Below are positions 1-64,000 of a stretch of DNA of 64,000 nucleotides, piece by piece. A program made the position numbers and the translations under genes. The DNA is from a virus. The stretch spans positions 1-64,000 of the IMG/VR virus record IMGVR_UViG_3300041955_001937. The stretch is one strand, 5' to 3'. Every line of letters starts with the position of its first letter. Positions within the stretch are counted from its first letter, which is position 1. A model generated the notes under the pieces. The model saw only the letters and a list, made by a program, of their open reading frames with translations, searched no databases and was not told where the DNA came from.

Positions 1-462
1 TCAGCAGATGTCGAATCCGCCGCAGGCTCGCAGAAATACGACCCACTCCTTCACATCGTCTTCGTCAAGATGATAATGCCGGTCGAAGTTTTGCTGCTTG
101 CCCTTTCCGTCACACTGGCGGCATGGGGCTTTATCGTTTCCAGTGGCGTCCCGCCTCATGCCGGTGCCGTCGCAACAGCCGCATGGCTCGTCCGGAAGCT
201 GCGCGAGTGCTGCATCGCGACGCTTGACGTACGCCGCGACAGAACCATCGGCAATGAGCAGTTGCAGACGTTCCGCGAGCTTGGCTGCGCCGCTGGCGTC
301 GAGCCCGTCGCCGTCGTTGCTGTGCCAGTGTTCGCAGTCCGCCGTGATATCCGGTGCGGCGCACTCGCACAGTTGTGCGAGCGGACGCCATCCCCAAACG
401 TTACGGCGGAAGTATTCGCCTTCCGGCGAGGTAGGCTTTCTGCCAAATACGTCCATTCCCAT
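1..462 (-). CDS. Hypothetical phage/MGE protein with DnaJ-like CxxCxGxG zinc finger
   Basis: ATG at 462 with AGAGGAG RBS; motifs YFRRNVWGWRPL, HSNDGDG, CGCCDGTG and CRQCDGKG; stop at 1-3. Confidence 0.7.
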   Translation of the reverse strand: MGMDVFGRKPTSPEGEYFRRNVWGWRPLAQLCECAAPDITADCEHWHSNDGDGLDASGAAKLAERLQLLIADGSVAAYVKRRDAALAQLPDEPCGCCDGTGMRRDATGNDKAPCRQCDGKGKQQNFDRHYHLDEDDVKEWVVFLRACGGFDIC

Positions 463-486
463 GATGCTTACTCCTCTATTCGCCAC

Positions 487-677
487 GGCGGAATTGCCGC
501 AAGCAACGCGCGGGAATGGAGTGAGCCGCGCGGTCAATCAAGCGACGCCCGGCTTGCCGGGGAATGCAAAAAGCACGTTCATCTTCGCGCATATGCGCGA
601 AATGAACGCCTGCTTTTTCACGGCGCGATTGACCGCATAGCGGCGAACGTAATTACGCTCGATGGCGTGCGGCATGT
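487..677. repeat. Long hairpin element, copy A (near-identical to 1080-1267)
   Basis: GCGGTCAATC...GATTGACCGC outer stem, CCCGGCTTGCCGGG side hairpin, AAAAAGC-CGTTCAT-TTCGCG...CGCGAA-ATGAACG-GCTTTTT inner stem. Confidence 0.9.
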
Positions 678-770
678 TTACAATGTGGCCATAGCGGTAC
701 CAATCGCGAAAGCCCTAGCGCAAGAGAGAGTCGCTGGCATCGAGCGGGTCGCGCCAGCGACAAGAGCAGC

Positions 771-1055
771 CTAGCCAGGGAATAATCTGGATAGTTCTTC
801 AAGCTTGGCGGTCCCGTCCGGCGTGGATTTGAGCCGGTCGATGCGCGCGTTGAGTTCCGCCACAGAGTTGCACGCGGCGGACTCAGGTCCGGCGGAACGA
901 TGGACATGGAGCATCAGAAGAGCGCGTTGGAGGAACGTCCGGTTCCGCAGACGTTCGGCGAGAGGGCGTGACTTGCATTCGGTGGCTTCGTAGTCCGTGA
1001 TTTGGGCGCGGAAGAGATGCTCGAACCCGGCGTTTGGTAGTTGATCTGCGGTCAT
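771..1055 (-). CDS. Small hypothetical protein (MTADQL...)
   Basis: ATG at 1055 with CAGGAG RBS; N-terminus resembles 1269-1760. Confidence 0.6.
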   Translation of the reverse strand: MTADQLPNAGFEHLFRAQITDYEATECKSRPLAERLRNRTFLQRALLMLHVHRSAGPESAACNSVAELNARIDRLKSTPDGTAKLEELSRLFPG

Positions 1056-1079
1056 GATGAACTCCTGTCGTTTGCTGGC

Positions 1080-1267
1080 GGCGGAATTGCCGCAAGCGTC
1101 GCGCGGAAATGGAGTGAGCCGCGCGGTCAATCAAGCGACGCCCGGCTTGCCGGGGGATGCAAAAAGCACGTTCATCTTCGCGTTTTCGCGAAATGAACGC
1201 CTGCTTTTTCACGGCGCGATTGACCGCATAGCGGCGAACGAAATTACCATGGGCGGCGTGAGGCATG
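1080..1267. repeat. Long hairpin element, copy B
   Basis: Direct repeat of 487-677 with a different terminal loop (TTTT). Confidence 0.9.
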
Positions 1268-1268
1268 G

Positions 1269-1760
1269 TCATGGCAGTCTGGGTTCGAGCGTCAGATGAA
1301 CCCTGTTTGGCAGTGCGCGGAGGCGCTGCGCAAAACGGGCTGTGAGCACGGCGTCCACGGGGAGGCGGATGCCGGTTTGGAATTCAGGACTCACGAATTC
1401 GGGACGCACAAGGAGCGCGCCGCCGAAGACGATGTCGAAACCGTTCCTATCTTTGTGCAGGCTGTGATGCGCACCGCGCCGTGTCGGACGGCGAAGGCGC
1501 AAAGTGAGCCTGAGTGGTTTTTGTCGTATTGGGAAAGCGAAGCGTACCGACAGTCCGAGACGCAGATGGGGTGTAGCGGCTGTGTACCCGAAGCCATGGT
1601 TATCGCGGCGCACTTTTACACGGCCGGTGTTTTTGTTTAAGCGGGTTCGCATGGCTTCGTTTGGAAATCGCGGCGGAAAGCGGTTGTTATCCTCGTGTTC
1701 GAAAATTTGCAATTGAACGAGGCGCTCGAACTTGTGGTGCATGAGATGATCTGCGGTCAT
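1269..1760 (-). CDS. Hypothetical protein (MTADHL...)
   Basis: ORF with CAGGAG RBS; leader and first codons shared with 771-1055. Confidence 0.55.
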   Translation of the reverse strand: MTADHLMHHKFERLVQLQIFEHEDNNRFPPRFPNEAMRTRLNKNTGRVKVRRDNHGFGYTAATPHLRLGLSVRFAFPIRQKPLRLTLRLRRPTRRGAHHSLHKDRNGFDIVFGGALLVRPEFVSPEFQTGIRLPVDAVLTARFAQRLRALPNRVHLTLEPRLP

Positions 1761-1815
1761 GTGAACTCCTGTTGTGTGCTGGCGGCAGGATTGCCGCCAG
1801 TTTGAACGAATATGC

Positions 1816-2097
1816 TTACGGCTCGACTTCGACGGCGCTGAAAGCGGCGTGGGTGATGCGTCGGAGAACGGGTGAGGATTGCAGGCGCTTCTTCGCGATC
1901 TGGATAGCCTCGCGCTGGGTGGGGGCGAAGACAGTGATTGCCAGAGTTTCGTCGGCGGTTTCGATGTCGCTGACGTAAATGTCGAAGCTTTTCTTTTCCG
2001 CCTTCACCTTGCCGAATCGGCGTTCCGACGGCACGGGACTGACGACCTGGCTGCGACGAAAAGACTGCGGGAGTTGAGGTGTTTTGGACTTCGTCAT
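1816..2097 (-). CDS. Small hypothetical protein
   Basis: 93-aa ORF with GAAAGGAA RBS, downstream of hairpin C. Confidence 0.6.
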   Translation of the reverse strand: MTKSKTPQLPQSFRRSQVVSPVPSERRFGKVKAEKKSFDIYVSDIETADETLAITVFAPTQREAIQIAKKRLQSSPVLRRITHAAFSAVEVEP

Positions 2098-2161
2098 GGT
2101 TGTTCCTTTCAGTTTTCGAGGCGCGGCCTAGTCCGCGTCCTTGAAAACGAATGGATGTATT

Positions 2162-2292
2162 ACTGCCACGGCCGCGTCGGGCGCCCGTCAAGCCCCTTTT
2201 ACCCGAAGGGTCCAAGAAGCAATTTCGTCTTCGCGCTGGCGAAACGAAATTGTCTTGTTGGAGGGCTTTACGGGCAACGCGGTTGTGGCAGT
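2162..2292. repeat. Long hairpin element, diverged copy C
   Basis: ACTGCCAC...GTGGCAGT and CCCGTCAAGCCC...GGGCTTTACGGG stems, CCCTT..AAGGG side hairpin, CAATTTCGT...ACGAAATTG inner stem. Confidence 0.8.
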
Positions 2293-2303
2293 TCTGGACG
2301 CAA

Positions 2304-2492
2304 TCACGAGAACTTCCGCTCGCCGCGTTCGTACAATTCGCGAAGGTCGAGGCTGTTGTGAACGATGACGCCGTCAATCTCGCTCGGACGGCACCAGCAG
2401 TCGACTGGCATGTGCTCGCGCAGGTCGCCAATGGGGTAGACCTGATCTCCCTTGACCAGCCATCCCGCCTTCCGGCCGTCCAGCCGCACCAT
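2304..2492 (-). CDS. Small hypothetical protein (PIGDLREH-CWCRP-VIVHNSLD)
   Basis: C-terminal part of the 2304-3020 ORF; His/Cys pattern resembles a small phage protein family. Confidence 0.45.
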   Translation of the reverse strand: MVRLDGRKAGWLVKGDQVYPIGDLREHMPVDCWCRPSEIDGVIVHNSLDLRELYERGERKFS

Positions 2493-2658
2493 CCTGCCGC
2501 TCCCGAGTTCGGTTTTGACCGGGGTACTGTACAGGAAAAATGAGAAACTGGCCAGCCTGAGGCGACGGGCGAGGCGCCGGAACACGGCATCCTTGGTCCG
2601 CGAAGAAAGGCCAGCCAGCGGATCGGAATCCGCCGACTGGCCGACTTGACGCCAGGGA

Positions 2659-2943
2659 CTATGCGGCTTCAGCTTCGGAATCCTGAGGCTGCTGGGCCGG
2701 ACGGTCTGCAGCCCGGAGCTTGACGACTTCCGTGTGCGCGAGATCGGCGACTTTGGCCAGCAGTAGGAGTTCGTCAGAAGAGAAGCTGGTCGAGCCCTTC
2801 CAGTTGCCTTCTTTGTCCTTGTAACGGCGTTCGAAAGCCGTGGAGTAGAAGGTCTCGCCGTCTTTGCTTTCGTTGCGCCAGATCGTTGCGGTGACCGGGT
2901 ACAGCGTGACGCGGGCGGCGGGTTTCTTGTTGGAGTCGGACAT
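2659..2943 (-). CDS. Small putative ssDNA-binding protein
   Basis: ATG at 2943 with GAAAGGAA RBS; motif ATIWRN...FERRYKD.EGNWK.S.SF..DELLLLAKVADLAH and an acidic tail; the ssDNA-binding role is inference. Confidence 0.6.
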   Translation of the reverse strand: MSDSNKKPAARVTLYPVTATIWRNESKDGETFYSTAFERRYKDKEGNWKGSTSFSSDELLLLAKVADLAHTEVVKLRAADRPAQQPQDSEAEAA

Positions 2944-2999
2944 GATGTTTCCTTTCGTGGTTGCTGGATGCGGAAGTGCAGCCAGTGAGGTCGCACAAA

Positions 3000-3129
3000 T
3001 GCAGTGAAGCGCGCCGTCAACCCTGGGCTGCCCTGCTTGCAGGGTTCGGAAAAGCAATTTCGTCTGTCGCGCCGTGGCGCGCAACGACATTGTCTTTTCG
3101 GCAGCCGGGTGGACGGCAGTAGCGCTGCA
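3000..3129. repeat. Long hairpin element, diverged copy D
   Basis: TGCAG...CTGCA and GCCGTCAACCC...GGGTGGACGGC stems, CCCTGCTTGCAGGG side hairpin, AAGCAATTTCGTCT shared with copy C. Confidence 0.8.
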
Positions 3130-3368
3130 CGGAATTAGCGTTACCTCAACTGGCTCTGGTCGCATCTGAGCCGAAGGGCAAGGAGAGATCAAGGGCCGAA
3201 ACAATTACGGAAGCCGATGCGGTGAGACGCAGACATACACGGGTATTCAGCGCGGCGATTTGTGTCACGGGAATGATTCTCAAGGCACCGAATACCTTCG
3301 CTCTAGAGAGAAGCAGTTCACAGCGAAGTCAGCACATCGACACAATCAAAGTATCGGCCGAATCGTTC

Positions 3369-6300
3369 TCAGGCCGTGCGGGCAGCCAGGTCATCGAGCC
3401 TTTGCGTACATATCACTTCACGTCGGCGGTCGCCGATCTCCTGAGAAATCTTCATGGCCTGCTCATAGAACGCTTTGGCTTCCCCCCAATGAGTACGGCG
3501 TGTTGCAACGTCACCCAAACCGATAATGCAATGAATCGTCTGTTCCTGATCTCGTTCGTTCTCGAAAAGGGATAGAGCCTTTTGGTAATGATCCTCCGCC
3601 CCTGCCCGGTCGTCTTGATCCAACGCGATCTCTCCGAGTTGCAAGGCCAGCCGCGCCCGAGCGTCGCCATTTTGACGGCGGCTGCTGAGTCGTCTGAGAC
3701 CTTCCTCGGCTTCGCGAATCCAGATCGCAGCCTCTGAGGGTAATTTTCGCGCCAAGTAAATCACGCTCAATCTGACGGTCGCGTCGAAAGCAGCATCGAC
3801 GTTGCCAACCAATCGTCCGGTTTCGACGGCTTGCTTGTAATGGGCCACCGCGTCGTCAAGCTCATCGCATTCAGAGGCATTATGGCCAAGAAGGAGCAGG
3901 CAGACGGCCTCGTTCCACTTATCGCCAATCGTTCTGAGTTCTTCCAACGTCTCCTTGCCGCGAGTTGCGGCGGCTGAATAGTCTCCCTGCAGAAGCGCTA
4001 GCTTAATGAATCCAATATCGATTCTGCTCAAACCCGGTCGATCCTTGGCTCCGGTAAAAAGTCGCCGAGCATCCTGCAAGAGGGTCCCAGCGATGTCATA
4101 CTGCTTGAGATCGATAGCAAGTTCACTGAGACCAGCGATTGCGTCGGCCTCGGCCGAGGCATAATCTTCTGCCCTCGCGATTGACAGGGCCTCTTCAAAA
4201 CATTCCCGAGCCCATGCGTAGTCTTTTTCATCGCGCTTGATGTCGCCTATACGGCAGAGGCAATCAAATACACCAAGTCTGTCTCCCGTGAATGTGAAGA
4301 TGTCTTTCACCTCGTGGTAAGCGTCAGCCGAAACTGATTGGCCTCGATAACGTTTTATCTCTTCCAACTCAAATAGACATGTTCCCTTTCCGTGCCAATC
4401 GGTCATGGCTTCATAGATCTTTTTTGCCGCGTCAAAGTATGCTTCTGCTTTTTCGAGATTATCGTGGGAAAGTGAAAACCTGCCCAGACAGACGCTGGCA
4501 TCAGCAACCGCAATCTTGCTGCGAAACGCTCGCTCGATTCTTCTGGCTTTTAGTCGTTGGGCACCGTTGGGTAATATAGAGTCCGCCAGCGTCGTTTTGA
4601 TGGGTGTCTCCAAGGGGTCGAACCACGTGGCCTCTCCCATCTCTAATGACTGCCCGACTGCCCACGTGACGTTCGGAAACTCGTCTGACAATCGCGCCAA
4701 AGGGCCCTGAAGGAACTCCTCAGTTTCCTCAACCCGAGCCGGCCCGCGGTCCGACGAAAGATCGTGCAGCGCGAAGGCAACTCCCATGAAATGCCGCCTA
4801 ATCGGAGCAGTATCGGCATGGATTGCGGGATAGCGGCGGCTCACATAATCACGCAGCAGCGGCGAAAGACGAAGCCTGCCGCTCTCCCGAGATACGATTG
4901 CCATCTGGATGAGCTCTTGGGCGCTGTCAAAGGCGGAAGGCCCGCCGAAGGCGTCTCCGATCTCGTCTTCCAGAATTCCGATAGGCAGGCATGCGAGAAG
5001 TCTGAGCATGTGACGAGCATCCTCGCTTAGGTGCTCCAATACAAAGTCGTAGGTGCGTGGGAGACTGTCCTCACGCTTATCATTACTCAATCGTTTGAGT
5101 ATCAGAGTGCCCTGATCTTGCCATCGCCTTACGAGAATTCCCAGGTCCGCGCCGATCGCTTGGTGCGCAAGGAGTTCGATTGCGCGCGGTATTCCAGCAA
5201 GATCATCAAGCAGCGCCGGGAGACGCGTGTCATCAAGATGGCGCCAGTTATCGCCGATATTACAGAACATTGCCATGGCATCCGTCGGAGACAGTGCTGT
5301 CGGTTCGATTGGTGCGCTCCAATTGATGCCGCCGGGCGGTACTCTACCGTGGCGGGTGACGATGACCCAGACATTCGGAAGGCCGCACAAGACCCGCAAA
5401 AAGTTCACGCTCTCGACTGGGTCATTCTTGTGGAGAGTTTCAAAGTTATCGATGACGCAGGCTGCAGGAGCCTCGCTGAGGCGACGCCAGACTTGTCCTT
5501 CGAGCGGAACAGATGTCAACGCTCCTGATGCGTCGTGCTCCCCAGCCGGCGTTAGCCCAAACCATTTGCTCGCAATGTACTGTTTTAGATCCTCCGCCGA
5601 TTCGCGTCCGTCGCACCGGAACCAGAATCGGCGCTCCTTGAATTGTTGAATCGTCCTCGGGTCGTTCAGAAGTCTCAGAGCCAGGGCGCTCTTTCCAATG
5701 CCGGGTGCTCCCCATATCAGAAGCGCCGTCGGAATGTCGGTCGGCCATCTGCTCAGCGCTGCTTCGATTTCGTCCTCTCTGCCGAAGAGACGCCCGAAAG
5801 CCGGAACTCCGTGCAAGTGGCGCGTGGGCTGGTCGACAGAATTATTATCCGCCACTTCTGCGAGCATCTCGGGCAGCGGCCCAAATCCCCGTTGGGTCCA
5901 TTCTCGCTGTCCGTTTCCGTCATCGAACTTGTCCGCCAGCATAACGAGACCGTAACCGAAACCGCGGATGTTTACGATGAATATCGGGTCCTCGATATCG
6001 TCGCCAAGACGCTCCCTGAGATCACTAACTTGCCTTCGCAGGTAGTTTTCGTGGTCGGTGCCTGTATATCCGACCGCGTCAAGGATATCTTCTTTCGCAA
6101 AGTCGCGGCTCCCAGAGGTCAGGAGCTTAAGGATTTGCAAAGGAACGCCATTTTTAGCTACTAAGGCAAAATTCGCCGAACCGGCGGTGACGGTTCGGCG
6201 GAAAAGCAACAGTATTTCATCAGCAGAACCGGGCGTTCGGATCGCCAGGCACTGATCCCCCAAAAATCTATACTCCACATGTCGCGCCATCGGGAATGGG

Positions 6301-6386
6301 CTCGGCTCCGCCGAGTTTCTGAGGATATCATGCGCAGGGGGGAGGACTTGGAGTTCCTCGGCGCCATCTCCCGTCGTTTCTTGCAC
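3369..6386 (-). CDS. OmpR-type winged HTH + STAND (NB-ARC-like) NTPase + TPR protein (alternative start 6290)
   Basis: wHTH LRERLGDD...IVNIRGFGY; Walker A GAPGIGKS; Walker B CVIDNFE; GIPRAIELLA; many C-terminal TPR-like repeats. Confidence 0.85.
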   Translation of the reverse strand: MQETTGDGAEELQVLPPAHDILRNSAEPSPFPMARHVEYRFLGDQCLAIRTPGSADEILLLFRRTVTAGSANFALVAKNGVPLQILKLLTSGSRDFAKEDILDAVGYTGTDHENYLRRQVSDLRERLGDDIEDPIFIVNIRGFGYGLVMLADKFDDGNGQREWTQRGFGPLPEMLAEVADNNSVDQPTRHLHGVPAFGRLFGREDEIEAALSRWPTDIPTALLIWGAPGIGKSALALRLLNDPRTIQQFKERRFWFRCDGRESAEDLKQYIASKWFGLTPAGEHDASGALTSVPLEGQVWRRLSEAPAACVIDNFETLHKNDPVESVNFLRVLCGLPNVWVIVTRHGRVPPGGINWSAPIEPTALSPTDAMAMFCNIGDNWRHLDDTRLPALLDDLAGIPRAIELLAHQAIGADLGILVRRWQDQGTLILKRLSNDKREDSLPRTYDFVLEHLSEDARHMLRLLACLPIGILEDEIGDAFGGPSAFDSAQELIQMAIVSRESGRLRLSPLLRDYVSRRYPAIHADTAPIRRHFMGVAFALHDLSSDRGPARVEETEEFLQGPLARLSDEFPNVTWAVGQSLEMGEATWFDPLETPIKTTLADSILPNGAQRLKARRIERAFRSKIAVADASVCLGRFSLSHDNLEKAEAYFDAAKKIYEAMTDWHGKGTCLFELEEIKRYRGQSVSADAYHEVKDIFTFTGDRLGVFDCLCRIGDIKRDEKDYAWARECFEEALSIARAEDYASAEADAIAGLSELAIDLKQYDIAGTLLQDARRLFTGAKDRPGLSRIDIGFIKLALLQGDYSAAATRGKETLEELRTIGDKWNEAVCLLLLGHNASECDELDDAVAHYKQAVETGRLVGNVDAAFDATVRLSVIYLARKLPSEAAIWIREAEEGLRRLSSRRQNGDARARLALQLGEIALDQDDRAGAEDHYQKALSLFENERDQEQTIHCIIGLGDVATRRTHWGEAKAFYEQAMKISQEIGDRRREVICTQRLDDLAARTA

Positions 6387-6444
6387 TTACCAGAGTTGGC
6401 TGGTAGGCTCCGCAGCCCCCTATTCAACCTTGTGGGAGACGGGT

Positions 6445-6789
6445 ATGGGCGTTAGGAGCGAGGTCTATCAGGTAACAATCGAACGCGATCCCGCCACGGG
6501 GGTCGTGGTCCGAGAGACGTGGGCAAACGAAGAACAATTGCCTCACCGTCCAGACGGTCCTGCCCAAATTAACCGCGATTCGAAAACCGGCGTCATTACG
6601 AGCGAGGCATGGCTTCAAAACGGGCACCTTGATCGTCTGGATGGCCCGGCACAGATTCTACGGAACGCGAAGACAGGATCGATATATTACAGCGCATGGT
6701 ATCGGAGAGGGCGTAAGATCCAGGCACCCAAGAGCCCGCGCACCCGGTCAAAGGCGACTTCAAAGAACGCTCTGCCGCGTCTAGGCTAG
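6445..6789 (+). CDS. Small beta-repeat protein with HRxDGPA repeats
   Basis: HRPDGPAQI and DRLDGPAQI repeats; GGGAG RBS. Confidence 0.65.
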   Translation: MGVRSEVYQVTIERDPATGVVVRETWANEEQLPHRPDGPAQINRDSKTGVITSEAWLQNGHLDRLDGPAQILRNAKTGSIYYSAWYRRGRKIQAPKSPRTRSKATSKNALPRLG

Positions 6790-6952
6790 CTACTTTCCGG
6801 CGCAAAAATGCTAAATTCTGCCCATGGGACCACGCGCGTTGCGCTCATGGCTCGGTAACCTCTGTTGATAACACGAGACTTCATTCCGAGCCGTGACCGT
6901 GAGGGAGCGGTACTCAAAGGCGAGAACCGAATTTTGCGCCGGAAAGTAGCTA
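6787..6952. repeat. 21-bp perfect inverted repeat enclosing a nested hairpin
   Basis: TAGCTACTTTCCGGCGCAAAA (6787-6807) and TTTTGCGCCGGAAAGTAGCTA (6932-6952); internal TCATGGCTCGG/CCGAGCCGTGA. Confidence 0.85.
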
Positions 6953-7108
6953 AGCTAGCCAGCCCTACGGCATAAGAGCCTCGCGCCCTCGCTGCTTCCC
7001 TCATTTTCAACTGGCTTGCGTGTGTGAAGAGAAGCGTGAACGAAGTTCACGGGCAATCACATGGACGTCTATCACCGATCTGCCTCATGATCGGGTCGTA
7101 CGGCGAAT

Positions 7109-8260
7109 TTGGCAAAGCGAGATTCGCCGGGAAAGGGAGCGAACGTGAACGTGCTTGCTGAACACGACGAAGCCGGAGTTCTCGACGGTCTGTCTGTGCC
7201 GGTCAGAAGCTTCGAAGTCACTACTGATACAAAAAATAGGCACTCCGAAGAAAGCGGACGGCAACCGGGAACAAATGCCGCGACGTTCAGCGGGTTGATC
7301 GCCGCTGTGAGGGAATGGGAATCCGAGATATCCCAGATCGCCGTTTGCCCGAGAGATCTGCGTTTTTTTTCGCGAGGTGTCACGCACGGAGAACGCTTCT
7401 TCGGGTTGGATGAACCCGCCAGGAACCGTTTATTCCGCAAGGTAGGAGCCCCAATTGGATACCTGACGGAACATACTTCTGCTTTCCAGGCCGCGGCACT
7501 CGCCGAACACGCGAATCGCGGGGATTTTGGTTTGACTGCCAAGCTCGTCGTCCGCAACGACCAGATTATAACCTCGCTGAAGGATAATCTGCTAGCTCTT
7601 TCGAACGCTTCCGTTTTGACGGCCGTAACGGATGCTTTAGGTCGCGACGTAGATAACCTTTTGATTCGAAAGTTCGATGTTGATTACGATCATCTGGAAG
7701 TCGTCTTAGTGAGCCCGTCCAAAGCCATCACCGTGCGGGCCGGCGATGTCGTTCAATCCGGCCTTCGCATCACGCATCATCGGTTTGGCGGTCCGGCGAC
7801 ATTGGTCGAAGCCTTCGTCTACCGGCTCGTATGCTCCAACGGCATGACCCGCCGGGAATGTGTGGGGGAAGGGAGTTCGCGTACCCGGAAGCTTCCCATT
7901 GACGACCCCGGCAGCCACGAATTGCAGATGAACCAGATTTATCGGGTTACGTTCAAGGCAACCCGCGACCGCCGCGCACATGTGGAGGAGTTGCTCGGGC
8001 GATGGCTTCAACGCGGGAGGTTGTCGCCGAGACTGTTGCTGCCTCGGCTGATGCATGCGTGGAGAGAAGAAGGCTCTGAGGACACAGTCTACGGTGCCGT
8101 GAACGCCCTTACGAGGGTGGCCACGCATGACACCGAATTGAGGGATCGTCAGCGCCGCGCCTTGACGGTGCTGGGTGGTCTGCTTGCGTTTTCGCAGACG
8201 CATATCTGCGATCGGTGCTTCTCGATCTTGGCGACCGGGACGGAAAGCGTCAGCCTCTGA
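7109..8260 (+). CDS. DUF932-like protein (start uncertain)
   Basis: GDVVQSGLRI...VYRLVCSNGM and TVYGAVNALTRVA motifs. Confidence 0.65.
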   Translation: MAKRDSPGKGANVNVLAEHDEAGVLDGLSVPVRSFEVTTDTKNRHSEESGRQPGTNAATFSGLIAAVREWESEISQIAVCPRDLRFFSRGVTHGERFFGLDEPARNRLFRKVGAPIGYLTEHTSAFQAAALAEHANRGDFGLTAKLVVRNDQIITSLKDNLLALSNASVLTAVTDALGRDVDNLLIRKFDVDYDHLEVVLVSPSKAITVRAGDVVQSGLRITHHRFGGPATLVEAFVYRLVCSNGMTRRECVGEGSSRTRKLPIDDPGSHELQMNQIYRVTFKATRDRRAHVEELLGRWLQRGRLSPRLLLPRLMHAWREEGSEDTVYGAVNALTRVATHDTELRDRQRRALTVLGGLLAFSQTHICDRCFSILATGTESVSL

Positions 8261-8463
8261 CCCGTGCTGGTGGCTGGGCCGGGCGGCAGATGGCTTGCCC
8301 GGTCTGACCGGCGCAGCACTCTAACGCTCAGGTTTCGCACGCAACAGAAAATCGTCGGACCGCCCTGCGCCGAACTGTGCGCGTGGCCGAGTCGAAGACT
8401 GGCCGGAGGTCCTACCAGACCTCCCGCCGGTAGTTGGGAATGAGTTCGTTTCGGAGAGATGAC

Positions 8464-8919
8464 ATGGCAGAAATCATGACGCAGACTGCTCACGCCGATC
8501 CGGCGGGAGTCCTGAATAGGGCGAATGGACGCCTGAGAGAAGAACGCAACGGAGTCAGCCAAGAGGCGCCTGTTAGCCCGGCGGCGACCGCCCCAACCAC
8601 AATCGATGCTCCCGCCGCCGCGAAGCGCGCCCGGAAAACGCTTCAAGATCGGCTGCAGGAGGTCATCGAGCAACAGCAGCAATTGACCGCTCAAAAGCGT
8701 GCGCTCGCAGCGCAGCAACGGGCGGAGGCACGGGCTCGCACAGCCCAACTGGACAGCATGATCGGCGCGGCGTGCCGGGCCGACAAATCGACTCATGCAG
8801 TGGTCAAGACCGCGATCGATAAGCAGGTTCTCGATCCGAAGCTGAGAGCCTTCCTGAAGGCCGAAGGCTGGCTCGTCGGCTCTGCTCCCGCTCGCGTTAA
8901 GGGGGCCGAAAATGAGTAA
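8464..8919 (+). CDS. Small coiled-coil protein, possibly a mobilization accessory (MobC/TraD-like)
   Basis: GGAGA RBS; coiled coil followed by MIGAA; first gene of the operon leading to TOPRIM/VirD4. Confidence 0.45.
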   Translation: MAEIMTQTAHADPAGVLNRANGRLREERNGVSQEAPVSPAATAPTTIDAPAAAKRARKTLQDRLQEVIEQQQQLTAQKRALAAQQRAEARARTAQLDSMIGAACRADKSTHAVVKTAIDKQVLDPKLRAFLKAEGWLVGSAPARVKGAENE

Positions 8920-9601
8920 CGCTCTTATTCGCTGGCTGGGGAATGCCCTTGCCCCGTCGGATCGGAATTCCAAATCGCTCAAGGGAGACAGGAAATCGTT
9001 TACCCTCATTCCGTTCCCTTCGATCATTGAGGTGCCGCGAGCAAAGACCGCTCCATCCCCAACACCGGATGACCCCGATATTTTCGAGCAGACATGCGTA
9101 TGCGCGGTTCATGATTCATACTTCATCACCCGTTATGTGAAACAGCCGCATGGAAGATACCGCGCGACCACAACCGTCAAACTTGACGGGGGACGGGAGT
9201 CGGGACGAGGGAAATCTCCGGCACTACAGACACTGTCCATGGACAAGATCGAAGGACCACATCCTCCCTGCCCGTGGTGCAGCTGCAATATGAACATGCG
9301 TTATCACTGCTACTGCGATGGTGTGGTGTGCGGTGGGCGGGTCGAAGGCACTCTGTTCAAATGCCGCGACAGTTGCGGAAAGCAGTGGTATCCCACGGGC
9401 AACGTCACGGAGATAAAAGGTATCCCGCCGTCGCCCGAGCGCAAAGACTATCGCCCGTCCGGGGGCGCTACCCCGAGACCGTCGGCACCTGCATCCCAGT
9501 CGAGGCCCGTGACGCCGAACCGTCTCCTGCTGGGTCCGGGCTCAAACGTCCCGGCCAGAACCGCGCCCGGCAGCGTCAATCGCTTTGGTGGCCGGTCATG
9601 A
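8912..9601 (+). CDS. Cys-rich putative metal-binding protein (TerY-C-like)
   Basis: CAVH and CPWC...HCYCDGVVC...FKCRDSCG; overlaps the end of the previous gene. Confidence 0.5.
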   Translation: MSNALIRWLGNALAPSDRNSKSLKGDRKSFTLIPFPSIIEVPRAKTAPSPTPDDPDIFEQTCVCAVHDSYFITRYVKQPHGRYRATTTVKLDGGRESGRGKSPALQTLSMDKIEGPHPPCPWCSCNMNMRYHCYCDGVVCGGRVEGTLFKCRDSCGKQWYPTGNVTEIKGIPPSPERKDYRPSGGATPRPSAPASQSRPVTPNRLLLGPGSNVPARTAPGSVNRFGGRS

Positions 9602-9708
9602 AGTGCGTTCGCCCTTGCAGAATGGTCGCCTTCGGGTTTATGTTTCTATTCCTCTTTATCGAGCCGCGCCTTTGGACGAGGCGAGGTCCGCCGGGCAGCA
9701 GGAAAAAT

Positions 9709-10674
9709 ATGGCTGACGCTGAACTCGAATCCTTCAAGACCGACATCGACCTTCGCGCCTATGCTGCGAGTCAGGGGTACGAATTCGACCGCAGCAAGAG
9801 TTGGAGGGGCTCAGCGGTCCTTAAGAATCCTGGTACCGGCGATAAGATCATCATCTCGCGGGATAGCGACGGACATTACGTCTATTACTCGGTCCATGGC
9901 GATGATCGGGACAACGGCACGATCATCGATTTCATTCAAAAGCGGCGCAAACTCACGCTCGGCGAGGTGCGCAAGGAATTGCGGCCATGGATCGGAAAGC
10001 CGCCGGTCCCAGTGCCCGACTACGCTCCGTTGGTCAAAACCACGAAAGACCGGATTCGGGTCGAGGTCGCGTTCGCGAAAATGCACGACGCCTCTCGCCA
10101 CCCTTACCTCGAAGGCGAGCGACAGATCCCTGCTGAGCTTCTGCAAAGTGAGCGTTTCGCCGGTACGGTTCGGATCGACGCCCGCGGCAACGCGGCATTT
10201 CCGCACTTCGATCAGGATGGCCTCAGCGGCTACGAGTTGAAGAACGCCAACGGCTTCACCGGCTTTTCTCCCGGCGGAACGAAGGGGCTTTGGTCGAGCT
10301 GTGTGAAGCCCGATGACGACAAGCTTGTGGTCTGTGAATCGGCGATAGACGCCATGTCGTTCGCCGTGCTGAACCCCGACAAGCGCGCCCGATATGCGTC
10401 GATTGGTGGCAAGCCCAATCCGGTTCAGCCGGAACTCGTCCGCGCAGCGGTTGCCCGCCTGCCATTACGCAGCCTGGTGGTTGCGGCGATGGATGCCGAT
10501 CCAGACGGACGCAAACTGGCGGAGATGGTGCGTCACGCCGTCGAGTTATCGGGCCGCCTTGACTTACGTTTTCTGATCCACGAACCGGTTGGTCACAAGG
10601 ATTTCAACGATGAACTTCGCGCGAGATCGGTTGTGAGTGCCAGCTCGCGCACTGGAGGGCCTTCGCTCGCGTGA
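9709..10674 (+). CDS. DUF3991 + TOPRIM domain protein
   Basis: IDL.AYA...GY, DNGTIIDF, RIDARGNAAFPH, VVCESAIDAMS, AMDADPDG, KDFND motifs. Confidence 0.85.
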   Translation: MADAELESFKTDIDLRAYAASQGYEFDRSKSWRGSAVLKNPGTGDKIIISRDSDGHYVYYSVHGDDRDNGTIIDFIQKRRKLTLGEVRKELRPWIGKPPVPVPDYAPLVKTTKDRIRVEVAFAKMHDASRHPYLEGERQIPAELLQSERFAGTVRIDARGNAAFPHFDQDGLSGYELKNANGFTGFSPGGTKGLWSSCVKPDDDKLVVCESAIDAMSFAVLNPDKRARYASIGGKPNPVQPELVRAAVARLPLRSLVVAAMDADPDGRKLAEMVRHAVELSGRLDLRFLIHEPVGHKDFNDELRARSVVSASSRTGGPSLA

Positions 10675-10684
10675 AGGCGACCGT

Positions 10685-10900
10685 GTGCAGACCCAGGACG
10701 CAACTTTTCAGGAAAAGCATTACCGCGTCTCAGAGCTCGCCCGCATGTGGTCCCTAGGCAGAGAGACATGCCGGCGTTTGTGTATGAATGAGCCCGGAGT
10801 GATCAAGATTAGATTGGGCCGCAAGAAGGCTCACACCACATATTCAGTACCAGCCTCGGTTGCGGCGCGTATCCACACGCGGCTGTTGAATCCGCACTGA
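10685..10900 (+). CDS. Excisionase-like HTH protein
   Basis: GTG start; EKHYRVSELARMWSLGRETCRRL..EPGV. Confidence 0.65.
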   Translation: MQTQDATFQEKHYRVSELARMWSLGRETCRRLCMNEPGVIKIRLGRKKAHTTYSVPASVAARIHTRLLNPH

Positions 10901-11006
10901 CGCGAAATGACGGCCGCGGAAGCCGTCAAACAGACAGCAAACATTCAAACGGCCTCGCTATGGGGGCACGGATTTCAGGCGGCAACAAGCCGCAAAAGGA
11001 GCAACT

Positions 11007-12719
11007 ATGTTTGGACGAAAACGCGGCATGGATATGCCGGCCTTCGGCGACGCGCATTTTGCGACGCCTTCAGAAATGCAGCGGATCGATCTGCTCGGGG
11101 CGAAAGGTATTCGGCTCGGCTATTATCGCGCCCCCGGCCAGCGCGAGAAGTGGGGTCAGGTCATTCGCTACGCGGGCGACGCGGGCCTGATCTTGATAGC
11201 GCCTGCGCGCAGCGGCAAGACGCGAGATGTGCTCGCCGGCGCCCTGCTCGATTACGAACAGAGCACGATCGTCATAGATCCGAAAGGCCAACTGGCATCC
11301 ATCACGAAACGGAGAAGGGAAGAGATGGGTCAACGTGTCATCATGTTGAACCCATTCGACGTGTGGTCTGATCTGCTCGGACCCTCGGCCCGGTACAACC
11401 CAATGGATTTGCTCGACCCGTCCGCGCGCGACTGGGACGTCGATTGCCGGAAACTGGCCGAAGGTCTCATTGCGCGCAGCAACGAGACAAACGCTGCCCA
11501 CTGGGTCGGCGGCGCGCGGGGCCTTGTTACGGGTCTGATCGGCGGTTTGGCCGCGCATGGCGCCGACGGCACAAATAACCTCGCCCATGTGCGTGAAATT
11601 CTCTGCAACGACGATCTGCTGTTGAAGTATGCCCGCGCGTCGCTGAACTCGCCGCATGCTTTCATCCGGCAGGAACTCTCCAGCTACGCCGTGAAAGAGC
11701 CCGACAATGCGGGCGAACTTGCCTCTTTCAAACAAAATGCGCGAGAGCAGACACCATTCCTCGGGACGGAGACGATCGCGGACAATATGCGGCGAAGTGA
11801 TTTCAGGTTTGCGGATCTCAAAGAACGACCGACAACCGTCTATATCATCCTTCCGGATAACCGGCTGGACGTATGCGGGCACTGGTTTCGGCTAATCGTC
11901 GCCTCCGCGCTCGACGATCTGTGGCGTGGTGGCAAAGGCGCCTATCGCGTGCTCGCGATTCTCGATGAATTTGCCCAGATCGGCCATCTCGATGTTCTCG
12001 AGAATGCAGCCGCGGCTGCCGCCGGTCGCGGCGTACAGCTTTGGCCGGTTGTGCAGAACATCCCGCAGCTGAAGAAGGACTATGGCGAGGTTTGGGAGAC
12101 GTTTTTTTCAGCTGCAGATATGCGCATGGTGATGGCTCCCCGAGAGTATACGAGTGCCGAGTACATATCAAAGCTTAGTGGACAGCGGACGGTTACCACG
12201 GCGGGACAGTCGGTGAATAATAGTGGGCCGTTCGGCAAGAACAATGAGAGCGATCAATCCGGCCAGGCCGGGCAGCCGCTGATACGCCCCCATGAGATCT
12301 GTCGATTTGGAAAGCATGAGTCGCTGATCATCGGCCCGGAGAACATCGTGATCAACGCGTTGCGGCGGCCGTATTATGAGACGCCGGAACTGCAGGGCTT
12401 GTATGATCCCGATCCGATGCACAAGCACGATGCCGTCGTGCCGAAGTACGAACAACGGGAAGATCGAAAGGCGGCGTTCGCTTTAGGCGGCGAGGAAGCC
12501 GAGTACTCCTTGGCGCAGCGGCTGGTGATGTGGGGCAAGAGCCAAAATCCATATCTGAATGCCCTGCTCAAGGCCGAGTTCATAGTCACGCTGCCGGCCC
12601 GGCTCGCCCTGGCGCTAATCGTCGCGCCCTTTGGCGCTTTCAGCCGTCCGGCTGTCGCGCCCCTCGATTTATCGCTTGTCGCTGGACAGCGTGAAGGCGG
12701 AATGGAGGCTTCGCGATGA
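11007..12719 (+). CDS. virD4: Type IV secretion coupling protein (VirD4/TraG family)
   Basis: Walker A APARSGKT, VIDPKG, YNPMD, Walker B ILDEFAQIG, QNIPQLK..YG motifs; AAGGAG RBS. Confidence 0.85.
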   Translation: MFGRKRGMDMPAFGDAHFATPSEMQRIDLLGAKGIRLGYYRAPGQREKWGQVIRYAGDAGLILIAPARSGKTRDVLAGALLDYEQSTIVIDPKGQLASITKRRREEMGQRVIMLNPFDVWSDLLGPSARYNPMDLLDPSARDWDVDCRKLAEGLIARSNETNAAHWVGGARGLVTGLIGGLAAHGADGTNNLAHVREILCNDDLLLKYARASLNSPHAFIRQELSSYAVKEPDNAGELASFKQNAREQTPFLGTETIADNMRRSDFRFADLKERPTTVYIILPDNRLDVCGHWFRLIVASALDDLWRGGKGAYRVLAILDEFAQIGHLDVLENAAAAAAGRGVQLWPVVQNIPQLKKDYGEVWETFFSAADMRMVMAPREYTSAEYISKLSGQRTVTTAGQSVNNSGPFGKNNESDQSGQAGQPLIRPHEICRFGKHESLIIGPENIVINALRRPYYETPELQGLYDPDPMHKHDAVVPKYEQREDRKAAFALGGEEAEYSLAQRLVMWGKSQNPYLNALLKAEFIVTLPARLALALIVAPFGAFSRPAVAPLDLSLVAGQREGGMEASR

Positions 12720-14092
12720 GAGCGAGGCAGCCAGGCAGGTTCACGACTTTCTCCGACATGCTGGCGGCGAGCGAGGATGGAGCGGCGCGGGCGCGCCGCT
12801 CCAGGCGGCCTTTAGCTCTTCGCTTGCTGTCGTGGGGTAAGAGCCGCAACCCATATGCGAATGTTCTGCTCAAAGTGGGATATCTTGCAACCCTCCCGCT
12901 CCGTCTTGTGCTGGCTTTGATCGCGTTGCCGTTTGCACTACATAACCGGCCCTTGGGGGCCGCGGTGGGGTTTCTGGCGCTGTTCGGGTTCTGGGAAGTC
13001 TGGGAAAGTTTCGCAAAAGAGCCCTTCGTTTCGGTCTATAAGAACGAACAGGAAATCTGCTCCGATACGCGATGGGCAGAGGACGGGCGCGTGCATCCGT
13101 CGGCCTGCAAGGTCACGGCGCTGAAGTATACGCTCAACTTCGTGTGGGAACACGCCCTGCTGGCTGTATGGAAATCCGGGCTCCGACAAGCGGGCGTCGA
13201 TTTCGATTTGGCAATGACCAAAGAGAGAGATCGCAGTTGGGCCGCTGCAGGCGCTGTTGCAAATCGCATCACTTATGGCAAAGCCTCCGGCCCTGAACCC
13301 CCGAAGCCCATCGTTTCGAAGGCAAAGCTCAGTCGCGTTGTCGTCGTCGATAAAGCGGAAGGACTACCATTCATCGAGATCAACGACGAAGCCTCGATCC
13401 ACAATCTTGAAGAGGGCCAGCCGCTCCCGATATTTCCGCCCCGCTGGGTGGGGTTGGGTGCTAAAAACCTGAAGAAAGATGTTGAGCTACAGGCCGTACT
13501 CCGCGGCGACGGCACGCCGGTACGATGCAAACTCGGAGAGCGGCGCGGGGTTGGAGAAACCAGAGCTTATTGCGTCTTCATCCAGAAAGCCGGCCTTTAT
13601 GGGATTGTGCCGTGGAACGATTTCGAGAGCGTTACTCATGACAAAATTGCGTCCGCCGATGGTCGCCCGGCAGTAAGACACAAGAGCCTTTGGGCTGAAA
13701 TTCCAGTCGATGAAAAGCTCGGCGCGGTTCACGTCGTCAATCGTCAATTACCTTTTTACGAACTCCAGAATCCAGCAGACAAAGAGATCATGATCCAGGG
13801 CAATGCGCGCGCCACCACAGATGCGGAACTCATACCCGCCGAAGCACAAACAGCCTTGAGATACGCCCCGCTGGATTCTTTGGACGAGGTAAGGTGCATT
13901 CTCGGGGATGATGGAAAGCCTGTAGTGGCGAAGTACGTTTTCGCGCCACCTCATCAGCCCGGTCAGCCGGTTTCAGGCACGACGGACTACAATCCCTACT
14001 ATTTCGTGAGGGTCTACGATGGGCGTCTCGGCATCGTAAACAAGATCAACTACGACTATGACGCACGGCTGAAACCCAGCGCGTCACGCTGA
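12716..14092 (+). CDS. Membrane-anchored hypothetical protein, paralogue 1
   Basis: ATGA overlap with virD4; N-terminal hydrophobic module shared with 14182-15693. Confidence 0.75.
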   Translation: MRARQPGRFTTFSDMLAASEDGAARARRSRRPLALRLLSWGKSRNPYANVLLKVGYLATLPLRLVLALIALPFALHNRPLGAAVGFLALFGFWEVWESFAKEPFVSVYKNEQEICSDTRWAEDGRVHPSACKVTALKYTLNFVWEHALLAVWKSGLRQAGVDFDLAMTKERDRSWAAAGAVANRITYGKASGPEPPKPIVSKAKLSRVVVVDKAEGLPFIEINDEASIHNLEEGQPLPIFPPRWVGLGAKNLKKDVELQAVLRGDGTPVRCKLGERRGVGETRAYCVFIQKAGLYGIVPWNDFESVTHDKIASADGRPAVRHKSLWAEIPVDEKLGAVHVVNRQLPFYELQNPADKEIMIQGNARATTDAELIPAEAQTALRYAPLDSLDEVRCILGDDGKPVVAKYVFAPPHQPGQPVSGTTDYNPYYFVRVYDGRLGIVNKINYDYDARLKPSASR

Positions 14093-14181
14093 GGCTCCAG
14101 CTCATTTCGAGCCGGAAATGGCCGCGCCGGATTGCAGGGCCGCGCCCGGCTAGCAGAAGAGCTCAACGGGTGGGAGAACCT

Positions 14182-15693
14182 ATGTTCGAACGAAAAGGCG
14201 GCAGGACAAAGACTACGACTTTTGCCGACATGCTGGCCGCGAGCGAGGAGCGGGCGGAGGGGAATCTTCGCACGAGGCGTCCCCTTGCCGTTCGCGTGCT
14301 GACCTGGGTCCGGAGTCGAAATCCGTATCTCGACGCCCTGCTCAAACTCGAATATCTTGTGACACTCCCGATCCGTTTGGCGGTCGCCCTGACCGCGGCG
14401 CCGTTTGCCCTGCACAACCGGCCGCTGGGCGCCATGATGAGCTTCCTCGCCCTGTTCGGCTTCTGGGAAGTGTGGGACGGTTTTGCCAAAAAGCCGTTCC
14501 TCGGTTTTTATGAATCGCAGCGCCTCAACTGCGCCATGCGGACATCGGAAGAGCTTGGTACAGGAGGTGTGGACGGATACCCTCTGGCCTGTCAGGCCGA
14601 GGCGCTCAAACTCACCGCCGGCTTCTTCTGGAGACGTGTTCTCGTCTCGCTCGTGACGGAGGGTCCGGCCAAGACTGCGGGTACCTTCGACCAGGCTTAT
14701 CAACAGGCCCGCTTTGCTGATCACGCCGGGCAGCCATCACAGCAGGAAGCTCCGGTTGCCGAAACATCGCTCGATCGGGCGGCGCGAGACAAGGCCGCAG
14801 CCTTCTGGAGCACAATGGTCACAAATTGCGGCGGCTCGTCCTACATTGTCGGACGCGGGTATGAGGGCATAACCGCGATTGTCGAAATGAAAGGTGCTGT
14901 GAGCCTCGCCCTCAAGCCTGAGGAGTTGAGCGAAGCCGACAAGCTCAACGGCGTCGAATGGCGCGGGCACTCGATCATGAGCCGGCCCCGTTTGTCACGA
15001 GTGAGAAACTTCGATGAGGTGCCGGACGAAGCCAATGGCCCGCGCGCTCAGTTACGCCCGAAAGTTATAACGCCGGGTAAGTGGGGGCCGTGGCAAGACA
15101 ACGGATCGCAGGAATTGAGCCTCTCAATGGAAAAACGATCCGGCACATGGTCGTTCCATTTAATGGGAGAAACGCAGGAAACAGATCGCTTTGTCCGTAA
15201 ACGAATCTCCTGCCCGGCCATAACCGGCGCAAAAGCCGGAACAATGACGCTCGCCGGCGATCTCGTGTCAGGCGACCCGATCTTCCTCGACGTTCCCAAT
15301 CTGCTGGCTGAGGAGCGGACTCCTTGGGCGCCGATCCCCGCAGGCGAAAAACTCGGCGAGGCCCGCCGCATCGAGTCATACATTCCTTTCGACGTGTTAG
15401 AGCATCCCGACGAAGATGTGGACCGCCTCCGGAATGGTGTTCAGGTGTTTCCCGACGACGGGTCGGACTTCTTGCAAAAGCCGAATTACGTGCTCGCAAA
15501 ATCGTCCGTGCAACTTTCCACACCCCAGGAGATCCGATGTCTCGTCGCAGACGACGGGAGCCCGCTGCAAGCCGCCATTGTCTTTCAGAAGTCGCGTTTT
15601 TACGTGGTGAGGACCAATGAGGGCCGGATTGGTCTGGTTTCGCAAGACGACTATTCTGGCCGTACGGAGCCGGCGCCGCGCTACCTTCCGTAG
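14182..15693 (+). CDS. Membrane-anchored hypothetical protein, paralogue 2
   Basis: GGGAGA RBS; N- and C-terminal modules shared with 12716-14092, central region unrelated. Confidence 0.75.
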   Translation: MFERKGGRTKTTTFADMLAASEERAEGNLRTRRPLAVRVLTWVRSRNPYLDALLKLEYLVTLPIRLAVALTAAPFALHNRPLGAMMSFLALFGFWEVWDGFAKKPFLGFYESQRLNCAMRTSEELGTGGVDGYPLACQAEALKLTAGFFWRRVLVSLVTEGPAKTAGTFDQAYQQARFADHAGQPSQQEAPVAETSLDRAARDKAAAFWSTMVTNCGGSSYIVGRGYEGITAIVEMKGAVSLALKPEELSEADKLNGVEWRGHSIMSRPRLSRVRNFDEVPDEANGPRAQLRPKVITPGKWGPWQDNGSQELSLSMEKRSGTWSFHLMGETQETDRFVRKRISCPAITGAKAGTMTLAGDLVSGDPIFLDVPNLLAEERTPWAPIPAGEKLGEARRIESYIPFDVLEHPDEDVDRLRNGVQVFPDDGSDFLQKPNYVLAKSSVQLSTPQEIRCLVADDGSPLQAAIVFQKSRFYVVRTNEGRIGLVSQDDYSGRTEPAPRYLP

Positions 15694-15748
15694 TCAGTGT
15701 ATGTCGCCGTGCTATCGCGATCCCCCATACTGTTGAGAGCGACGCATC

Positions 15749-17455
15749 GTGTCACTGGCGCTCATCAAATCCGAGATCGAACGGTTTCTCGCTGGCACAG
15801 AGCCCGAGGTCCTCTGCATCACCGGCGCGTGGGGCGTCGGCAAGACCTTCGCGTGGAATCGCTACTTGCGAGACGCACAGACCCGCGAATCTATTGGCCT
15901 AAAGCACTACGCATACGTATCGCTGTTCGGCAATAACAGCCTCGACGAGCTCAAATATGCCGTTTTTGAAAACACCATCGCCACTACGGATATCGGAATC
16001 GAACCTAGTCTTGAGACACTCCGTACCAACGCGATTGCCGTTACCAAACGCATCACGAAAAAGTCACTTGGCATGTTCCAGCAGCTGCCTGTTGTTAAGG
16101 GCCATGTCGGCGGCCTCGGGCCGCTCTGGTACATGGCGGTCAGCCGAACAGTTATCTGTATCGACGACATCGAGCGACGCGGTAAGAATCTCGACTTGCG
16201 CGACGTTCTGGGTCTCGTCACCCAGCTCAAAGAACAGAAGCACTGTAAAGTGTGCCTCATCCTCAATGACGAAGCTCTCAACGAAAGCCAAAGCGAATTT
16301 CGAACCTATTTCGAGAAGGTTGTCAATACGCAACTCGCCTTCGCCCCATCACCGCAGGAAGCGACCGGAATCGCGCTCGATCCGGAACAGGCGAGCAGCA
16401 AATGGCTCGCGCATTGTTGTGTCGTCCTCGGCATAGCCAACATCCGCCTCATCAAGAAGATCGAGCGGGCTATCCAGCAAGTCACCCCGTTTCTGAGCTC
16501 GTTTCATCCGAAGGTCGCCGAACAGGCAATCCAGTCGCTGGCGCTTTTCGCATGGGCCTTGTATGAGCCGCAGCGAGCGCCGACGCCCGAGTTCCTCCGT
16601 GATCGCGCTACCTACATCGTCCGTGAGAAGCGAGACGCGATTGGGCCACGCGAGGCGGCGTGGAACGCCTTGCTGGACACCTATGGCTTCCTCGCTATGG
16701 ACGAGCTCGATTCCGCCCTTCTTGCCGGGCTGCGGAATGGCTATTTTGATCAGGCCGTGATCCGTCAACATGCGGCGGCGTTAGACGGGACGTTGCAAAA
16801 CACCGAGGCTCACGATTCTGTCAGAGAAGCGTGGAAGCGTTATCACGACTCCTTCGACGATGACCAAGAGCAAACACTCGACGCGATTCACACCGCTTTT
16901 CTCGCAAATATCGGGCACATTGATGTCGTCAACTTTAGCCAGACCGTCGCTTTCTTCAAAGACTTAGGCAGGCCAGAGCAGGCTGCCCAGATGCTTGCGG
17001 CTTACATCACAGCACACCGAGACAATGCTGCGGTTTTCGACATCGAGAATCACCCTTTCCGCAATCAGATCACCGACCCCGACGTGATTCATGCCTTTCA
17101 ACAGCAGCAGAACGCCGTCGCGGCGCAGGTGGATGCCGCGGCAATTCTCCGGAGTATGGCGGACAGACACGGTTGGCATCCGGACGACCTGGCGGTCCTC
17201 GCCACCGTCTCGGTAGACGAGTACCGGCGGATCTTCAAAGAGCACCGCGGGGACGTTCTTCACGGCATCATTAATATGTGCTTGCAATTTAGGGCGCAAG
17301 CCGACAATCAGGGCATCATTGCCGAAAGGGCGCGCGCCGCGCTAGAACTCATCGGGCGCGAATCGCCCATGAACGCATTGCGCGTCAGAAAATACGGCAT
17401 AAGAGTCGGCGAGGCCGGCGAGGTCGAAGCCCCTCTGTCGAGGCCAGAAGGCTAA
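15749..17455 (+). CDS. KAP-family P-loop NTPase
   Basis: ITGAWGVGKT, YAYVSLFG, ICIDDIERR, YFEKV, NIRLIKK motifs. Confidence 0.8.
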   Translation: MSLALIKSEIERFLAGTEPEVLCITGAWGVGKTFAWNRYLRDAQTRESIGLKHYAYVSLFGNNSLDELKYAVFENTIATTDIGIEPSLETLRTNAIAVTKRITKKSLGMFQQLPVVKGHVGGLGPLWYMAVSRTVICIDDIERRGKNLDLRDVLGLVTQLKEQKHCKVCLILNDEALNESQSEFRTYFEKVVNTQLAFAPSPQEATGIALDPEQASSKWLAHCCVVLGIANIRLIKKIERAIQQVTPFLSSFHPKVAEQAIQSLALFAWALYEPQRAPTPEFLRDRATYIVREKRDAIGPREAAWNALLDTYGFLAMDELDSALLAGLRNGYFDQAVIRQHAAALDGTLQNTEAHDSVREAWKRYHDSFDDDQEQTLDAIHTAFLANIGHIDVVNFSQTVAFFKDLGRPEQAAQMLAAYITAHRDNAAVFDIENHPFRNQITDPDVIHAFQQQQNAVAAQVDAAAILRSMADRHGWHPDDLAVLATVSVDEYRRIFKEHRGDVLHGIINMCLQFRAQADNQGIIAERARAALELIGRESPMNALRVRKYGIRVGEAGEVEAPLSRPEG

Positions 17456-18681
17456 CGCTTCCGTCGCATTGTTACGAGCTTGGGCTTCGGTTTCTCCGCG
17501 AACGCATCTTTGAGGATCTGGGTGAGGCGCTGCTGCCGCTCCGGTATCCAGGCTGCATAGTGTTTACGGATCATCGGCTCAGAGTTGCCGAGCAGATCGG
17601 CCACGTCGCGCACCGACACGCCCCGCTGAAGAACGATGCGCGCGAACGTATGGCGGAACCGGTGCGGCGTCGGCTTGACCTTCCACGGACCGGACATTTC
17701 CCACAGCTTGTTTAGTTTGCGGCGCCACAGGTCGGTGATGACTTCGAGGCTCTTGGTCTGGTGTGCGCCGAATATAAAAGGTCCGATCTCCTTCGCACGA
17801 GCTTTGATGCGCTCCTGAAGCCAAGGCGGGACCCAGGTGTAGACATGCGTTCCCGCCTTCGTCGTGCGGATGAGAATCTCGCCGGTGTCGGTTTGCATGC
17901 GGTCGATGTGAAACTGGGCCACATCGGAGATGCGCAGACCAGTGTAGAGCGACAGCGAAATGAAGTCGGCGAGGTCCTGTCCTTTCCAGCGAAAGCGCTG
18001 CTCAGTGCCGTATTTCGGACAGGACTCGTACATGCATTTGATCTCGTCGTCGCTGAACGGAAGTTTTTGTTCGCCGCGACGATCGCTCGCATCCCTGCTC
18101 CGCGGGTTCTTGACAAGGCGCGCCGGATTGCGATCCATCCACTCGTTGGCATGGCAGTATTCGAAGAAGGCGCGGACCATACTCATGCGCCTCGGCGCCG
18201 TCTGGGGGCTGACATTCCATGAGGATCGGAACTCGCGCACATCGGACGGACCCCACTGATCGATCATGACGAAACCGCGCTGGTCGGAGAAGTCCTTCAG
18301 CTTATTCAGCATCAGGCGGTATTTCTTCTGGGTGGCGACGGCGGCGTGCTCGCCGAACTCGCTCTGAAAAGCCGCCGTGGCCTGGGTGATCGGTTTGCGG
18401 TGGGGCGCTGGTTTTTCGGGTATTGGCTCAGGCTTGGGCGTGACTTCGCCGGTCCAAGATCCGGTCGCTTCGAGAGGAGCGATTACCGTCTTGGCATCTT
18501 CCCATTCCCACTTACCGGTGCTCTGGCGGCGGTATTTCCGGGCGAGGGTTCCCGAGACAAATATCGGGCACTCACAACGCTTCCAGCCCTTCTTGCGTTC
18601 ATCGAATTCGCTGGAGAGATGTTCTTCTGGATGGCTTGCTTTGCAGTCACGCCGGTGGCGGCGATAGAGGTTGAGCCCCAT
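17452..18681 (-). CDS. int: Tyrosine integrase of the left island
   Basis: YTGLRISD, HRFRHTF, LLGNS...KHY catalytic motifs; adjacent to tRNA-Ser. Confidence 0.93.
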   Translation of the reverse strand: MGLNLYRRHRRDCKASHPEEHLSSEFDERKKGWKRCECPIFVSGTLARKYRRQSTGKWEWEDAKTVIAPLEATGSWTGEVTPKPEPIPEKPAPHRKPITQATAAFQSEFGEHAAVATQKKYRLMLNKLKDFSDQRGFVMIDQWGPSDVREFRSSWNVSPQTAPRRMSMVRAFFEYCHANEWMDRNPARLVKNPRSRDASDRRGEQKLPFSDDEIKCMYESCPKYGTEQRFRWKGQDLADFISLSLYTGLRISDVAQFHIDRMQTDTGEILIRTTKAGTHVYTWVPPWLQERIKARAKEIGPFIFGAHQTKSLEVITDLWRRKLNKLWEMSGPWKVKPTPHRFRHTFARIVLQRGVSVRDVADLLGNSEPMIRKHYAAWIPERQQRLTQILKDAFAEKPKPKLVTMRRKR

Positions 18682-18754
18682 GGCTCGATTCTATGACAGA
18701 TCTTCCGATTTCACCCGACGAAATCGAGTACCGGCTGTAAGTGCAAGAAAACAT

Positions 18755-18849
<95 letters not shown>

Positions 18850-18915
18850 CGGCGCCTTGCGGATCGACCTGACTCCAAAATAGTAGCATGGCGGTGCGAT
18901 AGAATCGGTTTACGT

Positions 18916-18992
18916 GCACCCGTAGCTCAGCTGGATAGAGCGTTTGCCTCCGAAGCAAAAGGTCGCTTGTTCGAATCAAGTCGGGTGCACCA
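18916..18992 (+). tRNA. tRNA-Arg(CCG)
   Basis: GCACCCG/CGGGTGC acceptor stem, TTTGC-CTCCGAA-GCAAA anticodon arm, TTCGAAT loop, ACCA end. Confidence 0.97.
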
Positions 18993-19028
18993 ATCCAAGT
19001 TATTAACTCTGAACAACTTCCCGGGAAA

Positions 19029-20351
19029 CTAGTTCTCATAGCCTTCCGTTTTCGTGTGATGGAATGTGATGGAATCGTTGAAAAGACTGCGGTCCAGGGC
19101 CTTAACAGCCGCTCTGACCGATTCCGGAATTGCTTGAATGTAGACCCCGGCCGTCATGTCGGGTGACGCGTGGCGCAGGTGCGCTTGCACGTCCTTCACG
19201 TCCCCGTACTGCTTCATGAGCGTCCCGCAGCTCCGGCGAAGGGTCTGATGAGTCACCCGTTTCTGGTGGTCGCGAAGGACGCCTGCAGCTCTCTGTTCGT
19301 CGCTGAGGGCCTCGAAGGCGCGGGCGGCGGCAGTCTTGATAATCCGCTTCAGAACGTTGTCCGGCCTCAGCGGCGTGTTTTTCCGCGACGGGAAAATCAG
19401 AGCCTCAGCGGGCGCGGCGGGCGCCAGGTCGAGCCACCACTTCAGCTCCTGGCCGATCGATTCCGGTATCCAAACGCAAGCGATCGAAGCGTCCGTCTTG
19501 GGCTCTTTGAACAAACCCTTCCACGCCGCCTCATCGATCCTGAGATAACCATTGGGCAGAACGTCGTTGCGCCGGAGCGCAAACATTTCTCCCGGCCGGA
19601 GACCCAGCACGATGAACATGCGAACCAGCAGGCGATCACGGCCGCTCAGTTGCCCCACTACGGCGGAAATCTCCTGTTCGGCAAGATACGACCGTTTCGG
19701 TTTACGCAGCTTTGGCGTCTTAAGACGGGCCACCGGACTCTTCCGGACCAGGTCCTGCTCGGAGGCTTCGGCGAAGATCGCCCCCAGTTGAACGCGAGCC
19801 TTCTTGTACGTGCTCTCGCTGTAGCGCGTAGCCAAGTCCTTGAGGAAGATCTGAACCTCGAAGCGCGTGACGGCGGAAAGCTGCATTGCGCCGAACCGGG
19901 GGAGGACGTGTGCCTCAACGATGGAACAGTTTGTGCTCTTCGTCGACGCCGCCCACTGATCTTCAACGACCGGAAGATAGCGGCTCGTCCAGAATTCCTG
20001 CACCGTCATGGCGCCGGACGCGGGCGGTGCCTGCCGGGCCACGGGGGCGATCGCGCGGCCGTACTGATCGAGGTTGGTCCGGATGAAGTCCCGGAGTTCC
20101 TGTTCCGCTTCCCATTTCTTTTTGTCGGCCTTCCAGCCGAGGGTCAGCGACTTGTGGACCGCTTTCTCGGTGCCGTCGGGCAGCGTGACGTACTCGTAGT
20201 AGAAACCCTTCCAGTACTTCCGTTTCGTGCCCAGCTCCCGAACATGGCCTTCCTGATGCCGCAATCTGGGCATGCGTTTACACCTCGCTTTGAGCCATGT
20301 TACTTGCTCGTGCGACAGTGGCTCGAATTGCCGGGCTGTGACTTGGAGCAT
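19029..20351 (-). CDS. int: Prophage tyrosine integrase
   Basis: LGLRPGEMFAL, EPKT, HQTLRRS, LRHAS...VY motifs. Confidence 0.93.
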   Translation of the reverse strand: MLQVTARQFEPLSHEQVTWLKARCKRMPRLRHQEGHVRELGTKRKYWKGFYYEYVTLPDGTEKAVHKSLTLGWKADKKKWEAEQELRDFIRTNLDQYGRAIAPVARQAPPASGAMTVQEFWTSRYLPVVEDQWAASTKSTNCSIVEAHVLPRFGAMQLSAVTRFEVQIFLKDLATRYSESTYKKARVQLGAIFAEASEQDLVRKSPVARLKTPKLRKPKRSYLAEQEISAVVGQLSGRDRLLVRMFIVLGLRPGEMFALRRNDVLPNGYLRIDEAAWKGLFKEPKTDASIACVWIPESIGQELKWWLDLAPAAPAEALIFPSRKNTPLRPDNVLKRIIKTAAARAFEALSDEQRAAGVLRDHQKRVTHQTLRRSCGTLMKQYGDVKDVQAHLRHASPDMTAGVYIQAIPESVRAAVKALDRSLFNDSITFHHTKTEGYEN

Positions 20352-20645
20352 TCAGCGGGCTCTCCTGTCCTTCGCCACGGCTGTCAACTGGCGGCGGACG
20401 GCGCCGATCTGCTCCTCAATGAAAGCCTCGACATCGCGCGCGCGAAAGCGCCGGGAGGATCCGCACAGAAGCGAAGGAATAGCCGGCTGCTGCGGCGTCC
20501 GGCCGCTGTGCTTGTAGACCCACATCCGGGACATCTGAAGCCACTGTGCGACCTCGTCGACGGTCAGGAGACGTTCGCGAGGAGCCGGGTCCGCAATGTC
20601 AGGTGCCGGAAACATGGGTTTCCTTCGCCGATTGTTCCAGCTCAC
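20352..20645 (-). CDS. xis: Excisionase (HTH_17-type)
   Basis: LLTVDEVAQWLQMSRMWVY...RRFRARDVEAFI; directly upstream of int. Confidence 0.8.
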   Translation of the reverse strand: MSWNNRRRKPMFPAPDIADPAPRERLLTVDEVAQWLQMSRMWVYKHSGRTPQQPAIPSLLCGSSRRFRARDVEAFIEEQIGAVRRQLTAVAKDRRAR

Positions 20646-20793
20646 GCTTCATGACACTGCGGATGAAGGCGCTCATCGTCTGTTCCCGCCTGGCCGCCTC
20701 AGCCTGCACCCGGGCGCGGAGTTCGTCGGGCCAACGCAAAGTTGTGTTGCGCGGATTGAGGTGATTTTGGGTAACATGGTGTGACTTTGCCAT
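20599..20793 (-). CDS. Arc-like ribbon-helix-helix protein
   Basis: TTLRWPDELRARVQAEAARREQTMSAFIR. Confidence 0.7.
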   Translation of the reverse strand: MAKSHHVTQNHLNPRNTTLRWPDELRARVQAEAARREQTMSAFIRSVMKRELEQSAKETHVSGT

Positions 20794-20805
20794 GACTTCA
20801 CGGCT

Positions 20806-20834
20806 ATTATGCGCATAGGTATCAGCAAAGTCAA
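20806..20834 (-). promoter_or_regulatory. Sigma70 promoter for the RHH-xis-int operon
   Basis: Minus strand TTGACT-17bp-CATAAT. Confidence 0.7.
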
Positions 20835-20844
20835 GTCAGATTAA

Positions 20845-21240
20845 ATGGAGAACCCGCCAGAGTATTCGTTGCGCCTCGGAAGGCTTGTGGCCGAACTGGG
20901 AATAAGTCAAGCCGAACTGTCAGCGCTGTCTTCGGTCGATCAGAGCACGGTCAGCTATTATCTTTCCGGTCGACGCGAGCCGGGCAAATTTGCGTGCATC
21001 GTATTTGCCGGTTTGTCGAAGTCCGCGGATGATCGGGCGTTTTGGCTTGCGCTGGCAGACATCTCGACGCGTCAGGGAGATCTCATTGAAGCCGCATTCG
21101 GGCGCAATGATCCGGAAAGCGAGAGGCGGCTTGTCTCAGTCCTGCTGCAATTCTGGTATCAGCCGGACGGACTCGTTTTGGAATCGCTTCGCGATTTATT
21201 GAAAAAGATGCTCTTTGGCGGACAAAAGCCTGGAATATGA
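20845..21240 (+). CDS. XRE-family HTH repressor
   Basis: LGISQAELSALSSVDQSTVSYYLSGRREP; divergent from the RHH/xis genes. Confidence 0.8.
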   Translation: MENPPEYSLRLGRLVAELGISQAELSALSSVDQSTVSYYLSGRREPGKFACIVFAGLSKSADDRAFWLALADISTRQGDLIEAAFGRNDPESERRLVSVLLQFWYQPDGLVLESLRDLLKKMLFGGQKPGI

Positions 21241-21291
21241 CTTACGTTTGGTTGACAACGCACGGGTAAAACGGTCTAATTTAATTCCAGT

Positions 21292-21693
21292 ATGGGCTTG
21301 TTTCCCCGTCGGCGATCTCAACGTGAACTGGAGCACCTGGCTCTACTCGAAAAGAACCTCCGGGAGGTGGCGGGAGTAATGTCGAAGTCCGACGCCGAGC
21401 CCGGCCCCCTGCGATTTTCCGAGGACGCCCACGCTGAGTTGCAACGCGTTCCCAATCTCGTGGTTAAGGACGGAGATTCGCCCGACCAAGCTATTGAAAC
21501 GTCGCCCGTCGAATCGGCGAAGAAGGCTGTTCGGGACGCTACGGATCAGTACGTGCGTGGCAACGACGGCGGGAACCTGTTCGTGCTTCTCCGTAAGATT
21601 GGGTGGGTCGCGTACCGGCTTTCAATCGCTTGGATCGAAGCTGGCAGTCGGCGTGTACGCGTACTTCGCGCGTCATTCCGAAAGTCTGCGTAG
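21292..21693 (+). CDS. Hypothetical protein
   Basis: 133-aa ORF with TTGACA upstream; converges on the 7TM gene. Confidence 0.5.
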   Translation: MGLFPRRRSQRELEHLALLEKNLREVAGVMSKSDAEPGPLRFSEDAHAELQRVPNLVVKDGDSPDQAIETSPVESAKKAVRDATDQYVRGNDGGNLFVLLRKIGWVAYRLSIAWIEAGSRRVRVLRASFRKSA

Positions 21694-22458
21694 CGCCGCT
21701 TCGAATTCGGCCTGGCTTTTCTCGGCCCTGCGGTCGATCTCTGCCAATTCCAAGGGGGACGGCTGCGCGATCCCCGTAAATTCGTCACCCTTCCGGCTCA
21801 GCAACACGGTCCAGGCAATGAAGCATCCGATCTCGGCTGCCGGGAGCGCCGTTTGTACGGGCCAACTCCTCAAGTAGGACATTCCGAGGTAGCCGACCGC
21901 TTCCGCGATAACGTACGCGCCGAAGATTCGCGCGTGGATGATCGAATTGGGGCGCGCCGGCGCGGGCGCAATGGCAGCGATCAGGTTCACAAACAGCAAC
22001 CCGGCCGCGATTGCGATCGCCTCAGCCCGACGTACGAAGAACATGCCCTGTAACCACGGCATGAGCCACCGGGGTCCGCCGCGGATATCGCTCCAGACCA
22101 TCGCGGCGGCCATCGTCATTCCGATAACGCCCGCTGCGATCGCGAGCTGGCGCCGGGCGCGTTTGGCACGTGGATAGCCTTCGCAAGAGAGCGCAATGAC
22201 CTCCCATGCCGCCAAACAGATGGCAGTGATCGCGAACGGCTGCAGGACAAGCCACATGCGCCGATAAAGCACGCTGGATGTCGGCAATGAAATGCTGGCC
22301 ACGGCAAACACTAAATCGATCACCAGCGTTGACGCCAGGAATGGAAATCGCCGCGCCAGTCCGCTCGCGAAGATCCTCGCGACTGCGGCGGCTTCGGCCA
22401 GAATCGACACGCCACGAAGAGCGTCTTTCAGGTCGATCCCCGTATGCCCAACGGACAT
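21673..22458 (-). CDS. Integral membrane protein with about 7 TM helices
   Basis: Seven hydrophobic segments counted by eye and a charged C-terminal helix. Confidence 0.8.
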   Translation of the reverse strand: MSVGHTGIDLKDALRGVSILAEAAAVARIFASGLARRFPFLASTLVIDLVFAVASISLPTSSVLYRRMWLVLQPFAITAICLAAWEVIALSCEGYPRAKRARRQLAIAAGVIGMTMAAAMVWSDIRGGPRWLMPWLQGMFFVRRAEAIAIAAGLLFVNLIAAIAPAPARPNSIIHARIFGAYVIAEAVGYLGMSYLRSWPVQTALPAAEIGCFIAWTVLLSRKGDEFTGIAQPSPLELAEIDRRAEKSQAEFEAALRRLSE

Positions 22459-22494
22459 ACGGGGATTTTCTCACTAAAGCAATTGCTTGTGCAA

Positions 22495-22599
22495 TTACCT
22501 AACCCACGGGCAGACCGGGCAATCCGGGGGTGTACTGGCCACGCCGCTCAATGAGGCGAGACCCAGAAGCAGAGTGATGCTGATGATGAGCTTTTTCAT
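22495..22599 (-). CDS. 34-aa secreted peptide precursor MKKLIISITLLLGLASLSGVASTPPDCPVCPWVR (absent from the ORF track)
   Basis: AGGAGA RBS, ATG at 22599, TAA at 22495-22497; Sec-type signal peptide followed by a CxxC tail. Confidence 0.8.
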   Translation of the reverse strand: MKKLIISITLLLGLASLSGVASTPPDCPVCPWVR

Positions 22600-22650
22600 G
22601 TTCGTTCTCCTATGGCCCTTAAGAAAGGGCTCGAACGAACTTTACCGCCG

Positions 22651-22784
22651 GAAAGTCACAGACGCCAGTGACTTTCGTTCATCGCTGGCCACAGGATTTT
22701 ACGGAAGAACGGGCACGGGCAACAAGGCGAATGGATGGCGAAAGGAGAATGGATGGCGAAAAAAGGTCATAGACGCCAGTGACT
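22651..22784. promoter_or_regulatory. Putative operators: GTCAYAGACGCCAGTGACT twice and GAATGGATGGCGAAA twice
   Basis: Palindrome GAAAGTCAC-N8-GTGACTTTC at 22651-22676, second copy at 22766-22784; tandem 15-mers at 22729 and 22747. Confidence 0.55.
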
Positions 22785-22910
22785 CTTGGTTCGGTCACGG
22801 CGCTGGAGTTCGACCGATGATAGTCTATTTCTCTCAAGTTCTCAATAAGTTTGAGAAGTTTAGTGCTTTTCAGCACGTCTATAGGAAATGCCCTTTCGTC
22901 ATTCGTCAAA

Positions 22911-23411
22911 TTGATTCTTCAAACTGCCGACGCGGCCGTGATCGAGCACACGCCGATGGTACGGGCGATCGCGCTGAGAGTGCTCCGGCAACTTCCACCG
23001 TCGTTTGAGCTGGACGATCTGGTGCAGGAGGGAATGGTCGGGCTGCTTGAAGCCCTTGAACGGTTCGATCCGGGCGCCGGCATTCCGTTTGCGATCTATG
23101 CGGCCTGCAGGGTGCGCGGGGCGATGCTGGATTCGGTCCGTGGGAACTACATCGCGGCGACCCACGAAGAGCTGGACGAGGAAGTCGGGCAGGCGGATCC
23201 GATTCTGGAACGTATTGAGTGGAGGGAGCGCACCACCATGGTCGCGGCGGCCGTCAGGACGCTTCCGGAGCGGGACCGCAAGGTGATCGAATTCCGGTCC
23301 TCGGGGATGACGATGCGCCAAGTTGGAAGTGCGGTCGGAGTCGGGAAGACGCGCGCGATCCAGTTGTGCCAAAGAGCCATCGGGCGGGTGCAGGAAAAGA
23401 TCGCGGCTTGA
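22911..23411 (+). CDS. FliA/WhiG-like sigma70-family factor (regions 2 and 4; start uncertain)
   Basis: DDLVQEGMVGLLEALERFDP...FAIYAACRVRGAMLD and LPERDRKVI...TMRQVG. Confidence 0.88.
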   Translation: MILQTADAAVIEHTPMVRAIALRVLRQLPPSFELDDLVQEGMVGLLEALERFDPGAGIPFAIYAACRVRGAMLDSVRGNYIAATHEELDEEVGQADPILERIEWRERTTMVAAAVRTLPERDRKVIEFRSSGMTMRQVGSAVGVGKTRAIQLCQRAIGRVQEKIAA

Positions 23412-23486
23412 CGGGCGCGCAGAGATAGGCGTTGATGAGAAATCATCTTTGCGCATCAATGCGCGTCTCGTCTATACTTGCCCTTT

Positions 23487-24002
23487 ATGCCAGCTACCGC
23501 AACAGAGATCCCCGATGCCACGATGACGAAACGCGAGGCCTGCGAATTCCTCGGCAAGTCGGCGCGGTCGGTCGTCGATTACGTTAAGGCGGGCAGGCTG
23601 TCCGTTGAGTATGTCAGCGGTCGCACCGGACGTCAGGCGGTCTTCCACCGCGCCGAGGTCGAACGGCTCAAGCGGGACATCGAAACTCCCCTGGTGCGCC
23701 AAGGCTTCGCGACGTTGGCTGCGAGGAACGATGAGACGGAAAATGGCGTCACAGATTCCCGATTAATTCGTGACGCTCCGTTGGCAGCGCGGAGCCTGGC
23801 GGAGATGTTCCGCGCGGCTCTGCCACAGTCGCCCGCGCCGAAGCCGTGGCTCGACTTGAAGGGCGCCGTCGAGTATTCCGGCCTTCCCGCGTCGTACCTG
23901 CTCTCGCAGGCAAGGGCCGGCAAGCCGTGGGCGATCAACGTGGGGTCGGAAAAGCAGGCGCGCTGGCGATTCAATCGCGACGCGTTGGCTGCCACCGCAT
24001 GA
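23487..24002 (+). CDS. Protein with two excisionase-like HTH domains
   Basis: MTKREACEFLGKSARSV..Y..AGRL and WLDLKGAVEYSGLPASYL. Confidence 0.7.
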   Translation: MPATATEIPDATMTKREACEFLGKSARSVVDYVKAGRLSVEYVSGRTGRQAVFHRAEVERLKRDIETPLVRQGFATLAARNDETENGVTDSRLIRDAPLAARSLAEMFRAALPQSPAPKPWLDLKGAVEYSGLPASYLLSQARAGKPWAINVGSEKQARWRFNRDALAATA

Positions 24003-24102
24003 GCCCTAAATAAAGTTTGCGCAGAGCCTGGCAGATACATTCCGCGTGGCTCTGCGAGCGGCCCCCCTGTCCGATCCCTCCGATTTTTCGACTTGAGGGA
24101 GT

Positions 24103-24549
24103 ATGGGCAAACTGCTTTTACTCAAGACGGCAACACCCGCGAATCGGTCCGCTCTCATCGATGAGGCGGGCGATATCAAGCTGAAGCTCGCCGCGTTCGC
24201 CGCTACCGGGGTGGAGCGCCGCGATAAGCAGCTCACCGAAGAATTCGCATCCTGGTATCCGGACAAGCCCGAAGAGGAGTTCATCGAAAAAGGTCAGCGG
24301 TACGAGCTGCGAATCTCGGCGCGGCGCAATGTCACCACGATCGATATTCGCGCGGCGTATAAAAAGCTGGGGCTGAGGAAATTTCTCTCGGCCTGCAGCC
24401 TGACGCTGAAAGCGCTGGCCGAGTTTCTTACCGAGCCGGAAGTGGACTGCCTTACCAGCACGGCGCGGACCGGGAGCAGGGCCTTTGTCACCACGCCGCT
24501 GGGCGTAGCGTCGCCAGCAGTGGGCGAGGATCGCCGGGACGCCGCGTGA
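24103..24549 (+). CDS. Hypothetical phage protein
   Basis: GAGGGGAG RBS; 148-aa ORF in operon. Confidence 0.65.
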   Translation: MGKLLLLKTATPANRSALIDEAGDIKLKLAAFAATGVERRDKQLTEEFASWYPDKPEEEFIEKGQRYELRISARRNVTTIDIRAAYKKLGLRKFLSACSLTLKALAEFLTEPEVDCLTSTARTGSRAFVTTPLGVASPAVGEDRRDAA

Positions 24550-25268
24550 GGAGTGCGATCCGGTGCTTGATTGACCAGGTACGCAGTTTTGGCCCGGTCG
24601 CTTCGCCAGTGCTCAAACAGGCGTCGCGTGATAGCTGCGGGAAATATAGGGCGATCCGGAAACAGCCTGCGCCGCAACCGGAGTCTGTGTGGGCCCGAGG
24701 CGTGTGCATCGCGTTGGCGAGTGAACATTGCACAAGATGCGGAGGCGACGGTATCCGGATTTTGACGCAGGCCATCATCACACGCGGGTTGCCGGGTCCC
24801 TGCGGATGCGTGCTCCGCAAGATTTTTCGCGTGTGTTTCACGAGGTACTGCTACATCCAGTCGAGTGCGCGGGTGAGCAACTCGAAGATGGAGCGGATCG
24901 ACGCATTCCACGCCGGTCAGCGCGTGTCCCGATTTGTATTCGGGCGCAAAGAAGAGGAATTCGCGGCCGACTTTTGCGTGATAGCCAAGCGGGCGCTCGA
25001 ACCGCGGGCGTGGCGGATCTTCCAACTGCATTTCCTCGGCGGTCTCGAATGGCCGGCGTGTACACAGCGACTGGGCATGAATAAGGGAGAGTTCTTTACC
25101 GAGGTGTACCGGATTCAGCAGCGGTGCGGGCGTGCGTTCTATGAGACGCGGCCGTATGCGATCTATCCGATATACGAATACTTCGGCGGAACGACTTGCC
25201 GGGAAGACGGTGCCGCATCTGAGCCGAACGGAGCCGCCTCTGAGCCGGGGTTGAGGATGGCGGCATGA
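24546..25268 (+). CDS. Hypothetical protein with Cys motifs and a C-terminal sigma region-4-like HTH
   Basis: CTRCGGDG...PCGCV; AWRIFQLHFLGGLEWPACTQRLGM. Confidence 0.55.
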   Translation: MRSAIRCLIDQVRSFGPVASPVLKQASRDSCGKYRAIRKQPAPQPESVWARGVCIALASEHCTRCGGDGIRILTQAIITRGLPGPCGCVLRKIFRVCFTRYCYIQSSARVSNSKMERIDAFHAGQRVSRFVFGRKEEEFAADFCVIAKRALEPRAWRIFQLHFLGGLEWPACTQRLGMNKGEFFTEVYRIQQRCGRAFYETRPYAIYPIYEYFGGTTCREDGAASEPNGAASEPGLRMAA

Positions 25269-25918
25269 AGGGCGATACCTCCTACGAGAAGGTACCGGCG
25301 GACGCAACGGATGAGCGGAACCTGAAGCTCGTCGTGGATATCGTGGACCGGATTCGGCGGAAGGTGCCGGCTGACGTGATTTCGCGCCGCGACTTGATCG
25401 GGACAGGAAATCTCGCGCTGCTGCGCGCGGTGGGTAAATTCGATCCGGAGAGACACAATGGAACCCCCTTCCAGGCGTTTGCGCGACAAAAGATAAGGGG
25501 AGCGATTCTGGACGCCGTGCGGGCTATCTGGTGCGATGGCACCGGCCGCCATGGACTGCGGCCGAGGCTGGAGTCATTGGATGCCATCACGGATTCGATC
25601 GGGAGGCTACGACAAGGCCATACGTCGACAGCGGATCAAAGAGCGCTGGAGAGAGCGGGACATCCGCCCGGGGTCGAGAAGCGAATCGACCGGACGCGCC
25701 TCATTCGCCGTGTATCCGAGGCAATCGGCCGGCTGCCGGAAAATGAGCGGACGGTGCTGTCGCTGTGGCATGCCGACGATGAGCCACATCCTCGCGCGAT
25801 CGCTCGTCTGATGGGTCTCAGCGTGGAAGCCGCGACGTCTTTGCACGATCGGGCAATCGAGAATTTGCAGGCGGATTTATTGCCGCATCTGAGCCGAACG
25901 GAGCCGAAAGCGGCATAG
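25265..25918 (+). CDS. Second FliA/WhiG-like sigma70-family factor
   Basis: DLIGTGNLALLRAVGKFDP...FQAFARQKIRGAILD; LPENERTVLSL...IARLMGLS. Confidence 0.88.
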   Translation: MKGDTSYEKVPADATDERNLKLVVDIVDRIRRKVPADVISRRDLIGTGNLALLRAVGKFDPERHNGTPFQAFARQKIRGAILDAVRAIWCDGTGRHGLRPRLESLDAITDSIGRLRQGHTSTADQRALERAGHPPGVEKRIDRTRLIRRVSEAIGRLPENERTVLSLWHADDEPHPRAIARLMGLSVEAATSLHDRAIENLQADLLPHLSRTEPKAA

Positions 25919-25942
25919 CGCCGACTAACAGAGCAGAGACGC

Positions 25943-26212
25943 ATGATTCCGTTCCTCACATCCCTGGTACCCGTCGCTGCCGTCTGCCTGACGCTCCTGA
26001 TCTCGTGGCTCGTCCGGCGCGACAAGACGGCCCGGCAGTCGGGCATCGAGTCGGCTCGGGCGCTCGAACTGGAGCGGCGCGTAGGATTGCTCGAGGCGAA
26101 TACCGTGTCGCGGGTCATGTTCGACAGTCTGAAGGAAGGCATGACCGAAATGCGGCAGGATCTGCGAGAAATCCGCAACTTGCTGGATGCGGGCCGGATG
26201 CGGCCTGCCTGA
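25943..26212 (+). CDS. Single-TM plus coiled-coil protein (holin-like)
   Basis: N-terminal TM segment and C-terminal coiled coil. Confidence 0.5.
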   Translation: MIPFLTSLVPVAAVCLTLLISWLVRRDKTARQSGIESARALELERRVGLLEANTVSRVMFDSLKEGMTEMRQDLREIRNLLDAGRMRPA

Positions 26213-26215
26213 CGC

Positions 26216-26773
26216 ATGGATGACCACCTGCGCAGCACAAGGGTCTTGTCCGGGGATAAGAAGTCGCCCGACACGGCTATCGACCGGGCCAACTGGTATG
26301 CGATCCGCACGAGAAGCCGATGCGAGTGGAAGGTGAGCGAGCTGCTGCGACGCGCCGGCGTTGAGGAGTTCTTGCCGGCCTGGACGGAAAGCGTGCGCTG
26401 GAGCGATCGGGCAAAGAAGACGCTGAGGCCGCTGTTCCCCGGCTATGTCTTTGCCCGGTTCAGCCGATTCGCCGGCTGTTCCGGGATTCTGGCGCTTCCC
26501 GCAGTGGTCCAAATTTTGGGGACAGACGAGCTGGCATCGATTTGCGACGACGAGATCGCGAATCTGCGGCGCGTTGCGGCGCTTCCGGTTTCGCCCTGTC
26601 CATATGTGGCAGCGGGCGAAATCGTCACCATCACTTCCGGCCCGCTGATAGGCGTGTCCGGAGTGGTGGTCCGGAACAAGGGCGCTCTGCGGCTGATCGT
26701 TTCGGTGGAGATGCTGGGGCAGGCGTGCGCGGTGGAAATAGACGCGGTGGACGTGGAGACGTCGACCAAATGA
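26216..26773 (+). CDS. NusG-family (UpxY/RfaH-like) antitermination factor
   Basis: WYAIRTRSRCE, PLFPGYVF (NGN domain); GEIVTITSGPLIGVSG (KOW). Confidence 0.9.
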   Translation: MDDHLRSTRVLSGDKKSPDTAIDRANWYAIRTRSRCEWKVSELLRRAGVEEFLPAWTESVRWSDRAKKTLRPLFPGYVFARFSRFAGCSGILALPAVVQILGTDELASICDDEIANLRRVAALPVSPCPYVAAGEIVTITSGPLIGVSGVVVRNKGALRLIVSVEMLGQACAVEIDAVDVETSTK

Positions 26774-27024
26774 ATGGACGCGCCAGACCTGAGCCGACTG
26801 GCGCGTCAGATCTGAGCCGACGCGATCGGCATCGCGATTATATGCGGGGGAAGCGGGCCGAGGTACGGGCGGAGGCGCAGCGAGTGGGGGAAATGATGGA
26901 CGCGATGAAGTCTTACAAACCGCAGTTCTGTTATCCGGGCGATATAGCGAGGCTGTTCGCCGAGGCGTCACGGGTGCCGGCGCAATCGGTGCGCCCCGAC
27001 CGGTATCTGGGGCAGGACGATTAA
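26770..27024 (+). CDS. Hypothetical protein
   Basis: ATGA-coupled to the NusG-like gene and fills the gap to the next gene. Confidence 0.45.
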   Translation: MNGRARPEPTGASDLSRRDRHRDYMRGKRAEVRAEAQRVGEMMDAMKSYKPQFCYPGDIARLFAEASRVPAQSVRPDRYLGQDD

Positions 27025-27747
27025 ATGAAACTCGACCTTCATCCGACTCACCGAAAACTCGACCTGCATCACCGGATTTACATCGTCCTGCTGACATGTC
27101 TGCTGGGGCTCGGCTGCGTGGCGGGCTGGTATTTCGTGGCCAACGAGCGCGAGGCGATCCTGACCCAGCAGGAGGCGCGGAAGGATTTGCGCACGCTGGT
27201 GGACCCGAAAACCGGGCTGCAGACGGCGGTGCTGGCGCGTGTCGACACTGCAACCGGAGTGATCGACAGGCAGCTTACGAACGCACTGGGCAAGGCGGAC
27301 GGGCAGCTTACGAATGCGCTGGGCAAGGCCGACAAACAAATCACCGCGGGCTTGGCAGAAGTTCATCTGCTGAATCTGAACGCGGACAAGCGGTCGGGCG
27401 AGCTGCTGAAGATCGCCGCCGGCGTCAGAGGGGATCTGAAACCGTCTCTCGACAACACGGCGGCGCTGGTGAAGGACGCGCAGGATTCCCTGGACGATTC
27501 GTATTTCGACATCAAGGCGACCATCGAATCCGCAACCGTCACGACTCACAGCATAGCTCTGGCGTCTGAGGCAATCGCGAACGCCGCACCCAGCGTCTCC
27601 GCCTCGGTTGTGGGGATCGGCAAGAGTGCGGATGGGATCACGGCGGACGTTCACACCGCTACTGCCGAGTTCGTCAAGCCGAAGACTGTACTGCAACAGA
27701 TTCAATCCTGGCTCCTGACCATTGCACGGATCTACGGCGCGATATGA
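27025..27747 (+). CDS. TM plus long helical protein (lysis region, possibly spanin-like)
   Basis: N-terminal TM segment; 11-aa tandem duplication QLTNALGKAD(G/K). Confidence 0.6.
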   Translation: MKLDLHPTHRKLDLHHRIYIVLLTCLLGLGCVAGWYFVANEREAILTQQEARKDLRTLVDPKTGLQTAVLARVDTATGVIDRQLTNALGKADGQLTNALGKADKQITAGLAEVHLLNLNADKRSGELLKIAAGVRGDLKPSLDNTAALVKDAQDSLDDSYFDIKATIESATVTTHSIALASEAIANAAPSVSASVVGIGKSADGITADVHTATAEFVKPKTVLQQIQSWLLTIARIYGAI

Positions 27748-27989
27748 AAGACCACATCCCCACACTTGCGTTAGTCGCATCGCTGGCAATGATTCTTATC
27801 GCGCTGGTGGTGCTCTCGCTGAATGCGAAGAGCGGTGGAGCTACCCCGGTGCTGATCGGGCTGGTCGGGGCAGTGGGAACGGTGACGGGGATACTCGGCG
27901 GGTTCTCGCAACACAACAAGACGGCGACGGCGTCGCAAAAAACGACGGAAACGGCAATAGAAACCCAATCAAAGGAAAACACAACATGA
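27744..27989 (+). CDS. Two-TM holin-like protein
   Basis: 81 aa, two hydrophobic helices, polar tail, upstream of the endolysin candidate. Confidence 0.55.
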   Translation: MKDHIPTLALVASLAMILIALVVLSLNAKSGGATPVLIGLVGAVGTVTGILGGFSQHNKTATASQKTTETAIETQSKENTT

Positions 27990-28357
27990 GCTTTATAACG
28001 GCATTCAAAACGGCATGGAAAGATCTCAAGTCCGACTTCACGAAAGTCGACACCTTCCTGATCGCGAACGAACCCAAGATCCAGTCGGCAATTCAGACCG
28101 GAGTGGCAATAACGGAAGCGCTTGTTCCGGCCGCCGCGCCCGTTCTGACAACTCTCGATGCGTTCGAAGAGACTGCAGTGCCGGAACTGCTCGCCACAAT
28201 TGCCGCCGGCAACGCTGTGGTGAATGCCACATCCGGCACCGCGGCGGTGACACTCTCGGCCGGACTATACAGCTCGCTCAAGACCCTCGTGGGCACACTC
28301 TCGAATCATCCGGCCGTCGTTGCCGCAACTGCGCCCGCAACCACGCCGACTGCGTAA
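27986..28357 (+). CDS. Hypothetical Ala/Thr-rich protein
   Basis: AAAGGAA RBS, ATG at 27986. Confidence 0.65.
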   Translation: MSFITAFKTAWKDLKSDFTKVDTFLIANEPKIQSAIQTGVAITEALVPAAAPVLTTLDAFEETAVPELLATIAAGNAVVNATSGTAAVTLSAGLYSSLKTLVGTLSNHPAVVAATAPATTPTA

Positions 28358-28364
28358 GCGATCA

Positions 28365-28393
28365 GGGGGCACTCAAACGAGTGCCCCTTGTTT
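28365..28393 (+). terminator. Putative intrinsic terminator
   Basis: GGGGCACTC-AAAC-GAGTGCCCC stem followed by TTGTTT. Confidence 0.5.
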
Positions 28394-28413
28394 CCTGGCC
28401 GAGGACCAAAGTA

Positions 28414-28773
28414 ATGAACTGGCTTTACAAACAATCGACGGGCGAACTGCAGCACGGTGACCAGCCCGCAGGCATCGGCTACAGTGGCCACGGAGAAGGC
28501 CGGAACAATCCGGCAATGCAGGCTGTGCACGATGTGGGGCCGCTGCCACGCGGCTGGTACACCATCGGGCCGGCGCACGACACCACGACGCACGGCCCCC
28601 ACGTCATGTGTCTGACGCCGGATGCCGCGAACGATGAAGACGGACGCTCCGGCTTCCTGATGCACGGTGACAACGTGAAGCATGATGCTTCGCTGGGGTG
28701 CATCGTCATGGGGCCCGTCATCCGCTACGCGGTGAGCGCGAGCACGGACAAACGACTGCAGGTCGTGGCTTAG
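28414..28773 (+). CDS. Tlde1/DUF2778 L,D-transpeptidase-fold enzyme, endolysin candidate
   Basis: GYSG, GPLPRGWY, RSGFLMHGD...ASLGCI motifs. Confidence 0.8.
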   Translation: MNWLYKQSTGELQHGDQPAGIGYSGHGEGRNNPAMQAVHDVGPLPRGWYTIGPAHDTTTHGPHVMCLTPDAANDEDGRSGFLMHGDNVKHDASLGCIVMGPVIRYAVSASTDKRLQVVA

Positions 28774-29361
28774 ATGAAAACCGTCGCGTCAAAGCCGGCT
28801 GTCCCCGTTCTTCCGGAGCTGAAGATCGAAATGTGGCCGATCGATCGGCCGATTCCGTATCCGAAGAACGCGCGGAAGTGGAGCGCGCAGGCGATCGTGA
28901 AGGTGGCGGCATCGCTCAAGAAGTTCGGCTGGAGACAGCCGCTGGTCGTAGACGCCCAGGACGTGATTATCATCGGCCATCTGCGGCAGGCTGCGGCGCG
29001 CTACCTCGGCCAGGAATTCGTGCCGGTGCACGTGGCGTCCGATCTTTCGGATGTGGATGTCAAGGCGCTGCGCATCGCCGACAACCGCACGCACGAAGAG
29101 GCGACGTGGAACGCGAAGCTGCTGGGCGCGGAAATGATCGACCTGAAGGTGGCCGATTTCGATCTTAATATTACGGCGTTCGAGCCGGCCGAGATCATCG
29201 AGAGCATCTTCGGCGGCGCCGGCGGCAATAAGAAGAATCCTCCGGCTCCGCCAACCGGCGAGGTCCCGGACTTCGAGGCGGTGAGCGAAGCCGAACAGGG
29301 ACGGCTCGATCAGGCGAAACGGCAGTGTCCGAAGTGCGGCCATGAGTATTTTGAAGCTTGA
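28774..29361 (+). CDS. ParB/Srx N-terminal domain protein with C-terminal CPKCG
   Basis: PYPKNAR, SLKKFGWRQPLVVD, IIIGH.R, RIADNR. Confidence 0.88.
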   Translation: MKTVASKPAVPVLPELKIEMWPIDRPIPYPKNARKWSAQAIVKVAASLKKFGWRQPLVVDAQDVIIIGHLRQAAARYLGQEFVPVHVASDLSDVDVKALRIADNRTHEEATWNAKLLGAEMIDLKVADFDLNITAFEPAEIIESIFGGAGGNKKNPPAPPTGEVPDFEAVSEAEQGRLDQAKRQCPKCGHEYFEA

Positions 29362-29974
29362 CTGGTGCAGTCACGAAGCGGCGCGGTATGCGGTGCAGCG
29401 CTGGTACTCGAGGCCCGACATGCCGGTGGGGAAACTGGCGAAGATTGGCGTTTGGGAAGACGGCGCGTTCATCGGCGTGCTGATTTTCGGCTGCGGCACG
29501 GGCGGCGTGCAGAAGATCGGGGAGAAGCTCGAAACCGGCAAATTCGGCACGGCGGAGTTGTCGCGGATCGCGATGGGAAGCCACGTGGCGCCCGTGAGCC
29601 GGATCATTCGCATTGCCCTGATGCTGCTCACCAGAGCGCAGCCCGGGTTGCGGCTGATCGTTACCTATGCGGATCCGGCGGCGGGGCATCACGGGGGCGT
29701 GTATCAGGCGGGCGGATGGATCTATGCCGGCAGGAGCTCGAAGGACCATGTGTATCGCGATGCGGCCGGAGTCGACCATCATTCGATGCGGACGAGCGCC
29801 ACCGGGTGGAAGATGTTGAACGGCAAGATGACGCGAGTGGTGAGGACCGGCGACTGCACGAAAATTCCGCTGGAGCCGAAGCACCGGTACCTGATGCCGC
29901 TGGACGATGAAATGCGTGCCAAAGTAGAGTTGTTGAGAAAGCCGAGCCCGAAGCCGGCGAAAACGCGTCCGTAG
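29342..29974 (+). CDS. mom: Mom-family (GNAT-fold) DNA adenine modification enzyme
   Basis: IGVWEDG.FIGVLIFG, ELSRIA, LIVTYADP..GHHGGVYQA.GWIY.G, KHRYL motifs. Confidence 0.8.
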   Translation: MSILKLDWCSHEAARYAVQRWYSRPDMPVGKLAKIGVWEDGAFIGVLIFGCGTGGVQKIGEKLETGKFGTAELSRIAMGSHVAPVSRIIRIALMLLTRAQPGLRLIVTYADPAAGHHGGVYQAGGWIYAGRSSKDHVYRDAAGVDHHSMRTSATGWKMLNGKMTRVVRTGDCTKIPLEPKHRYLMPLDDEMRAKVELLRKPSPKPAKTRP

Positions 29975-30039
29975 TATTCCAGCGAAACATCCGCCGCCCA
30001 GGCGGAAGAGGGCGGGCCAGCACCGACCCGGACGCTCCA
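29965..30039 (+). ncRNA. Degenerate tRNA-Gly(CCC)-like element overlapping the mom stop codon
   Basis: 75 nt: GCGTCCG/CGGACGC acceptor stem, U8-A9, TCCGC-CGCCCAG-GCGGA anticodon arm, U73-CCA; D and T loops non-canonical. Confidence 0.75.
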
Positions 30040-30056
30040 AATTATGCGTTGACCGA

Positions 30057-30374
30057 ATGGACCGGCAGTACTACGACATCGACGACGTGGAGATTCGTGC
30101 GGGAGTTGTGGCTCATCTGATTCGGTTGGGGAAGCGCCCGCCTTTGGGACAGACGGTGGGTTTCGCCGCGCAGACGAAGGTGGTCCAAAGTGAAGCCGAC
30201 ATAGGCAATCCGAGCAAAGTGATCTCAGAAGGTGAGCGCATCTGGTGCCAGTTCACGATCACGCGAGGCGACATAGACCGTGCCCACAAGCTCATCGATG
30301 ACCAGACGATTACTTACGGAGAACCCAAGACTTCAAAGATGAAGTTCGATTGGCGGCGCGGGCGGCGAATTTGA
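30057..30374 (+). CDS. Hypothetical protein
   Basis: 105-aa ORF. Confidence 0.5.
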   Translation: MDRQYYDIDDVEIRAGVVAHLIRLGKRPPLGQTVGFAAQTKVVQSEADIGNPSKVISEGERIWCQFTITRGDIDRAHKLIDDQTITYGEPKTSKMKFDWRRGRRI

Positions 30375-30493
30375 TCCCGGCGGCGAATCCATTTCCGCGC
30401 AGGCGATTTCGTTTCGCCCAGGCGTCCCGCCGGTACCCATCGAAAAAAGTCGAATGAGTTGGCGGGGTTACTTCGCGTGCGGCGGGCGCTGGA

Positions 30494-30799
30494 CTAACCG
30501 CGCGCGTGGTCCCTGTTCTCGCGCGTGGTCCCTCTCCAGCATTCCCAAACGCCTTCGATCTCGACCTTGAATCCGAGATCGCCCGGGTAAGCGTGTATTC
30601 GTCGGATCAACCCGATGACGGCGACGATATCCAGGACGATCTGGTCATCCATTCCCCACAAGTCGGTTGGATCCCAGCCGCCGTTCTCCTCGGCGTTATG
30701 CCAAGCCAGGAGAAAATTCGCCACCCTGCGCGACTGCCCCGTGCCCGTCCGGGCGATGTCCAGTAGTCGGGCAATGGCCGCTCTTTCCTTATCCGTCAT
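30494..30799 (-). CDS. Conserved MGE hypothetical protein (DUF7673-like)
   Basis: RLLDIAR..TGQSRRVANFLLAWHN...GGWDPTDLW; GAAAGGAA RBS. Confidence 0.7.
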   Translation of the reverse strand: MTDKERAAIARLLDIARTGTGQSRRVANFLLAWHNAEENGGWDPTDLWGMDDQIVLDIVAVIGLIRRIHAYPGDLGFKVEIEGVWECWRGTTRENRDHARG

Positions 30800-30815
30800 C
30801 GTCGTTTGGTTCCTT

Positions 30816-31214
30816 TCAGCCGGCATGGACGATTTCCTCCGGGGTTGCATCGATCAGGCCGAGACTCCCTGAGCGTCGCAGGAACGGCAGCGGGCGCGCG
30901 TTGTGCAGCACCCAGCCGAATTGACCGGGTTCGCGCCAAACGGAATCGATGGCTGGATCGTAATCGTCTGGACTCAGGCAGTCTGTCAGCGTGACCATGC
31001 CGATAATCCCGCCGGATTCCAGGTATCGGGGTAAATCGATTGCAAAGCGTTCACGGATCACGCGGCGGAGATATTCGATTCGCGGTTCCCAGCGGCTGGA
31101 CGCCTGTATTAGCACGGGGCCACGGTAGAGCGTTCGTCGCGATCTGTTTTCGATGGGCTTGAATCCGTTGACGATGAGCCACGCCCACGGCTGTCTCACT
31201 ACGAGCACTTTCAT
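30816..31214 (-). CDS. ASCH domain protein
   Basis: VRQPWAWLIVNGFKPIENR...YRGPVLIQAS, GGIIG. Confidence 0.88.
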   Translation of the reverse strand: MKVLVVRQPWAWLIVNGFKPIENRSRRTLYRGPVLIQASSRWEPRIEYLRRVIRERFAIDLPRYLESGGIIGMVTLTDCLSPDDYDPAIDSVWREPGQFGWVLHNARPLPFLRRSGSLGLIDATPEEIVHAG

Positions 31215-32059
31215 GCGGCCACCAGGTGTGAAATCTGCGAACGGTTCCAGGTCCATGGCGCTTTGCGGATCGGCTGGGGAATCTTGCCCCGTTTCACCCA
31301 CGTGTAGACGGTGGAACTATTGATCCTGAGGGCGTGCGCAAGTTCCTGGGCGTCAATCGTCGGGCTATCGTCGGACGACTGGGGGACGGTCGCGGGCGCG
31401 CTCACGGGGCGCGTGTGGGCGATTGGCGAACTTGGTTCGATCACTGTCGAACCAGGCGCGATCAGTTCCATTTCGAGCGCGTTCAGGACCGCGCGGATGT
31501 TGCCCTCATGCTGATCGAGCAGCGCGGCGAAGTCGGGCGCGGGCGCGGTCGATTCCAGAGCCCAAACACGGGCGAGGAAATCCCGAGACGCTTCAATCTC
31601 CCGGCGCCCGTCGAAAGGGACGACGCGGCATCGGCTGATAAAGCGCTTTTCGAGCAGCTTGGTTTCGTTCGCCGTGAATATGAAAATCGTGTTCGGCGGG
31701 CGTGTGGTCCCGTCCAACTTCGAAAGGAAAGCCAGTTGCGCGGGTTGCGTCATCCGGTCCGCTTCATCCACCAAAACGATATGCCATCCGCCGTTCATGG
31801 GCGTGTACCAGCAGGCGTGACACGTCCGCTCCACGCCTTCCAGATCGCACTGGCGACTGGCGATGTGGTGGAGTTCCGCCTTCATGGCCACGGCGAGGGC
31901 GAGCCCCATCGAAGTTTTCCCGGTACCGGAATCGCCGGTGAACAGCCAGGCGGATTCGTAGGGTTCGGCGATCAGCGAGGCGAGCAGCTTCTTTGCCACG
32001 GTGAGGCCGGCGAACGCGTCAAGCGTCGCAGGCTGATATTTATCGGTGAGGGCGATCAT
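31211..32059 (-). CDS. Clamp-loader-clade AAA+ ATPase with C-terminal HTH
   Basis: DKYQP, GDSGTGKT, VDEADRM, ISRC, GNIRAVLNALE; C-terminal ELAHALRINSSTVYTWVKRG. Confidence 0.85.
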   Translation of the reverse strand: MIALTDKYQPATLDAFAGLTVAKKLLASLIAEPYESAWLFTGDSGTGKTSMGLALAVAMKAELHHIASRQCDLEGVERTCHACWYTPMNGGWHIVLVDEADRMTQPAQLAFLSKLDGTTRPPNTIFIFTANETKLLEKRFISRCRVVPFDGRREIEASRDFLARVWALESTAPAPDFAALLDQHEGNIRAVLNALEMELIAPGSTVIEPSSPIAHTRPVSAPATVPQSSDDSPTIDAQELAHALRINSSTVYTWVKRGKIPQPIRKAPWTWNRSQISHLVAA

Positions 32060-32280
32060 GCCGCCGCCTTCGGAGCGCGATACATCGCGCGGATCATTTT
32101 CCCTGGCGTCGGAAGGTATCCCAGTCTCGCCATGTGAGCGACGAAGAAAAGGCCATCCAGGCGGATGTACGCATCAGGCGACGTTCCGCCGAGCGCGATA
32201 GGAAGGGTCATGCCGCAGACTTCGTTTCGCGGACAATTGCGCACGGATGCGACCTTGTTCTGGAGAATAGTAGGTACCAA
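32056..32280 (-). CDS. Hypothetical protein
   Basis: TTG start directly after the repeat RBS AAAGAGGAAAGCAA. Confidence 0.5.
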   Translation of the reverse strand: MVPTILQNKVASVRNCPRNEVCGMTLPIALGGTSPDAYIRLDGLFFVAHMARLGYLPTPGKMIRAMYRAPKAAA

Positions 32281-32354
32281 TTGCTTTCCTCTTTCCGCTG
32301 CTGTAACAGCGTCTCTGCTTAAACGAGATTAGCAAACCACGGGCGGTTTGTCAA
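32281..32354 (-). promoter_or_regulatory. Repeated promoter/leader cassette 1
   Basis: TTGACA-17bp-TAATCT, CAAACC-N6-GGTTTG palindrome, CGCTGTTACAGCAGC, RBS. Confidence 0.85.
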
Positions 32355-32551
32355 TCTTTCTTCTGCTTCTTTCGGCAGTGCATCCAGGCGGCGCGCGCGC
32401 TCGGCTGTTCCCGGCCGCATCTCGGGCAATCCGTGGGAATCGCGGGGCGTCCGCCCACCGCAACTTTGCCTGCCGCCGCCAACGCGTTCTTGGCGTTCGC
32501 GGCGTTGCGCTGGTGTTCGGTCAGTGAAGTATCCGTCTTCCTGGGCTTCAT
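32351..32551 (-). CDS. Small basic protein with CPRC...HC zinc finger
   Basis: GGRP...CPRCG...WMHC. Confidence 0.5.
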   Translation of the reverse strand: MKPRKTDTSLTEHQRNAANAKNALAAAGKVAVGGRPAIPTDCPRCGREQPSARAAWMHCRKKQKKD

Positions 32552-32557
32552 TGGGGT

Positions 32558-32761
32558 TCACTCCTCAAATAGTCCGGGCGGCTCGAACATGGACTGCTGA
32601 ACGGGTTGCGCGCGGACACAGGCCACGTGGGCGCGGTGGCACTCATGGGCGCGGATCGTGTAAGTCCCCTGCGGCTCGAACTTGATCCTAGTGGGCCCGC
32701 CCCAGCGTCCGCACGTGCAGCCCGCCAGGGTGGCGGTGATAACGGGATCGTGCCTGGTCAT
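32558..32761 (-). CDS. Small Cys/His protein
   Basis: CTCG...HECHRAH; follows cassette 2 RBS. Confidence 0.5.
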   Translation of the reverse strand: MTRHDPVITATLAGCTCGRWGGPTRIKFEPQGTYTIRAHECHRAHVACVRAQPVQQSMFEPPGLFEE

Positions 32762-32768
32762 TGTCAAT

Positions 32769-32836
32769 TTGCTTTCCTCTTTCGGCTGCTGTAACAGCGA
32801 CATGACTAAATTAGCAAACCACGGGCGGTTTGTCAA
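32769..32836 (-). promoter_or_regulatory. Repeated promoter/leader cassette 2
   Basis: TTGACA-17bp-TAATTT with the same palindrome and leader. Confidence 0.85.
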
Positions 32837-32847
32837 TTAGATCAGGG

Positions 32848-33270
32848 TCACTCAAAAAGATTGCCTTGCTCGGGAGCGGTCGCCGTGAGCGTCACTTCCG
32901 GGCCGGTAAGGATGAACGTCGCGCCTCCGCTGCTCACCCTCATGCCGTGATAGAAACCGCCTGGATCGGCTCTGGCGAAGTCGCCCTGATCGATACCCAG
33001 CTTTTCGGCATAAGTCGTGGTGGGCGAGGCGAAGGACGCCAGGGGCGTGAGGAGGTACGCACTCGCCTCATCGCCGGAGATGCCGACGCAACACCATAGA
33101 GCGTTCCGCCAGTGGAAGGGCTTGCGGATTCTGGACTTCTTGTCCGGGATCATATCGGCACTGTAAGAGGCGATCACGTCGCCCTCAGGGTCGCCGTGCT
33201 GGAGGCGCGCGGATTCGATGGACATCCGGCGGTCGGTAGAATGATGACTCTGGCAAGGATTGTAGGGCAT
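32848..33270 (-). CDS. Hypothetical protein
   Basis: GAGGAAAG RBS, ATG at 33270. Confidence 0.6.
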   Translation of the reverse strand: MPYNPCQSHHSTDRRMSIESARLQHGDPEGDVIASYSADMIPDKKSRIRKPFHWRNALWCCVGISGDEASAYLLTPLASFASPTTTYAEKLGIDQGDFARADPGGFYHGMRVSSGGATFILTGPEVTLTATAPEQGNLFE

Positions 33271-33335
33271 AAGCTTTCCTCGTGTCCGCAGTCTGTACCG
33301 GCGGGGCTGTAACTCCGCCGGTACACGCCAGGGGT

Positions 33336-34442
33336 TTAGACGAGTGGATCGATTCCCCCTTTGAATTGAAGTTTGGCGCGCGTGCAGTCCGCGGCCGTCA
33401 GATCGCTGCGCAGTCCCTTGTAGCGGGCCTGGACGAGCGAGCCCTGGCAGTACAGGTAAGTTACCTCGATCACTGCGCCCACGGGCGGCAGCGTCCCTTT
33501 GCCGAGCATTGAGACAGTCCCGATAGGCGACGCGTCCCCGAGTGCGACCACCATGGAGCATTTCACGTTATGGGCGGTCACAACGACGGATGCGGACGCC
33601 AGGAACTTCCAGCGGAGATTGTTCCCGCCACTCGAAGGGCGTCCTGCCTCATAGGGTGCGGTCGCCTTGATGAAGACGACGCCTTCAGCGCTGATACGTT
33701 TCGCGTCGGCGATGAGCGCGTATTTCTCGGCGTGAGTTCTGGCGGTCGCAACCAAGCGGATCGATGTCGCGCCCGTGTTGCTTCGATTCCAGATAACGCC
33801 CAAGATCAGTTCCAGCGATTCCATCCGGGAGAAATAGGGCTCGGGCGTGAAGTCATGGCCCATGGCGGAGAGCAGATCGAATACCCAAAGGACATCGCCG
33901 ACCAGTTCGCCATCGAGCACCAGCGGGGCAGGATAGTTGGCGATCATGTCGGCGATCGGCTTGGGACATGCCCGCGTCTTGCCGGATCGGGCGGAGAACA
34001 GGGTAACCTTGCCGTCCCGGGCGTGGAGCTGAACGCGGTCGCCGTCGTGCTTGATTTGGGAATACCAGTAATCGCTGGCAGTCAGTTCGACGATTTCACT
34101 TTCCACGACATCGTTCAGCAGACGGGGCGGGAGGCAGACTGCTGTCTTAACATCGGGCTCGACGGCCGGCGGGGCGGCGTATTGGGTGGGAGCGTCGGCC
34201 ACGGGGCGATAGTGACTCTCGCCTTCCACCTTGGAGAGCACAAGCTCGTTGAAGAGTTTGTCCGCGGCGCCCATCGGTACGGGCGTCTTCGTCTTCGTTC
34301 CGTGCGCCACGCGTCCGCCAACGGCGCCGTGGTGATAATCGACGGTGAACAGATCGCCCCCGGCGGGCGCGATATCCACGGTGTAGAATTTTCCGGCGGG
34401 CGAATTGCTCGCCGCGTGCAGGGTGATCGTCCTGGTTACCAT
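33336..34442 (-). CDS. WGR-domain ATP-dependent DNA ligase-like protein
   Basis: N-terminal KFY...HHGAVG...K..EG.Y; KHDGDR adenylation motif, LDGELVG, FDLL, EGVVFIK, RWKF, LRSD. Confidence 0.85.
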   Translation of the reverse strand: MVTRTITLHAASNSPAGKFYTVDIAPAGGDLFTVDYHHGAVGGRVAHGTKTKTPVPMGAADKLFNELVLSKVEGESHYRPVADAPTQYAAPPAVEPDVKTAVCLPPRLLNDVVESEIVELTASDYWYSQIKHDGDRVQLHARDGKVTLFSARSGKTRACPKPIADMIANYPAPLVLDGELVGDVLWVFDLLSAMGHDFTPEPYFSRMESLELILGVIWNRSNTGATSIRLVATARTHAEKYALIADAKRISAEGVVFIKATAPYEAGRPSSGGNNLRWKFLASASVVVTAHNVKCSMVVALGDASPIGTVSMLGKGTLPPVGAVIEVTYLYCQGSLVQARYKGLRSDLTAADCTRAKLQFKGGIDPLV

Positions 34443-34615
34443 CTCGCCTCCATCATGCGGTCTTTGGTTTCCAGGTCGTGATCGATCAATTCTTCGTCGT
34501 CGTCAGTGTTGAGGATGTCCTCAGCTTGGGCAATCATGCTCGTCCGGCTCATGTCCCCGGCAGCGACGGATTCGACGAATCCACGCAGCAATTCGTATTC
34601 GTGTTTGTAATCCAT
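34436..34615 (-). CDS. Small acidic hypothetical protein
   Basis: ATG at 34615 after cassette 3 RBS. Confidence 0.6.
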   Translation of the reverse strand: MDYKHEYELLRGFVESVAAGDMSRTSMIAQAEDILNTDDDEELIDHDLETKDRMMEARW

Positions 34616-34694
34616 TTGCTTTCCTCTTTTTCCGCTGCTGTAACAGCGTTTCTGCTTACAAGACGAGATTAGCAAACCACTGGCGGTTTGTCAA
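34616..34694 (-). promoter_or_regulatory. Repeated promoter/leader cassette 3
   Basis: TTGACA-17bp-TAATCT with the same palindrome and leader. Confidence 0.85.
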
Positions 34695-34903
34695 TATTTA
34701 TTCTGGCGCTGATCGATCAAGGCGCGGGCGGCGGCGATCGTGCGGAAGTTTCCGTCCGGATCGCCTTCGACCTTATAGCCCGAGTCCCAGTAGATCGCCA
34801 GTCCGCCGTGTCGTTCGACGAACGCGCCAGACTTGCGCGTAGCGACGCCTGGGGCTTCGGCAGCGCGCCTCAGTTCGCGTCCGATGGCATTGTAGTGGGC
34901 CAT
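34691..34903 (-). CDS. Small hypothetical protein
   Basis: C-terminal part of the 34691-35071 ORF; start uncertain. Confidence 0.45.
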   Translation of the reverse strand: MAHYNAIGRELRRAAEAPGVATRKSGAFVERHGGLAIYWDSGYKVEGDPDGNFRTIAAARALIDQRQNKY

Positions 34904-34929
34904 TTGCGCCCGCAGTCCCCTGCGCCGTC

Positions 34930-35217
34930 TCACGCTGTCGGCTCCGCCTTGCTGCATTCCCAATCGGGCCGCGCGTGTGCCATCGTGTCGCACCACGGGT
35001 AATCGGAAGGGTAGACCGCGCCTTCGAGATCCCGGCCGCGTTCGTCCCTCATCTGGAGCGAAACGCTGCATATCGTTTCCTCCTCCAGCCCGATCTTTCC
35101 CAGGTTCAACTCGATCAGCGCGCGTGCGCGTGCGGCGAACTGCTCATCGGTCACCGCTTCTTCGTGCTCCACGTTGAAACACAGGAGCACGGGAACCATG
35201 GCGCGCGTGGCGGTCAT
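34930..35217 (-). CDS. Hypothetical protein
   Basis: Translationally coupled in the minus-strand operon. Confidence 0.5.
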   Translation of the reverse strand: MTATRAMVPVLLCFNVEHEEAVTDEQFAARARALIELNLGKIGLEEETICSVSLQMRDERGRDLEGAVYPSDYPWCDTMAHARPDWECSKAEPTA

Positions 35218-35537
35218 GCCGCCACCAGTTTGCCGGTGCAATCGTCGCCGTAGTGCCCGCACACGTCGCAGTGGCCGGCGCCTACGGGCGCGTGGGGGAA
35301 TTCCGGTATCGCCAGGTCTGCAAACCAGGCCTTGAGCGCGTGCGCATCCTCGCCGGTGAGTTCAATTAGCGCTGACGAATTATCAGCCGCGCGTTTGCTC
35401 CATAACCCGATGCTCAGACGCAAAGCCGGCTCGTTCTGCCCCAGCGTCGGAATTTGATGGGACGTGACGCGCGCAAGGCGAGCGTAGCCGTTCCTGCCTT
35501 TGAATTCAGAGTGGCCCGATAACGTCAGATTTTTCAT
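35214..35537 (-). CDS. Hypothetical protein with C-terminal HCDVCGH...C
   Basis: GAGGAAAGCAAA RBS matching the cassette leaders. Confidence 0.6.
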   Translation of the reverse strand: MKNLTLSGHSEFKGRNGYARLARVTSHQIPTLGQNEPALRLSIGLWSKRAADNSSALIELTGEDAHALKAWFADLAIPEFPHAPVGAGHCDVCGHYGDDCTGKLVAA

Positions 35538-35812
35538 TTTGCTTTCCTCGTTTTCGATTTGAATGCCCTGCGCAGCGACTTGGCTTTCGCCGCATCGTCG
35601 CGCTGTTCTCCCTCGTTGTCCTCTTCGGGCGCGTCGCACTCGCGGGCTATTTCATCTGCCAGCAAGAGGGCGTCGACGTCTGTATCCGCCAGATCGCGGG
35701 TTCCGTCAATTTCGAAGCCGATCGCCTCTTCGAGTGCCGAAAGTGCGTCCCAGAATTCGCCCTGGGCAAGTCTGGCTTCTTCGTACCTTTCGAGCAGCTG
35801 GGCGCGATTCAT
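35534..35812 (-). CDS. Acidic hypothetical protein
   Basis: 92-aa coupled ORF, GGAGG RBS. Confidence 0.6.
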   Translation of the reverse strand: MNRAQLLERYEEARLAQGEFWDALSALEEAIGFEIDGTRDLADTDVDALLLADEIARECDAPEEDNEGEQRDDAAKAKSLRRAFKSKTRKAK

Positions 35813-36069
35813 GCCGTGCCTCCGTTCGGGTAGCTCGCGCTGAACGACTCGATGGCGCGGTCAAGATTGGATTTTGCGGCGAGCAGGTAAGCTCCCAGCG
35901 AATGCGCCTTGTCCGTTTCGATGTTGGCGGACTTGAGGGAGCCTTGCGCCGATCGAATCAGCGCGTGAATCTGGAGACTTTCGGCGACGGTGATAACCGC
36001 ATGGGGCAGGTCCGGCTGAGGGACTGCGAATTTAGCGAATGACACGAATAGCGCGCGTAGTTCTCGCAT
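35809..36069 (-). CDS. Hypothetical protein
   Basis: AAGGAAA RBS; coupled ORF. Confidence 0.55.
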   Translation of the reverse strand: MRELRALFVSFAKFAVPQPDLPHAVITVAESLQIHALIRSAQGSLKSANIETDKAHSLGAYLLAAKSNLDRAIESFSASYPNGGTA

Positions 36070-36265
36070 TTGGTTTTCCTTGAATGCGGGCGCGCGTCTT
36101 GCTCTGGGTCACGCTGAAGGGGGCGAAACCCTCAGTGCGCATTTTCTCGACTACATCAATCGTGGGTATGAACGAGTATCGGTCGCTCACCTTGTCATAA
36201 GGCTGAGTGGCGAAAATGCTCGGGGCGATGCTTCTCAATTGCTCGTTTGAAAGTGCGGTTCTCAT
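36032..36265 (-). pseudogene. Truncated DUF932/DUF945-family gene (N-terminus only)
   Basis: LSNEQLRSIAPSIFA....VSDRYSFIPTIDVV...EGF.P...QSKTR, then stops at 77 aa. Confidence 0.7.
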
Positions 36266-36266
36266 T

Positions 36267-36342
36267 TTGCTTTCCTCTTTCGCTGCTGTAACAGCGTTTC
36301 TGCTTACAGACTGAGATTAGCTAATCGCCGGTGGTTTGTCAA
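36267..36342 (-). promoter_or_regulatory. Repeated promoter/leader cassette 4
   Basis: TTGACA-17bp-TAATCT, CGCTGTTACAGCAGC, AAAGAGGAAAGCAA. Confidence 0.85.
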
Positions 36343-36521
36343 TAACTATTTTCGATTTTCTTTTTCGGTCGCGCCGACTAACAGACTGTGCCGGTGTGAC
36401 CCAGAGGCGCGTAGCGCGTTAGAACCCGCAGGGGAAACCCCTGCCAGTTGCACATTACGTGATTTTCGATCTGTGTTTTGTCCCTCGTAAGCCCTTTAGA
36501 ATCGATCGGCGGGCCCGGCGG

Positions 36522-36549
36522 GTTGCACAATTTCAGTATTTTGTCTAAC
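36522..36549. other. Putative 11-6-11 tyrosine-recombinase core site
   Basis: GTTGCACAATT-TCAGTA-TTTTGTCTAAC, 4 bp before the recombinase ATG; related half-site GTTGCACATTA at 36447. Confidence 0.5.
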
Positions 36550-36553
36550 TCCA

Positions 36554-37138
36554 ATGTCGGCACGTAAATACCTGACGGAACAAGAGTTAAAGCAGCTTTT
36601 TGGCGTCGTAAAAAGCCCCAGAGATCACGCTATCTTCGTTTTGGCCTACTGGCGCGGTTTACGCGCGTCGGAAATCGGCCGCATTCCGTGGAGCGACTGG
36701 GATCAGAAGAAGCGGAAAATTTACGTGTTCCGGCTGAAGGGTTCCCTGGCGGGCGAGTTCCCGCTATCGCCTGCAGAGCACAAGGCACTGACGAGCTGGC
36801 GGGACGTGCGGGGCAATCAGCCCGGGCCGATGTTCACTTCGCGCGAATCGTCGACGTTCGAACGTGCGACGCATGGGAAGGCAACGGCCGGGATCGGCCG
36901 CGGAATGATTCACGTCCTGTTCAATCGGTACGCGACGAAGGCCGGCCTGCCCGAGCACCTGCGACACGTGCACAGTCTGAAGCATTCGTTGGGGACACAC
37001 TTGGTCGCCAAAGGCACCAGCCTGTATGACATCAAGGACTGGCTGGGACACAAGGACATCAGGAGCACGCTGGTATACGCCCAGATGCGAAACGCTGAAC
37101 GGGATGCCGCGGCGCGCAAAGTTTATGAGCAGGGCTGA
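36554..37138 (+). CDS. Short FimB/FimE-like tyrosine recombinase
   Basis: RKYLT, RGLRASE, RLKGS, HSLKHSLG, WLGHKDIRSTLVY; 194 aa. Confidence 0.9.
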   Translation: MSARKYLTEQELKQLFGVVKSPRDHAIFVLAYWRGLRASEIGRIPWSDWDQKKRKIYVFRLKGSLAGEFPLSPAEHKALTSWRDVRGNQPGPMFTSRESSTFERATHGKATAGIGRGMIHVLFNRYATKAGLPEHLRHVHSLKHSLGTHLVAKGTSLYDIKDWLGHKDIRSTLVYAQMRNAERDAAARKVYEQG

Positions 37139-37276
37139 CAGCGAAGTGCAATGGCAACCGATCGCCATAAGCCGGGACGATGCCGAGTTCATTGCCTGGC
37201 GCCGGTTCAACCTTGATGAGATAGCCGCGATTTACCGCGTACCTGGAAACGGGATCGAGGAAGACGCCCGGGAAAC

Positions 37277-37597
37277 ATGCCGACTGGCGCTAAACGTCCC
37301 TGTTCTCGTCCCGGCTGCGGTCAGCTCGTCGAATCTGGATATTGCCCCGCACACGCGTCCGTCGACTTTCGTGCCAGCTCCACCGCGCGATTGTATGACG
37401 GGGCGTGGCGCCGATTCCGGCTGTGGTTCTTATCCACCCCGGCCCACCGTATCTGTGAGGACTGCGGACGTCGGCCAGCCAACGAAGTCCACCACGTCAT
37501 CAAGCTGACTGCCCGGCCCGACCTGAGGCTGGTGGAATCGAACTGTAGGGGACTCTGCAAGAGGTGTCACAACGTGCGGACGGGCAGGGGCGAGTAA
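37277..37597 (+). CDS. HNH endonuclease (packaging-associated, HK97 gp74-like)
   Basis: CSRPGC...YCPAH, CEDC...VHHV...N...LCKRCHN; upstream of terS. Confidence 0.88.
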   Translation: MPTGAKRPCSRPGCGQLVESGYCPAHASVDFRASSTARLYDGAWRRFRLWFLSTPAHRICEDCGRRPANEVHHVIKLTARPDLRLVESNCRGLCKRCHNVRTGRGE

Positions 37598-37787
37598 GAC
37601 GCGCGGGTGAGAAGTCAGACGCGCGTCACACGTTGTAACATCGCCCGCCGAGCTGATAGGCGCCCGTTCGGCTGAAACGGTTCGACTCAGGCCCTCCCAT
37701 CCTCGATGGAGGAAAAGCCCGCCAACGTCATACAGGCGCGGGCTTGGCCCGCCAGGGGCCGGCCGAATGTTACACCACTGTGCTGAG

Positions 37788-37870
37788 GACGGGGGGGATG
37801 AAATCTCTGACCGTTTTGGGCCGGGCGACCGCTTGCAGGGCAAATTTTTACGTCAACAAAATGAAAAAGT
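37788..37870. other. Probable cos/packaging-initiation region
   Basis: GGGGGGGATGAAATCTCTG...GACCG between the HNH gene and terS, the usual cos position in HK97-like phages. Confidence 0.4.
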
Positions 37871-37905
37871 GGAAATGATGACGGCACTACCCCGAAAATG
37901 ACCCA

Positions 37906-38385
37906 ATGGCACGTCCTCCGACGCCTTCCGCGCTCCTCGAAGCCCGTGGCGCCTACAAAATCAATCCGCAGCGTAGACGACTGGAGGAGCCGGAATTCGA
38001 AAACGTCGATGTCGATTGCCCCGAATATCTGAGCCCCCTGGCGAAAACCGAGTGGGCGCGCGTATATCCGCTCCTCAGACAAGCCGGCGTGATGACAGCG
38101 GCATTCATGGCCGCGCTGGCTGGGTATTGCCACTATTACGCGCAGTGGTGCGAGGCGGTCGGAAACATCAAGGCGCTGCTCGTCAAATTCGAAAAGGACG
38201 GCGACCCCGTCAAATCCCCCTATATCGACATTGCCCGCGACGCCTCGAAGGAATACAGAGCCTGGGCGATCGAGCTGGGACTGACGGCGGTATCGAAGAC
38301 AAGAGCTTCATCCACTGCCACGGGTAAAAAGCAAAACAGGTTCTCGAAGTTCGCCGAGGCCCCCGACAGCGACCGCCCCAACTGA
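37906..38385 (+). CDS. terS: Terminase small subunit (P27 family)
   Basis: RPPTP.AL....G, CPEYLS..AK.EW, LAGYC, ELGLT..S.TR. Confidence 0.9.
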   Translation: MARPPTPSALLEARGAYKINPQRRRLEEPEFENVDVDCPEYLSPLAKTEWARVYPLLRQAGVMTAAFMAALAGYCHYYAQWCEAVGNIKALLVKFEKDGDPVKSPYIDIARDASKEYRAWAIELGLTAVSKTRASSTATGKKQNRFSKFAEAPDSDRPN

Positions 38386-38443
38386 CGCCGCGGCCTATGC
38401 GGACAGAGCGAATCAATATGCCCGCGACGTTGCCGCCGGCGAC

Positions 38444-40093
38444 ATGCTTGCCTGCAAATGGGTCAAGCTGGCGTGTGCAAGACATCTCGCCGATCTCGAT
38501 GCCGCCAGGCAGCCGTCGTACCGATTCCGTTTCGACCACGCGAAGGCGAATCGGGTCTGCGATTTCATCGAAGGCCTTCCCCACGTAAAGGGTCACTGGG
38601 CGGCGAAGCGGGAAGAAATCAGACTGGAGCACTGGCAGTGCTTCATCCTGTGCTCCATTTTCGGCTGGGTCTGGCGAGACAGCGGCCTTCGCCGGTTTCG
38701 CGAGGCCTACATATGCGTTCCCCGCAAAAACGCCAAGAGCACCACGGCCGGCGGCATCGGGATCTACATGTTCGCGGCGGACGGCGAGAGCGGGTCAGAA
38801 GTCTATTCGGGAGCCACCAGCAAAAAGCAGGCGTGGGAAGTGTTCAGGCCGGCCAAGCAAATGGTCGAGCGCACGCCCGATCTGAAAGAAGCCCTCGATA
38901 TTTTCGTGGGTGCAGAGAACTTGGCGATCCTCGCCGATGGTTCGCGCTTCGAACCTGTGATCGGCAAGCCGGGTGACGGAGCCAGTCCGCACTGCGGAAT
39001 CGTCGACGAGTATCACGAGCACGATACGGACTCGCTTGTCGACACGTTCCGGACGGGCATGGGCGCTCGTCTGCAGCCTCTCCTGCTGATCATCACCACG
39101 GCAGGGGACAACATCGGCGGACCCTGCAAGGCAGCGCAGGAGAACGTCGAGAAGGTACTGGCGGGAACGCTTGACCGCGACGAGCTGTTCGGCATCGTCT
39201 ACACGATCGACGAGGGAGACGACTGGACTTCCGAAGAAGCCCTCCGCAAAGCTAACCCCAATTTCGGCGTTTCGGTGTTCGGCGATTTTCTGCTGACACA
39301 GCAGCGAAACGCCGTGACCGATGCGCGCAAACAGGGCATTTTTCGGACCAAGCACCTGAATGTCTGGGTCGGATCCAATCTTGCATACATCAATATTCAG
39401 CGCTGGAACGAGTTGGCCGATACCACCCTGCGCCCCGAGCATTTCATCGGCCTGCCGTGCACCATGGCGTCCGATTTCGCCAGCAAAAAAGACATCGCCG
39501 CCCGGGTCATGGTCTTCCGGAAGAGCATCGCCGTCGACGCCACAGATAAGAGAAAGGGCGCCAAAGACCACTTCTACGTTTTCGGCCGCTACTACCTTCC
39601 CGAATCGCGTGCCAGACTGCCGGAATTTCAGCACTACCAGGCGTGGGTGACCGGTGGCTTCCTGCGCACCACGCCGGGCAATGTAATCGACTACGACGTC
39701 ATAACCAACGAGTCGATCGAAGACGTTCGGCGCTTCCGGGTGAAGGAAGTGTGTTTCGATCCGTGGAACGCCGAACAGTATGCCCAGACGGTCGCGGCCA
39801 AGACGCCGGCGATCGCGGTCGAGATTCCTCAACAGGTCCGGTTTCTCAGCGAGCCGATGAAGCAACTGGACGCGCTGGTGACAGACGGCAGACTTCACCA
39901 TGACGGGAATCCGGCGCTTAGCTGGATGATTGCAAACCTCACCGGACACGAGGATGCCAAGGAAAATATTTTCCCCCGCAAAGCGCGGGCCGAAAGCAAA
40001 ATAGACGGCGCGGTCGCACTGATCATGGCACTTTCCCGCGCGCTGGTCAGCGAGACCGGCAAATACACGGACCCTCGCGTTCTCAGTGTTTGA
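38444..40093 (+). CDS. terL: Terminase large subunit (true start probably upstream)
   Basis: LEHWQ, VPRKNAKST, VDEYHEH, ITTAG, FDPWNA, KIDGAVA. Confidence 0.95.
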   Translation: MLACKWVKLACARHLADLDAARQPSYRFRFDHAKANRVCDFIEGLPHVKGHWAAKREEIRLEHWQCFILCSIFGWVWRDSGLRRFREAYICVPRKNAKSTTAGGIGIYMFAADGESGSEVYSGATSKKQAWEVFRPAKQMVERTPDLKEALDIFVGAENLAILADGSRFEPVIGKPGDGASPHCGIVDEYHEHDTDSLVDTFRTGMGARLQPLLLIITTAGDNIGGPCKAAQENVEKVLAGTLDRDELFGIVYTIDEGDDWTSEEALRKANPNFGVSVFGDFLLTQQRNAVTDARKQGIFRTKHLNVWVGSNLAYINIQRWNELADTTLRPEHFIGLPCTMASDFASKKDIAARVMVFRKSIAVDATDKRKGAKDHFYVFGRYYLPESRARLPEFQHYQAWVTGGFLRTTPGNVIDYDVITNESIEDVRRFRVKEVCFDPWNAEQYAQTVAAKTPAIAVEIPQQVRFLSEPMKQLDALVTDGRLHHDGNPALSWMIANLTGHEDAKENIFPRKARAESKIDGAVALIMALSRALVSETGKYTDPRVLSV

Positions 40094-40096
40094 AAA

Positions 40097-40255
40097 ATGA
40101 AACGATCTAAAGCTCTCTACGACGCGCTCTCGGTAGCGGGCTGCGGCCTGTTCTCTTATGGCGCGTGGCTCGCCTGGCATCCCCTTGGATTCCTGACCGG
40201 TGGAGTACTCCTCGCCGGCGGCTCCTTTTTCCTCGGGTACGCCAAACCTAAATGA
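40097..40255 (+). CDS. Small two-TM protein between terL and portal
   Basis: 52-aa hydrophobic ORF MKRSKALYDALSVAG..., ATGA-coupled to the portal gene. Confidence 0.7.
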   Translation: MKRSKALYDALSVAGCGLFSYGAWLAWHPLGFLTGGVLLAGGSFFLGYAKPK

Positions 40256-41856
40256 GCCTTATCGAAAGCATCAGCCGGGGGGCTTCCCAGTTCCACGCCG
40301 ACATGACCGGTGCGCCCGCGCCCTGGGATGATTTCTGGTACGGGCCGCTGGGAGTCTCCAGTGCCGCCGGAATGCGCGTGAGCGCCGACAGCGCCAAGCG
40401 AATTGCGGCGGTACTGGCGTGCGTGAACATCATCAGCCGGAACGTCGCCATGATGCCGGTGAAGATCTTCACCGAGACCTCGGACGGCGGGAAGAAGACC
40501 GTCCCCAATTATCCGCTCTATGAGGTTCTGGCCACCCAGCCCAATCAGCACCAGACCGCGTTCGAGTTTTATCAGCTCATGCAGGGACATTTCGAGCTGC
40601 GGGGCAACGCCTACGCCGAGATCATCCCCGGAAGCCGCGCGGCCGTTGAACAATTACTCCCGATGCATCCCGATCGCGTCACTGTCGACCGGCTCAGGTC
40701 GGGGCGAATTCTATACCGGTACAACGATCCGCTCACAAATGAGACGCGCACGCTCGTGCAGGAAGAAGTGTTTCACCTGCGTAACTGGTCGGATGACGGT
40801 GTAGTCGGACAGTCCACCATAGCGATGGCCGTCGATGTGTTCGGCACGGCGCTGGCCGAGCAGGATTACACCGCGAGATTTTTCAAGAACGATGCGCGCC
40901 CGGGCGGAATCATCGAAGGCACCAACTTCCGGGACCAGGACGCGGAGGATCAGTTCCGGGAAAGCTGGCAACACTCTCAGACCGCGAAGAACCGGCACAA
41001 GACGGCCCTCCTGCCGATGGGGCTGAGTTACAAAGACATCGGCGTAAAGCCCTCAGACTCGCAACTACTGGACGCGCGCAAATTTTCGCGCATTGAAATC
41101 TGTTCGATCTTCGGCGTGCCACCGCATCTGATCGGGGAGACGGAAAAGACGGCCACTTACGCCAGCGTCGAGCAGTTCAACATTATGTTCGCCGTGCAGT
41201 GTCTTTTGCCGCGCGTCGTGATGTGGGAGCAGGCCATTCAGCGGGATTTGATCCTGACGTCGGCATACTTCCCCAAGTTCTCGATGGCCGCGCTGCTGAG
41301 AGGCGACACCGCCAGCAGGTACGCCGCTTATCAGATCGCCATTCAGAACGGGTGGCTGTGCCAGGACGATGTGCGCGCCCTCGAAGATCTGAATCCGATC
41401 GCGGACGGCAGCGGCAGGACGTACTGGAGACCGCTCAATTGGGCGCCACTCGGGCAAATCCAAAGCGCCCCGGCGCCGCCCGCCGCGGACCCCGAGCCGG
41501 ATGAAGTCACCGATACCGATCAGGGAACGCCCGGAGGACCGAACGATGCGAGTCATCTGGGACGTTTGAACCTGCTTGCCAGATCGGCCGCCGATCGGTG
41601 CGTGCGCAAAGAAGTGGGCGCCCTTCGCAAGATGGTCGACCGCGCGGCGAGCGTCGGGGAGTTCGAGACGTTTTACGCCGGGCATACCGGCTTCATAGTC
41701 GGGGCGCTTCATCTCCCGGCCAGCCTTGCAATCCAGTACGGCGCTGCCAGGTGCGCGGCGCTTGCAACGGTGGAAACCCGCGCTTCCGTTATCGACCAGA
41801 TCGAACGTGCCGGCGCAATCGAACTTGCAGCTCTCGCAGTTAAAGGAATCCAATGA
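40252..41856 (+). CDS. HK97-family portal protein
   Basis: AVLACVNII, PNQHQT.FEF, LRGNAY, FFKNDARPGG, EICSIFGVPPHLIG. Confidence 0.95.
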   Translation: MSLIESISRGASQFHADMTGAPAPWDDFWYGPLGVSSAAGMRVSADSAKRIAAVLACVNIISRNVAMMPVKIFTETSDGGKKTVPNYPLYEVLATQPNQHQTAFEFYQLMQGHFELRGNAYAEIIPGSRAAVEQLLPMHPDRVTVDRLRSGRILYRYNDPLTNETRTLVQEEVFHLRNWSDDGVVGQSTIAMAVDVFGTALAEQDYTARFFKNDARPGGIIEGTNFRDQDAEDQFRESWQHSQTAKNRHKTALLPMGLSYKDIGVKPSDSQLLDARKFSRIEICSIFGVPPHLIGETEKTATYASVEQFNIMFAVQCLLPRVVMWEQAIQRDLILTSAYFPKFSMAALLRGDTASRYAAYQIAIQNGWLCQDDVRALEDLNPIADGSGRTYWRPLNWAPLGQIQSAPAPPAADPEPDEVTDTDQGTPGGPNDASHLGRLNLLARSAADRCVRKEVGALRKMVDRAASVGEFETFYAGHTGFIVGALHLPASLAIQYGAARCAALATVETRASVIDQIERAGAIELAALAVKGIQ

Positions 41857-42974
41857 AACCCTACAGTCGTATTCTGCGCGCCGCGCATTCGATGATCTGG
41901 GCTATCCAACCGGAGAAGCTCGAAGCCATCATGGCGTTTCTTGAGATGAAGGCTGCGGGCGGCTCGGCCGACGATTCCGTGATCCAGGGAATTCAGACAC
42001 GCAACGCCGAGGCCGCCGCGCGCGCAGCCGCGATGAGCAGCGCTGGATCCGGTTCGGTCGCCGTTCTCCCGCTCTTCGGAATCATCAGCCATCGATCGAG
42101 CATGATCGGCGACATGTCCGGGCCCGGCGGAACTTCCACCGAACGGTTTACCCAGCAGTTTCGCCAGGCGGTCTCCGATCCGAACGTCAAGGCAATCGTG
42201 ATCGATATCGATTCCCCCGGCGGGACAGTCGACGGCGTAGCTGAATTGGCGGACGAGATCTTCAAGGCCCGCGCAAAGAAGCCCATCACGGCGATCTCAG
42301 ATTGCACCATGGCATCCGCAGCTTACTGGATCGGCGTCTCGGCAACGGAATTAGTTTGCAGCCCGTCCGCGATGGCGGGATCGATCGGCGTTTTCACCTC
42401 GTACAAGGACATATCGAAGGCCATGGAAAGCGACGGGATCGCCGTCTCGCTTGTTTCGGCCGGAAAGTACAAAGTAGAAGCCACCGGACTCGGCCCACTA
42501 ACAGATGATGCGCGCGCGGCCATGCAGGCGATGGTCGACGGCTATTACAGCATGTTCGTCAAGTCCGTGGCGCGCGGACGCGGAGTCAACGTTTCGGACG
42601 TAACGGGCGGATTCGGCCAGGGCAGGATGGTTTCCGCACAACAGGCGGTCACCCTTGGCATGGCGGATCGCGTTGCCACCCTCGACCAGGTTCTCTCAAA
42701 GCTCGGCGTCTCGCGCGGGAGCGGAACGTCTGCCATGAGCGCGGGTCCGATGGCTGCAGCACCTAAGGCGGACGACGGGTGTACCTGTCCCTGCGATCCC
42801 TGCGAAGACGGAAATGGAAACTGCGCCGAATGCGATTGTCCGGATTGCGCCTGCGCCGGATGCACCTGCAACTCGGCCGAAAACAGCGCGAAAGCAAAAC
42901 GCGCATCCGAATCTCTGAGGCTGGAAGCATCACGCGCAAGCCTGCGTGATCGCATTCACCTCGCAAGTCTTTAA
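41853..42974 (+). CDS. S49-family head maturation protease with Cys-rich tail
   Basis: IDIDSPGG, MASAAYWI, GSIGV, AGKYK, GMADRV. Confidence 0.92.
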   Translation: MKPYSRILRAAHSMIWAIQPEKLEAIMAFLEMKAAGGSADDSVIQGIQTRNAEAAARAAAMSSAGSGSVAVLPLFGIISHRSSMIGDMSGPGGTSTERFTQQFRQAVSDPNVKAIVIDIDSPGGTVDGVAELADEIFKARAKKPITAISDCTMASAAYWIGVSATELVCSPSAMAGSIGVFTSYKDISKAMESDGIAVSLVSAGKYKVEATGLGPLTDDARAAMQAMVDGYYSMFVKSVARGRGVNVSDVTGGFGQGRMVSAQQAVTLGMADRVATLDQVLSKLGVSRGSGTSAMSAGPMAAAPKADDGCTCPCDPCEDGNGNCAECDCPDCACAGCTCNSAENSAKAKRASESLRLEASRASLRDRIHLASL

Positions 42975-43068
42975 CCCGCCAACGCGGATGTAACAAAGCG
43001 CTTCAGTCGCCCTCCATTGAGAGTCTGCCCGCGGCGCCGCACCTTCAAAACCCAAAAGGAAAAATCAC

Positions 43069-44349
43069 ATGAACATCAAACTTCTGCGGCAGCAGAAAGT
43101 GGACGCATTGGCGAAAGCCAAGGGCCTCTCCGCACTTGCCGACAAAGAGACTCGCAGCCTGACCGATCCCGAACGCGTTGAGTTCGATGCCGCCATGACG
43201 TCGGTCGAAACGCTGAACGCCGATATCAGCCGCGCCGAGAAGCTGCTCGACGAAGAGCGCCTCGCCGTCGCGGTTTCCAGCCATTCCCCGGCGCACACCG
43301 AAAACAACGAAGAGAAAAAGCCCTGGGCGAGCCTCGGCGAACAACTGAAGGCCGTCTACGACGTTGCCCGGACCCACGGTCGCACAACCGATCCGCGCCT
43401 TCAGGCAGCGCTCGGCGCCAACGAGTCCGTTGACGCGGAAGGCGGCTTCCTCGTCAATCCGGAATTCGGCAAAGACATCCTGCAACGCACTTATGATGTC
43501 GGAGAGGTGGCCAAGCTTACGTTCGGCATGCCGATGGCATCGAACCGCCTGATCCTGCCTGCCGTCGACGAGGACAGCCGCGCGAATGGATCGAGGTGGG
43601 GCGGCATCCAGGCATTCTGGGACTATGAAGCCGGAGCCTACACTGCTTCCAAACCGAAGTTCAAGCAGCTTCAACTGACCGCCAACAAGCTCACCGGTCT
43701 TTGCTATGCGACCGAGGAACTGCTCGAAGACCAGGACGCGCTCCAGACCTATATCGGCAACACGTTTCCTCTCGAATTCGCGTTCAAAATTGACGACGCT
43801 ATCGTCAACGGTCCCGGCGCGGGCGCTCCGCTCGGCATTCTGACTTCGGCGGCCGCAGTCGTTGTGCCCAAGGATGCGGGGCAGGCCACGCTGACAGTGT
43901 CGACCACCAACATCCTGAACATGTTCGCCAGGCTGTGGGCTCCGAGCATGAAGAATGCCGTCTGGTTCATCAATCAGAACGTCATTCCTCAGCTCTTCCC
44001 CCTGACCCTCGGCAGCGGCACCGCCGTGCAGTTGCTCTATTTCCCTCCGGGGATGAATGGCAACCCGGGGCCGTTCGGCAAGATGCTGGGCCGCGACGTG
44101 ATTCCTATCGAGCAGTGCGCCAGCCTGACAAGCCAAGGGGACATTATCCTTTGCGACGCCGGCCAGTACATTCTCGGACAGAAGGGCGGCATGCGCGCCG
44201 ATTCTTCGATGCACGTCGCGTTCCTGACCGGCGAGATGGCGTTCCGATTCCAGCTCAGGCTTGACGGACAGCCCACGTGGAAAAAGCCGCTGACTCCCTA
44301 TCAGGGATCGAGCACGCTTTCTCCGTTCGTTACTCTCGCGGCGCGGTAA
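43069..44349 (+). CDS. Major capsid protein (HK97 fold)
   Basis: N-terminal coiled-coil delta domain, EGGFLV, ELLED, IVNG.G...PLGIL, FRFQLRLDGQP. Confidence 0.95.
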   Translation: MNIKLLRQQKVDALAKAKGLSALADKETRSLTDPERVEFDAAMTSVETLNADISRAEKLLDEERLAVAVSSHSPAHTENNEEKKPWASLGEQLKAVYDVARTHGRTTDPRLQAALGANESVDAEGGFLVNPEFGKDILQRTYDVGEVAKLTFGMPMASNRLILPAVDEDSRANGSRWGGIQAFWDYEAGAYTASKPKFKQLQLTANKLTGLCYATEELLEDQDALQTYIGNTFPLEFAFKIDDAIVNGPGAGAPLGILTSAAAVVVPKDAGQATLTVSTTNILNMFARLWAPSMKNAVWFINQNVIPQLFPLTLGSGTAVQLLYFPPGMNGNPGPFGKMLGRDVIPIEQCASLTSQGDIILCDAGQYILGQKGGMRADSSMHVAFLTGEMAFRFQLRLDGQPTWKKPLTPYQGSSTLSPFVTLAAR

Positions 44350-44409
44350 TTCTCCGGCGGCGGGGCGACTCGCCGCCTTCCTTCGACGTTTCGAACAAAA
44401 GGAAATCAT

Positions 44410-44883
44410 ATGAGCAAAGGATTCTATTCGGCCCAGGATGGGCACATTGTGAACCTGATACCCGCGGTGAATATCACCGGCGGCGTAACCGGCGCAGTGT
44501 TTTCGATGGCGGACTACGCGCACGCCAGCATTATCGTGCAGATTGGCGTGAGCGCAGCGGCTCCGACCGCCATCATTGTCAACGCCTGCACAAATGCCGC
44601 CGCAGCCGGCGCGACGGCCATTCCGTTCAACCTGTTTGCGTGCGAGACCGGCGCCGGCGACGTTCTCGGCGCCAGAGTCTCAGTGCTGGCCGCGGGATAC
44701 GTCCCGTCCGCCGTCGACAACATCTTCTATGTGATCGAGCTGAGCGCAGCGATGCTTCCGCAAGGGAGCCCCTATGTGCAGCTCTCGATCACCAACGGCG
44801 CCAACTCGGTTATCGCAAGCGCGGTGGCTGTTCTCAGTGGCGCTCGTTATGCGAGCGATCAAAGCGCAACGGTACTGCTGTAG
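44410..44883 (+). CDS. Putative capsid decoration protein
   Basis: Beta-rich ORF right after the capsid gene, AAAGGA RBS. Confidence 0.6.
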   Translation: MSKGFYSAQDGHIVNLIPAVNITGGVTGAVFSMADYAHASIIVQIGVSAAAPTAIIVNACTNAAAAGATAIPFNLFACETGAGDVLGARVSVLAAGYVPSAVDNIFYVIELSAAMLPQGSPYVQLSITNGANSVIASAVAVLSGARYASDQSATVLL

Positions 44884-44938
44884 GCCAAGACCCCATGAGG
44901 CGCTCGCTTACCGGCGGGCGCCCTCCCGGTCCAAAACC

Positions 44939-45106
44939 ATGTATATACGAATGCTTGTCGGGCGCTATGCCGGAGAAGTCCAGGACATCGAACCCGTCAC
45001 GGCGCGCGAACTGTTGGTGTCCGGTCGCGGCGAAGATCCGGATGCGGTTAAGACGGGCGAACCGGCCGTCGTCACCGAACGGCTAAAGAACAAACCACGC
45101 AAATGA
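44939..45106 (+). CDS. Small hypothetical phage protein
   Basis: Y.GEV.D.....ARELL..GR pattern; coupled to the next gene. Confidence 0.55.
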   Translation: MYIRMLVGRYAGEVQDIEPVTARELLVSGRGEDPDAVKTGEPAVVTERLKNKPRK

Positions 45107-45960
45107 GTATTTCCCAAATCATCGGACCGGCCGCAGAGCCGGTGGCTCTCGACGACGTGCTCCGTGATTTGGGATACGGCGATTCGGGCTCGCTCGATGC
45201 CAACACGCTCGAAGTTCTGTCGGGGCGACTGACTCCTCTGATTGTCGCGGCGCGCCGAAGCTGTGAATCCTACCAGCGTCGGGCTTACATTACCCAGACG
45301 CTGCTTCTCCAGCGGGATGGGTTTCCCGGATTCAGTGCGAGATACGAGCGTGGCGGAAACCCGCAGATTCTGATACCGAAGCCTCCGCTGCAGCTCATTC
45401 AAAGTTTTCAGTATGTGGACGTGGCCGGGATTGTCCAGAATCTGGCTCTCGATACCACCTACGGCACGAACCTGCTTACATATGGCTACCAGCTCGATTA
45501 TGGCGGGGACGTGTTGCCCGCGCGTGTGCTTCCTCCCTTCGCCCGGCCGTGGCCTCCCAATCGACTCGTTCCGAATAGCGTGATGATCCAGTTCGTCTGC
45601 GGATACGGCGGACCTGTGACGCTGAGTATGACCGCGGCTTCGGCCGTAATCAGCGGAGCGACCTTCCTGCAGTCGGATATCGGACGCCTTCTTAGCGTTC
45701 CCGCAGCCGGTACGGCATCCGCGACCCTCAACACGAGCATTGCGGCCGTCGACGGTTCGGGACACGCGACCGCGGCCGACAATTGCGTAACCGCGGCTCC
45801 GGGAGCGGTTGCGTATCTTGGCAATCCCGTTCCGGGGGAAATCGTGATGGCCATCCGCTTCCTCGTCCAGTTCTATTACGAGCAGGGCGGATCCGTCGAC
45901 GCGCCCGTGCCCCGCATCGTCCGGGACATGCTGGGCGAAGTCAGGAATCTGACCTCGTGA
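45103..45960 (+). CDS. Head-tail connector (phiE125 gp8/HK97 gp6-like) with inserted domain
   Basis: PAAEPV.L, LIVAARR.CE...RAYITQT, V.IQFVCGYG, VP.EI..AI...V..YYE. Confidence 0.85.
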   Translation: MSISQIIGPAAEPVALDDVLRDLGYGDSGSLDANTLEVLSGRLTPLIVAARRSCESYQRRAYITQTLLLQRDGFPGFSARYERGGNPQILIPKPPLQLIQSFQYVDVAGIVQNLALDTTYGTNLLTYGYQLDYGGDVLPARVLPPFARPWPPNRLVPNSVMIQFVCGYGGPVTLSMTAASAVISGATFLQSDIGRLLSVPAAGTASATLNTSIAAVDGSGHATAADNCVTAAPGAVAYLGNPVPGEIVMAIRFLVQFYYEQGGSVDAPVPRIVRDMLGEVRNLTS

Positions 45961-46319
45961 CAAATACGCAACTGGGGCGCCGGCGTTCGGTCAACATTCA
46001 GATCCAGAGCCAGACTTCCACGCCGGACTCGTTCAACCAACCCCTGCTGGCATGGGCCCCTGTCTGCGTTCTCCAGGGCCGGATACGCTCTGTGCAGCAG
46101 AGCGAGACATTTCAATCGGGCCAACTGTCTTCGCAGATAACCCACGTGATCGAAGCCTGGTGGACGGCGATCAGCATAGCCGCCGGCATGCGGGCCGTAT
46201 TTGGATCGCGTACATTCCTTATCCAGTCCGTCGAAAACGTGGAGCAACGGAACCGGGAAATCCTGATGCTGTGTCTCGAACTTAATCCTTCGTCCCTGTC
46301 GACGCCGCTGCTGTCCTGA
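45957..46319 (+). CDS. Head closure protein (SPP1 gp16-like)
   Basis: GTG start; V.IQ......D.FNQP...W, I.AGMR.VF..R.F.IQSV. Confidence 0.82.
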   Translation: MTNTQLGRRRSVNIQIQSQTSTPDSFNQPLLAWAPVCVLQGRIRSVQQSETFQSGQLSSQITHVIEAWWTAISIAAGMRAVFGSRTFLIQSVENVEQRNREILMLCLELNPSSLSTPLLS

Positions 46320-46969
46320 TGAACACGATGAACGACAAACCCTTCATCACCGTCATCTGCCCGACCACGCCGAGCCGCGGCGAATGGCTTCCGCGGGCGA
46401 TCGACTGTTTTCTGTCGCAGGACTACGAGGGCGGCGCGGAGCTGATAATCGTCGCGGATTCCGATCCCGAGACCGTGTCGCTCCATTGCGAACCATGCCA
46501 CCCGATGCGGGATGGATCGAAGATGTCAGTAATTGCGTGCGCGGGATCGATCGGGGCGAAGCGAAACGCCGGTTGCGCGGCGGCGAACGGTGAACTCATT
46601 CTCCACCTCGACGATGACGATCACTCTTCGTCCGGCCGTCTGTCCGATCAGGCCCGGTGCCTCCTCGATACCGGGAAGTCGGTCACCGGCTATCATTCGA
46701 TGCGGTTCACGGACGGCTCGCGCTGGTGGAAGAACAGCAATCCGCCCCGTTGGGCATTCGATACATCGCTCTGCTACAAAAAGGCCTTCTGGCAGGCGCA
46801 TCGGTTCGACGAGATCAATGACGGTCTCGAAGCAAATTTCCGCGCGGCGGCAATCAGGGAAAAGCAATTCATTTCCGTCGACGCCGGCGAAATGATGTAT
46901 GCCACGATCCACCCGGGCAACACCAGCAAACGGAATGTGGTGATCGGCGCCGGCTGGCAGGCGGCTTAA
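46319..46969 (+). CDS. GT2-family glycosyltransferase
   Basis: ITVICPT, AIDCFLSQDY, ELIIVAD, IGAKRNAG...ANGELILHLDDDD. Confidence 0.88.
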   Translation: MNTMNDKPFITVICPTTPSRGEWLPRAIDCFLSQDYEGGAELIIVADSDPETVSLHCEPCHPMRDGSKMSVIACAGSIGAKRNAGCAAANGELILHLDDDDHSSSGRLSDQARCLLDTGKSVTGYHSMRFTDGSRWWKNSNPPRWAFDTSLCYKKAFWQAHRFDEINDGLEANFRAAAIREKQFISVDAGEMMYATIHPGNTSKRNVVIGAGWQAA

Positions 46970-47129
46970 AGCTTCGGGTGGACGTTGCCCCAATCGTTGC
47001 CCATAAGGTCAACGTCGAAGCCCTCGGTCAGTAGTCTTCTCAGCGCCTCACCGGACCATTGGGCAGTGACATAGCCGCGTCGTTTCATGCGGCAAACGTG
47101 ACCGTAGCTCCATTTTTCCGATTATCTCA

Positions 47130-47534
47130 ATGCTCGAACAAGGACTCGTCGTGCTGCTCCTCGCCAACACCCGCGTTTCCGCGCTGGTCGGCGCGCGCAT
47201 TTATCCGGTGCAGGGGCCACCGGCCAATCCGGTTTACCCGTACATCACATACCAGGACATCCCGGCGGAATCGACCGACTACACCTTCGATCCCGGCGTG
47301 GTCATGGATACCCGGCGCATCCAGTTCACCTACTGGGGACTGATGGCCTGCGACGGCGCCAACATCATGATCGCCCAGCGCAATGCGCTCTCGGGCTTCA
47401 CCGGCACGCTGGCCGATGCCGACGCCACGCGCGTGATCTTCGCCAAACATGGGACCTTCCTCAACAACTTCGACGTGGATTCCCGGAGCTACCGCAGTGT
47501 CGACGAATACGAATTCCAAATCTCAGAACCATAA
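47130..47534 (+). CDS. Tail terminator (DUF3168-like)
   Basis: V.ALVG.RIYP...P....PYITYQ, RIQF..W. Confidence 0.8.
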   Translation: MLEQGLVVLLLANTRVSALVGARIYPVQGPPANPVYPYITYQDIPAESTDYTFDPGVVMDTRRIQFTYWGLMACDGANIMIAQRNALSGFTGTLADADATRVIFAKHGTFLNNFDVDSRSYRSVDEYEFQISEP

Positions 47535-47546
47535 AGGACAAACATC

Positions 47547-48002
47547 ATGGCAACGAAAAGCGGTGTAGGCCTCGGCCTTAAATTCAACATCAACACCGGG
47601 ACGGCATCTGCGCCGACCTGGCTTCTGGTCGGCGAAGGTCTCACCAGCGACCCCGCGCCCAAAATGGAAACTGAAGACGCTACCAGCTTCGACTCCCTTG
47701 GACGCGAATTCATCGCCACCATCCCGGATGGCGGGGACTTGAAGTTCTCCTGCAACCGCGTAACCACGGACCTCGGCCAGGCGGCCATGGTGGCGCACGG
47801 TCCGATGGGCGCTTCAGCCGGAGTACTGATGCCGTTTGAGATCGTCGCCCCGCTCGCCACTGGACAAACAACGACAGGCGACACATGGTCCTTCATGGGC
47901 ATCGTGACCGAATTCAATCCGTCCTTCAAGCCGGATAAGAAGACCACGATCACGGGGAATGTGCGCACTTCGAATGGCATGACATTCGCGGAAGGCAGCT
48001 AA
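47547..48002 (+). CDS. Tail tube protein
   Basis: ETEDATSFDS..REFI..I.DGG; WSF.G.V; position in tail module. Confidence 0.85.
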   Translation: MATKSGVGLGLKFNINTGTASAPTWLLVGEGLTSDPAPKMETEDATSFDSLGREFIATIPDGGDLKFSCNRVTTDLGQAAMVAHGPMGASAGVLMPFEIVAPLATGQTTTGDTWSFMGIVTEFNPSFKPDKKTTITGNVRTSNGMTFAEGS

Positions 48003-48007
48003 ACCCT

Positions 48008-48427
48008 ATGCGTAAGTCAGCGGCTAAGTCCACTAAATCCAAGACTCCTCCTCCTGCTGCTACTCCGGCGGCGGATCGCGTGAAGGGTTGGGCATCGCTT
48101 ACAATCGCCGGCGAGACTTACCGGCTGATTTACAGCTTCAACGCGATCGCCGAGGCGGAGACGGAGGCTGGCTGCAACCTCCTTCACGGGATCTCGGCCG
48201 CGCTGCTCAACACCATGAGCGCGGCGCAGATGCGCGGACTGTTCTATGCGGCGCTGAAGCCGTTCCAGCCAGCCATGACCCTCGCCGTAGCGGGCGCGAT
48301 GATCAGGATCGACACGTTGCCGGATATCTTCGAGGCCATCTCCGAGGCTTATAAGCTGGCGATGGAGAAGCCCAAAAACCCTCCCGTGGCCGCTCCGGTT
48401 CCCGTTCCGGCGCCGGTCGCAGCTTAA
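48008..48427 (+). CDS. Tail assembly chaperone (gpG)
   Basis: Y.L.YSFNAIAE.E; between tail tube and tape measure genes. Confidence 0.8.
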   Translation: MRKSAAKSTKSKTPPPAATPAADRVKGWASLTIAGETYRLIYSFNAIAEAETEAGCNLLHGISAALLNTMSAAQMRGLFYAALKPFQPAMTLAVAGAMIRIDTLPDIFEAISEAYKLAMEKPKNPPVAAPVPVPAPVAA

Positions 48428-48753
48428 CCGGTAAGGAGCTGTGGGAGAACTGCTGGTCTTCGGCCCGGTTCCATCTCAAGCTCAGCGATCGACAGTTCGG
48501 CGAATTGACGCCACGTCAGTTTTATCTGCTGCTCGATCGCCACACAGAAGAAGTGGAACACGGGAAGATGCTCGCTGGCACCGTCGCGGCGACCGTGGCT
48601 AATTTCGGGTACAGGCGTCCGAAGAAGGCGCTGCGCCCGATGGATTTCTTCGCCGGCGCGCCGGCCGAACGGGTCAATCGAAAACAGCAAATGGCGGATA
48701 CGCGGGCCGTCCTGATGTCGATGACCACCAAAACAATCAAACGAAATGTCTGA
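48371..48753 (+). CDS. -1 frameshift extension of the tail chaperone (gpGT)
   Basis: Slippery CCCAAAAAC at 48371-48379; the -1 frame is open and reads ...LWENCWSSARFHLKLSDRQFGELTPRQF. Confidence 0.75.
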
Positions 48754-49204
48754 CGGAGGAATCACAGTTCGCGGCATTCCGGAAGTGCAGGGGTTCCTGA
48801 GGGCCTTTCCGAATGTGCTGGTCATGGGGTGTTTCGCGAAGGCGCTCAGCCGCGCCGGCGGCGTCTTCGAGGCGGAGCTGCGCGCCAACATGCCGGAGAC
48901 GGATTACAGCACATCGAGCGAGGAATACGGTCACCTGTTCGACAATCTCCTGTCCGAAGTGATTATCGACACCAAAGGACAGGGCGGCAAAGTAAAGGTC
49001 GGTTTCGGACGAAAGGGAATGATCGCAATGTGGGTCGAATTCGGACATCGCATGTTGAGCCACGACAAGAAGCCAACCAAACTGGACCGAGTCAAGGCCA
49101 ATCCGTTCATGCGGCGGGCTTTCGCGGCCGCGGCGGATGCAGCGGTGGACGCGTTCATTGAGACAGTGCGGGAATTCATGCAGAGCGGAGTGAAAGCAGC
49201 TTAG
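48746..49204 (+). CDS. HK97 gp10-family tail component
   Basis: VRGI.E, WVEFGH, ANPFMRRAF. Confidence 0.85.
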   Translation: MSDGGITVRGIPEVQGFLRAFPNVLVMGCFAKALSRAGGVFEAELRANMPETDYSTSSEEYGHLFDNLLSEVIIDTKGQGGKVKVGFGRKGMIAMWVEFGHRMLSHDKKPTKLDRVKANPFMRRAFAAAADAAVDAFIETVREFMQSGVKAA

Positions 49205-49207
49205 ACC

Positions 49208-51595
49208 ATGGGCGTAAAAGCGGGCGTAATCTCGATCGATGTCGATGCCGGAACGGCGAAGTTCCTGGTCGACATGGATGCGGCAAACGTCAAACTCCAG
49301 AATTTCGGTAAAGGGGCGAAGGAATCTGGCATCCACGTCGTCACGTCCATGCAGGCATCGAGCGCGGCGATCCGCGAGCTGTCGGGCGGCTCGAACGTCC
49401 GCGCCATCGAGAAGTTGATCTCTCTATTCCCCACACTGTCGAAGGCCGTGCTGGCGGCGTTCCCGGCGATCGCCGGCATCGCGTTGGGCGTGATGCTGGT
49501 GGATCTCGGCAAGAAGGCCTACGAGTTTTTCAAGAAGATGGAGGAAGCTCCGCAACGCATGGCGGAGGCCTTTCGCGGCCTCAGTGCGCCGCTGAAACTT
49601 ACCAACGACGAGCTGGCGCTGGCAAATGCCCGCCTCGCCAACGACATCGCCAAACTGGAAGGCAAGCCGCAGAACGGTTTGGCCGTCGCGCTGGATGAAA
49701 CCCGTGTGTTCGCCGACAAACTGGCCGATTCTCTGGATAAGGACCTCGACCGCATTCACAAGGTCATGGCCGAGAACAAAGCTCACTGGTGGCAGTTGCA
49801 AACGCCAGGCACGAGCGCGGCGGATAAACGCGACCAGGAACTCAGAAACCAGGTTGCCCAGGACGCCGGCGCCCCGGCCACGCAATCGCAGGATTTCGAC
49901 TGGTACAAGAAAAAGGCGGAGAATGAACTGTTGGACGCGATGACCGAGAAATCACGGATTCACAATTCTCCGGGCATCACGCAACCGGACAGCAGCGGCC
50001 AGGACAGCAGCATTGCGCGCCTGAAGGCTTACATCGCCGACTATCAGGGCGAAATGGACAGGATCGCTGGCGAACTGAAGCAGGCGGCGCAAACAGGCAC
50101 GAAAGACGTTCTGCAGATCAACAAGGAAGCGCAGCACCAGGCTACCGAGCTGCTGCGCAAGTCGGACGAGGATAACCTTGCCCTGCAGCAGGCGGACCAT
50201 CAGATGTCCGTCGCCGACCTGATCCAGTACTGGGGCGAGAGACTTCGCGCGGAGAAGGACAACGCCGACCGCGTGCGCGCAATCCACATCACCATGGGGC
50301 ATCTGTTCCAGGAACAGGACAAGATCGTCGAGGCCAGCTTCAAACACGACGTTGAAGTGCAGGCCGCGAAGGCGAAGAAGCTCGACGAGTGGAAAGCCAA
50401 GATGGAGGCCACCATCCAGGAGCTGGACGAACTCGACAGGAAGGTAATCACCGAACCGGCCGAGGCTCACGCCGCCGCCCAGACGAAGATCGCGGAAGTC
50501 ACCGCCAAGGGATCGGGACAATCGGACGATCTCCGGATCGAAGGTCAGAAGCTCGCCATCGAAAGAGCTTACGGGCTCGAGGCACGACACACGGCGGCGG
50601 AACAGATCTCCTACCTGCGCCAGATCGCCGCCCTGGACGAACGGGCGCGCCAGGCGAAGATCGCCGGGCTGGTCGCCGATCAGCAGATCGCAGCCGCCGA
50701 ACAGGCGCAGTTCTTATCGGTGGGGGAAAAGGCCAAGGCCGACGAAGACGGGCTGAAGATCGCCAATCTACAGGTGGAGATCGACGTTCAGCGCGCCAAA
50801 GCGGCGAACGACCTCTATCTCTCGAACACGAAGATTCTGGACGTGCTTCGCCAGCAGGGCATGGCGGGCTATTTCTGGAAGATGAATGCCGAGGCCAAGA
50901 CGGCAACGCAGATCGCGCAGGACGGCATCACTTCGGCCGTCGACAAGTTCAGCGACGATCTGGCGAAAATGATGTCCGATCCGAAGCACGCGCATCCCGC
51001 CAAAATGCTGGGCGACACGCTGAAGGGCCTCGGGCAGGAAGAAATGAAGGAGAGCATTAAAGCGGGCCTGCAGCGCAGTCTCGGGACGCTCTTCGGAAAA
51101 GCGCAGGTTCACAAGCCCACCGGCAACCCGGGCGATCCGGTGCACGTCGTCGACGATACACAGCGAGGCACGGCTGGACCGGCGGGAGTAAAACCTTTGA
51201 ACGGCAGCGGCGGAAACAGTCCGCTTCCCGGTTACGGAAAAGTGTTTGGCGGCGCGTCCGGAGTTCCCGGCGTCTTCAACCTGCTGGGCAGCGGCGGCGG
51301 CATGCCGTTCGGCGGAGCGCTGGCCGGCGGCGGCGATGTGGATCCCGGTACCGCCTACATCGTGGGCGATGGGGGCGAATCCGAAGTGTTCACTCCCGGT
51401 ACTTCGGGGCGGGTTACGCCGATGAGCCAGATGGGCGGCGGAGATGTCCACTATCACATCGACGCGCGCGGCTCGACCGATCCCACTTTGACGGCCGTCA
51501 ATGTGAAACGCGCTATTCTCGCGGCCCATGCCGATGCGGTAACGACCGGCGTGCTGCTCAATCAGGAGCAACAGAAGCGCAGCGTGCAGGGCTGA
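49208..51595 (+). CDS. Tape measure protein
   Basis: 795-aa helical protein; C-terminal AGGGDV.PG..YIVGDGG.SEVFTP..SG. Confidence 0.88.
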   Translation: MGVKAGVISIDVDAGTAKFLVDMDAANVKLQNFGKGAKESGIHVVTSMQASSAAIRELSGGSNVRAIEKLISLFPTLSKAVLAAFPAIAGIALGVMLVDLGKKAYEFFKKMEEAPQRMAEAFRGLSAPLKLTNDELALANARLANDIAKLEGKPQNGLAVALDETRVFADKLADSLDKDLDRIHKVMAENKAHWWQLQTPGTSAADKRDQELRNQVAQDAGAPATQSQDFDWYKKKAENELLDAMTEKSRIHNSPGITQPDSSGQDSSIARLKAYIADYQGEMDRIAGELKQAAQTGTKDVLQINKEAQHQATELLRKSDEDNLALQQADHQMSVADLIQYWGERLRAEKDNADRVRAIHITMGHLFQEQDKIVEASFKHDVEVQAAKAKKLDEWKAKMEATIQELDELDRKVITEPAEAHAAAQTKIAEVTAKGSGQSDDLRIEGQKLAIERAYGLEARHTAAEQISYLRQIAALDERARQAKIAGLVADQQIAAAEQAQFLSVGEKAKADEDGLKIANLQVEIDVQRAKAANDLYLSNTKILDVLRQQGMAGYFWKMNAEAKTATQIAQDGITSAVDKFSDDLAKMMSDPKHAHPAKMLGDTLKGLGQEEMKESIKAGLQRSLGTLFGKAQVHKPTGNPGDPVHVVDDTQRGTAGPAGVKPLNGSGGNSPLPGYGKVFGGASGVPGVFNLLGSGGGMPFGGALAGGGDVDPGTAYIVGDGGESEVFTPGTSGRVTPMSQMGGGDVHYHIDARGSTDPTLTAVNVKRAILAAHADAVTTGVLLNQEQQKRSVQG

Positions 51596-51620
51596 TCATG
51601 ACCGAACGGACCCTATAAGA

Positions 51621-52628
51621 ATGAACATCATCCTGGCATACAAAAACTTCGCCGCGAACAAGAACATATCCCACATTGGGCTGGGCGTGGCCGCTTTGAA
51701 TACGGCGAAATCGCTGATCGCGGCCGGGATACCCGCTCTGGTGGTGCCGATTACAAACGCTGCGGATTTACGCGCGCGACTCACTGCGGCGCCGGCCACC
51801 ACGCATGTCATCATCAGCGCGCCCTGGATTCCCACGATGCAGATGCAGGCGCTTGTGAACGATTTCCCGCACGTCGATTTCACGATGGTCTGTCACTCGA
51901 ACGTCGGCTTCCTGCAGGCGGACGCCAGCGGTGTCGCGCTGTTGAGGCAGGCGATGGAGATCGAGCAGTCCGTTCACAACTTTCACGTCGGAGGCAACAG
52001 CCGGCGTTTCTGCGACTGGCTCGGGAGCGCTTACGCGGTGCCATGCGCCTTCCTGCCGAATCTGTATTTTCTCGACGGAACGACCAATTCCCACCGGCCT
52101 CTCTGGACGGGAGGCACACTGCGGATCGGCGCGTTCGGCGCCACGCGGCCGCTGAAGAATTTCATGACGGCGGCGGGAGCTGCTATCGATATCGCGCGGC
52201 AGTTGCGCGGAGATCTCGAGTTGTGGATATCGACTACTAGAACGGAAGGCGGCGGCGAGACGATCCTGAACGCGGTGAGGGCCATGATCGCGAATGTCCC
52301 GCACGCAAAGCTGGTGGAAAACGGCTGGCAGACGTGGCCGCAGTTTCGCGCCACGGTCGGGCACATGCATCTGACGCTGCAGCCGAGTTACACGGAAAGC
52401 TTCAACATGGTGGCGGCGGATTCGGTGGCGCAGGGAATTTGCTGTGTGACGTCGGACGCCATCACCTGGGTACCGGAGCACTGGCAGGCGGATTCGGACG
52501 ACACCCTGGCGGTATCGCGGATCGGGCAGGCGCTGTTGCGCAGTCATACCGCCGCGGCCGAGGGCCTCGCCGCGCTGGCCGCATACAACAAGGCGGGAAT
52601 GGCGGTGTACCGGGCTTTCCTCGGGTAA
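51621..52628 (+). CDS. GT-B fold (GT4-like) glycosyltransferase
   Basis: LPNLY, IGAFGATRPLKN, LQPSYTESFNMVAAD (ExF..v.aD motif). Confidence 0.75.
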   Translation: MNIILAYKNFAANKNISHIGLGVAALNTAKSLIAAGIPALVVPITNAADLRARLTAAPATTHVIISAPWIPTMQMQALVNDFPHVDFTMVCHSNVGFLQADASGVALLRQAMEIEQSVHNFHVGGNSRRFCDWLGSAYAVPCAFLPNLYFLDGTTNSHRPLWTGGTLRIGAFGATRPLKNFMTAAGAAIDIARQLRGDLELWISTTRTEGGGETILNAVRAMIANVPHAKLVENGWQTWPQFRATVGHMHLTLQPSYTESFNMVAADSVAQGICCVTSDAITWVPEHWQADSDDTLAVSRIGQALLRSHTAAAEGLAALAAYNKAGMAVYRAFLG

Positions 52629-52629
52629 A

Positions 52630-53247
52630 ATGGCCACCTTCAACGGCTACACCATCGTGCCCGTGCCTTCCGTTCCGGGAGCGCGCTCGATCGAGTTCAC
52701 CGCTACCGACGCGGTGGGTGCCGTCGTTTCTCCATTCACCGGTCAGCAGCAGATTCAGAGCTGGCAGGCGGCATGGCTCGGCGCAACGGTGTCGATGCCC
52801 CCGATGAAGGATTCGCTGGCGCGCGCCTGGGTTGCGTTCCTCCTGTCGTGCAATGGCGTCCAGAACATCTTTCAGCTTGGCGATCCGATGCGCAAATCGC
52901 CGCTCGGCTCCGGCGCGGGCGCACCCAAGGTGAACGGGGCGAATCAGACCGGTTTCACACTATCGACGAAGGGATGGACCGCAAGCGCCGCGGGCGTGCT
53001 GCTGCCGGGCGATTGCCTGCAGATTGGATACCGGCTGTACACGAATGTCTATCCGGTGAATGCGGACGGCTCCGGGGATGCCATCATTACGATCTGGCCG
53101 AACCTGCGGGAATCTCCGGCCGACGCCACGTCGATCGTGCTGGCCAATACGACGGGCATCTGGCGTCTGGCCGACAATGCGCGCCACTGGTCGATCAGCG
53201 CGATGAGGACTTACGGCGTGCAGTTCAAGATTCGCGAGGCTATTTAG
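52630..53247 (+). CDS. Distal tail-like protein
   Basis: SPFTGQQQ, W.AFL...NG...F..GDP, IWPNLRESP, IREAI. Confidence 0.75.
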   Translation: MATFNGYTIVPVPSVPGARSIEFTATDAVGAVVSPFTGQQQIQSWQAAWLGATVSMPPMKDSLARAWVAFLLSCNGVQNIFQLGDPMRKSPLGSGAGAPKVNGANQTGFTLSTKGWTASAAGVLLPGDCLQIGYRLYTNVYPVNADGSGDAIITIWPNLRESPADATSIVLANTTGIWRLADNARHWSISAMRTYGVQFKIREAI

Positions 53248-53252
53248 CTATT

Positions 53253-53795
53253 TTAGGGCTCAACAGGGTCGCCGGCGAGCGCATGATACCTCTCCATCAT
53301 CTCGGCAAAGACCGCAAGCTGCTCAGACGAGAGCTTCACTTTCGATTCTTCGCCTGGGGCACCGGTAACCATCCAGACTTCGTGGGCGGCTGCTATTCGC
53401 TCGATGAGCAACCCTTGATTTCGGATGGCCGTCTTGGCGATCAACCCCGTTCCGCCGAACATGATCGCCGGCGTAACCCATGACACGCCGGAAAGGTCCG
53501 TGCGTTCGCCATCGACGGCAAACGAAACAGCGGAATCGTAGTGGCTGAGGCCATCGACTTCGATATTCAGGGTAAGGCCCTTGGTGCTTAAGCCGAAGTC
53601 CTGATACGCGGCGGGAAAACATCGCCACGCCGTGCGGATGATGCCGCGCCGGATCATCTTCACCGGCGGTTTTTGCGGAACTATCCACGTAATCTTCAGC
53701 GGCTCGTCGCGCGTCGTCTTGATGCGGGTGTCTTTAGCGACGCCCAAACCAGGCAGCAGCAGAATAACGGCCAGCAGCCGCCCTATCGGTTTCAT
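53253..53795 (-). CDS. Secreted hypothetical protein (moron)
   Basis: Signal-peptide-like N-terminus; antisense to the tail operon. Confidence 0.6.
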   Translation of the reverse strand: MKPIGRLLAVILLLPGLGVAKDTRIKTTRDEPLKITWIVPQKPPVKMIRRGIIRTAWRCFPAAYQDFGLSTKGLTLNIEVDGLSHYDSAVSFAVDGERTDLSGVSWVTPAIMFGGTGLIAKTAIRNQGLLIERIAAAHEVWMVTGAPGEESKVKLSSEQLAVFAEMMERYHALAGDPVEP

Positions 53796-53800
53796 AGCGC

Positions 53801-54118
53801 TTACTGGCTGGCAATCATGACGCGACGCCCGTCCCGATCGATTGCGTCGTCAGTCAAGGCCGCGATTTCCGCGACGTGTGTTTCGTGCGGGCGCAGATGA
53901 TGTTCGATCAGGTGCAGCCGCGCGATTAAGGCGGCGAATCCAAACGGGACAAGCGAAAAGAGCATCGCACCGATGCCTTCTGCGATCCCCTGCCAGGCGT
54001 CGCTGGCGCTGCTGTTCGCGGCGATAAGCAGCGTCAAAAGCCCGATTCCAAAAAGCACCCAGCCGAAAATGTTGAACGCCGTCGCAACGCCCGGTGTTGC
54101 TGGTTCCGTTGTTGTCAT
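53801..54118 (-). CDS. Two-TM membrane protein (moron)
   Basis: ATG at 54118; two hydrophobic helices. Confidence 0.6.
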   Translation of the reverse strand: MTTTEPATPGVATAFNIFGWVLFGIGLLTLLIAANSSASDAWQGIAEGIGAMLFSLVPFGFAALIARLHLIEHHLRPHETHVAEIAALTDDAIDRDGRRVMIASQ

Positions 54119-54188
54119 CGCGCCCACAAGAGTAGGGCGTGGGCCGTTTTTGCGCAATCGCTCTCGACCGCCCGAAGGAGTATCTCTC

Positions 54189-54428
54189 ATGAACGTCCGG
54201 TTTAACAATCTGATCTGCGAGTGCAATCGCGGCGTGGTTTTCGTCGGCCCGAAGAACGCATCGCAGCGTCAGTTTATGTGCGTGAATTCGGCCTGCGCTC
54301 ACGCCAACGTCCGCATGCTGGAGCCGATCTTTCTCGCCGTGCCCCTGGCCGCGCCCATGACTCCGCCGACCCTGACCGGACCGAAGCAATTGACGTCGGT
54401 CAAGCCCGCGCCCGTCAGTTCGAAATAA
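54189..54428 (+). CDS. Small zinc-ribbon-like protein
   Basis: GAAGGAG RBS; CEC...CVNSAC. Confidence 0.55.
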   Translation: MNVRFNNLICECNRGVVFVGPKNASQRQFMCVNSACAHANVRMLEPIFLAVPLAAPMTPPTLTGPKQLTSVKPAPVSSK

Positions 54429-54591
54429 CGAACGCCTCGAAGCCGATCCCGGCGCGGAACTCCAGACTTTTAACCTTGGCGGCAGACGCTTCCTCGGGAT
54501 CGTCGAAGCGGAAATCGCCGAGGAAAACCTTCATGTCGCCACGCGCGGCGAAGGCCTCCGTCGCGACCGCTATCAGTTCGGACAACTTCAT
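54415..54591 (-). CDS. 58-aa hypothetical protein MKLSELIAVATEAFAARGDM... (absent from the ORF track)
   Basis: GGAGAG RBS; open frame fills the intergenic gap. Confidence 0.45.
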   Translation of the reverse strand: MKLSELIAVATEAFAARGDMKVFLGDFRFDDPEEASAAKVKSLEFRAGIGFEAFVISN

Positions 54592-54605
54592 TCACTCTCC
54601 AACTT

Positions 54606-55190
54606 ATGCCACGCACAATGACCACGGACGTGGGAACGGCGATCGCAGCCGATCTCCTGTTGCCGGCTTTCTTCCTGGTGGCCACGTTTACCACGGGACC
54701 GGTCTACCTCTGGACGGGCAACTATCCGATCGTATGGAACAGCCATACGTGGCTCGGCGTCGGCACGCTGGGCGGCATTTCCGTGATCGAGGAAGGCTCG
54801 GACGTGCAGGCGAAAGGCATCACGCTCACGCTCAGCGGCTTCGATGCCACGCTGCTGCCCGACGTCCTGACGGAATTTCAACTTGGCGCACCGGTGACCG
54901 TATATGTCGGATTCTTCAACCCGATCAGTCTCGCTCTCATCACTTCGCCGATCATCGCATGGGCGGGGCGCATGGATCAGCCGACCATCGACGTAGACGG
55001 CAAGTCGGCCGCCATTGGGATTAACTGCGAATCGCGCCTCATCGATCTCAACACGCCGGTGGACAGACGCTATACCCAAGACGATCAGCAGCTCGTGGCG
55101 CCGGGAGATCTCGGCTTCTCATTCCAGGCGGGCATTCAGGAAGTGACGATCTACTGGGGCGAGTCGCCGAACTCCAAAAACAACATCTGA
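54606..55190 (+). CDS. Minor tail (hub) protein
   Basis: LWTG...W.GVG.LG.IS, AGRMD, ESRL, RYT..DQQ...PGD.GF. Confidence 0.8.
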   Translation: MPRTMTTDVGTAIAADLLLPAFFLVATFTTGPVYLWTGNYPIVWNSHTWLGVGTLGGISVIEEGSDVQAKGITLTLSGFDATLLPDVLTEFQLGAPVTVYVGFFNPISLALITSPIIAWAGRMDQPTIDVDGKSAAIGINCESRLIDLNTPVDRRYTQDDQQLVAPGDLGFSFQAGIQEVTIYWGESPNSKNNI

Positions 55191-55624
55191 TGACTCGTTT
55201 CCCCGACTGGCCAGCGCGGCTCGATGCCTTCGTCACGCGCAACAAGGACGAGCGCTTCCGCTACGGACGGATGGATTGCTGCCTGTTCGTCTGCGATGCC
55301 ATCGAGATCATGACCGGCATCGATCCGGCGATCGATTTCAGGGGCACGTACGGGTCCCGCGCGGAAGCGCTCCAGGCGATGCGGCGACATACGGGCAGTT
55401 CATCCGTGCGCAAAGTAGTGGAGCACGTCACGGCGCGTCACGGTATGGGCAAGGTCCCCGTCCTGCGCCTGCAGCGCGGCGACATCGCTCTGATTAAGCG
55501 GCCACGCGACTATTCGCTCGGGATCGTGGCGCTGAACGGCCGGGAAGTGCTGGTTCGCGCGGCCAAAGGGATCGAGTCCGTCTCCCTGCTTTCTCCACTC
55601 CTTTGCCAGGGCTACCATGTCTAA
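55190..55624 (+). CDS. DUF6950/NlpC-P60-like tail protein
   Basis: W..RL, FRYG..DCCLF..D.I..MTG.D, RGDI. Confidence 0.82.
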   Translation: MTRFPDWPARLDAFVTRNKDERFRYGRMDCCLFVCDAIEIMTGIDPAIDFRGTYGSRAEALQAMRRHTGSSSVRKVVEHVTARHGMGKVPVLRLQRGDIALIKRPRDYSLGIVALNGREVLVRAAKGIESVSLLSPLLCQGYHV

Positions 55625-58600
55625 ATTTGTCGGCGTGATCCTCGGAGGACTCGCCATCGCTGTCGGCGTGCTGATCGATATCGGCACTTTCGGCGCGTTG
55701 ACCCCGCTTCTGGTTGGCCTGGCGGCGGCGCTTCTGACGGCGGGCACCGGCCTGGTCCTGTCCGGAGTCGGGACGCTCATTTCGGGATCCGCCCAGCAGA
55801 TGGGCGCCGGCATTGCCTTCGCCTCGCGCAACCCGATCAAGTCCTGGGACGTGATCTATGGCTACACCGTCGTCGGCGGCACGGTGGTTTACATTCTGGG
55901 CTGGGAAACCGGGGATGGAAACTACTATCTCGATCTCGTAGTCGTTCTCTGCGCTCATCAGGTCCAAAGCATCGACCGGCTTTTATTCGACAAACAGTTC
56001 GTCCAGTTGAACGGCAACGGAGACAGCTTCTCGCCGGTCCAGCAGAACATCAATATCCAGCACATCGCCCGCACGAACGGCATCGTACAGGTCACGCTTC
56101 CCGCCGATATTCCGCTCCTGCAGGTGGGCGATCGCATCGCGGTTCAGAACATCACCGGCGACTATACGCTGAACGGAACTTTTCCGGTCGCCGAAATTAT
56201 CCGCCAGGTTTACGAGATCGGCACGCCGGGGGCGCTGATCTTCCGTTATGTCTGCGGCGGCGGCAATTCCATCGTCGATAACGAAGGGCAGGTGCTCACC
56301 GTGTGGCCGGATTATGGGGCCAAGGTTCACATGGAAACCATGCTGGGCGCGCAAACGCTGGGCGAGACATTCCCCGGCATGCTCGGCAGCGGCACTCCGA
56401 TCGATGGGAATCTCGGCAACCTCGTACAGAATCCGCACAACCCGTGGACCGCGAATTGTTCACTGGTCGGCAAAGCGTGCGTGTTCCTGCGACTGCATTA
56501 CAGCGCCGCGATCTTCAGCGGCGGACTGCCCGCCATCAGTTTCGAGGTCCACGGCAAAAACGACATTTACGATCCCCGCCTCGGCGCACACGGCGGCGTC
56601 GGGACGACGGGCTACACCGACAATGCCGCGCTGGTGATCGCGGACTATCTGAGCATGGGGTCGAGTGGCGATCCCAACACCGGCTGGGGTTTCAAAGCGG
56701 TCTGGGGCACTGAGCTTCCCACCGCGACTTACATTGCCGAGGCGAACATCTGCGATGAAGACGTGCCGCTGGCGATCGGCGGATCGATTCCTTACAGCAC
56801 CGGCACGGTAACCGTGACGCACGGATCCACAACGGTGACCGGCGCGGGAACCACTTGGACCGCCGCGATGGACGGCGGGGCAATCATCGTGGGCGGCTAT
56901 ATCGCCACCATCCTTTCCGCGAGTGGCACGAGCATGACGCTGCGCGCCGGCTTTGCGGGGCCGAACGGATCGGCGCAGGGATACGAAATCGCTTACGGGG
57001 CCGGTTTCGAGCCGCGCTATCAGGCCGATGGCACTTTCGATCTGTCGCACAGTCGCGGCGTGATTCTGCAAAACCTGCTCACCTCGTGCGCCGGGCGGCT
57101 GAGCTTTCAGGCCGGGCAATACATTCTGCAAACCGGATCGTGGCGCGGGGCATCTCCGGCGCCGGCGCCGTCCATGGGTTCGATGTCCGGGGGCTTTCGC
57201 TGGAAAACGACGCCGCAGATCCGCGATCTGTACAACGGCGTCAAGGGAACTTACATTTGCCCGGCAAACAACTGGCATGCCGCGGACATTCCGCCGTATT
57301 GCCAGGATTCGCTGCACGGCTACAGCGGCCCATCGGACTATGGCGGCGATTCCAATCTGGCTGCCGATGGCGGGGACCGGCGCTGGTTCGACATGCAGCT
57401 TCCGTTCACGACTTCGCCATCGAGGGCGCAGCGGATTTGCAAGATCGAACTCCTGCGGCGCCGCTTCTGGGGTACCGGCACTTTCCGATACAACATGATC
57501 GGCTACCAGTTCACCGCGTTGGACGTGATTTCGATGAACCTGACGCTGTTCAGTTGGACGGCGAAGACTCTCGAAATTGCCGCGCACCGTTTCGTCATCA
57601 TCAAACAGGTATTGGAGAGCGGGGAAGAAGTCTCGGCGCTGGGCACTGAGATCGACGTGCAGGAAACCGACGCGTCAATTTACGATTGGTCGACGACGGA
57701 GGAGCTTTCGCCCGAGGGCTATGCGCAGCCCTATCTGGCGAATCCGTTCACGCCTTCGCCGCCCACCGGGCTCACGCTCGAAAGCGATTTATCGACGGCC
57801 GTTTCCACTCCGGCGGGCCTGTCCGACGCCATCCAGGTGAGCTGGACCGCGCCGGCGGACGGCTATGTGATCGAGGGCGGGCACATCGAAGTCCAGTATC
57901 AGGAAGTTTTCAGTTACCTCACCGGATCGGCCGGCGCGACCAACGGATCGGTCGATGTCACCGGCGTGGGCACGGATTGGACAACCGCGATGGAAGGCGG
58001 CGCCATCACCATCCAGGGCGCCCCCTATACCGTCGCCACGGTTACGGGCGCCGGTGCGCTCACTCTGACCATCGTCTTCGCCGGCATCACGGCCACCGGA
58101 CTTTCTTACGCGATCGCTTATCCCGACGCATGGACCGGCCTGCCGAGCGTCTCGCCTTCAGTTACGCAGGTCCTCATCACCGGCGTGGACGATGGCGCGA
58201 TCTATAACGTGCAAATCCGATCGGTCAACGCCAGCGGATTTCCTTCCTCGTGGGTGGCGGGTTCCGTCATTGCCCGAGGCGCGAGTCTGCCCTATGCGTG
58301 GAAGCCCGGCTATGAGCCGTATCTGTTCGCGGAATCCGGCTACAGCTTCGGCGGGCAGGTGGGGCCTGTAACCGCGAGCATCTTCGGTTTCAGTCCCGGA
58401 ATTCCGGCTGGCGTGATCGCGCTGAAGGGCAACATGCCGGTTAACACCGAATCGGCAACCGCGGGCATGCCGGTTATCGATCGGTTCGCCACAGTGGCCG
58501 CGCATTCGGGGAATACGCTGCCCGTGATCTCCGGCTTCCTTCAGGTCTTTGGCATCGATTCCGGCGGCGCGCGCTCGGAGAGCTCGAATATTTCCCAGTT

Positions 58601-59891
58601 CAACGTGATCGTCACTGCCTCGCGCGTTTCGTTCGGCGTCACATGGGGCGTCAACACGGTTGCCTACGAAGTCTTCGTCGGATGGGATCTCGATGCCATG
58701 GTCGGGCTCGGCGCGGTGACGCCCGGTTCATTGCCGGCAACCATCAATCTCGACAGTTTCGCCGACTATCCGGGAATCTATGGCCCACCGGATCCGCGCG
58801 CCGTAAGCGCATTGGTGCGCGGCAAGCAGGTGATCCACGCTGGCATTCTGGCCTGCAACGTCGCCTCGAAAACGTCGACGACGGTCGTCGTAGGCATGCC
58901 GGCCGCTGCCACGGTCAACTTCTTCGTGGGTCGCTATCTGATCCTGCCGGGCACTTCGGGGACCGCCTTCGGCCACGGAATCATCGGCCCGATCACGGCC
59001 AGCGATACCGGCAGTCCGCTTTGCACCTTGACGATCGCCAGCGGGCTGGGGGTAGGCGGAGACTTCCTCGGCTTCGGCGTCGACCAGTTGATTTTCATCT
59101 CGATGCTCTCCGACACCAACACCGCCACGAGCATCGGAGACAGCGGCACACTGAACCCGTTCTACCCGACGGGCATGGTCGTGGATGACGAGACAGGCGA
59201 AATCGTCCGCGTGATCTGGGATCCGACCGGAGTGGGCTGGGGAGCGCAGGCGACGGTCTTGTCGAACACCGACGCTGTCAGCCAGACCACGCAATTCCTG
59301 CTGCCTGACGGAACGCCCGTGACGCCCGGCGCCGGCTCGGCATTCATCTACGAGGCGGCTACCTGGGGGGCGAGCAACACGGTGGAAATCCCGGCGAATT
59401 CGACGGCGCCCACGCTGGCCGGGCCGAATCCGGCTCTCGCGCTGGTTCTGAACGATGCGCCGCTGGGCGGCGATGCCGTGTTGGTCCAGATTCTCCTGCG
59501 GGATGCGAACGGCAACCTCAGCGACGAAACCACGGATACTCTGCGGATGTTTTACGTTCCGCCGGCGCCGTCGATGCCGCTGGCGAGCATGTTCGTGAAC
59601 GGGACGCTGGCGATCGAGAGCGATGCCGCGCCAAATCCGTATATGGTCGCCGCTTCGTCGCCCTCTTTTCTCAAGGCTTATGTAAAGCAGTCGCCCACGG
59701 GCGCGGGAATCACATTCACCATCACCGCGGGCGGCTCTCCCTGGGCCTCGGTTACCATTGCGGCTGGCACGACTTCGGCGATCGTCGCCAACCCCGGAGC
59801 GATCGTGGCGAATTCGCCCATCGTGGTGAGCATCAGCGCCGTGGGTACAACCTTCCCCGGCGCCGATCTGTCGATCTTCCTCTATTCCTGA
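55617..59891 (+). CDS. Tail tip / central fibre protein (J-like)
   Basis: 1424 aa; VIYG...VGG, IYDPR, DNAAL..ADYL, ANICDE, LYNGVKG.Y, FN3-like segments. Confidence 0.88.
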   Translation: MSKFVGVILGGLAIAVGVLIDIGTFGALTPLLVGLAAALLTAGTGLVLSGVGTLISGSAQQMGAGIAFASRNPIKSWDVIYGYTVVGGTVVYILGWETGDGNYYLDLVVVLCAHQVQSIDRLLFDKQFVQLNGNGDSFSPVQQNINIQHIARTNGIVQVTLPADIPLLQVGDRIAVQNITGDYTLNGTFPVAEIIRQVYEIGTPGALIFRYVCGGGNSIVDNEGQVLTVWPDYGAKVHMETMLGAQTLGETFPGMLGSGTPIDGNLGNLVQNPHNPWTANCSLVGKACVFLRLHYSAAIFSGGLPAISFEVHGKNDIYDPRLGAHGGVGTTGYTDNAALVIADYLSMGSSGDPNTGWGFKAVWGTELPTATYIAEANICDEDVPLAIGGSIPYSTGTVTVTHGSTTVTGAGTTWTAAMDGGAIIVGGYIATILSASGTSMTLRAGFAGPNGSAQGYEIAYGAGFEPRYQADGTFDLSHSRGVILQNLLTSCAGRLSFQAGQYILQTGSWRGASPAPAPSMGSMSGGFRWKTTPQIRDLYNGVKGTYICPANNWHAADIPPYCQDSLHGYSGPSDYGGDSNLAADGGDRRWFDMQLPFTTSPSRAQRICKIELLRRRFWGTGTFRYNMIGYQFTALDVISMNLTLFSWTAKTLEIAAHRFVIIKQVLESGEEVSALGTEIDVQETDASIYDWSTTEELSPEGYAQPYLANPFTPSPPTGLTLESDLSTAVSTPAGLSDAIQVSWTAPADGYVIEGGHIEVQYQEVFSYLTGSAGATNGSVDVTGVGTDWTTAMEGGAITIQGAPYTVATVTGAGALTLTIVFAGITATGLSYAIAYPDAWTGLPSVSPSVTQVLITGVDDGAIYNVQIRSVNASGFPSSWVAGSVIARGASLPYAWKPGYEPYLFAESGYSFGGQVGPVTASIFGFSPGIPAGVIALKGNMPVNTESATAGMPVIDRFATVAAHSGNTLPVISGFLQVFGIDSGGARSESSNISQFNVIVTASRVSFGVTWGVNTVAYEVFVGWDLDAMVGLGAVTPGSLPATINLDSFADYPGIYGPPDPRAVSALVRGKQVIHAGILACNVASKTSTTVVVGMPAAATVNFFVGRYLILPGTSGTAFGHGIIGPITASDTGSPLCTLTIASGLGVGGDFLGFGVDQLIFISMLSDTNTATSIGDSGTLNPFYPTGMVVDDETGEIVRVIWDPTGVGWGAQATVLSNTDAVSQTTQFLLPDGTPVTPGAGSAFIYEAATWGASNTVEIPANSTAPTLAGPNPALALVLNDAPLGGDAVLVQILLRDANGNLSDETTDTLRMFYVPPAPSMPLASMFVNGTLAIESDAAPNPYMVAASSPSFLKAYVKQSPTGAGITFTITAGGSPWASVTIAAGTTSAIVANPGAIVANSPIVVSISAVGTTFPGADLSIFLYS

Positions 59892-60114
59892 GAACGGTGA
59901 TCGCCTCGTCCATCGGCGATCAGGCGGTCCAGTTCATGCAGACGCGGGTCCCATTGTGTTTTGTCGACCGGCAGCGGGTTGTCCTTTCGGAGGCCGCGGC
60001 CATTTGCCTCTGCCATCCGCTAACGATTGATTCCGCTCCATGCGGCGCCGGCGCTGGAAGGAGCGCATCGCCGCATCTCGCTGCACGTACATAAACCAAG
60101 CATCGTACAAAGAA

Positions 60115-63100
60115 ATGGCGATTTCAAAGCTCCAGCCTCACCGCAGTATGTACCTGCGCGGCTTCGACCGGCGTGGTGCGGTGGCTGCTATGCATAACGC
60201 AGGCGCGGGCGGATTCACCGTCTCCGGAGCATGGAGCGATCAGGCGGATTTCGCCGTGTGCGTGCTGTTCGACGCCGACGATCAGTACGGACACCTTTAC
60301 ACGTCGCGATGCCTTCCGGATTTCTCGCTTGCCGGCGTCACGCTGGATTTCGACTTGGCGTTGACGGGCTGCCAGAATCCGATCAGTACTAAATTCCCGA
60401 GCGTGCCATGGGGCTCGCTCAGTTACATCAAGCGGACCGTGTCGGCAGGCGTGGTGACCGAAACCCCCGGCAGCGTGGCGCTGAACATCACGTCCACGAC
60501 GGGAGCCGTGGCGGCATCCTGCACCTACACCGTGAACGGCACGCCGGTGACGGGGGACCGCGTGCAACTGGTCTATCTCAGTAACATCGTTTTCGACGTG
60601 ACGATGCCCGGCGGGGTCACGTTTGCGTTCTTCAATTACCTTGGGACGGGCTACCACCACACCATCACGATCGGCAGCAACACCTATACGCATGTCCAGC
60701 TTTCGACGGACGGCTCGGGCGATATTGCGATCGCGCTGGCCGGGCTGATCAACGGGATCGATCCGCACGCGTCGGCGGTGGCATCGTCCAACAACGTGGC
60801 GCTCGGCGCGATTCTCAATACAGGGGCTTCGGTGAGCTGTTCGGCCTCGGACGGCAACGGGCCTGGGACGCTGATCGAGATATCGAGCGGGACGGGGGTC
60901 TCGGCGGCGCTGGTGGCGCAGATCAATGGCAGTGGATATTTGACGGCCGTCCAAAGCGGCGCCAACTTCACGGTAAGCGCCCCGCCAGGACAGGACGGCA
61001 ACGGCATCGAGCTGCTGGCGATGCACAAAACAACCACATGCTGGCTGACACCGGCGGACACGTCGCTAATCTCGGGCACAACCTCGAAGCTGACCGGCGG
61101 GGTCGATCCGACCTCGATCCACGTGCATCTGGATTTCACGGCGCTGGGAATCGATAGTGTGCGGCAGTTGTGGTTCACGTTCGCGCCGGCCCTGCATTAC
61201 GATTCGGGATCGGTCAATCCCGCGCTGGTGGCGTATACGCCTGTTGAGTGGTCCGCCGTTTTCACGAACTGGACGCTGGCGGATCCCAATACGCACCTGC
61301 CGCTGAAACTGGCCGGGGCGGGTTCGGTGACGCTATCGAGTGTCGATTTTTCGGCAGAGTACTCCGGGACGGGATGGGGCGCGATCGCCGGATGGTATTT
61401 GAACGGCTATGCGCAGCAGAGCGCAAACGCCGGCGACAGCATCACTATCGCGTGGAGCTGCCAGTACACGCACTCACTCTATATAGGGACGGCTCTTTCG
61501 ACCTCGGGCGGATTGTTCAGCGTTTCCGTGAATGGCGGGGCCACGGCAACGATCAGCGCCTATGCGGATCAATCGCCGGCCGCGCCGATCTCCGGACGGC
61601 GGTTGATTGCCTCCGGGATCGCGGCGGGCGCGCACACGGTCACTCTGACAGTGTCCAGCGGAACTTGTCTGTTCGATTTCCTGCAGGCGGCGGTGCTGGC
61701 GGATCCGGTTGCGCCGGCCACAACATTTTCGAATCTGAACTGCGCCTGCGATTACGACACCGGGCAGACTTACCAGATCCCTCCGGAGCGGGCGCTGTGG
61801 ATACTGAGCCAGGCGGGATTCGCGGGCGACGTCGATTTCTATGCGGGCGTGTTCTTCGCCCTCAAACGTATTCGCAACGGCGGTAACTTCCACGTGGCCA
61901 CCGTGACGATTGCGGGGACGCCAACGATCGGAGATATCTATTACGTCGATATCGGCGGCACATCGGTGGCCGTGGGGACTTTCGCGGCCGACACGCTTAC
62001 CACTTTGGCGCAACGGCTGGTGAATGGCATCAATGCTTTGTTCGTCGGCGTGCGCGCGACACCCGCACTGACGGCGGGGCAATTCACCGTTACCTGCCTG
62101 AGCCCCGTCAATGGCTTCACCTTTCCAGCCCCGACGACCAGTGTGGGAGCGACCGGCACGATTGCCGTGACCGGTGACGTCGGAGCGGGCAACGAAGGCA
62201 CGTGGGCAGTGGATGCATCGCAGGCGTCGCCGCTCAATCGAGGATTCGTCGATTATCTGGCGGACTTCGCCGCGCTGGTGCATGCGGCGGGGCAGACGAT
62301 GACGGTGGCATTCAGCCAGGAGCTTCTCGCGCCTCCCGATTCCAACGACGCCGCGCCGGCGTCAGTGACGTTCGGATTCTTCAATTATCTGGGCACGGGG
62401 TACGCGCATTACATTACGATCGGCGGCGAGACTTACACGCATATCCAGCTCGCGGGCGACGGATCGGGCGATATTGCGATCGCGCTGACAGTGCTGATCA
62501 ACGCCGGGGGAGGGGATCCGAACGCGGTGGCCACGGTGAGCGCGAATGACGTCATCCTGTCGCCCCGGTGCACAGGAGATGTTGCGTGTTCGGCCTCGGA
62601 CGGCAACGGGCCGGGGACGCTGAAATCCGGCGCGTGGGCGCAAAGATTCCCGGACGGATCGAGCGTATTGACCGATACCAGCTTCGGATCGTGGGGTGCG
62701 GGGGTAGTGGACGGCGTGAGTGGAAGCGGTCCGCAAACCATCGAGCAGATCGGCCACGGCTACATCACCGGCAACACGGTACACATCGCGCAGGGCCCCC
62801 CTTTACCAACGGCCGGCGCCGTGTGGGCTGTAACTATGACCGACGCCAACCATTATCAGCTCACCACCCTGAAGTCGGGGACATCGTTCACGGTGGCCGC
62901 GGGCGCCACTACGCTGATCGACCTGCAGACGTCGCAATGCAACTTCAATCCCGCGACGGCGACGGCGTATCTCACCAAATGCTATATCCAGGCGGCGAAC
63001 ATTCTCCATGCGGCGGGGCTCGTTCCGTGGCTGCAATTCGGCGAGGTGGGATGGTGGTTTTATTCGTCGTTCGAAGGCGAGCTCGCGGGCTACGCCAGTC

Positions 63101-63912
63101 GGACGTCGCCGATATCGATCGGGACGGTGGCCCCGCACGGACTCGCGACCGGACAGAATGTCATCGCGGCGGGGGTGCAGGGGAACACGGCGGCGAACGG
63201 CACATGGCCCATCGTGGTGACCGACTCCACGCACTTCACCGAAACCGGATCCACCGGCAACGGCAACTATGTGGGTGGCACGGGAACGGTGAGTGGCGGC
63301 GGCATGGCTTACTATGACGCCTACACAGCCGCGGCCGCGGTGACGGCGCTATCTCGGGCACTGGCACCCTTCTGGACGCAGGATGACGATCCCTCCATCA
63401 ACTCTCACGCAGACGCCAACTTCCTGCGGACGCAGGTTTACACGCACATGCACACGATTTGGGCCGCTGTGTTGGCCGCCCAATCGACCGCTAAAGCGGA
63501 ATGGCTGCTGCCACTCGACGTGGACGCGGCGGCCGTCTTCTGGACGGACGGCTACCCGTATCCGCAGGGCGGCCGATTGAATAATTACGTGAACATCCCC
63601 AGCCAGTATATGAGTCCCGGGTCGGACATCGCGCGGCTGAAAATAGAGTGCCTGTCGTTCGGCAGCGCCTATCGGTCGATGGATCAGGTGACTGCGGCGA
63701 TCGCGTACGCGCGCAGTCCGCTGTCGTGGCCCGTGGCCGATCTGGCGTATCTCGTCGCCTGGTTCAACGGCGGCTGCAGATGGGAGCGGGAATTCCAGAT
63801 CGCGTCGGGATCCGCCCCGCTGATCAATATGTGGGCCTTCGATCACTTCTGTTTGTTGAGTTGGCCCGCGCCGCCGTTCTCGGCTGCAACCTCCTGGGCT
63901 TCCACCGTTTGA
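60115..63912 (+). CDS. Large tail-associated protein with duplicated beta modules and a possible glycoside-hydrolase-like barrel
   Basis: ATG at 60115; internal ~86-aa duplication; VAFSQEL and LQFGEVGWW motifs (barrel call is inference). Confidence 0.7.
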   Translation: MAISKLQPHRSMYLRGFDRRGAVAAMHNAGAGGFTVSGAWSDQADFAVCVLFDADDQYGHLYTSRCLPDFSLAGVTLDFDLALTGCQNPISTKFPSVPWGSLSYIKRTVSAGVVTETPGSVALNITSTTGAVAASCTYTVNGTPVTGDRVQLVYLSNIVFDVTMPGGVTFAFFNYLGTGYHHTITIGSNTYTHVQLSTDGSGDIAIALAGLINGIDPHASAVASSNNVALGAILNTGASVSCSASDGNGPGTLIEISSGTGVSAALVAQINGSGYLTAVQSGANFTVSAPPGQDGNGIELLAMHKTTTCWLTPADTSLISGTTSKLTGGVDPTSIHVHLDFTALGIDSVRQLWFTFAPALHYDSGSVNPALVAYTPVEWSAVFTNWTLADPNTHLPLKLAGAGSVTLSSVDFSAEYSGTGWGAIAGWYLNGYAQQSANAGDSITIAWSCQYTHSLYIGTALSTSGGLFSVSVNGGATATISAYADQSPAAPISGRRLIASGIAAGAHTVTLTVSSGTCLFDFLQAAVLADPVAPATTFSNLNCACDYDTGQTYQIPPERALWILSQAGFAGDVDFYAGVFFALKRIRNGGNFHVATVTIAGTPTIGDIYYVDIGGTSVAVGTFAADTLTTLAQRLVNGINALFVGVRATPALTAGQFTVTCLSPVNGFTFPAPTTSVGATGTIAVTGDVGAGNEGTWAVDASQASPLNRGFVDYLADFAALVHAAGQTMTVAFSQELLAPPDSNDAAPASVTFGFFNYLGTGYAHYITIGGETYTHIQLAGDGSGDIAIALTVLINAGGGDPNAVATVSANDVILSPRCTGDVACSASDGNGPGTLKSGAWAQRFPDGSSVLTDTSFGSWGAGVVDGVSGSGPQTIEQIGHGYITGNTVHIAQGPPLPTAGAVWAVTMTDANHYQLTTLKSGTSFTVAAGATTLIDLQTSQCNFNPATATAYLTKCYIQAANILHAAGLVPWLQFGEVGWWFYSSFEGELAGYASRTSPISIGTVAPHGLATGQNVIAAGVQGNTAANGTWPIVVTDSTHFTETGSTGNGNYVGGTGTVSGGGMAYYDAYTAAAAVTALSRALAPFWTQDDDPSINSHADANFLRTQVYTHMHTIWAAVLAAQSTAKAEWLLPLDVDAAAVFWTDGYPYPQGGRLNNYVNIPSQYMSPGSDIARLKIECLSFGSAYRSMDQVTAAIAYARSPLSWPVADLAYLVAWFNGGCRWEREFQIASGSAPLINMWAFDHFCLLSWPAPPFSAATSWASTV

Positions 63913-63925
63913 AAGGTAAATCAAA

Positions 63926-64000
63926 GTGAAAAAACTCCTTCTCGCCGTTCTGGCGTGCGCGCCGCTTTATGCGCTGCCGGCCTGCACCCAAATCACCGAT
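63926..64000 (+). CDS. Partial gene with signal-peptide-like N-terminus
   Basis: GAAAGG RBS, GTG start, (M)KKLLLAVLACAPLYA; truncated by the window end. Confidence 0.55.
   Translation, partial: MKKLLLAVLACAPLYALPACTQITD

What the first reader, a model, noticed from the sequence alone, without database searches (positions are those of the whole stretch)
21673..22599. Secreted CxxC peptide plus 7TM protein in the immunity region: candidate phage communication system
Seen: an unlisted 34-codon gene with a strong RBS encodes a signal peptide followed by a ~13-aa mature part (STPPDCPVCPWVR, possible disulfide ring). Co-oriented and 36 bp downstream is a ~7TM protein with a short charged C-terminal helix and no enzymatic domain. 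The pair lies between the XRE repressor region and a divergently transcribed sigma factor. Known: arbitrium (AimP/AimR) uses a secreted peptide with a cytoplasmic TPR receptor in Bacillus phages. Inference: an analogous but unrelated peptide/membrane-receptor module influencing lysis-lysogeny or superinfection, possibly as an anti-sigma or via the 21292-21693 protein.
Basis: partly seen in the sequence, partly recalled or inferred. Interest (0 to 1): 0.8.

Follow-up and report, generated by a model that had tools for sequence, protein, structure and literature searches.

The report
Phage-borne exported peptide with 7TM partner
A soil-bacterium prophage carries a gene for a tiny exported cysteine/proline peptide next to a gene for a seven-helix membrane protein, and this pair belongs to a large, undescribed family of such pairs in Acidobacteria that probably works as a peptide and its membrane sensor, though no function has been tested.

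Summary
A 34-codon ORF (22495-22599, minus strand; AGGAGA 7 nt before ATG; signal peptide, then a 12-13-residue Pro/Cys tail) lies 36 nt upstream of a 261-aa protein (21673-22458). That protein is modelled with high confidence as 7 TM helices plus a C-terminal helix.

The 7TM protein belongs to an unannotated family: 260 representatives, and 53 of 301 Terriglobia-class genomes. A short exported Pro/Cys ORF precedes the homologue in 17 of 32 loci and, in a second set, in 20 of 27. Control windows gave 0-3.

The usual chromosomal cassette has four genes: regulator, peptide, 7TM, and a membrane-anchored helical-bundle protein. The prophage carries only the peptide and the 7TM.

The 7TM fold resembles GPCRs and rhodopsins. 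Its cytoplasmic face is conserved and its outer face is variable.

My best reading is a cognate exported peptide and membrane sensor (about 0.4). A role in phage communication or the lysis-lysogeny choice is not shown (about 0.1). Toxin/immunity and envelope redox or metal handling remain open.

No Pfam, NCBIfam, PHROG or PADLOC model fits, and five literature searches found no description. This scan flagged the same family earlier on other DNA.

The parts
22817..22845 (-). Promoter-like site (TTGAGA, 17 nt, TATCAT) pointing towards the peptide gene
   Evidence: Consensus scan: 3 sites found against 1.2 expected in shuffles. This is a pattern match only, not shown to be functional.
22763..22784 (.). 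Operator-like 22-nt repeat, copy 2. It contains an inverted GTCAY/GTGAC pair.
   Evidence: The 14-nt core occurs exactly twice in the 64-kb window, both times in this intergenic region.
22724..22759 (.). Two tandem 18-nt repeats between the operator-like copies
   Evidence: family D5: 94% identical, spacing 18.
22652..22673 (.). Operator-like 22-nt repeat, copy 1, 53-74 nt upstream of the peptide start codon
   Evidence: family D3: 91% identical to copy 2, spacing 111. Also.
22606..22611 (-). Shine-Dalgarno AGGAGA, 7 nt before the ATG of the peptide gene
   Evidence: Read directly from the sequence.
22495..22599 (-). Gene for the 34-aa exported prepeptide. A signal peptide of about 21-22 aa is followed by a mature tail of 12-13 aa carrying C-x-x-C and ending W-V-R.
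   Evidence: Homologous position and motif occur in other loci. The peptide at L235 ends with the same C-P-W-V-R although its 7TM is only 19% identical.
22436..22466 (-). Hairpin of 13-14 bp that encloses the start codon of the 7TM gene
   Evidence: I9: 14-nt arms, 93% complementary. MFE -35.5 kcal/mol for the 81-nt spacer region, z -5.1, 0 of 200 shuffles as stable. Its function is inferred only.
21673..22458 (-). Gene for the 261-aa stand-alone 7TM protein, with the N terminus outside and the C-terminal helix inside
   Evidence: Contigs from two RNA libraries of two studies lie only inside this gene within the 2.7 kb laid (21776-22069 and 21924-22166). This is a weak hint of transcription.
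21292..21693 (+). Context: convergent orphan ORF (133 aa) overlapping the 3' end of the 7TM gene by 21 nt
   Evidence: One search found no relatives except itself. Whether it is a gene is open.
20845..21240 (+). Context: XRE-type HTH protein of the prophage
   Evidence: HTH_3, 1.3e-6; repressor PHROGs.
22851..23411 (+). Context: divergently transcribed FliA/WhiG-like sigma factor

Best explanation
The two genes are a real operon. It encodes (1) a Sec-exported prepeptide that signal peptidase trims to a Pro/Cys peptide of about 12-13 residues, probably closed by a C-x-x-C disulfide, and (2) a stand-alone seven-helix inner-membrane protein.

They belong to a large, undescribed Terriglobia (Acidobacteriota) family of cognate 'small exported Pro-rich peptide plus 7TM protein' cassettes. 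The prophage carries a reduced two-gene copy, most likely captured from a host-type chromosome, inside its regulatory region next to the integrase end.

Most likely mechanism (inferred): the peptide binds the variable periplasmic face of the 7TM bundle. Occupancy is then relayed through the conserved cytoplasmic face (E86, N171, H175, W216, G224-D/E225) and the C-terminal helix to a cytoplasmic partner, for example by holding a regulator at the membrane as SdpI holds SdpR. In chromosomal cassettes the candidate partners are the adjacent membrane-anchored four-helix-bundle protein and the XRE/S24-like regulator. In the phage the partner is unknown; it could be the phage XRE protein, the sigma factor, or a host protein.

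Shown: the genes, the pairing, the family, the fold class and the sidedness of conservation. Inferred: export, cleavage, binding, signalling and any effect on the phage.
For: Family: a profile search found 260 representatives with E<=1e-3. Nearly all of the best 150 are 230-290 aa with no added domain. Hits occur in 19 of 301 genomes of the phylum (E<=1e-5), 53 of 301 of the class (E<=1e-20) and 0 of 301 Pseudomonadota.

Pairing:
- A strict signal-peptide ORF with SD lies upstream in 17 of 32 loci (controls 0-3 of 32), and in 20 of 27 loci in a second set (controls 0-3 of 27).
- A second criterion (signal-peptide core, Pro-rich tail and SD) was met next to 22 of 35 family genes, against 0.012 expected per window.
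- Four loci carry the peptide gene downstream instead.
- By eye the union is 24-27 of 33 loci.

Peptide family: there is a shared motif D-x-P-x-P-x-C-x-P-C, often ending aromatic-V-R/K-stop. Some precursors hold 2-8 tandem copies of the whole unit, and some loci hold 3 peptide genes. This fits release of many copies of one small peptide.

7TM anatomy:
- The model has pLDDT 94.
- The positive-inside count gives N-out, C-in (sequence).
- The best structural neighbours are GPCR-type bundles: LYCHOS Z 12.9, rmsd 4.1, 194 residues aligned; ADGRL3 Z 12.1; Smoothened Z 11.6; rhodopsins about Z 9.5.
- Cytoplasmic halves and loops are more conserved than periplasmic ones (1.58 against 1.03 bits, Mann-Whitney p 1.4e-9).

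Mature peptides are not cationic: mean net charge is -0.1 and 17 of 27 are <=0.

Regulatory company: an XRE/S24-like regulator lies upstream in 10 of 33 and 18 of 27 loci. A single-pass helical-bundle protein lies downstream in 8 of 33 and 21 of 27 loci.

Precedent for a stand-alone polytopic protein that binds an exported peptide outside and a repressor inside: SdpI (PMC2910880, abstract and Introduction read).
Against: - No binding, export or signalling is shown.
- Peptide similarity tracks the inner face of the 7TM as well as the outer face (partial r 0.28 against 0.23, both p 5e-4). This shows co-inheritance but no outer-face-specific co-variation.
- The structural Z scores lie in the range that helical bundles reach by arrangement alone (note). 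Foldseek found nothing at E<=1e-3.
- Several conserved polar residues (E, N, H, C) sit inside the inner half of the bundle. That could equally mark a catalytic or ion/metal site.
- Six of 33 loci have no recognisable peptide.
- The window lacks both family-typical partners.
- The host is diderm, so Sec export ends in the periplasm.
- The sidedness rests on a predicted topology.
Confidence: 0.4

Rival explanations
1. Toxin and immunity. The exported peptide is a small bacteriocin-like toxin, and the 7TM protein protects the producer (with or without SdpI-like signalling). This would give lysogens an edge over non-lysogens.
For: - Peptides are highly variable and there are up to 5 family copies per genome.
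- Some loci hold peptide gene arrays.
- The pair is carried on a prophage and, at L120, lies beside recombinase-like genes.
- A CI-like regulator lies upstream in many loci, as with SOS-controlled bacteriocins (recalled).
- 7TM genes without a peptide (6 of 33 loci) could be orphan immunity genes.
- The SdpC/SdpI precedent applies.
Against: - Mature parts are short (12-20 aa in the window's peptide class) and neutral or acidic, not cationic or amphipathic.
- No export, processing or lysis genes recur nearby.
- Sec alone does not pass the outer membrane.
- A conserved cytoplasmic face is not needed for immunity.
- No SdpI or CPBP/Abi Pfam hit in 50 members.
Confidence: 0.15
2. Envelope redox or metal handling. 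The periplasmic C-x-x-C (or Met/His-bearing Pro-rich) peptide binds a metal or reports thiol redox state. The 7TM protein is then a transporter or sensor for that cargo rather than a receptor for a signal made by other cells.
For: - C-x-P-C resembles thiol-redox and metal-binding motifs (recalled).
- Cys-less repeat variants carry Met or His in each unit.
- Conserved E86, N171, H175, C212 and Y182 lie within the inner half of the bundle. Residues of these kinds often act as metal ligands (recalled).
- Thioredoxin-like DUF255 genes are among the commonest neighbours, though in only 4 of 118 proteins.
- The peptide would act where Sec leaves it.
Against: - The Cys pair is not universal, and its spacing varies from 2 to 9 residues.
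- There is only one semi-conserved Cys in the 7TM protein, unlike DsbB, DsbD or CcdA (recalled).
- No known metal-resistance genes recur nearby.
- There is no clear benefit to a phage.
Confidence: 0.15
3. This is an arbitrium-like phage-to-phage communication system, in which released peptide is sensed by the 7TM protein and sets lysis against lysogeny or induction.
For: - The pair sits in the prophage regulatory region. It is divergent from a sigma factor gene and downstream of two operator-like repeats.
- The pairing and the receptor-like anatomy described above also fit.
- Contigs from RNA libraries of two studies lie inside the 7TM gene (weak).
- Earlier notes of this scan report other phage-borne copies (not checked by me).
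Against: - Most family members are chromosomal.
- 0 of 5 related viral records carry the family, only one of which is complete.
- tblastn with the window's 7TM protein found no match in 50,697 phage or 72,556 plasmid records. Pattern scans of viral contigs with two family alignments also found none.
- No HTH-TPR receptor is present and no link to a switch gene is shown.
- The outer membrane is a barrier in both directions.
Confidence: 0.1
4. Superinfection exclusion or lysogenic conversion. The 7TM protein alters the inner membrane to block incoming phage DNA or change the envelope, and the peptide is an accessory periplasmic subunit.
For: - The pair lies near the integrase/att end, where conversion genes often sit (recalled).
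- It is absent from the nearest complete related phage, which fits an accessory gene.
- It is possibly expressed in situ.
Against: - The same pair is widespread in chromosomes, with its own regulator and partner, so exclusion cannot be the ancestral role.
- No PADLOC hit.
Confidence: 0.1
5. The 34-codon ORF is a chance ORF, and only the 7TM gene is real.
For: - It is short.
- No RNA-library contig lies over it.
Against: - It has a strong SD and a canonical signal peptide.
- The same kind of ORF occupies the same place in 17 of 32 and 20 of 27 homologous loci, against 0-3 in controls.
- It shares a C-terminal motif with L235, L240 and L119.
Confidence: 0.03

Closest known systems
SdpC / SdpI / SdpR of Bacillus subtilis (PMC2910880; abstract and Introduction read)
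   Same: An exported peptide is encoded beside a stand-alone polytopic membrane protein. That protein has no enzyme domain. It binds the peptide outside and holds a transcriptional repressor inside. A regulator gene is part of the locus in many family members.
   Different: - No sequence relation: no SdpI Pfam hit in the window protein or in 50 family members.
- 7 TM helices with a GPCR-like bundle, rather than the 6-TM SdpI unit.
- The peptide is 12-20 aa and not toxin-like in charge.
- The regulator is XRE/S24-like, not ArsR-like.
- The host is diderm.
- The window copy has no dedicated regulator of the family type.
Arbitrium (AimP/AimR/AimX) and other RRNPP systems (PMC10075063 and PMC9765709 seen only as search listings with abstract starts; arbitrium details recalled)
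   Same: A small prepeptide gene with a signal sequence lies next to its presumed receptor gene. The pair is carried by a temperate phage near its regulatory genes.
   Different: - The RRNPP receptor is a cytoplasmic HTH-TPR protein, and the peptide is re-imported by Opp (recalled).
- Those abstracts describe these systems in Gram-positive Firmicutes.
- Here the partner is a 7TM membrane protein.
- No TPR protein was seen in the 10 neighbouring proteins scanned.
- The host phylum is Acidobacteriota.
Yeast prepro-alpha-factor with its 7TM receptor Ste2, and polyprotein neuropeptide precursors (recalled)
   Same: Signal peptide precursors carry tandem copies of one short peptide. A seven-helix receptor with the N terminus outside and a cytoplasmic tail senses it.
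   Different: - Eukaryotic, and coupled to G proteins.
- No G protein or processing protease is known here.
- Structural similarity to GPCRs is at fold level only (Z up to 12.9).
- The window peptide is a single unit, not a repeat.
Agr/Com-type peptide quorum sensing with polytopic histidine-kinase receptors (recalled)
   Same: A secreted small peptide is sensed by a 6-7 TM membrane module encoded in the same locus.
   Different: No kinase or other output domain is fused to the 7TM protein in the best 150 family hits. No response regulator or AgrB-like peptidase lies in the cassette. Export is by a Sec signal peptide.
Bacterial 7TM sensor modules fused to output domains, such as 7TMR-DISM (recalled; PMC1592074 seen only as a search listing)
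   Same: Seven-helix membrane bundles used as sensors. The Atlas structural neighbours at TM about 0.5 are the N-terminal membrane parts of GGDEF/EAL proteins.
   Different: This family stands alone with only a short C-terminal helix. It has no Pfam match and is paired with a dedicated peptide gene.

Membership tests
Undescribed Terriglobia 'exported Pro-rich peptide + 7TM' cassette (no public name) | 7TM protein homologous to the family | tested here: met
   - A profile of the window protein plus P0002 finds 260 representatives with E<=1e-3, 44 of them with E<=1e-10.
- BLASTP of the window protein against genomic members L119 and L120 gives 5e-8 and 7e-8 at about 22% identity.
- The invariant family residues Y65, E86, N171, W216 and G224 are present.
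Undescribed Terriglobia 'exported Pro-rich peptide + 7TM' cassette (no public name) | Co-oriented short ORF with a signal peptide and a Pro-rich (often two-Cys) tail next to the 7TM gene | tested here: met
   The window ORF at 22495-22599 ends 36 nt upstream of the 7TM gene. Its tail fits the motif P-x-C-x-x-C-P-W-V-R seen at L235, L240 and L119.
Undescribed Terriglobia 'exported Pro-rich peptide + 7TM' cassette (no public name) | Upstream XRE/S24-like regulator, and downstream single-pass helical-bundle partner (four-gene form) | tested here: not met
   Profiles of both neighbour families find nothing in any window ORF at E<=10. The window therefore holds a two-gene form.
Arbitrium / RRNPP | Cytoplasmic HTH-TPR receptor encoded next to the propeptide | tested here: not met
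   Pfam and PHROG scans of the 10 proteins around the pair show no TPR receptor. The adjacent protein is a 7TM membrane protein.
Arbitrium / RRNPP | Small propeptide with a secretion signal adjacent to the receptor gene | tested here: met
   This is met in form only.
Arbitrium / RRNPP | Peptide re-import by Opp and binding inside the cell | not testable with these tools
   Needs experiment.
SdpI immunity/signal-transduction family | Sequence membership (Pfam SdpI model) | tested here: not met
   There was no Pfam hit of any kind at E<=0.1 for the window protein. At E<=0.01, 50 family members gave only one weak YfhO hit.
SdpI immunity/signal-transduction family | Binds an exported peptide outside and sequesters a repressor inside | not testable with these tools
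   Needs binding assays on the purified protein and a two-hybrid or pull-down test with the candidate regulators.
Microbial rhodopsins | Retinal-binding lysine in TM7 | tested here: not met
   TM7 (residues 198-219) holds no lysine (sequence).
GPCR-like 7TM fold | Seven helices, N terminus outside, structural superposition on GPCR bundles | tested here: inconclusive
   Seven helices are modelled, and N-out follows from the positive-inside rule. The best structural scores are Z 12.9, 12.1 and 11.6 to LYCHOS, ADGRL3 and Smoothened. Foldseek's best hit is E 0.046. These Z values are within the range helical bundles reach by arrangement alone.
Membrane anti-sigma factor | Anti-sigma domain, or recurrent pairing with a sigma factor gene | tested here: not met
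   No anti-sigma Pfam domain was found. The recurrent neighbours in 33+27 loci are an XRE/S24-like regulator and a helical-bundle protein, not sigma factors. Only the window has a sigma gene beside the pair.

The most novel reading that the evidence does not exclude
Acidobacteria and their phages use a peptide-signalling system built on a stand-alone GPCR-fold receptor. A Sec-exported, disulfide-closed Pro/Cys peptide (in some loci released in many copies from tandem-repeat precursors) is read by a cognate 7TM protein. That protein controls transcription by holding a regulator at the membrane. The prophage has captured a minimal peptide-receptor pair and wired it to its own switch. Lysogens would then sense kin, or loss of periplasmic peptide through envelope damage, and adjust induction or immunity. 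This would be an arbitrium analogue in diderm bacteria with an unrelated receptor class.
Probability: 0.12. Interest if true: 0.9.

Novelty: new variant of a known kind. Interest (0 to 1): 0.65.

Why it matters
By what I recall and by the abstracts I saw, peptide signalling in bacteria is known mainly from Gram-positive bacteria. There the receptor is either a cytoplasmic TPR protein or a membrane histidine kinase.

This finding adds a gene pair that is common in soil Terriglobia (53 of 301 sampled genomes) and sometimes phage-borne. It couples a dedicated small exported peptide to a stand-alone seven-helix protein of GPCR-like shape, and it has no annotation in any library searched.

If the pair signals, it would be a new receptor class for bacterial and phage peptide sensing, in a major but poorly studied soil phylum. 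If it is a toxin/immunity or envelope system, it would still assign a role to several hundred 'hypothetical' membrane proteins and to a class of mostly uncalled mini-genes.

The comparative data give concrete handles for experiments: a peptide motif, conserved cytoplasmic residues, and two candidate partner proteins.

Tried and rejected
- Close homologues: the word-based search found only the protein itself and one 51% relative on an 883-bp contig. Pattern scans with the two-sequence alignment found nothing in viral, genome or metagenome contigs.
Whether they carry the same peptide is therefore unknown.
- A subfamily alignment (A8) scanned against viral contigs found nothing.
- tblastn against phage and plasmid records found no match. 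Distant blastn of 20800-23500 against phages found no match.
- Related viral records: 0 of 5 carry the family, and only 1 of the 5 is complete. The nearest complete one also lacks the sigma gene, so I did not pursue synteny.
- Complex prediction for the L121 pair (mature 30 residues plus its 7TM) gave 'no answer': median score 0.13, mark 0.32. This is no evidence either way.
- Partial Mantel test for outer-face-specific co-variation: not shown.
- Fold of the chromosomal downstream partner: only a generic four-helix bundle (best Z 10.8 to designed bundles and FAT-like domains, Rsd Z 8.4). No function can be drawn from it.
- HMM search of PDB sequences with the family profile found only a designed coiled coil.
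- The regulator's C-terminal half looked S24-like to me from its motif, but Pfam and PDB sequence search did not confirm it. The label 'S24-like' is therefore my reading of the alignment.
- RNA libraries: only parts of the 7TM gene are covered. The lack of cover over the peptide gene and the rest of the stretch says nothing.
- orf133 as a partner: it is an orphan, so nothing can be said.
- Literature: five searches found no paper describing this pair. The library is limited to open-access papers, and supplements were closed.
- I considered and dropped an RRNPP-like reading of the upstream regulator (HTH plus helical repeats). The alignment shows a beta-rich LexA/CI-like C-terminal region instead.
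Full report
**Setting.** The window is part of an IMG/VR provirus record of 72.7 kb. A tyrosine integrase (19029-20351, minus strand) lies beside tRNA-Arg (18916-18992). The region then runs: Xis-like and RHH genes on the minus strand, an XRE HTH gene (20845-21240, plus strand), an orphan ORF (21292-21693, plus strand), the pair in question on the minus strand, and then, rightward, a FliA-like sigma factor and further regulators. Terminase, portal and tail genes follow. The terminase's nearest relatives among named genomes are a Terriglobia MAG (65% identity) and a Blastocatellia MAG (60%), so the host is very probably an acidobacterium. DNA runs from wetland metagenomes hold the stretch without a single difference.

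**The observation.**
- The 34-codon ORF at 22495-22599 (minus strand) starts at the first possible start codon after a stop. AGGAGA lies 7 nt upstream.
- It encodes MKK, a 14-residue hydrophobic core and a small-residue cleavage region, then a tail of 12-13 residues with C-x-x-C between prolines, ending W-V-R.
- The 261-aa ORF begins 36 nt downstream.
- A model built on 142 family sequences (pLDDT 94.0, pTM 0.87) has seven membrane helices and a last helix at residues 235-260.
- Lys and Arg cluster in loops 1, 3 and 5 and in the tail. By the positive-inside rule the N terminus is therefore periplasmic and the C terminus cytoplasmic.
- Neither protein matches Pfam, PHROGs, NCBIfam or PADLOC.

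**A family exists.** The word-based search found only one relative. A full HMM search with the two sequences found 260 cluster representatives at E<=1e-3, 44 of them at E<=1e-10. Almost all of the best 150 are 230-290 aa, so this is a stand-alone protein, not a sensor domain of larger proteins. None of 50 members has a meaningful Pfam hit. The ESM Atlas neighbours are clusters of 'hypothetical proteins', commonest in Acidobacteriota. In whole genomes the family profile hits:
- 4 places in the Terriglobia MAG that also holds the related terminase;
- 19 of 301 genomes sampled from its phylum at E<=1e-5, often 2-5 copies per genome;
- 53 of 301 sampled from its class at E<=1e-20;
- 0 of 301 sampled Pseudomonadota.

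For 32 loci from the first genome search I listed co-oriented short ORFs ending within 300 nt upstream of the 7TM gene. Each had to have an SD, a Lys or Arg in the first 8 residues, and a hydrophobic core.
- 17 of 32 loci have one. Four equal-sized control windows gave 0, 1, 2 and 3 of 32.
- A different criterion (core, Pro-rich tail and SD, on either side) was met next to 22 of 35 family genes. Elsewhere in the same loci there were 9 candidates in 680 kb of strand sequence, and 2 of those 9 are extra copies of the same peptide genes.
- Inspection of the misses showed further cases that the filters lost: L120 has no basic n-region, L122 has a weak SD, L148 exceeds 120 aa, and four loci have the peptide gene downstream. 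That gives 24-27 of 33 loci.
- Six loci have none that I could see. One of these (L151) has only 275 nt of contig upstream of its first 7TM gene.
- I then applied the unchanged strict filter to 27 new loci from the class-level search. 20 of 27 were positive, against controls of 0, 3, 1 and 0.

**The peptides are themselves a family.** In the second set most read D-x-P-x-P-x-C-x-P-C, followed by a few residues that often end aromatic-V-R/K-stop. The window's tail fits this pattern. Its closest peptide is at L235, which ends with the same C-P-W-V-R, although the two 7TM proteins are only 19% identical. Other branches have two Cys spaced 4-9 residues apart. Others have no Cys but 2-8 tandem copies of a Pro-rich unit of 10-16 residues, and two precursors repeat the whole Cys-pair unit 2-3 times. 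L137 and L145 carry three peptide genes in a row. Across 27 peptides the part after my crude cleavage cut, which falls too early and still includes the end of the signal peptide, is 22% proline. Its mean net charge is -0.1 (17 of 27 <=0; 7 of 27 >=+2), and 16 of 27 have two or more Cys.

**The usual cassette has four genes.** Neighbour clustering found two recurrent neighbours.
- An XRE-type HTH protein of about 270 aa lies upstream. Its C-terminal half looks to me like a degenerate LexA/CI S24 domain. This is my reading; Pfam sees only the HTH.
- A protein of about 180 aa lies directly downstream. It has one N-terminal membrane helix and a four-helix bundle (model pLDDT 92.3; only generic bundle matches).
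- Counts for the regulator: 10 of 33 loci in the first set and 18 of 27 in the second. The second count is a lower bound, because the loci end 1.5 kb upstream.
- Counts for the partner: 8 of 33 loci and 21 of 27.
- Neither family is present anywhere in the window.
- The other neighbours are ordinary and varied. Among 118 neighbour proteins, no integrase or phage family appears in the 25 commonest families.

So the module is a chromosomal Terriglobia cassette, and the prophage holds a reduced two-gene form. The nearest related viral records lack it (0 of 5, one complete). This marks it as an accessory gene pair of this phage.

**What the 7TM protein looks like.**
- Foldseek finds nothing at E<=1e-3. 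Its best rows are a designed GPCR-like fold and proteorhodopsin (E about 0.05-0.07).
- An exhaustive structural alignment ranks GPCR-type bundles first: LYCHOS/GPR155 (Z 12.9, rmsd 4.1, 194 residues), adhesion GPCRs (Z about 12), Smoothened (Z 11.6), class A receptors, then rhodopsins (Z about 9.5). Such values can arise from helix packing alone, so I claim only a fold class.
- TM7 has no lysine, so it is not a rhodopsin.
- Conservation is lopsided. Cytoplasmic halves and loops average 1.58 bits against 1.03 bits on the periplasmic side (p 1.4e-9). The inner cluster comprises R28/R36/F38/P39, E86, Y95, N171, H175, Y182, C212, W216 and G224-D/E225. On the outer side only Y65 and W69 stand out.
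- A variable outside with a constant inside is what a receptor family with diverse ligands and a common output would show. It also fits a site for a cytoplasmic substrate.

**Tests that did not discriminate.**
- Peptide similarity correlates with 7TM similarity (r about 0.63), but equally for the outer and inner faces (partial r 0.23 and 0.28). The genes co-diverge, as linked genes must, and specific recognition is not shown.
- The co-folding job returned no verdict (see Tried and rejected).

**Window-specific regulation.**
- The 250-bp region between the peptide gene and the sigma gene holds a promoter-like site facing the peptide gene. It also holds two copies of a 22-nt element with an internal inverted repeat, found nowhere else in the window, and two tandem 18-nt repeats.
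- A 13-14 bp hairpin encloses the 7TM start codon (z -5.1). It could lower 7TM translation relative to the peptide, but that is conjecture.
- Contigs from two metatranscriptome libraries of different studies lie only within the 7TM gene in the 2.7 kb examined. Contigs show no strand and DNA carry-over is possible, so this is a weak hint of expression in nature.

**Reading.** I hold the pair to be real and a member of the family (about 0.9). For mechanism I favour a cognate exported peptide and membrane sensor that reports to a cytoplasmic partner (0.4). SdpC/SdpI/SdpR is the nearest worked example of a domain-less polytopic protein doing this. The points that count for this reading are:
- the tandem-repeat precursors;
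- the non-cationic peptides;
- the absence of export or processing genes;
- the conserved inner face;
- the regulator and helical-bundle neighbours.

Toxin/immunity (0.15), redox or metal handling (0.15) and a phage exclusion or conversion role (0.1) remain open. The arbitrium-like reading (0.1) needs the peptide to cross the outer membrane twice, or to act within the producer's own periplasm. It also has no support from phage distribution in my searches.

**Earlier notes of this scan.** I read them, after my own counts. They describe the same kind of pair on other DNA, including other phages and mobile elements, and a four-gene chromosomal cassette. I confirmed the four-gene cassette and the GPCR-like shape myself. 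I did not check their phage cases. They gave me the SdpI paper as a lead.

**Novelty.** There is no model in four protein-family libraries, no relative by sequence among solved structures, and no paper in five full-text searches. The general idea of an exported peptide with a dedicated membrane partner is known. The proteins, the fold class of the partner, the phylum and the phage carriage are not.

Noticed in passing
window 22436-22466 (minus strand): A near-perfect 13-14 bp hairpin with a 3-nt loop encloses the ATG of the 7TM gene (z -5.1 for the spacer region). It may set the peptide-to-7TM expression ratio or act as an attenuator.
   Followed up: partly
window 22652-22673, 22763-22784 and 22724-22759: Two copies of a 22-nt element with an internal inverted repeat, 111 bp apart, flank two tandem 18-nt repeats. 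They lie in the intergenic region shared by the peptide gene and the sigma gene. The 14-nt core occurs nowhere else in the window. They are likely operators of an unknown regulator.
   Followed up: partly
window 21292-21693 (plus strand): This 133-aa ORF converges on the 7TM gene, overlaps it by 21 nt, and has no relatives except itself. The collection holds a 104-aa version that starts further in. It ends in an amphipathic, hydrophobic helix. Whether it is a gene is open.
   Followed up: partly
window 17452-18992: A second tyrosine integrase (17452-18681, minus strand) abuts tRNA-Ser (18757-18849), back to back with tRNA-Arg and the prophage integrase. The DNA to its left may be a second integrated element.
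   Followed up: no
L235-L258 and L119-L134 (chromosomal cassettes): Directly downstream of the 7TM gene lies a conserved protein of about 180 aa. It has one membrane helix and a four-helix bundle carrying the motif RYRPM...LLD...FL..QPG. It is present in 21 of 27 and 8 of 33 loci and matches no Pfam family. It is a good candidate for the cytoplasmic relay.
   Followed up: partly
L126, L129, L133, L135, L138, L148, L241, L242, L249; L137 and L145: Signal-peptide precursors hold 2-8 tandem copies of one Pro-rich or Cys-pair unit. L137 and L145 hold arrays of three near-identical peptide genes. This suggests release of many copies of one small peptide.
   Followed up: partly
L125, L136, L142, L145: In a branch with longer 7TM proteins (about 300-310 aa) the peptide gene lies 130-370 nt downstream of the 7TM gene instead of upstream. 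It faces a convergent thioredoxin-like DUF255 gene.
   Followed up: no
window 21776-22166: Contigs from two metatranscriptome libraries of different studies (wetland and soil) cover only this part of the 2.7 kb laid. All of it lies inside the 7TM gene.
   Followed up: partly
L120 (G001:C61): One of the best-scoring genomic loci (E 6e-53 to the family profile; about 22% identical to the window protein) sits between an integrase-like and a serine-recombinase-like gene. Some chromosomal copies may therefore also ride on mobile elements.
   Followed up: no

What the first reader, a model, noticed from the sequence alone, without database searches (positions are those of the whole stretch)
29342..30039. 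Mom-like DNA hypermodifier with its own non-translational tRNA-Gly-like RNA
Seen: 29965-30039 folds as a 75-nt cloverleaf overlapping the mom stop codon (the TAG supplies U8-A9-G10). It keeps the bacterial GlyRS identity set (G1-C72, C2-G71, G3-C70, U73, C35-C36, encoded CCA) and perfect acceptor and anticodon stems. It has lost ribosome-related invariants: G33 instead of U33, no G18G19, no TTC loop, and a bulged T-stem. Known: Mu Mom makes N6-carbamoylmethyladenine, formally a glycinamide adduct, and staphylococci use non-proteinogenic tRNA-Gly with altered T arms as glycyl donors for FemXAB. I recall a report that Mom uses Gly-tRNA as donor; this needs verifying. Inference: a ParB-Mom-tRNA-mimic cassette in which the phage supplies a private glycyl donor, withheld from translation, for anti-restriction DNA modification.
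Basis: partly seen in the sequence, partly recalled or inferred. Interest (0 to 1): 0.9.

Follow-up and report, generated by a model that had tools for sequence, protein, structure and literature searches.

The report
Mom gene's private glycine tRNA mimic
A prophage gene for the DNA-protecting enzyme Mom ends in a deformed glycine-tRNA look-alike that is conserved beside Mom genes in many unrelated phages, which suggests these phages carry their own glycine carrier for modifying their DNA.

Summary
Observation confirmed. Window 29965-30039 (+) is a 75-nt cloverleaf overlapping the stop codon (nt 8-10) of a Pfam Mom gene (E 7.6e-34). ARAGORN and Rfam miss it. A covariance model built from 32 relatives, without the window, scores it 68.6 bits, E 6e-15.

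- 90 of 98 Mom-homologue loci carry a full-length match at the Mom 3' end.
- Structure-blind alignments give 96% pairing and 15 of 21 pairs with compensatory changes; 0 of 500 shuffles reach this.
- In 70 distinct copies G1-C72, C2-G71, G3-C70 and U73 never vary, and C35C36 holds in 58 of 58. N34 is A in 34 of 58, U33 survives in 9 of 58, and the T stem has a conserved bulge.

Mom uses Gly-tRNAGly (PMC13219725). Best reading (0.6): a phage-supplied, GlyRS-chargeable, non-translational glycyl donor; charging and use are untested.

A ParB-like gene lies directly upstream in 84 of 98 loci. Phage Mu lacks the element.

This scan noted the same kit before on other DNA. I found no paper describing it.

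The parts
28774..29361 (+). ParB-like gene (195 aa), overlapping the mom start by 20 nt; the C-terminus carries an invariant C-P-x-C
   Evidence: phrog_620 ParB-like partition protein E 1.5e-43. Pfam ParB_N is only E 7e-4, below its cut-off. A homologue lies directly upstream on the same strand in 84 of 98 loci. C185, P186 and C188 are invariant in 51 sequences.
29342..29974 (+). mom gene (210 aa), GNAT-fold Mom family
   Evidence: Pfam PF25680 E 7.6e-34. PDB 8bv8 Mu Mom E 1.2e-4. Mu Y59, R111, S124, D149 and Y159 align with Y22, R75, S86, D111 and Y121; Mu H58 and R151 align with W21 and A113.
29965..30039 (+). 75-nt tRNA-Gly-like element (whole cloverleaf with encoded CCA)
   Evidence: R2 model built without the window: 68.6 bits, E 6.4e-15. 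R1: 79.6 bits. Minimum-energy fold is a cloverleaf. No ARAGORN or Rfam call.
29965..29971 (+). Acceptor stem 5' strand (G1 C2 G3 U4 C5 C6 G7), also the last codons of mom
   Evidence: G1 C2 G3 with C70 G71 C72 in 70 of 70 distinct copies. Pairs 4-7 covary with 66-69.
29972..29974 (+). mom stop codon TAG = U8 A9 G10 of the element
29974..29988 (+). D arm: stem GUAU/AAAC (3 of 4 pairs), 7-nt loop without GG
   Evidence: The D stem is paired in 90.8% of cells in the long class.
29990..30006 (+). Anticodon arm: 5-bp stem, loop C32 G33 C34 C35 C36 A37 G38 (anticodon CCC at 29997-29999)
   Evidence: C35C36 in 58 of 58; U33 in 9 of 58; N34 is A 34, T 14, C 8, G 2.
30011..30028 (+). T arm: GGCGG / loop GCCAGCA / CCG-A-CC with bulged A at 30026
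   Evidence: The bulged-stem model is paired in 98.9% (long class) and 100% (short class) of cells, with compensatory changes in 3 of 5 pairs in each class.
30029..30039 (+). Acceptor stem 3' strand (30029-30035), discriminator U73 (30036), encoded CCA (30037-30039)
   Evidence: U73 in 70 of 70; CCA encoded in 41 of 70 distinct copies.

Best explanation
The prophage carries a three-part DNA-modification cassette on one strand: a ParB-like gene, mom, and a tRNA-Gly-derived RNA gene whose first ten bases are the last codons and stop codon of mom.

Shown here:
- The RNA structure is real and under selection.
- It travels with this clade of Mom genes across many bacterial phyla.
- Exactly the nucleotides that bacterial GlyRS reads (G1-C72, C2-G71, U73, C35, C36; also G3-C70) never vary, while the rest of the sequence drifts with compensation.
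- Features that every translating tRNA needs (U33, U8, G18G19, the T-loop sequence, a regular T stem, a sensible wobble base) are lost or free to vary.

Inferred:
- The element is transcribed with mom and released by tRNA-processing enzymes, with CCA added where it is not encoded.
- The host GlyRS charges it with glycine.
- Mom, which in phage Mu is known to take glycine from Gly-tRNAGly and put it on N6 of adenine in dsDNA, uses it as its glycyl donor.
- The extra nucleotide in the T stem lies among the three base pairs that EF-Tu reads. Together with the missing U33, this keeps the charged RNA off the ribosome, so the phage has a donor pool that does not compete with translation.
- The near-invariant T-arm sequence may also be a handle for Mom or its ParB-like partner.
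For: Mom identity: Pfam E 7.6e-34. Five of seven residues named as important in Mu Mom are kept.

Chemistry: Mom uses Gly-tRNAGly, all isoacceptors work, and recognition is probably at the acceptor end (PMC13219725, sections 9, 10 and 14).

Linkage:
- 90 of 98 Mom-homologue loci have a full-length R1 match (26-96 bits) starting 15 nt before to 68 nt after the end of the Mom match, on the same strand.
- L078 has it after the second of two tandem Mom genes.
- In L016 it lies between two Mom domains.
- In 4 whole genomes the model found only host tRNA-Gly genes, one tRNA-Phe, and the single Mom-adjacent element.

Structure (MAFFT alignments made without structure):
- Long class, 38 sequences: 96.1% of cells paired against 35-44% when partners are slid; 15 of 21 pairs and 131 cells with changes on both sides; 0 of 500 shuffles as high.
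- Short class, 24 sequences: 96.6% against 32-43%; 12 of 17 pairs; 0 of 500.

Identity set:
- G1C2G3/C70G71C72 in 70 of 70; U73 in 70 of 70.
- C35C36 in 58 of 58 seven-base loops.
- These are the published GlyRS determinants (PMC10464925, abstract and discussion passages).

Non-translational features:
- U33 in 9 of 58; N34 is A in 34 of 58; A8 in 62 of 70.
- The D arm is absent in the short class.
- ARAGORN of the 90 tRNA-Gly; Rfam at gathering finds 0 in 20 loci.
- Host tRNA-Gly genes of the same genomes keep U8, GG, U33 and TTCGA.

EF-Tu reads T-stem pairs 49-65, 50-64 and 51-63, and the staphylococcal cell-wall tRNAGly binds EF-Tu poorly (PMC3239215, passages).

A gene-level rather than strictly cis link: Microbacterium phage Appa has a canonical tRNA-Gly(CCC), its annotated gt01, 33 nt after Mom but on the opposite strand.
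Against: - There is no evidence that the RNA exists as a separate species, is charged, or is used by Mom. The public RNA runs gave only a few contigs and none over the element.
- Mu Mom works with ordinary host tRNAGly, so a private donor is not needed for the chemistry.
- Mu, Pseudomonas JD024 and Enterococcus phiEf11 lack the element, phiEf11 despite having a ParB-like gene. So do Salmonella VSiP, Enterococcus Stockyards, Aeromonas AS-sw and Proteus PM87.
- L. plantarum GlyRS needs the arms and the whole L shape (discussion passage). Copies without a D arm or with a distorted elbow may therefore charge poorly.
- The mom frame stays open through the element in 63 of 70 distinct copies, against 77 of 140 for the other two frames. 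This hints that the stretch is also translated and that RNA release would cut the mRNA ahead of its stop codon.
- The strict conservation of the T arm is not explained by a mere anti-EF-Tu role.
Confidence: 0.6

Rival explanations
1. The element acts only in cis on the mom transcript. It would be a tRNA-shaped 3' module that recruits RNase P or RNase Z, or blocks exonucleases, and so sets mom mRNA stability or limits Mom output. For example, a cut at G1 would remove the stop codon and send ribosomes to rescue. It would not serve as a glycine donor.
For: - It overlaps the mom 3' end on the same strand in nearly all loci.
- The stop codon lies inside or beyond the element in 89 of 94 adjacent matches.
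- There is no intrinsic terminator on the + strand nearby.
- Mom is a tightly regulated protein in Mu, which has a translational activator, Com, annotated beside it.
Against: - A processing or stability signal does not need invariant C35C36, U73 and G1-G3, the exact GlyRS set, while N34 and the stems drift.
- In phage Appa the linked tRNA-Gly is on the opposite strand, so it cannot act in cis on mom mRNA.
- In Salinibacter phage B2_17 the element lies 33 nt after the annotated stop.
Confidence: 0.2
2. The RNA binds Mom, or the ParB-like protein, as a regulator, scaffold or decoy rather than as a substrate. It could hold Mom inactive until late, or distract host tRNA-targeting defences.
For: The T-arm sequence with its bulge is almost invariant, whereas the other stems vary. 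This suggests direct read-out by a protein. Mom is a tRNA-binding enzyme.
Against: The anticodon bases C35C36 and the discriminator would not need to match the GlyRS set for a scaffold. The Arthrobacter phage copies keep the identity set but have a regular T stem. No defence gene is linked.
Confidence: 0.1
3. It is an ordinary phage-encoded translational tRNA-Gly that merely happens to sit next to mom.
For: Phages often carry tRNA genes (my own knowledge). ARAGORN calls some copies tRNA-Gly: L005, L042, L073 and Wyborn. GenBank annotates tRNA-Gly in B2_17 and Appa.
Against: - U33 in 9 of 58; A34 in 34 of 58 (an anticodon ACC that bacteria do not normally use for glycine, from my own knowledge); A8 in 62 of 70.
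- Bulged T stem; a whole class without a D arm.
- Rfam's tRNA model is silent in 20 loci.
- It is fixed to Mom in 90 of 98 loci.
Confidence: 0.04
4. It is a chance GC-rich fold or an intrinsic terminator.
For: On its own the window sequence folds only modestly better than shuffles: z -2.33, 2 of 200.
Against: R2, built without the window, gives 68.6 bits, E 6.4e-15. Covariation is strong. No U tract or terminator-like site on the + strand.
Confidence: 0.01

Closest known systems
Phage Mu Mom with host Gly-tRNAGly (Silva et al., Nat Commun 2026, PMC13219725; PDB 8bv8)
   Same: Same enzyme family (Pfam PF25680). Residues aligning with Mu Y59, R111, S124, D149 and Y159 are kept. The expected chemistry is glycyl transfer from a tRNA-type donor to adenine N6 in dsDNA.
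   Different: Mu has no linked tRNA-like element: best R1 score 6 bits, and no ARAGORN call. It has Com upstream, not a ParB-like gene. Identity to Mu Mom is low (phmmer E 1.2e-4), and Mu H58 and R151 are not matched. The paper's main text has no occurrence of 'tRNA-like' and the 2023 preprint none of 'tRNA-like' or 'ParB'. Its supplements could not be opened.
Non-proteinogenic tRNAGly of staphylococci, glycine donors for FemXAB cell-wall bridges
   Same: The idea is the same: a dedicated tRNAGly, charged by the normal GlyRS, that evades EF-Tu through its T stem and feeds a non-ribosomal transferase (PMC3239215 passages; listing of PMC12256121 and PMC4574755).
   Different: Those are host genes that still look like tRNAs. 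Here the RNA is phage-encoded, fused to the enzyme's own gene, much more deformed (bulged T stem, no U33, often no D arm), and the presumed acceptor is DNA.
Canonical bacterial tRNA-Gly
   Same: Cloverleaf; G1-C72, C2-G71, G3-C70, U73, C35C36; CCA. Host tRNA-Gly(CCC/TCC) genes of the same genomes share these with the element.
   Different: Host copies keep U8, G18G19, U33, the TTCGA T loop and a regular T stem; the Mom-linked elements do not.
tRNA-like structures at the 3' ends of plant virus RNAs (from my own knowledge, not checked here)
   Same: A tRNA mimic at the 3' end of a coding viral RNA that host synthetases can charge.
   Different: Those are RNA-virus genome ends with pseudoknotted acceptor stems and roles in replication and translation. 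This one is a true cloverleaf in a DNA phage, linked to one enzyme.

Membership tests
Mom protein family (Pfam PF25680) | Profile match above the curated cut-off over the full domain | tested here: met
   117.6 bits against a cut-off of 27.1; profile 3-202 of 202. phrog_1384 E 8.4e-36.
Mom protein family (Pfam PF25680) | Residues important for activity in Mu Mom (H58, Y59, R111, S124, D149, R151, Y159; PMC13219725 section 13 passages) | tested here: inconclusive
   Five of seven are matched (Y22, R75, S86, D111, Y121). H58 aligns with W21 and R151 with A113 in a pairwise phmmer alignment. R75 is invariant and S86 at least 90% conserved in 51 homologues.
Mom protein family (Pfam PF25680) | Glycyl transfer from Gly-tRNAGly to adenine N6 in dsDNA | not testable with these tools
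   Needs enzyme assay or LC-MS of virion DNA.
Elongator tRNA-Gly (Rfam RF00005 / ARAGORN) | Cloverleaf with 7-bp acceptor stem, anticodon arm and T arm | tested here: met
Elongator tRNA-Gly (Rfam RF00005 / ARAGORN) | Recognised by standard tRNA models | tested here: not met
   No ARAGORN call in the window. No Rfam match at E<=10. 0 Rfam matches at gathering in 20 related loci. ARAGORN of 90 related copies tRNA-Gly.
Elongator tRNA-Gly (Rfam RF00005 / ARAGORN) | Universal translation-related nucleotides: U33, G18G19, T54-Psi55-C56 loop, regular 5-bp T stem | tested here: not met
   Window: G33, no GG in the D loop, T loop GCCAGCA, bulged A at 30026. Family: U33 in 9 of 58; bulge conserved.
Substrate of bacterial GlyRS | Determinants G1-C72, C2-G71, C35, C36, U73 (PMC10464925) | tested here: met
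   All are present in the window. Invariant in 70 of 70 copies (acceptor, U73) and 58 of 58 (C35C36).
Substrate of bacterial GlyRS | Actual glycylation; an L-shaped body acceptable to the enzyme | not testable with these tools
   PMC10464925 reports that the arms and L shape are needed by L. plantarum GlyRS. The distorted elbow here leaves this open.
Non-proteinogenic donor tRNA (staphylococcal type) | Weak EF-Tu binding through T-stem pairs 49-65, 50-64 and 51-63 | not testable with these tools
   The extra nucleotide lies between pairs 51-63 and 50-64. The effect on binding is inferred.
Intrinsic terminator | GC-rich hairpin followed by a U tract | tested here: not met
   No + strand terminator-like site in 27500-31500. 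CCA is followed by AATTATG.

The most novel reading that the evidence does not exclude
The cassette is a self-contained 'momylation' machine in which the enzyme's own messenger carries the glycine carrier.

- The tRNA-like RNA is cut out of the mom transcript by RNase P and 3' processing. In most copies this removes or splits off the mom stop codon, so donor supply and enzyme output are coupled and self-limiting.
- The invariant bulged T arm is a private handle read by Mom or its ParB-like partner.
- The ParB-like protein docks by its C-terminal tail on the Mom N-terminus and brings the pair to phage DNA.
Probability: 0.3. Interest if true: 0.9.

Novelty: new variant of a known kind. Interest (0 to 1): 0.8.

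Why it matters
Mom's use of charged tRNA to modify DNA was only established in 2026, with host tRNA. A phage-encoded tRNA-derived RNA that keeps only the synthetase identity marks, and is fixed to the Mom gene across phages of many bacterial phyla, would be the first dedicated non-translational tRNA for a DNA-modifying enzyme.

- It would show how a virus can draw on the aminoacylation machinery without competing with protein synthesis.
- It offers a natural minimal GlyRS substrate and a candidate orthogonal aminoacyl carrier.
- It explains a class of odd or missed 'tRNA' calls in phage genomes.
- It flags that many Mom open reading frames in databases run through an RNA gene.

It is directly testable in cultured systems that carry it: Salinibacter phage B2_17, Arthrobacter phages Sonny and Wyborn, and Microbacterium phage Appa with a canonical linked tRNA-Gly.

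Tried and rejected
- **Exact search.** A search of viral contigs with the first 41 nt of the element found nothing. The nearest Mom relatives are only 51% identical or less, so no close-relative comparison was possible.
- **Rfam.** The window region at E<=10 gave only a chance Guanidine-III hit (12.3 bits against 36).
- **Expression.** The look-up of sequencing runs gave three runs with small shares of the words (0.07-0.20). When laid all were contigs, at 90-99% identity, so probably relatives. One 151-nt metatranscriptome contig lies on 29817-29967 with 2 differences; its end is set by read length. Nothing lay on 29981-30041. This says nothing for or against transcription or processing.
- **Terminator and promoter scan.** The scan of 27500-31500 gave nothing on the + strand.
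- **Weak second match.** Window 57088-57172 scores 16.6-17.3 bits, E 0.07-0.6, and was treated as noise.
- **phiEf11.** I looked for a diverged copy with filters off; the best score was 2.7 bits, and the sequence after its Mom shows a plain hairpin.
- **Peptide hypothesis.** I considered that the conserved stretch is a conserved C-terminal peptide of Mom. I rejected this because the Mom frame relative to G1 differs between copies (50, 37 and 7 rows in the three frames) and because the stems covary.
- **Att remnant.** I considered an integration-site remnant and rejected it. The real att region, with tRNA-Ser, tRNA-Arg and two integrases, is at 17.4-20.4 kb, and the element is internal and complete.
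- **T-stem register.** ARAGORN's drawing (G.A mismatch plus an unpaired C) was replaced by the bulged-A register, which pairs 98.9-100% of cells.
Full report
**What is in the window.** The + strand ORF 29342..29974 (210 aa) is a full-length Mom-family protein.
- Pfam PF25680: E 7.6e-34, profile positions 3-202 of 202. phrog_1384: E 8.4e-36.
- Its only solved relative by sequence is Mu Mom, 8bv8, E 1.2e-4.
- The paper names H58, Y59, R111, S124, D149, R151 and Y159 as active-site residues. H58-Y59, D149, R151 and Y159 fit the chain only if the chain index equals the paper's number minus 9.
- On that basis Y59, R111, S124, D149 and Y159 align with Y22, R75, S86, D111 and Y121. H58 and R151 align with W21 and A113.
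- In 51 homologues R75 is invariant and S86 at least 90% conserved.

Upstream, overlapping the mom start by 20 nt, lies a ParB-like gene at 28774..29361. It matches phrog_620 at E 1.5e-43, while Pfam ParB_N is only E 7e-4.

The record is a provirus of 72,726 bases. Two tyrosine-integrase genes (17452-18681 and 19029-20351, both on the - strand) flank tRNA-Ser and tRNA-Arg at 18757-18992. That marks the integration region about 10 kb to the left of the cassette.

**The element itself.**
- A perfect 7-bp acceptor stem beginning G1 C2 G3.
- The mom stop TAG as nt 8-10.
- A weak D stem (3 of 4 pairs) with no GG in its loop.
- A perfect 5-bp anticodon stem with loop CGCCCAG (G33, anticodon CCC).
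- A T stem GGCGG/CCG-A-CC with one bulged A, and T loop GCCAGCA.
- U73 and an encoded CCA.

The minimum-energy fold is a cloverleaf, but the single sequence is only modestly better than its shuffles (z -2.33, 2 of 200). ARAGORN and Rfam do not see it.

**Relatives.** The window's Mom found 18 loci in genome contigs and 80 in viral contigs (the best 80 of 145), all at 51% identity or less.

ARAGORN on these loci called a tRNA-Gly(acc) exactly at the Mom 3' end in L005, L042 and L073. A covariance model from these three plus the window (R1) gave these results:
- 90 of the 98 loci have a full-length match of 26-96 bits on the Mom strand. It starts between 15 nt before and 68 nt after the end of the Mom alignment.
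- L011 has a partial match cut by the contig end.
- L004 has a weak variant (19 bits) with a different T arm.
- L078 carries the element after the second of two tandem Mom genes.
- L015-L018 carry it about 90 nt before the Mom match. In L016, the only one I checked, it lies inside a 542-aa ORF between two Mom domains.
- L013, a truncated Mom match, has none.

To remove circularity I built R2 from 32 relatives without the window. It scores the window's element at 68.6 bits, E 6.4e-15, the only strong hit in the 64 kb.

In five whole genomes that hold such loci, R1 at E<=0.01 found matches in four. These were host tRNA-Gly(CCC/TCC) genes, one tRNA-Phe, and in each genome the one Mom-adjacent element, which ARAGORN does not call.

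**Structure.** On MAFFT alignments made without any structure:
- The 38 distinct four-arm copies pair in 96.1% of cells, against 35-44% when the 3' partners are slid by 1-3 columns. 15 of 21 pairs and 131 cells show changes on both sides, and 0 of 500 column shuffles reach any of the five measures.
- A second class of 24 distinct copies of 67-70 nt has no D arm, only a linker of about 12 nt. It pairs in 96.6% of cells against 32-43%, with 12 of 17 pairs compensated, 0 of 500.
- The T stem with a bulged nucleotide pairs in 98.9% and 100% of cells and has compensatory changes in 3 of 5 pairs in each class. This supports that register over ARAGORN's mismatch drawing.

The sequences are related by descent, so the shuffle counts are not probabilities. 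The slid controls and the number of compensated pairs are the stronger evidence.

**What is kept and what is lost.** Among 70 distinct Mom-adjacent copies:
- G1C2G3 with C70G71C72 in 70 of 70, and U73 in 70 of 70.
- CCA is encoded in 41 of 70.

Among the 58 with a seven-base anticodon loop:
- C35C36 in 58 of 58, and A37 in 49.
- Position 34 is A 34, T 14, C 8, G 2.
- Position 33 is A 19, G 19, C 11, T 9.

Position 8 is A in 62 of 70 and T in 5, the window among them.

The invariant set is the published determinant set of bacterial GlyRS: G1-C72, C2-G71, C35, C36 and U73 (PMC10464925, abstract and discussion passages). Host tRNA-Gly genes from the same genomes share just these positions with the element, and otherwise keep U8, GG, U33 and TTCGA.

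EF-Tu reads T-stem pairs 49-65, 50-64 and 51-63, and the staphylococcal cell-wall tRNAGly is a weak EF-Tu binder (PMC3239215, passages). The conserved extra nucleotide here sits between the 51-63 and 50-64 pairs. That A34 is not a normal glycine wobble base in bacteria is my own knowledge.

**Chemistry and literature.**
- Silva et al. (PMC13219725; abstract, sections 9, 10 and 14, and passages of 13 and 38 read) show that Mu Mom transfers glycine from Gly-tRNAGly to adenine N6 in dsDNA. All three E. coli isoacceptors work, mischarged Gly-tRNAAla does not, and recognition is probably at the acceptor end.
- Their main text has no 'tRNA-like' and one 'tRNA gene' (the E. coli clones). The 2023 preprint has neither 'tRNA-like' nor 'ParB'.
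- Searches for Mom with carbamoylmethyl, glycyl-tRNA, 'Mom-like' plus tRNA, 'momylation', and ParB-like nuclease domain/acetyltransferase/tRNA-Gly turned up no paper on a Mom-linked tRNA.
- The supplements were closed.

**Cultured phages**.

| Phage | Finding |
|---|---|
| Salinibacter phage B2_17 | Classic bulged element 33 nt after its Mom-like gene (R2 90.2 bits). GenBank annotates it as tRNA-Gly; ARAGORN misses it. |
| Arthrobacter phage Sonny | Copy overlapping the Mom stop (R1 43.8 bits; R2 48.5 bits), regular T stem, anticodon UCC, unannotated. |
| Arthrobacter phage Wyborn | Copy overlapping the Mom stop (R2 48.9 bits), regular T stem, anticodon UCC, unannotated. |
| Microbacterium phage Appa | Normal-looking tRNA-Gly(CCC) 33 nt after Mom on the opposite strand. 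|
| Mu, Pseudomonas JD024, Enterococcus phiEf11 | No element. |
| Salmonella VSiP, Enterococcus Stockyards, Aeromonas AS-sw, Proteus PM87 | No element. |

So the element belongs to the Mom clade that usually has the ParB-like gene, not to all Mom genes.

**ParB-like partner.** A homologue lies directly upstream on the same strand in 84 of 98 loci. Some loci keep the element without a detectable ParB-like gene, for example L062.

A fold of Mom (alignment of 51 rows) with the ParB-like protein (51 rows) and a zinc ion supports binding:
- The median score of three runs is 0.66; the best of 3 controls is 0.02.
- The mark was reached by 58 of 80 solved complexes and 2 of 110 mismatched pairs.
- The runs agree in at least 48% of contacts, and the partner's pLDDT is at least 69.
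- The counts hold only roughly, because my own alignments and a riding ligand differ from the calibration.
- The contacts join ParB-like residues 157-181 and 194-195 to Mom residues 7-13, 16-51, 67-71 and 99-103.

This is a model's confidence, not a measurement.

**An unexplained feature.** In 83 of 94 adjacent matches the Mom frame stays open through the whole element. The stop lies inside it in 6 (the window at nt 8-10), before it in 4, and one is cut.
- Among distinct copies the Mom frame is open in 63 of 70, against 77 of 140 for the other two frames.
- The frame relative to G1 differs between copies (50, 37 and 7 rows in the three frames), so no peptide is conserved.
- The copies are not independent, so I do not give a probability.
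- The anatomy means that cutting the RNA out at G1 would leave mom mRNA without its stop codon in most copies. Translation and release of the RNA must therefore compete or be coupled.

**Verdict.**
- The best reading is a phage-supplied glycyl donor for Mom that is charged by GlyRS and kept out of translation (0.6).
- A purely cis role on the mom transcript (0.2) and a regulator or scaffold role (0.1) remain open.
- Nothing here shows expression, charging or use.
- The scan's earlier notes describe the same kit on other DNA (83 notes in at least 60 genomes). My tests were made independently on this window's relatives and agree with them.

Noticed in passing
window 17452-20351: tRNA-Ser(gct) at 18757-18849 (-) and tRNA-Arg(ccg) at 18916-18992 (+) sit between two tyrosine-integrase genes (17452-18681 and 19029-20351, both -). 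This is probably two integration sites back to back, and the left end of the Mom-bearing prophage.
   Followed up: partly
L002-L099, at the Mom 3' ends: The Mom reading frame stays open through the tRNA-like element in 63 of 70 distinct copies, against 77 of 140 for the other two frames, although the frame relative to G1 differs between copies. Many database Mom proteins must therefore carry a tail encoded by an RNA gene.
   Followed up: partly
L016 1933-3561; L078 2764-4255: Tandem Mom arrangements. L016 has one 542-aa ORF with two Mom domains and the tRNA-like element (2843-2915) between them. L078 has two Mom genes in a row with the element after the second. ARAGORN labels the L015-L018 copies tRNA-Trp(cca).
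   Followed up: partly
L101 2160-2234 (Microbacterium phage Appa): A canonical tRNA-Gly(CCC), with U33, GG, TTCGA and a regular T stem, lies 33 nt after the Mom-like gene but on the opposite strand. It is annotated as gt01.
   Followed up: partly
window 29325-29377: The ParB-like C-terminus has an invariant C-P-x-C (C185, P186, C188). The Mom N-terminus has a conserved D-W-C-x-H-E stretch. The fold model puts the ParB-like tail (157-181, 194-195) on Mom residues 7-13. A shared metal site is conceivable but untested.
   Followed up: partly
window 22851-23411, 25265-25918, 28375-28770: The same + strand block holds two sigma-70-like genes (Sigma70_r2 E 2.2e-16 and E 3.7e-07) and, just before the ParB-like gene, a Tlde1-domain protein (E 3.3e-12; phrog_24118).
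   Followed up: no
window 30816-32059 (-): Convergent genes downstream: a phrog_3193 protein of unknown function, and a clamp-loader-like protein with an excisionase-like C-terminal stretch (phrog_168 E 1.3e-19; phrog_66 E 1.5e-07).
   Followed up: no
L019 2193-2288: ARAGORN calls a 96-nt 'tRNA-Pyl(cta)' in a Saccharibacteria contig about 800 nt before the short Mom-like match. It is not related to the element, and I did not examine it.
   Followed up: no
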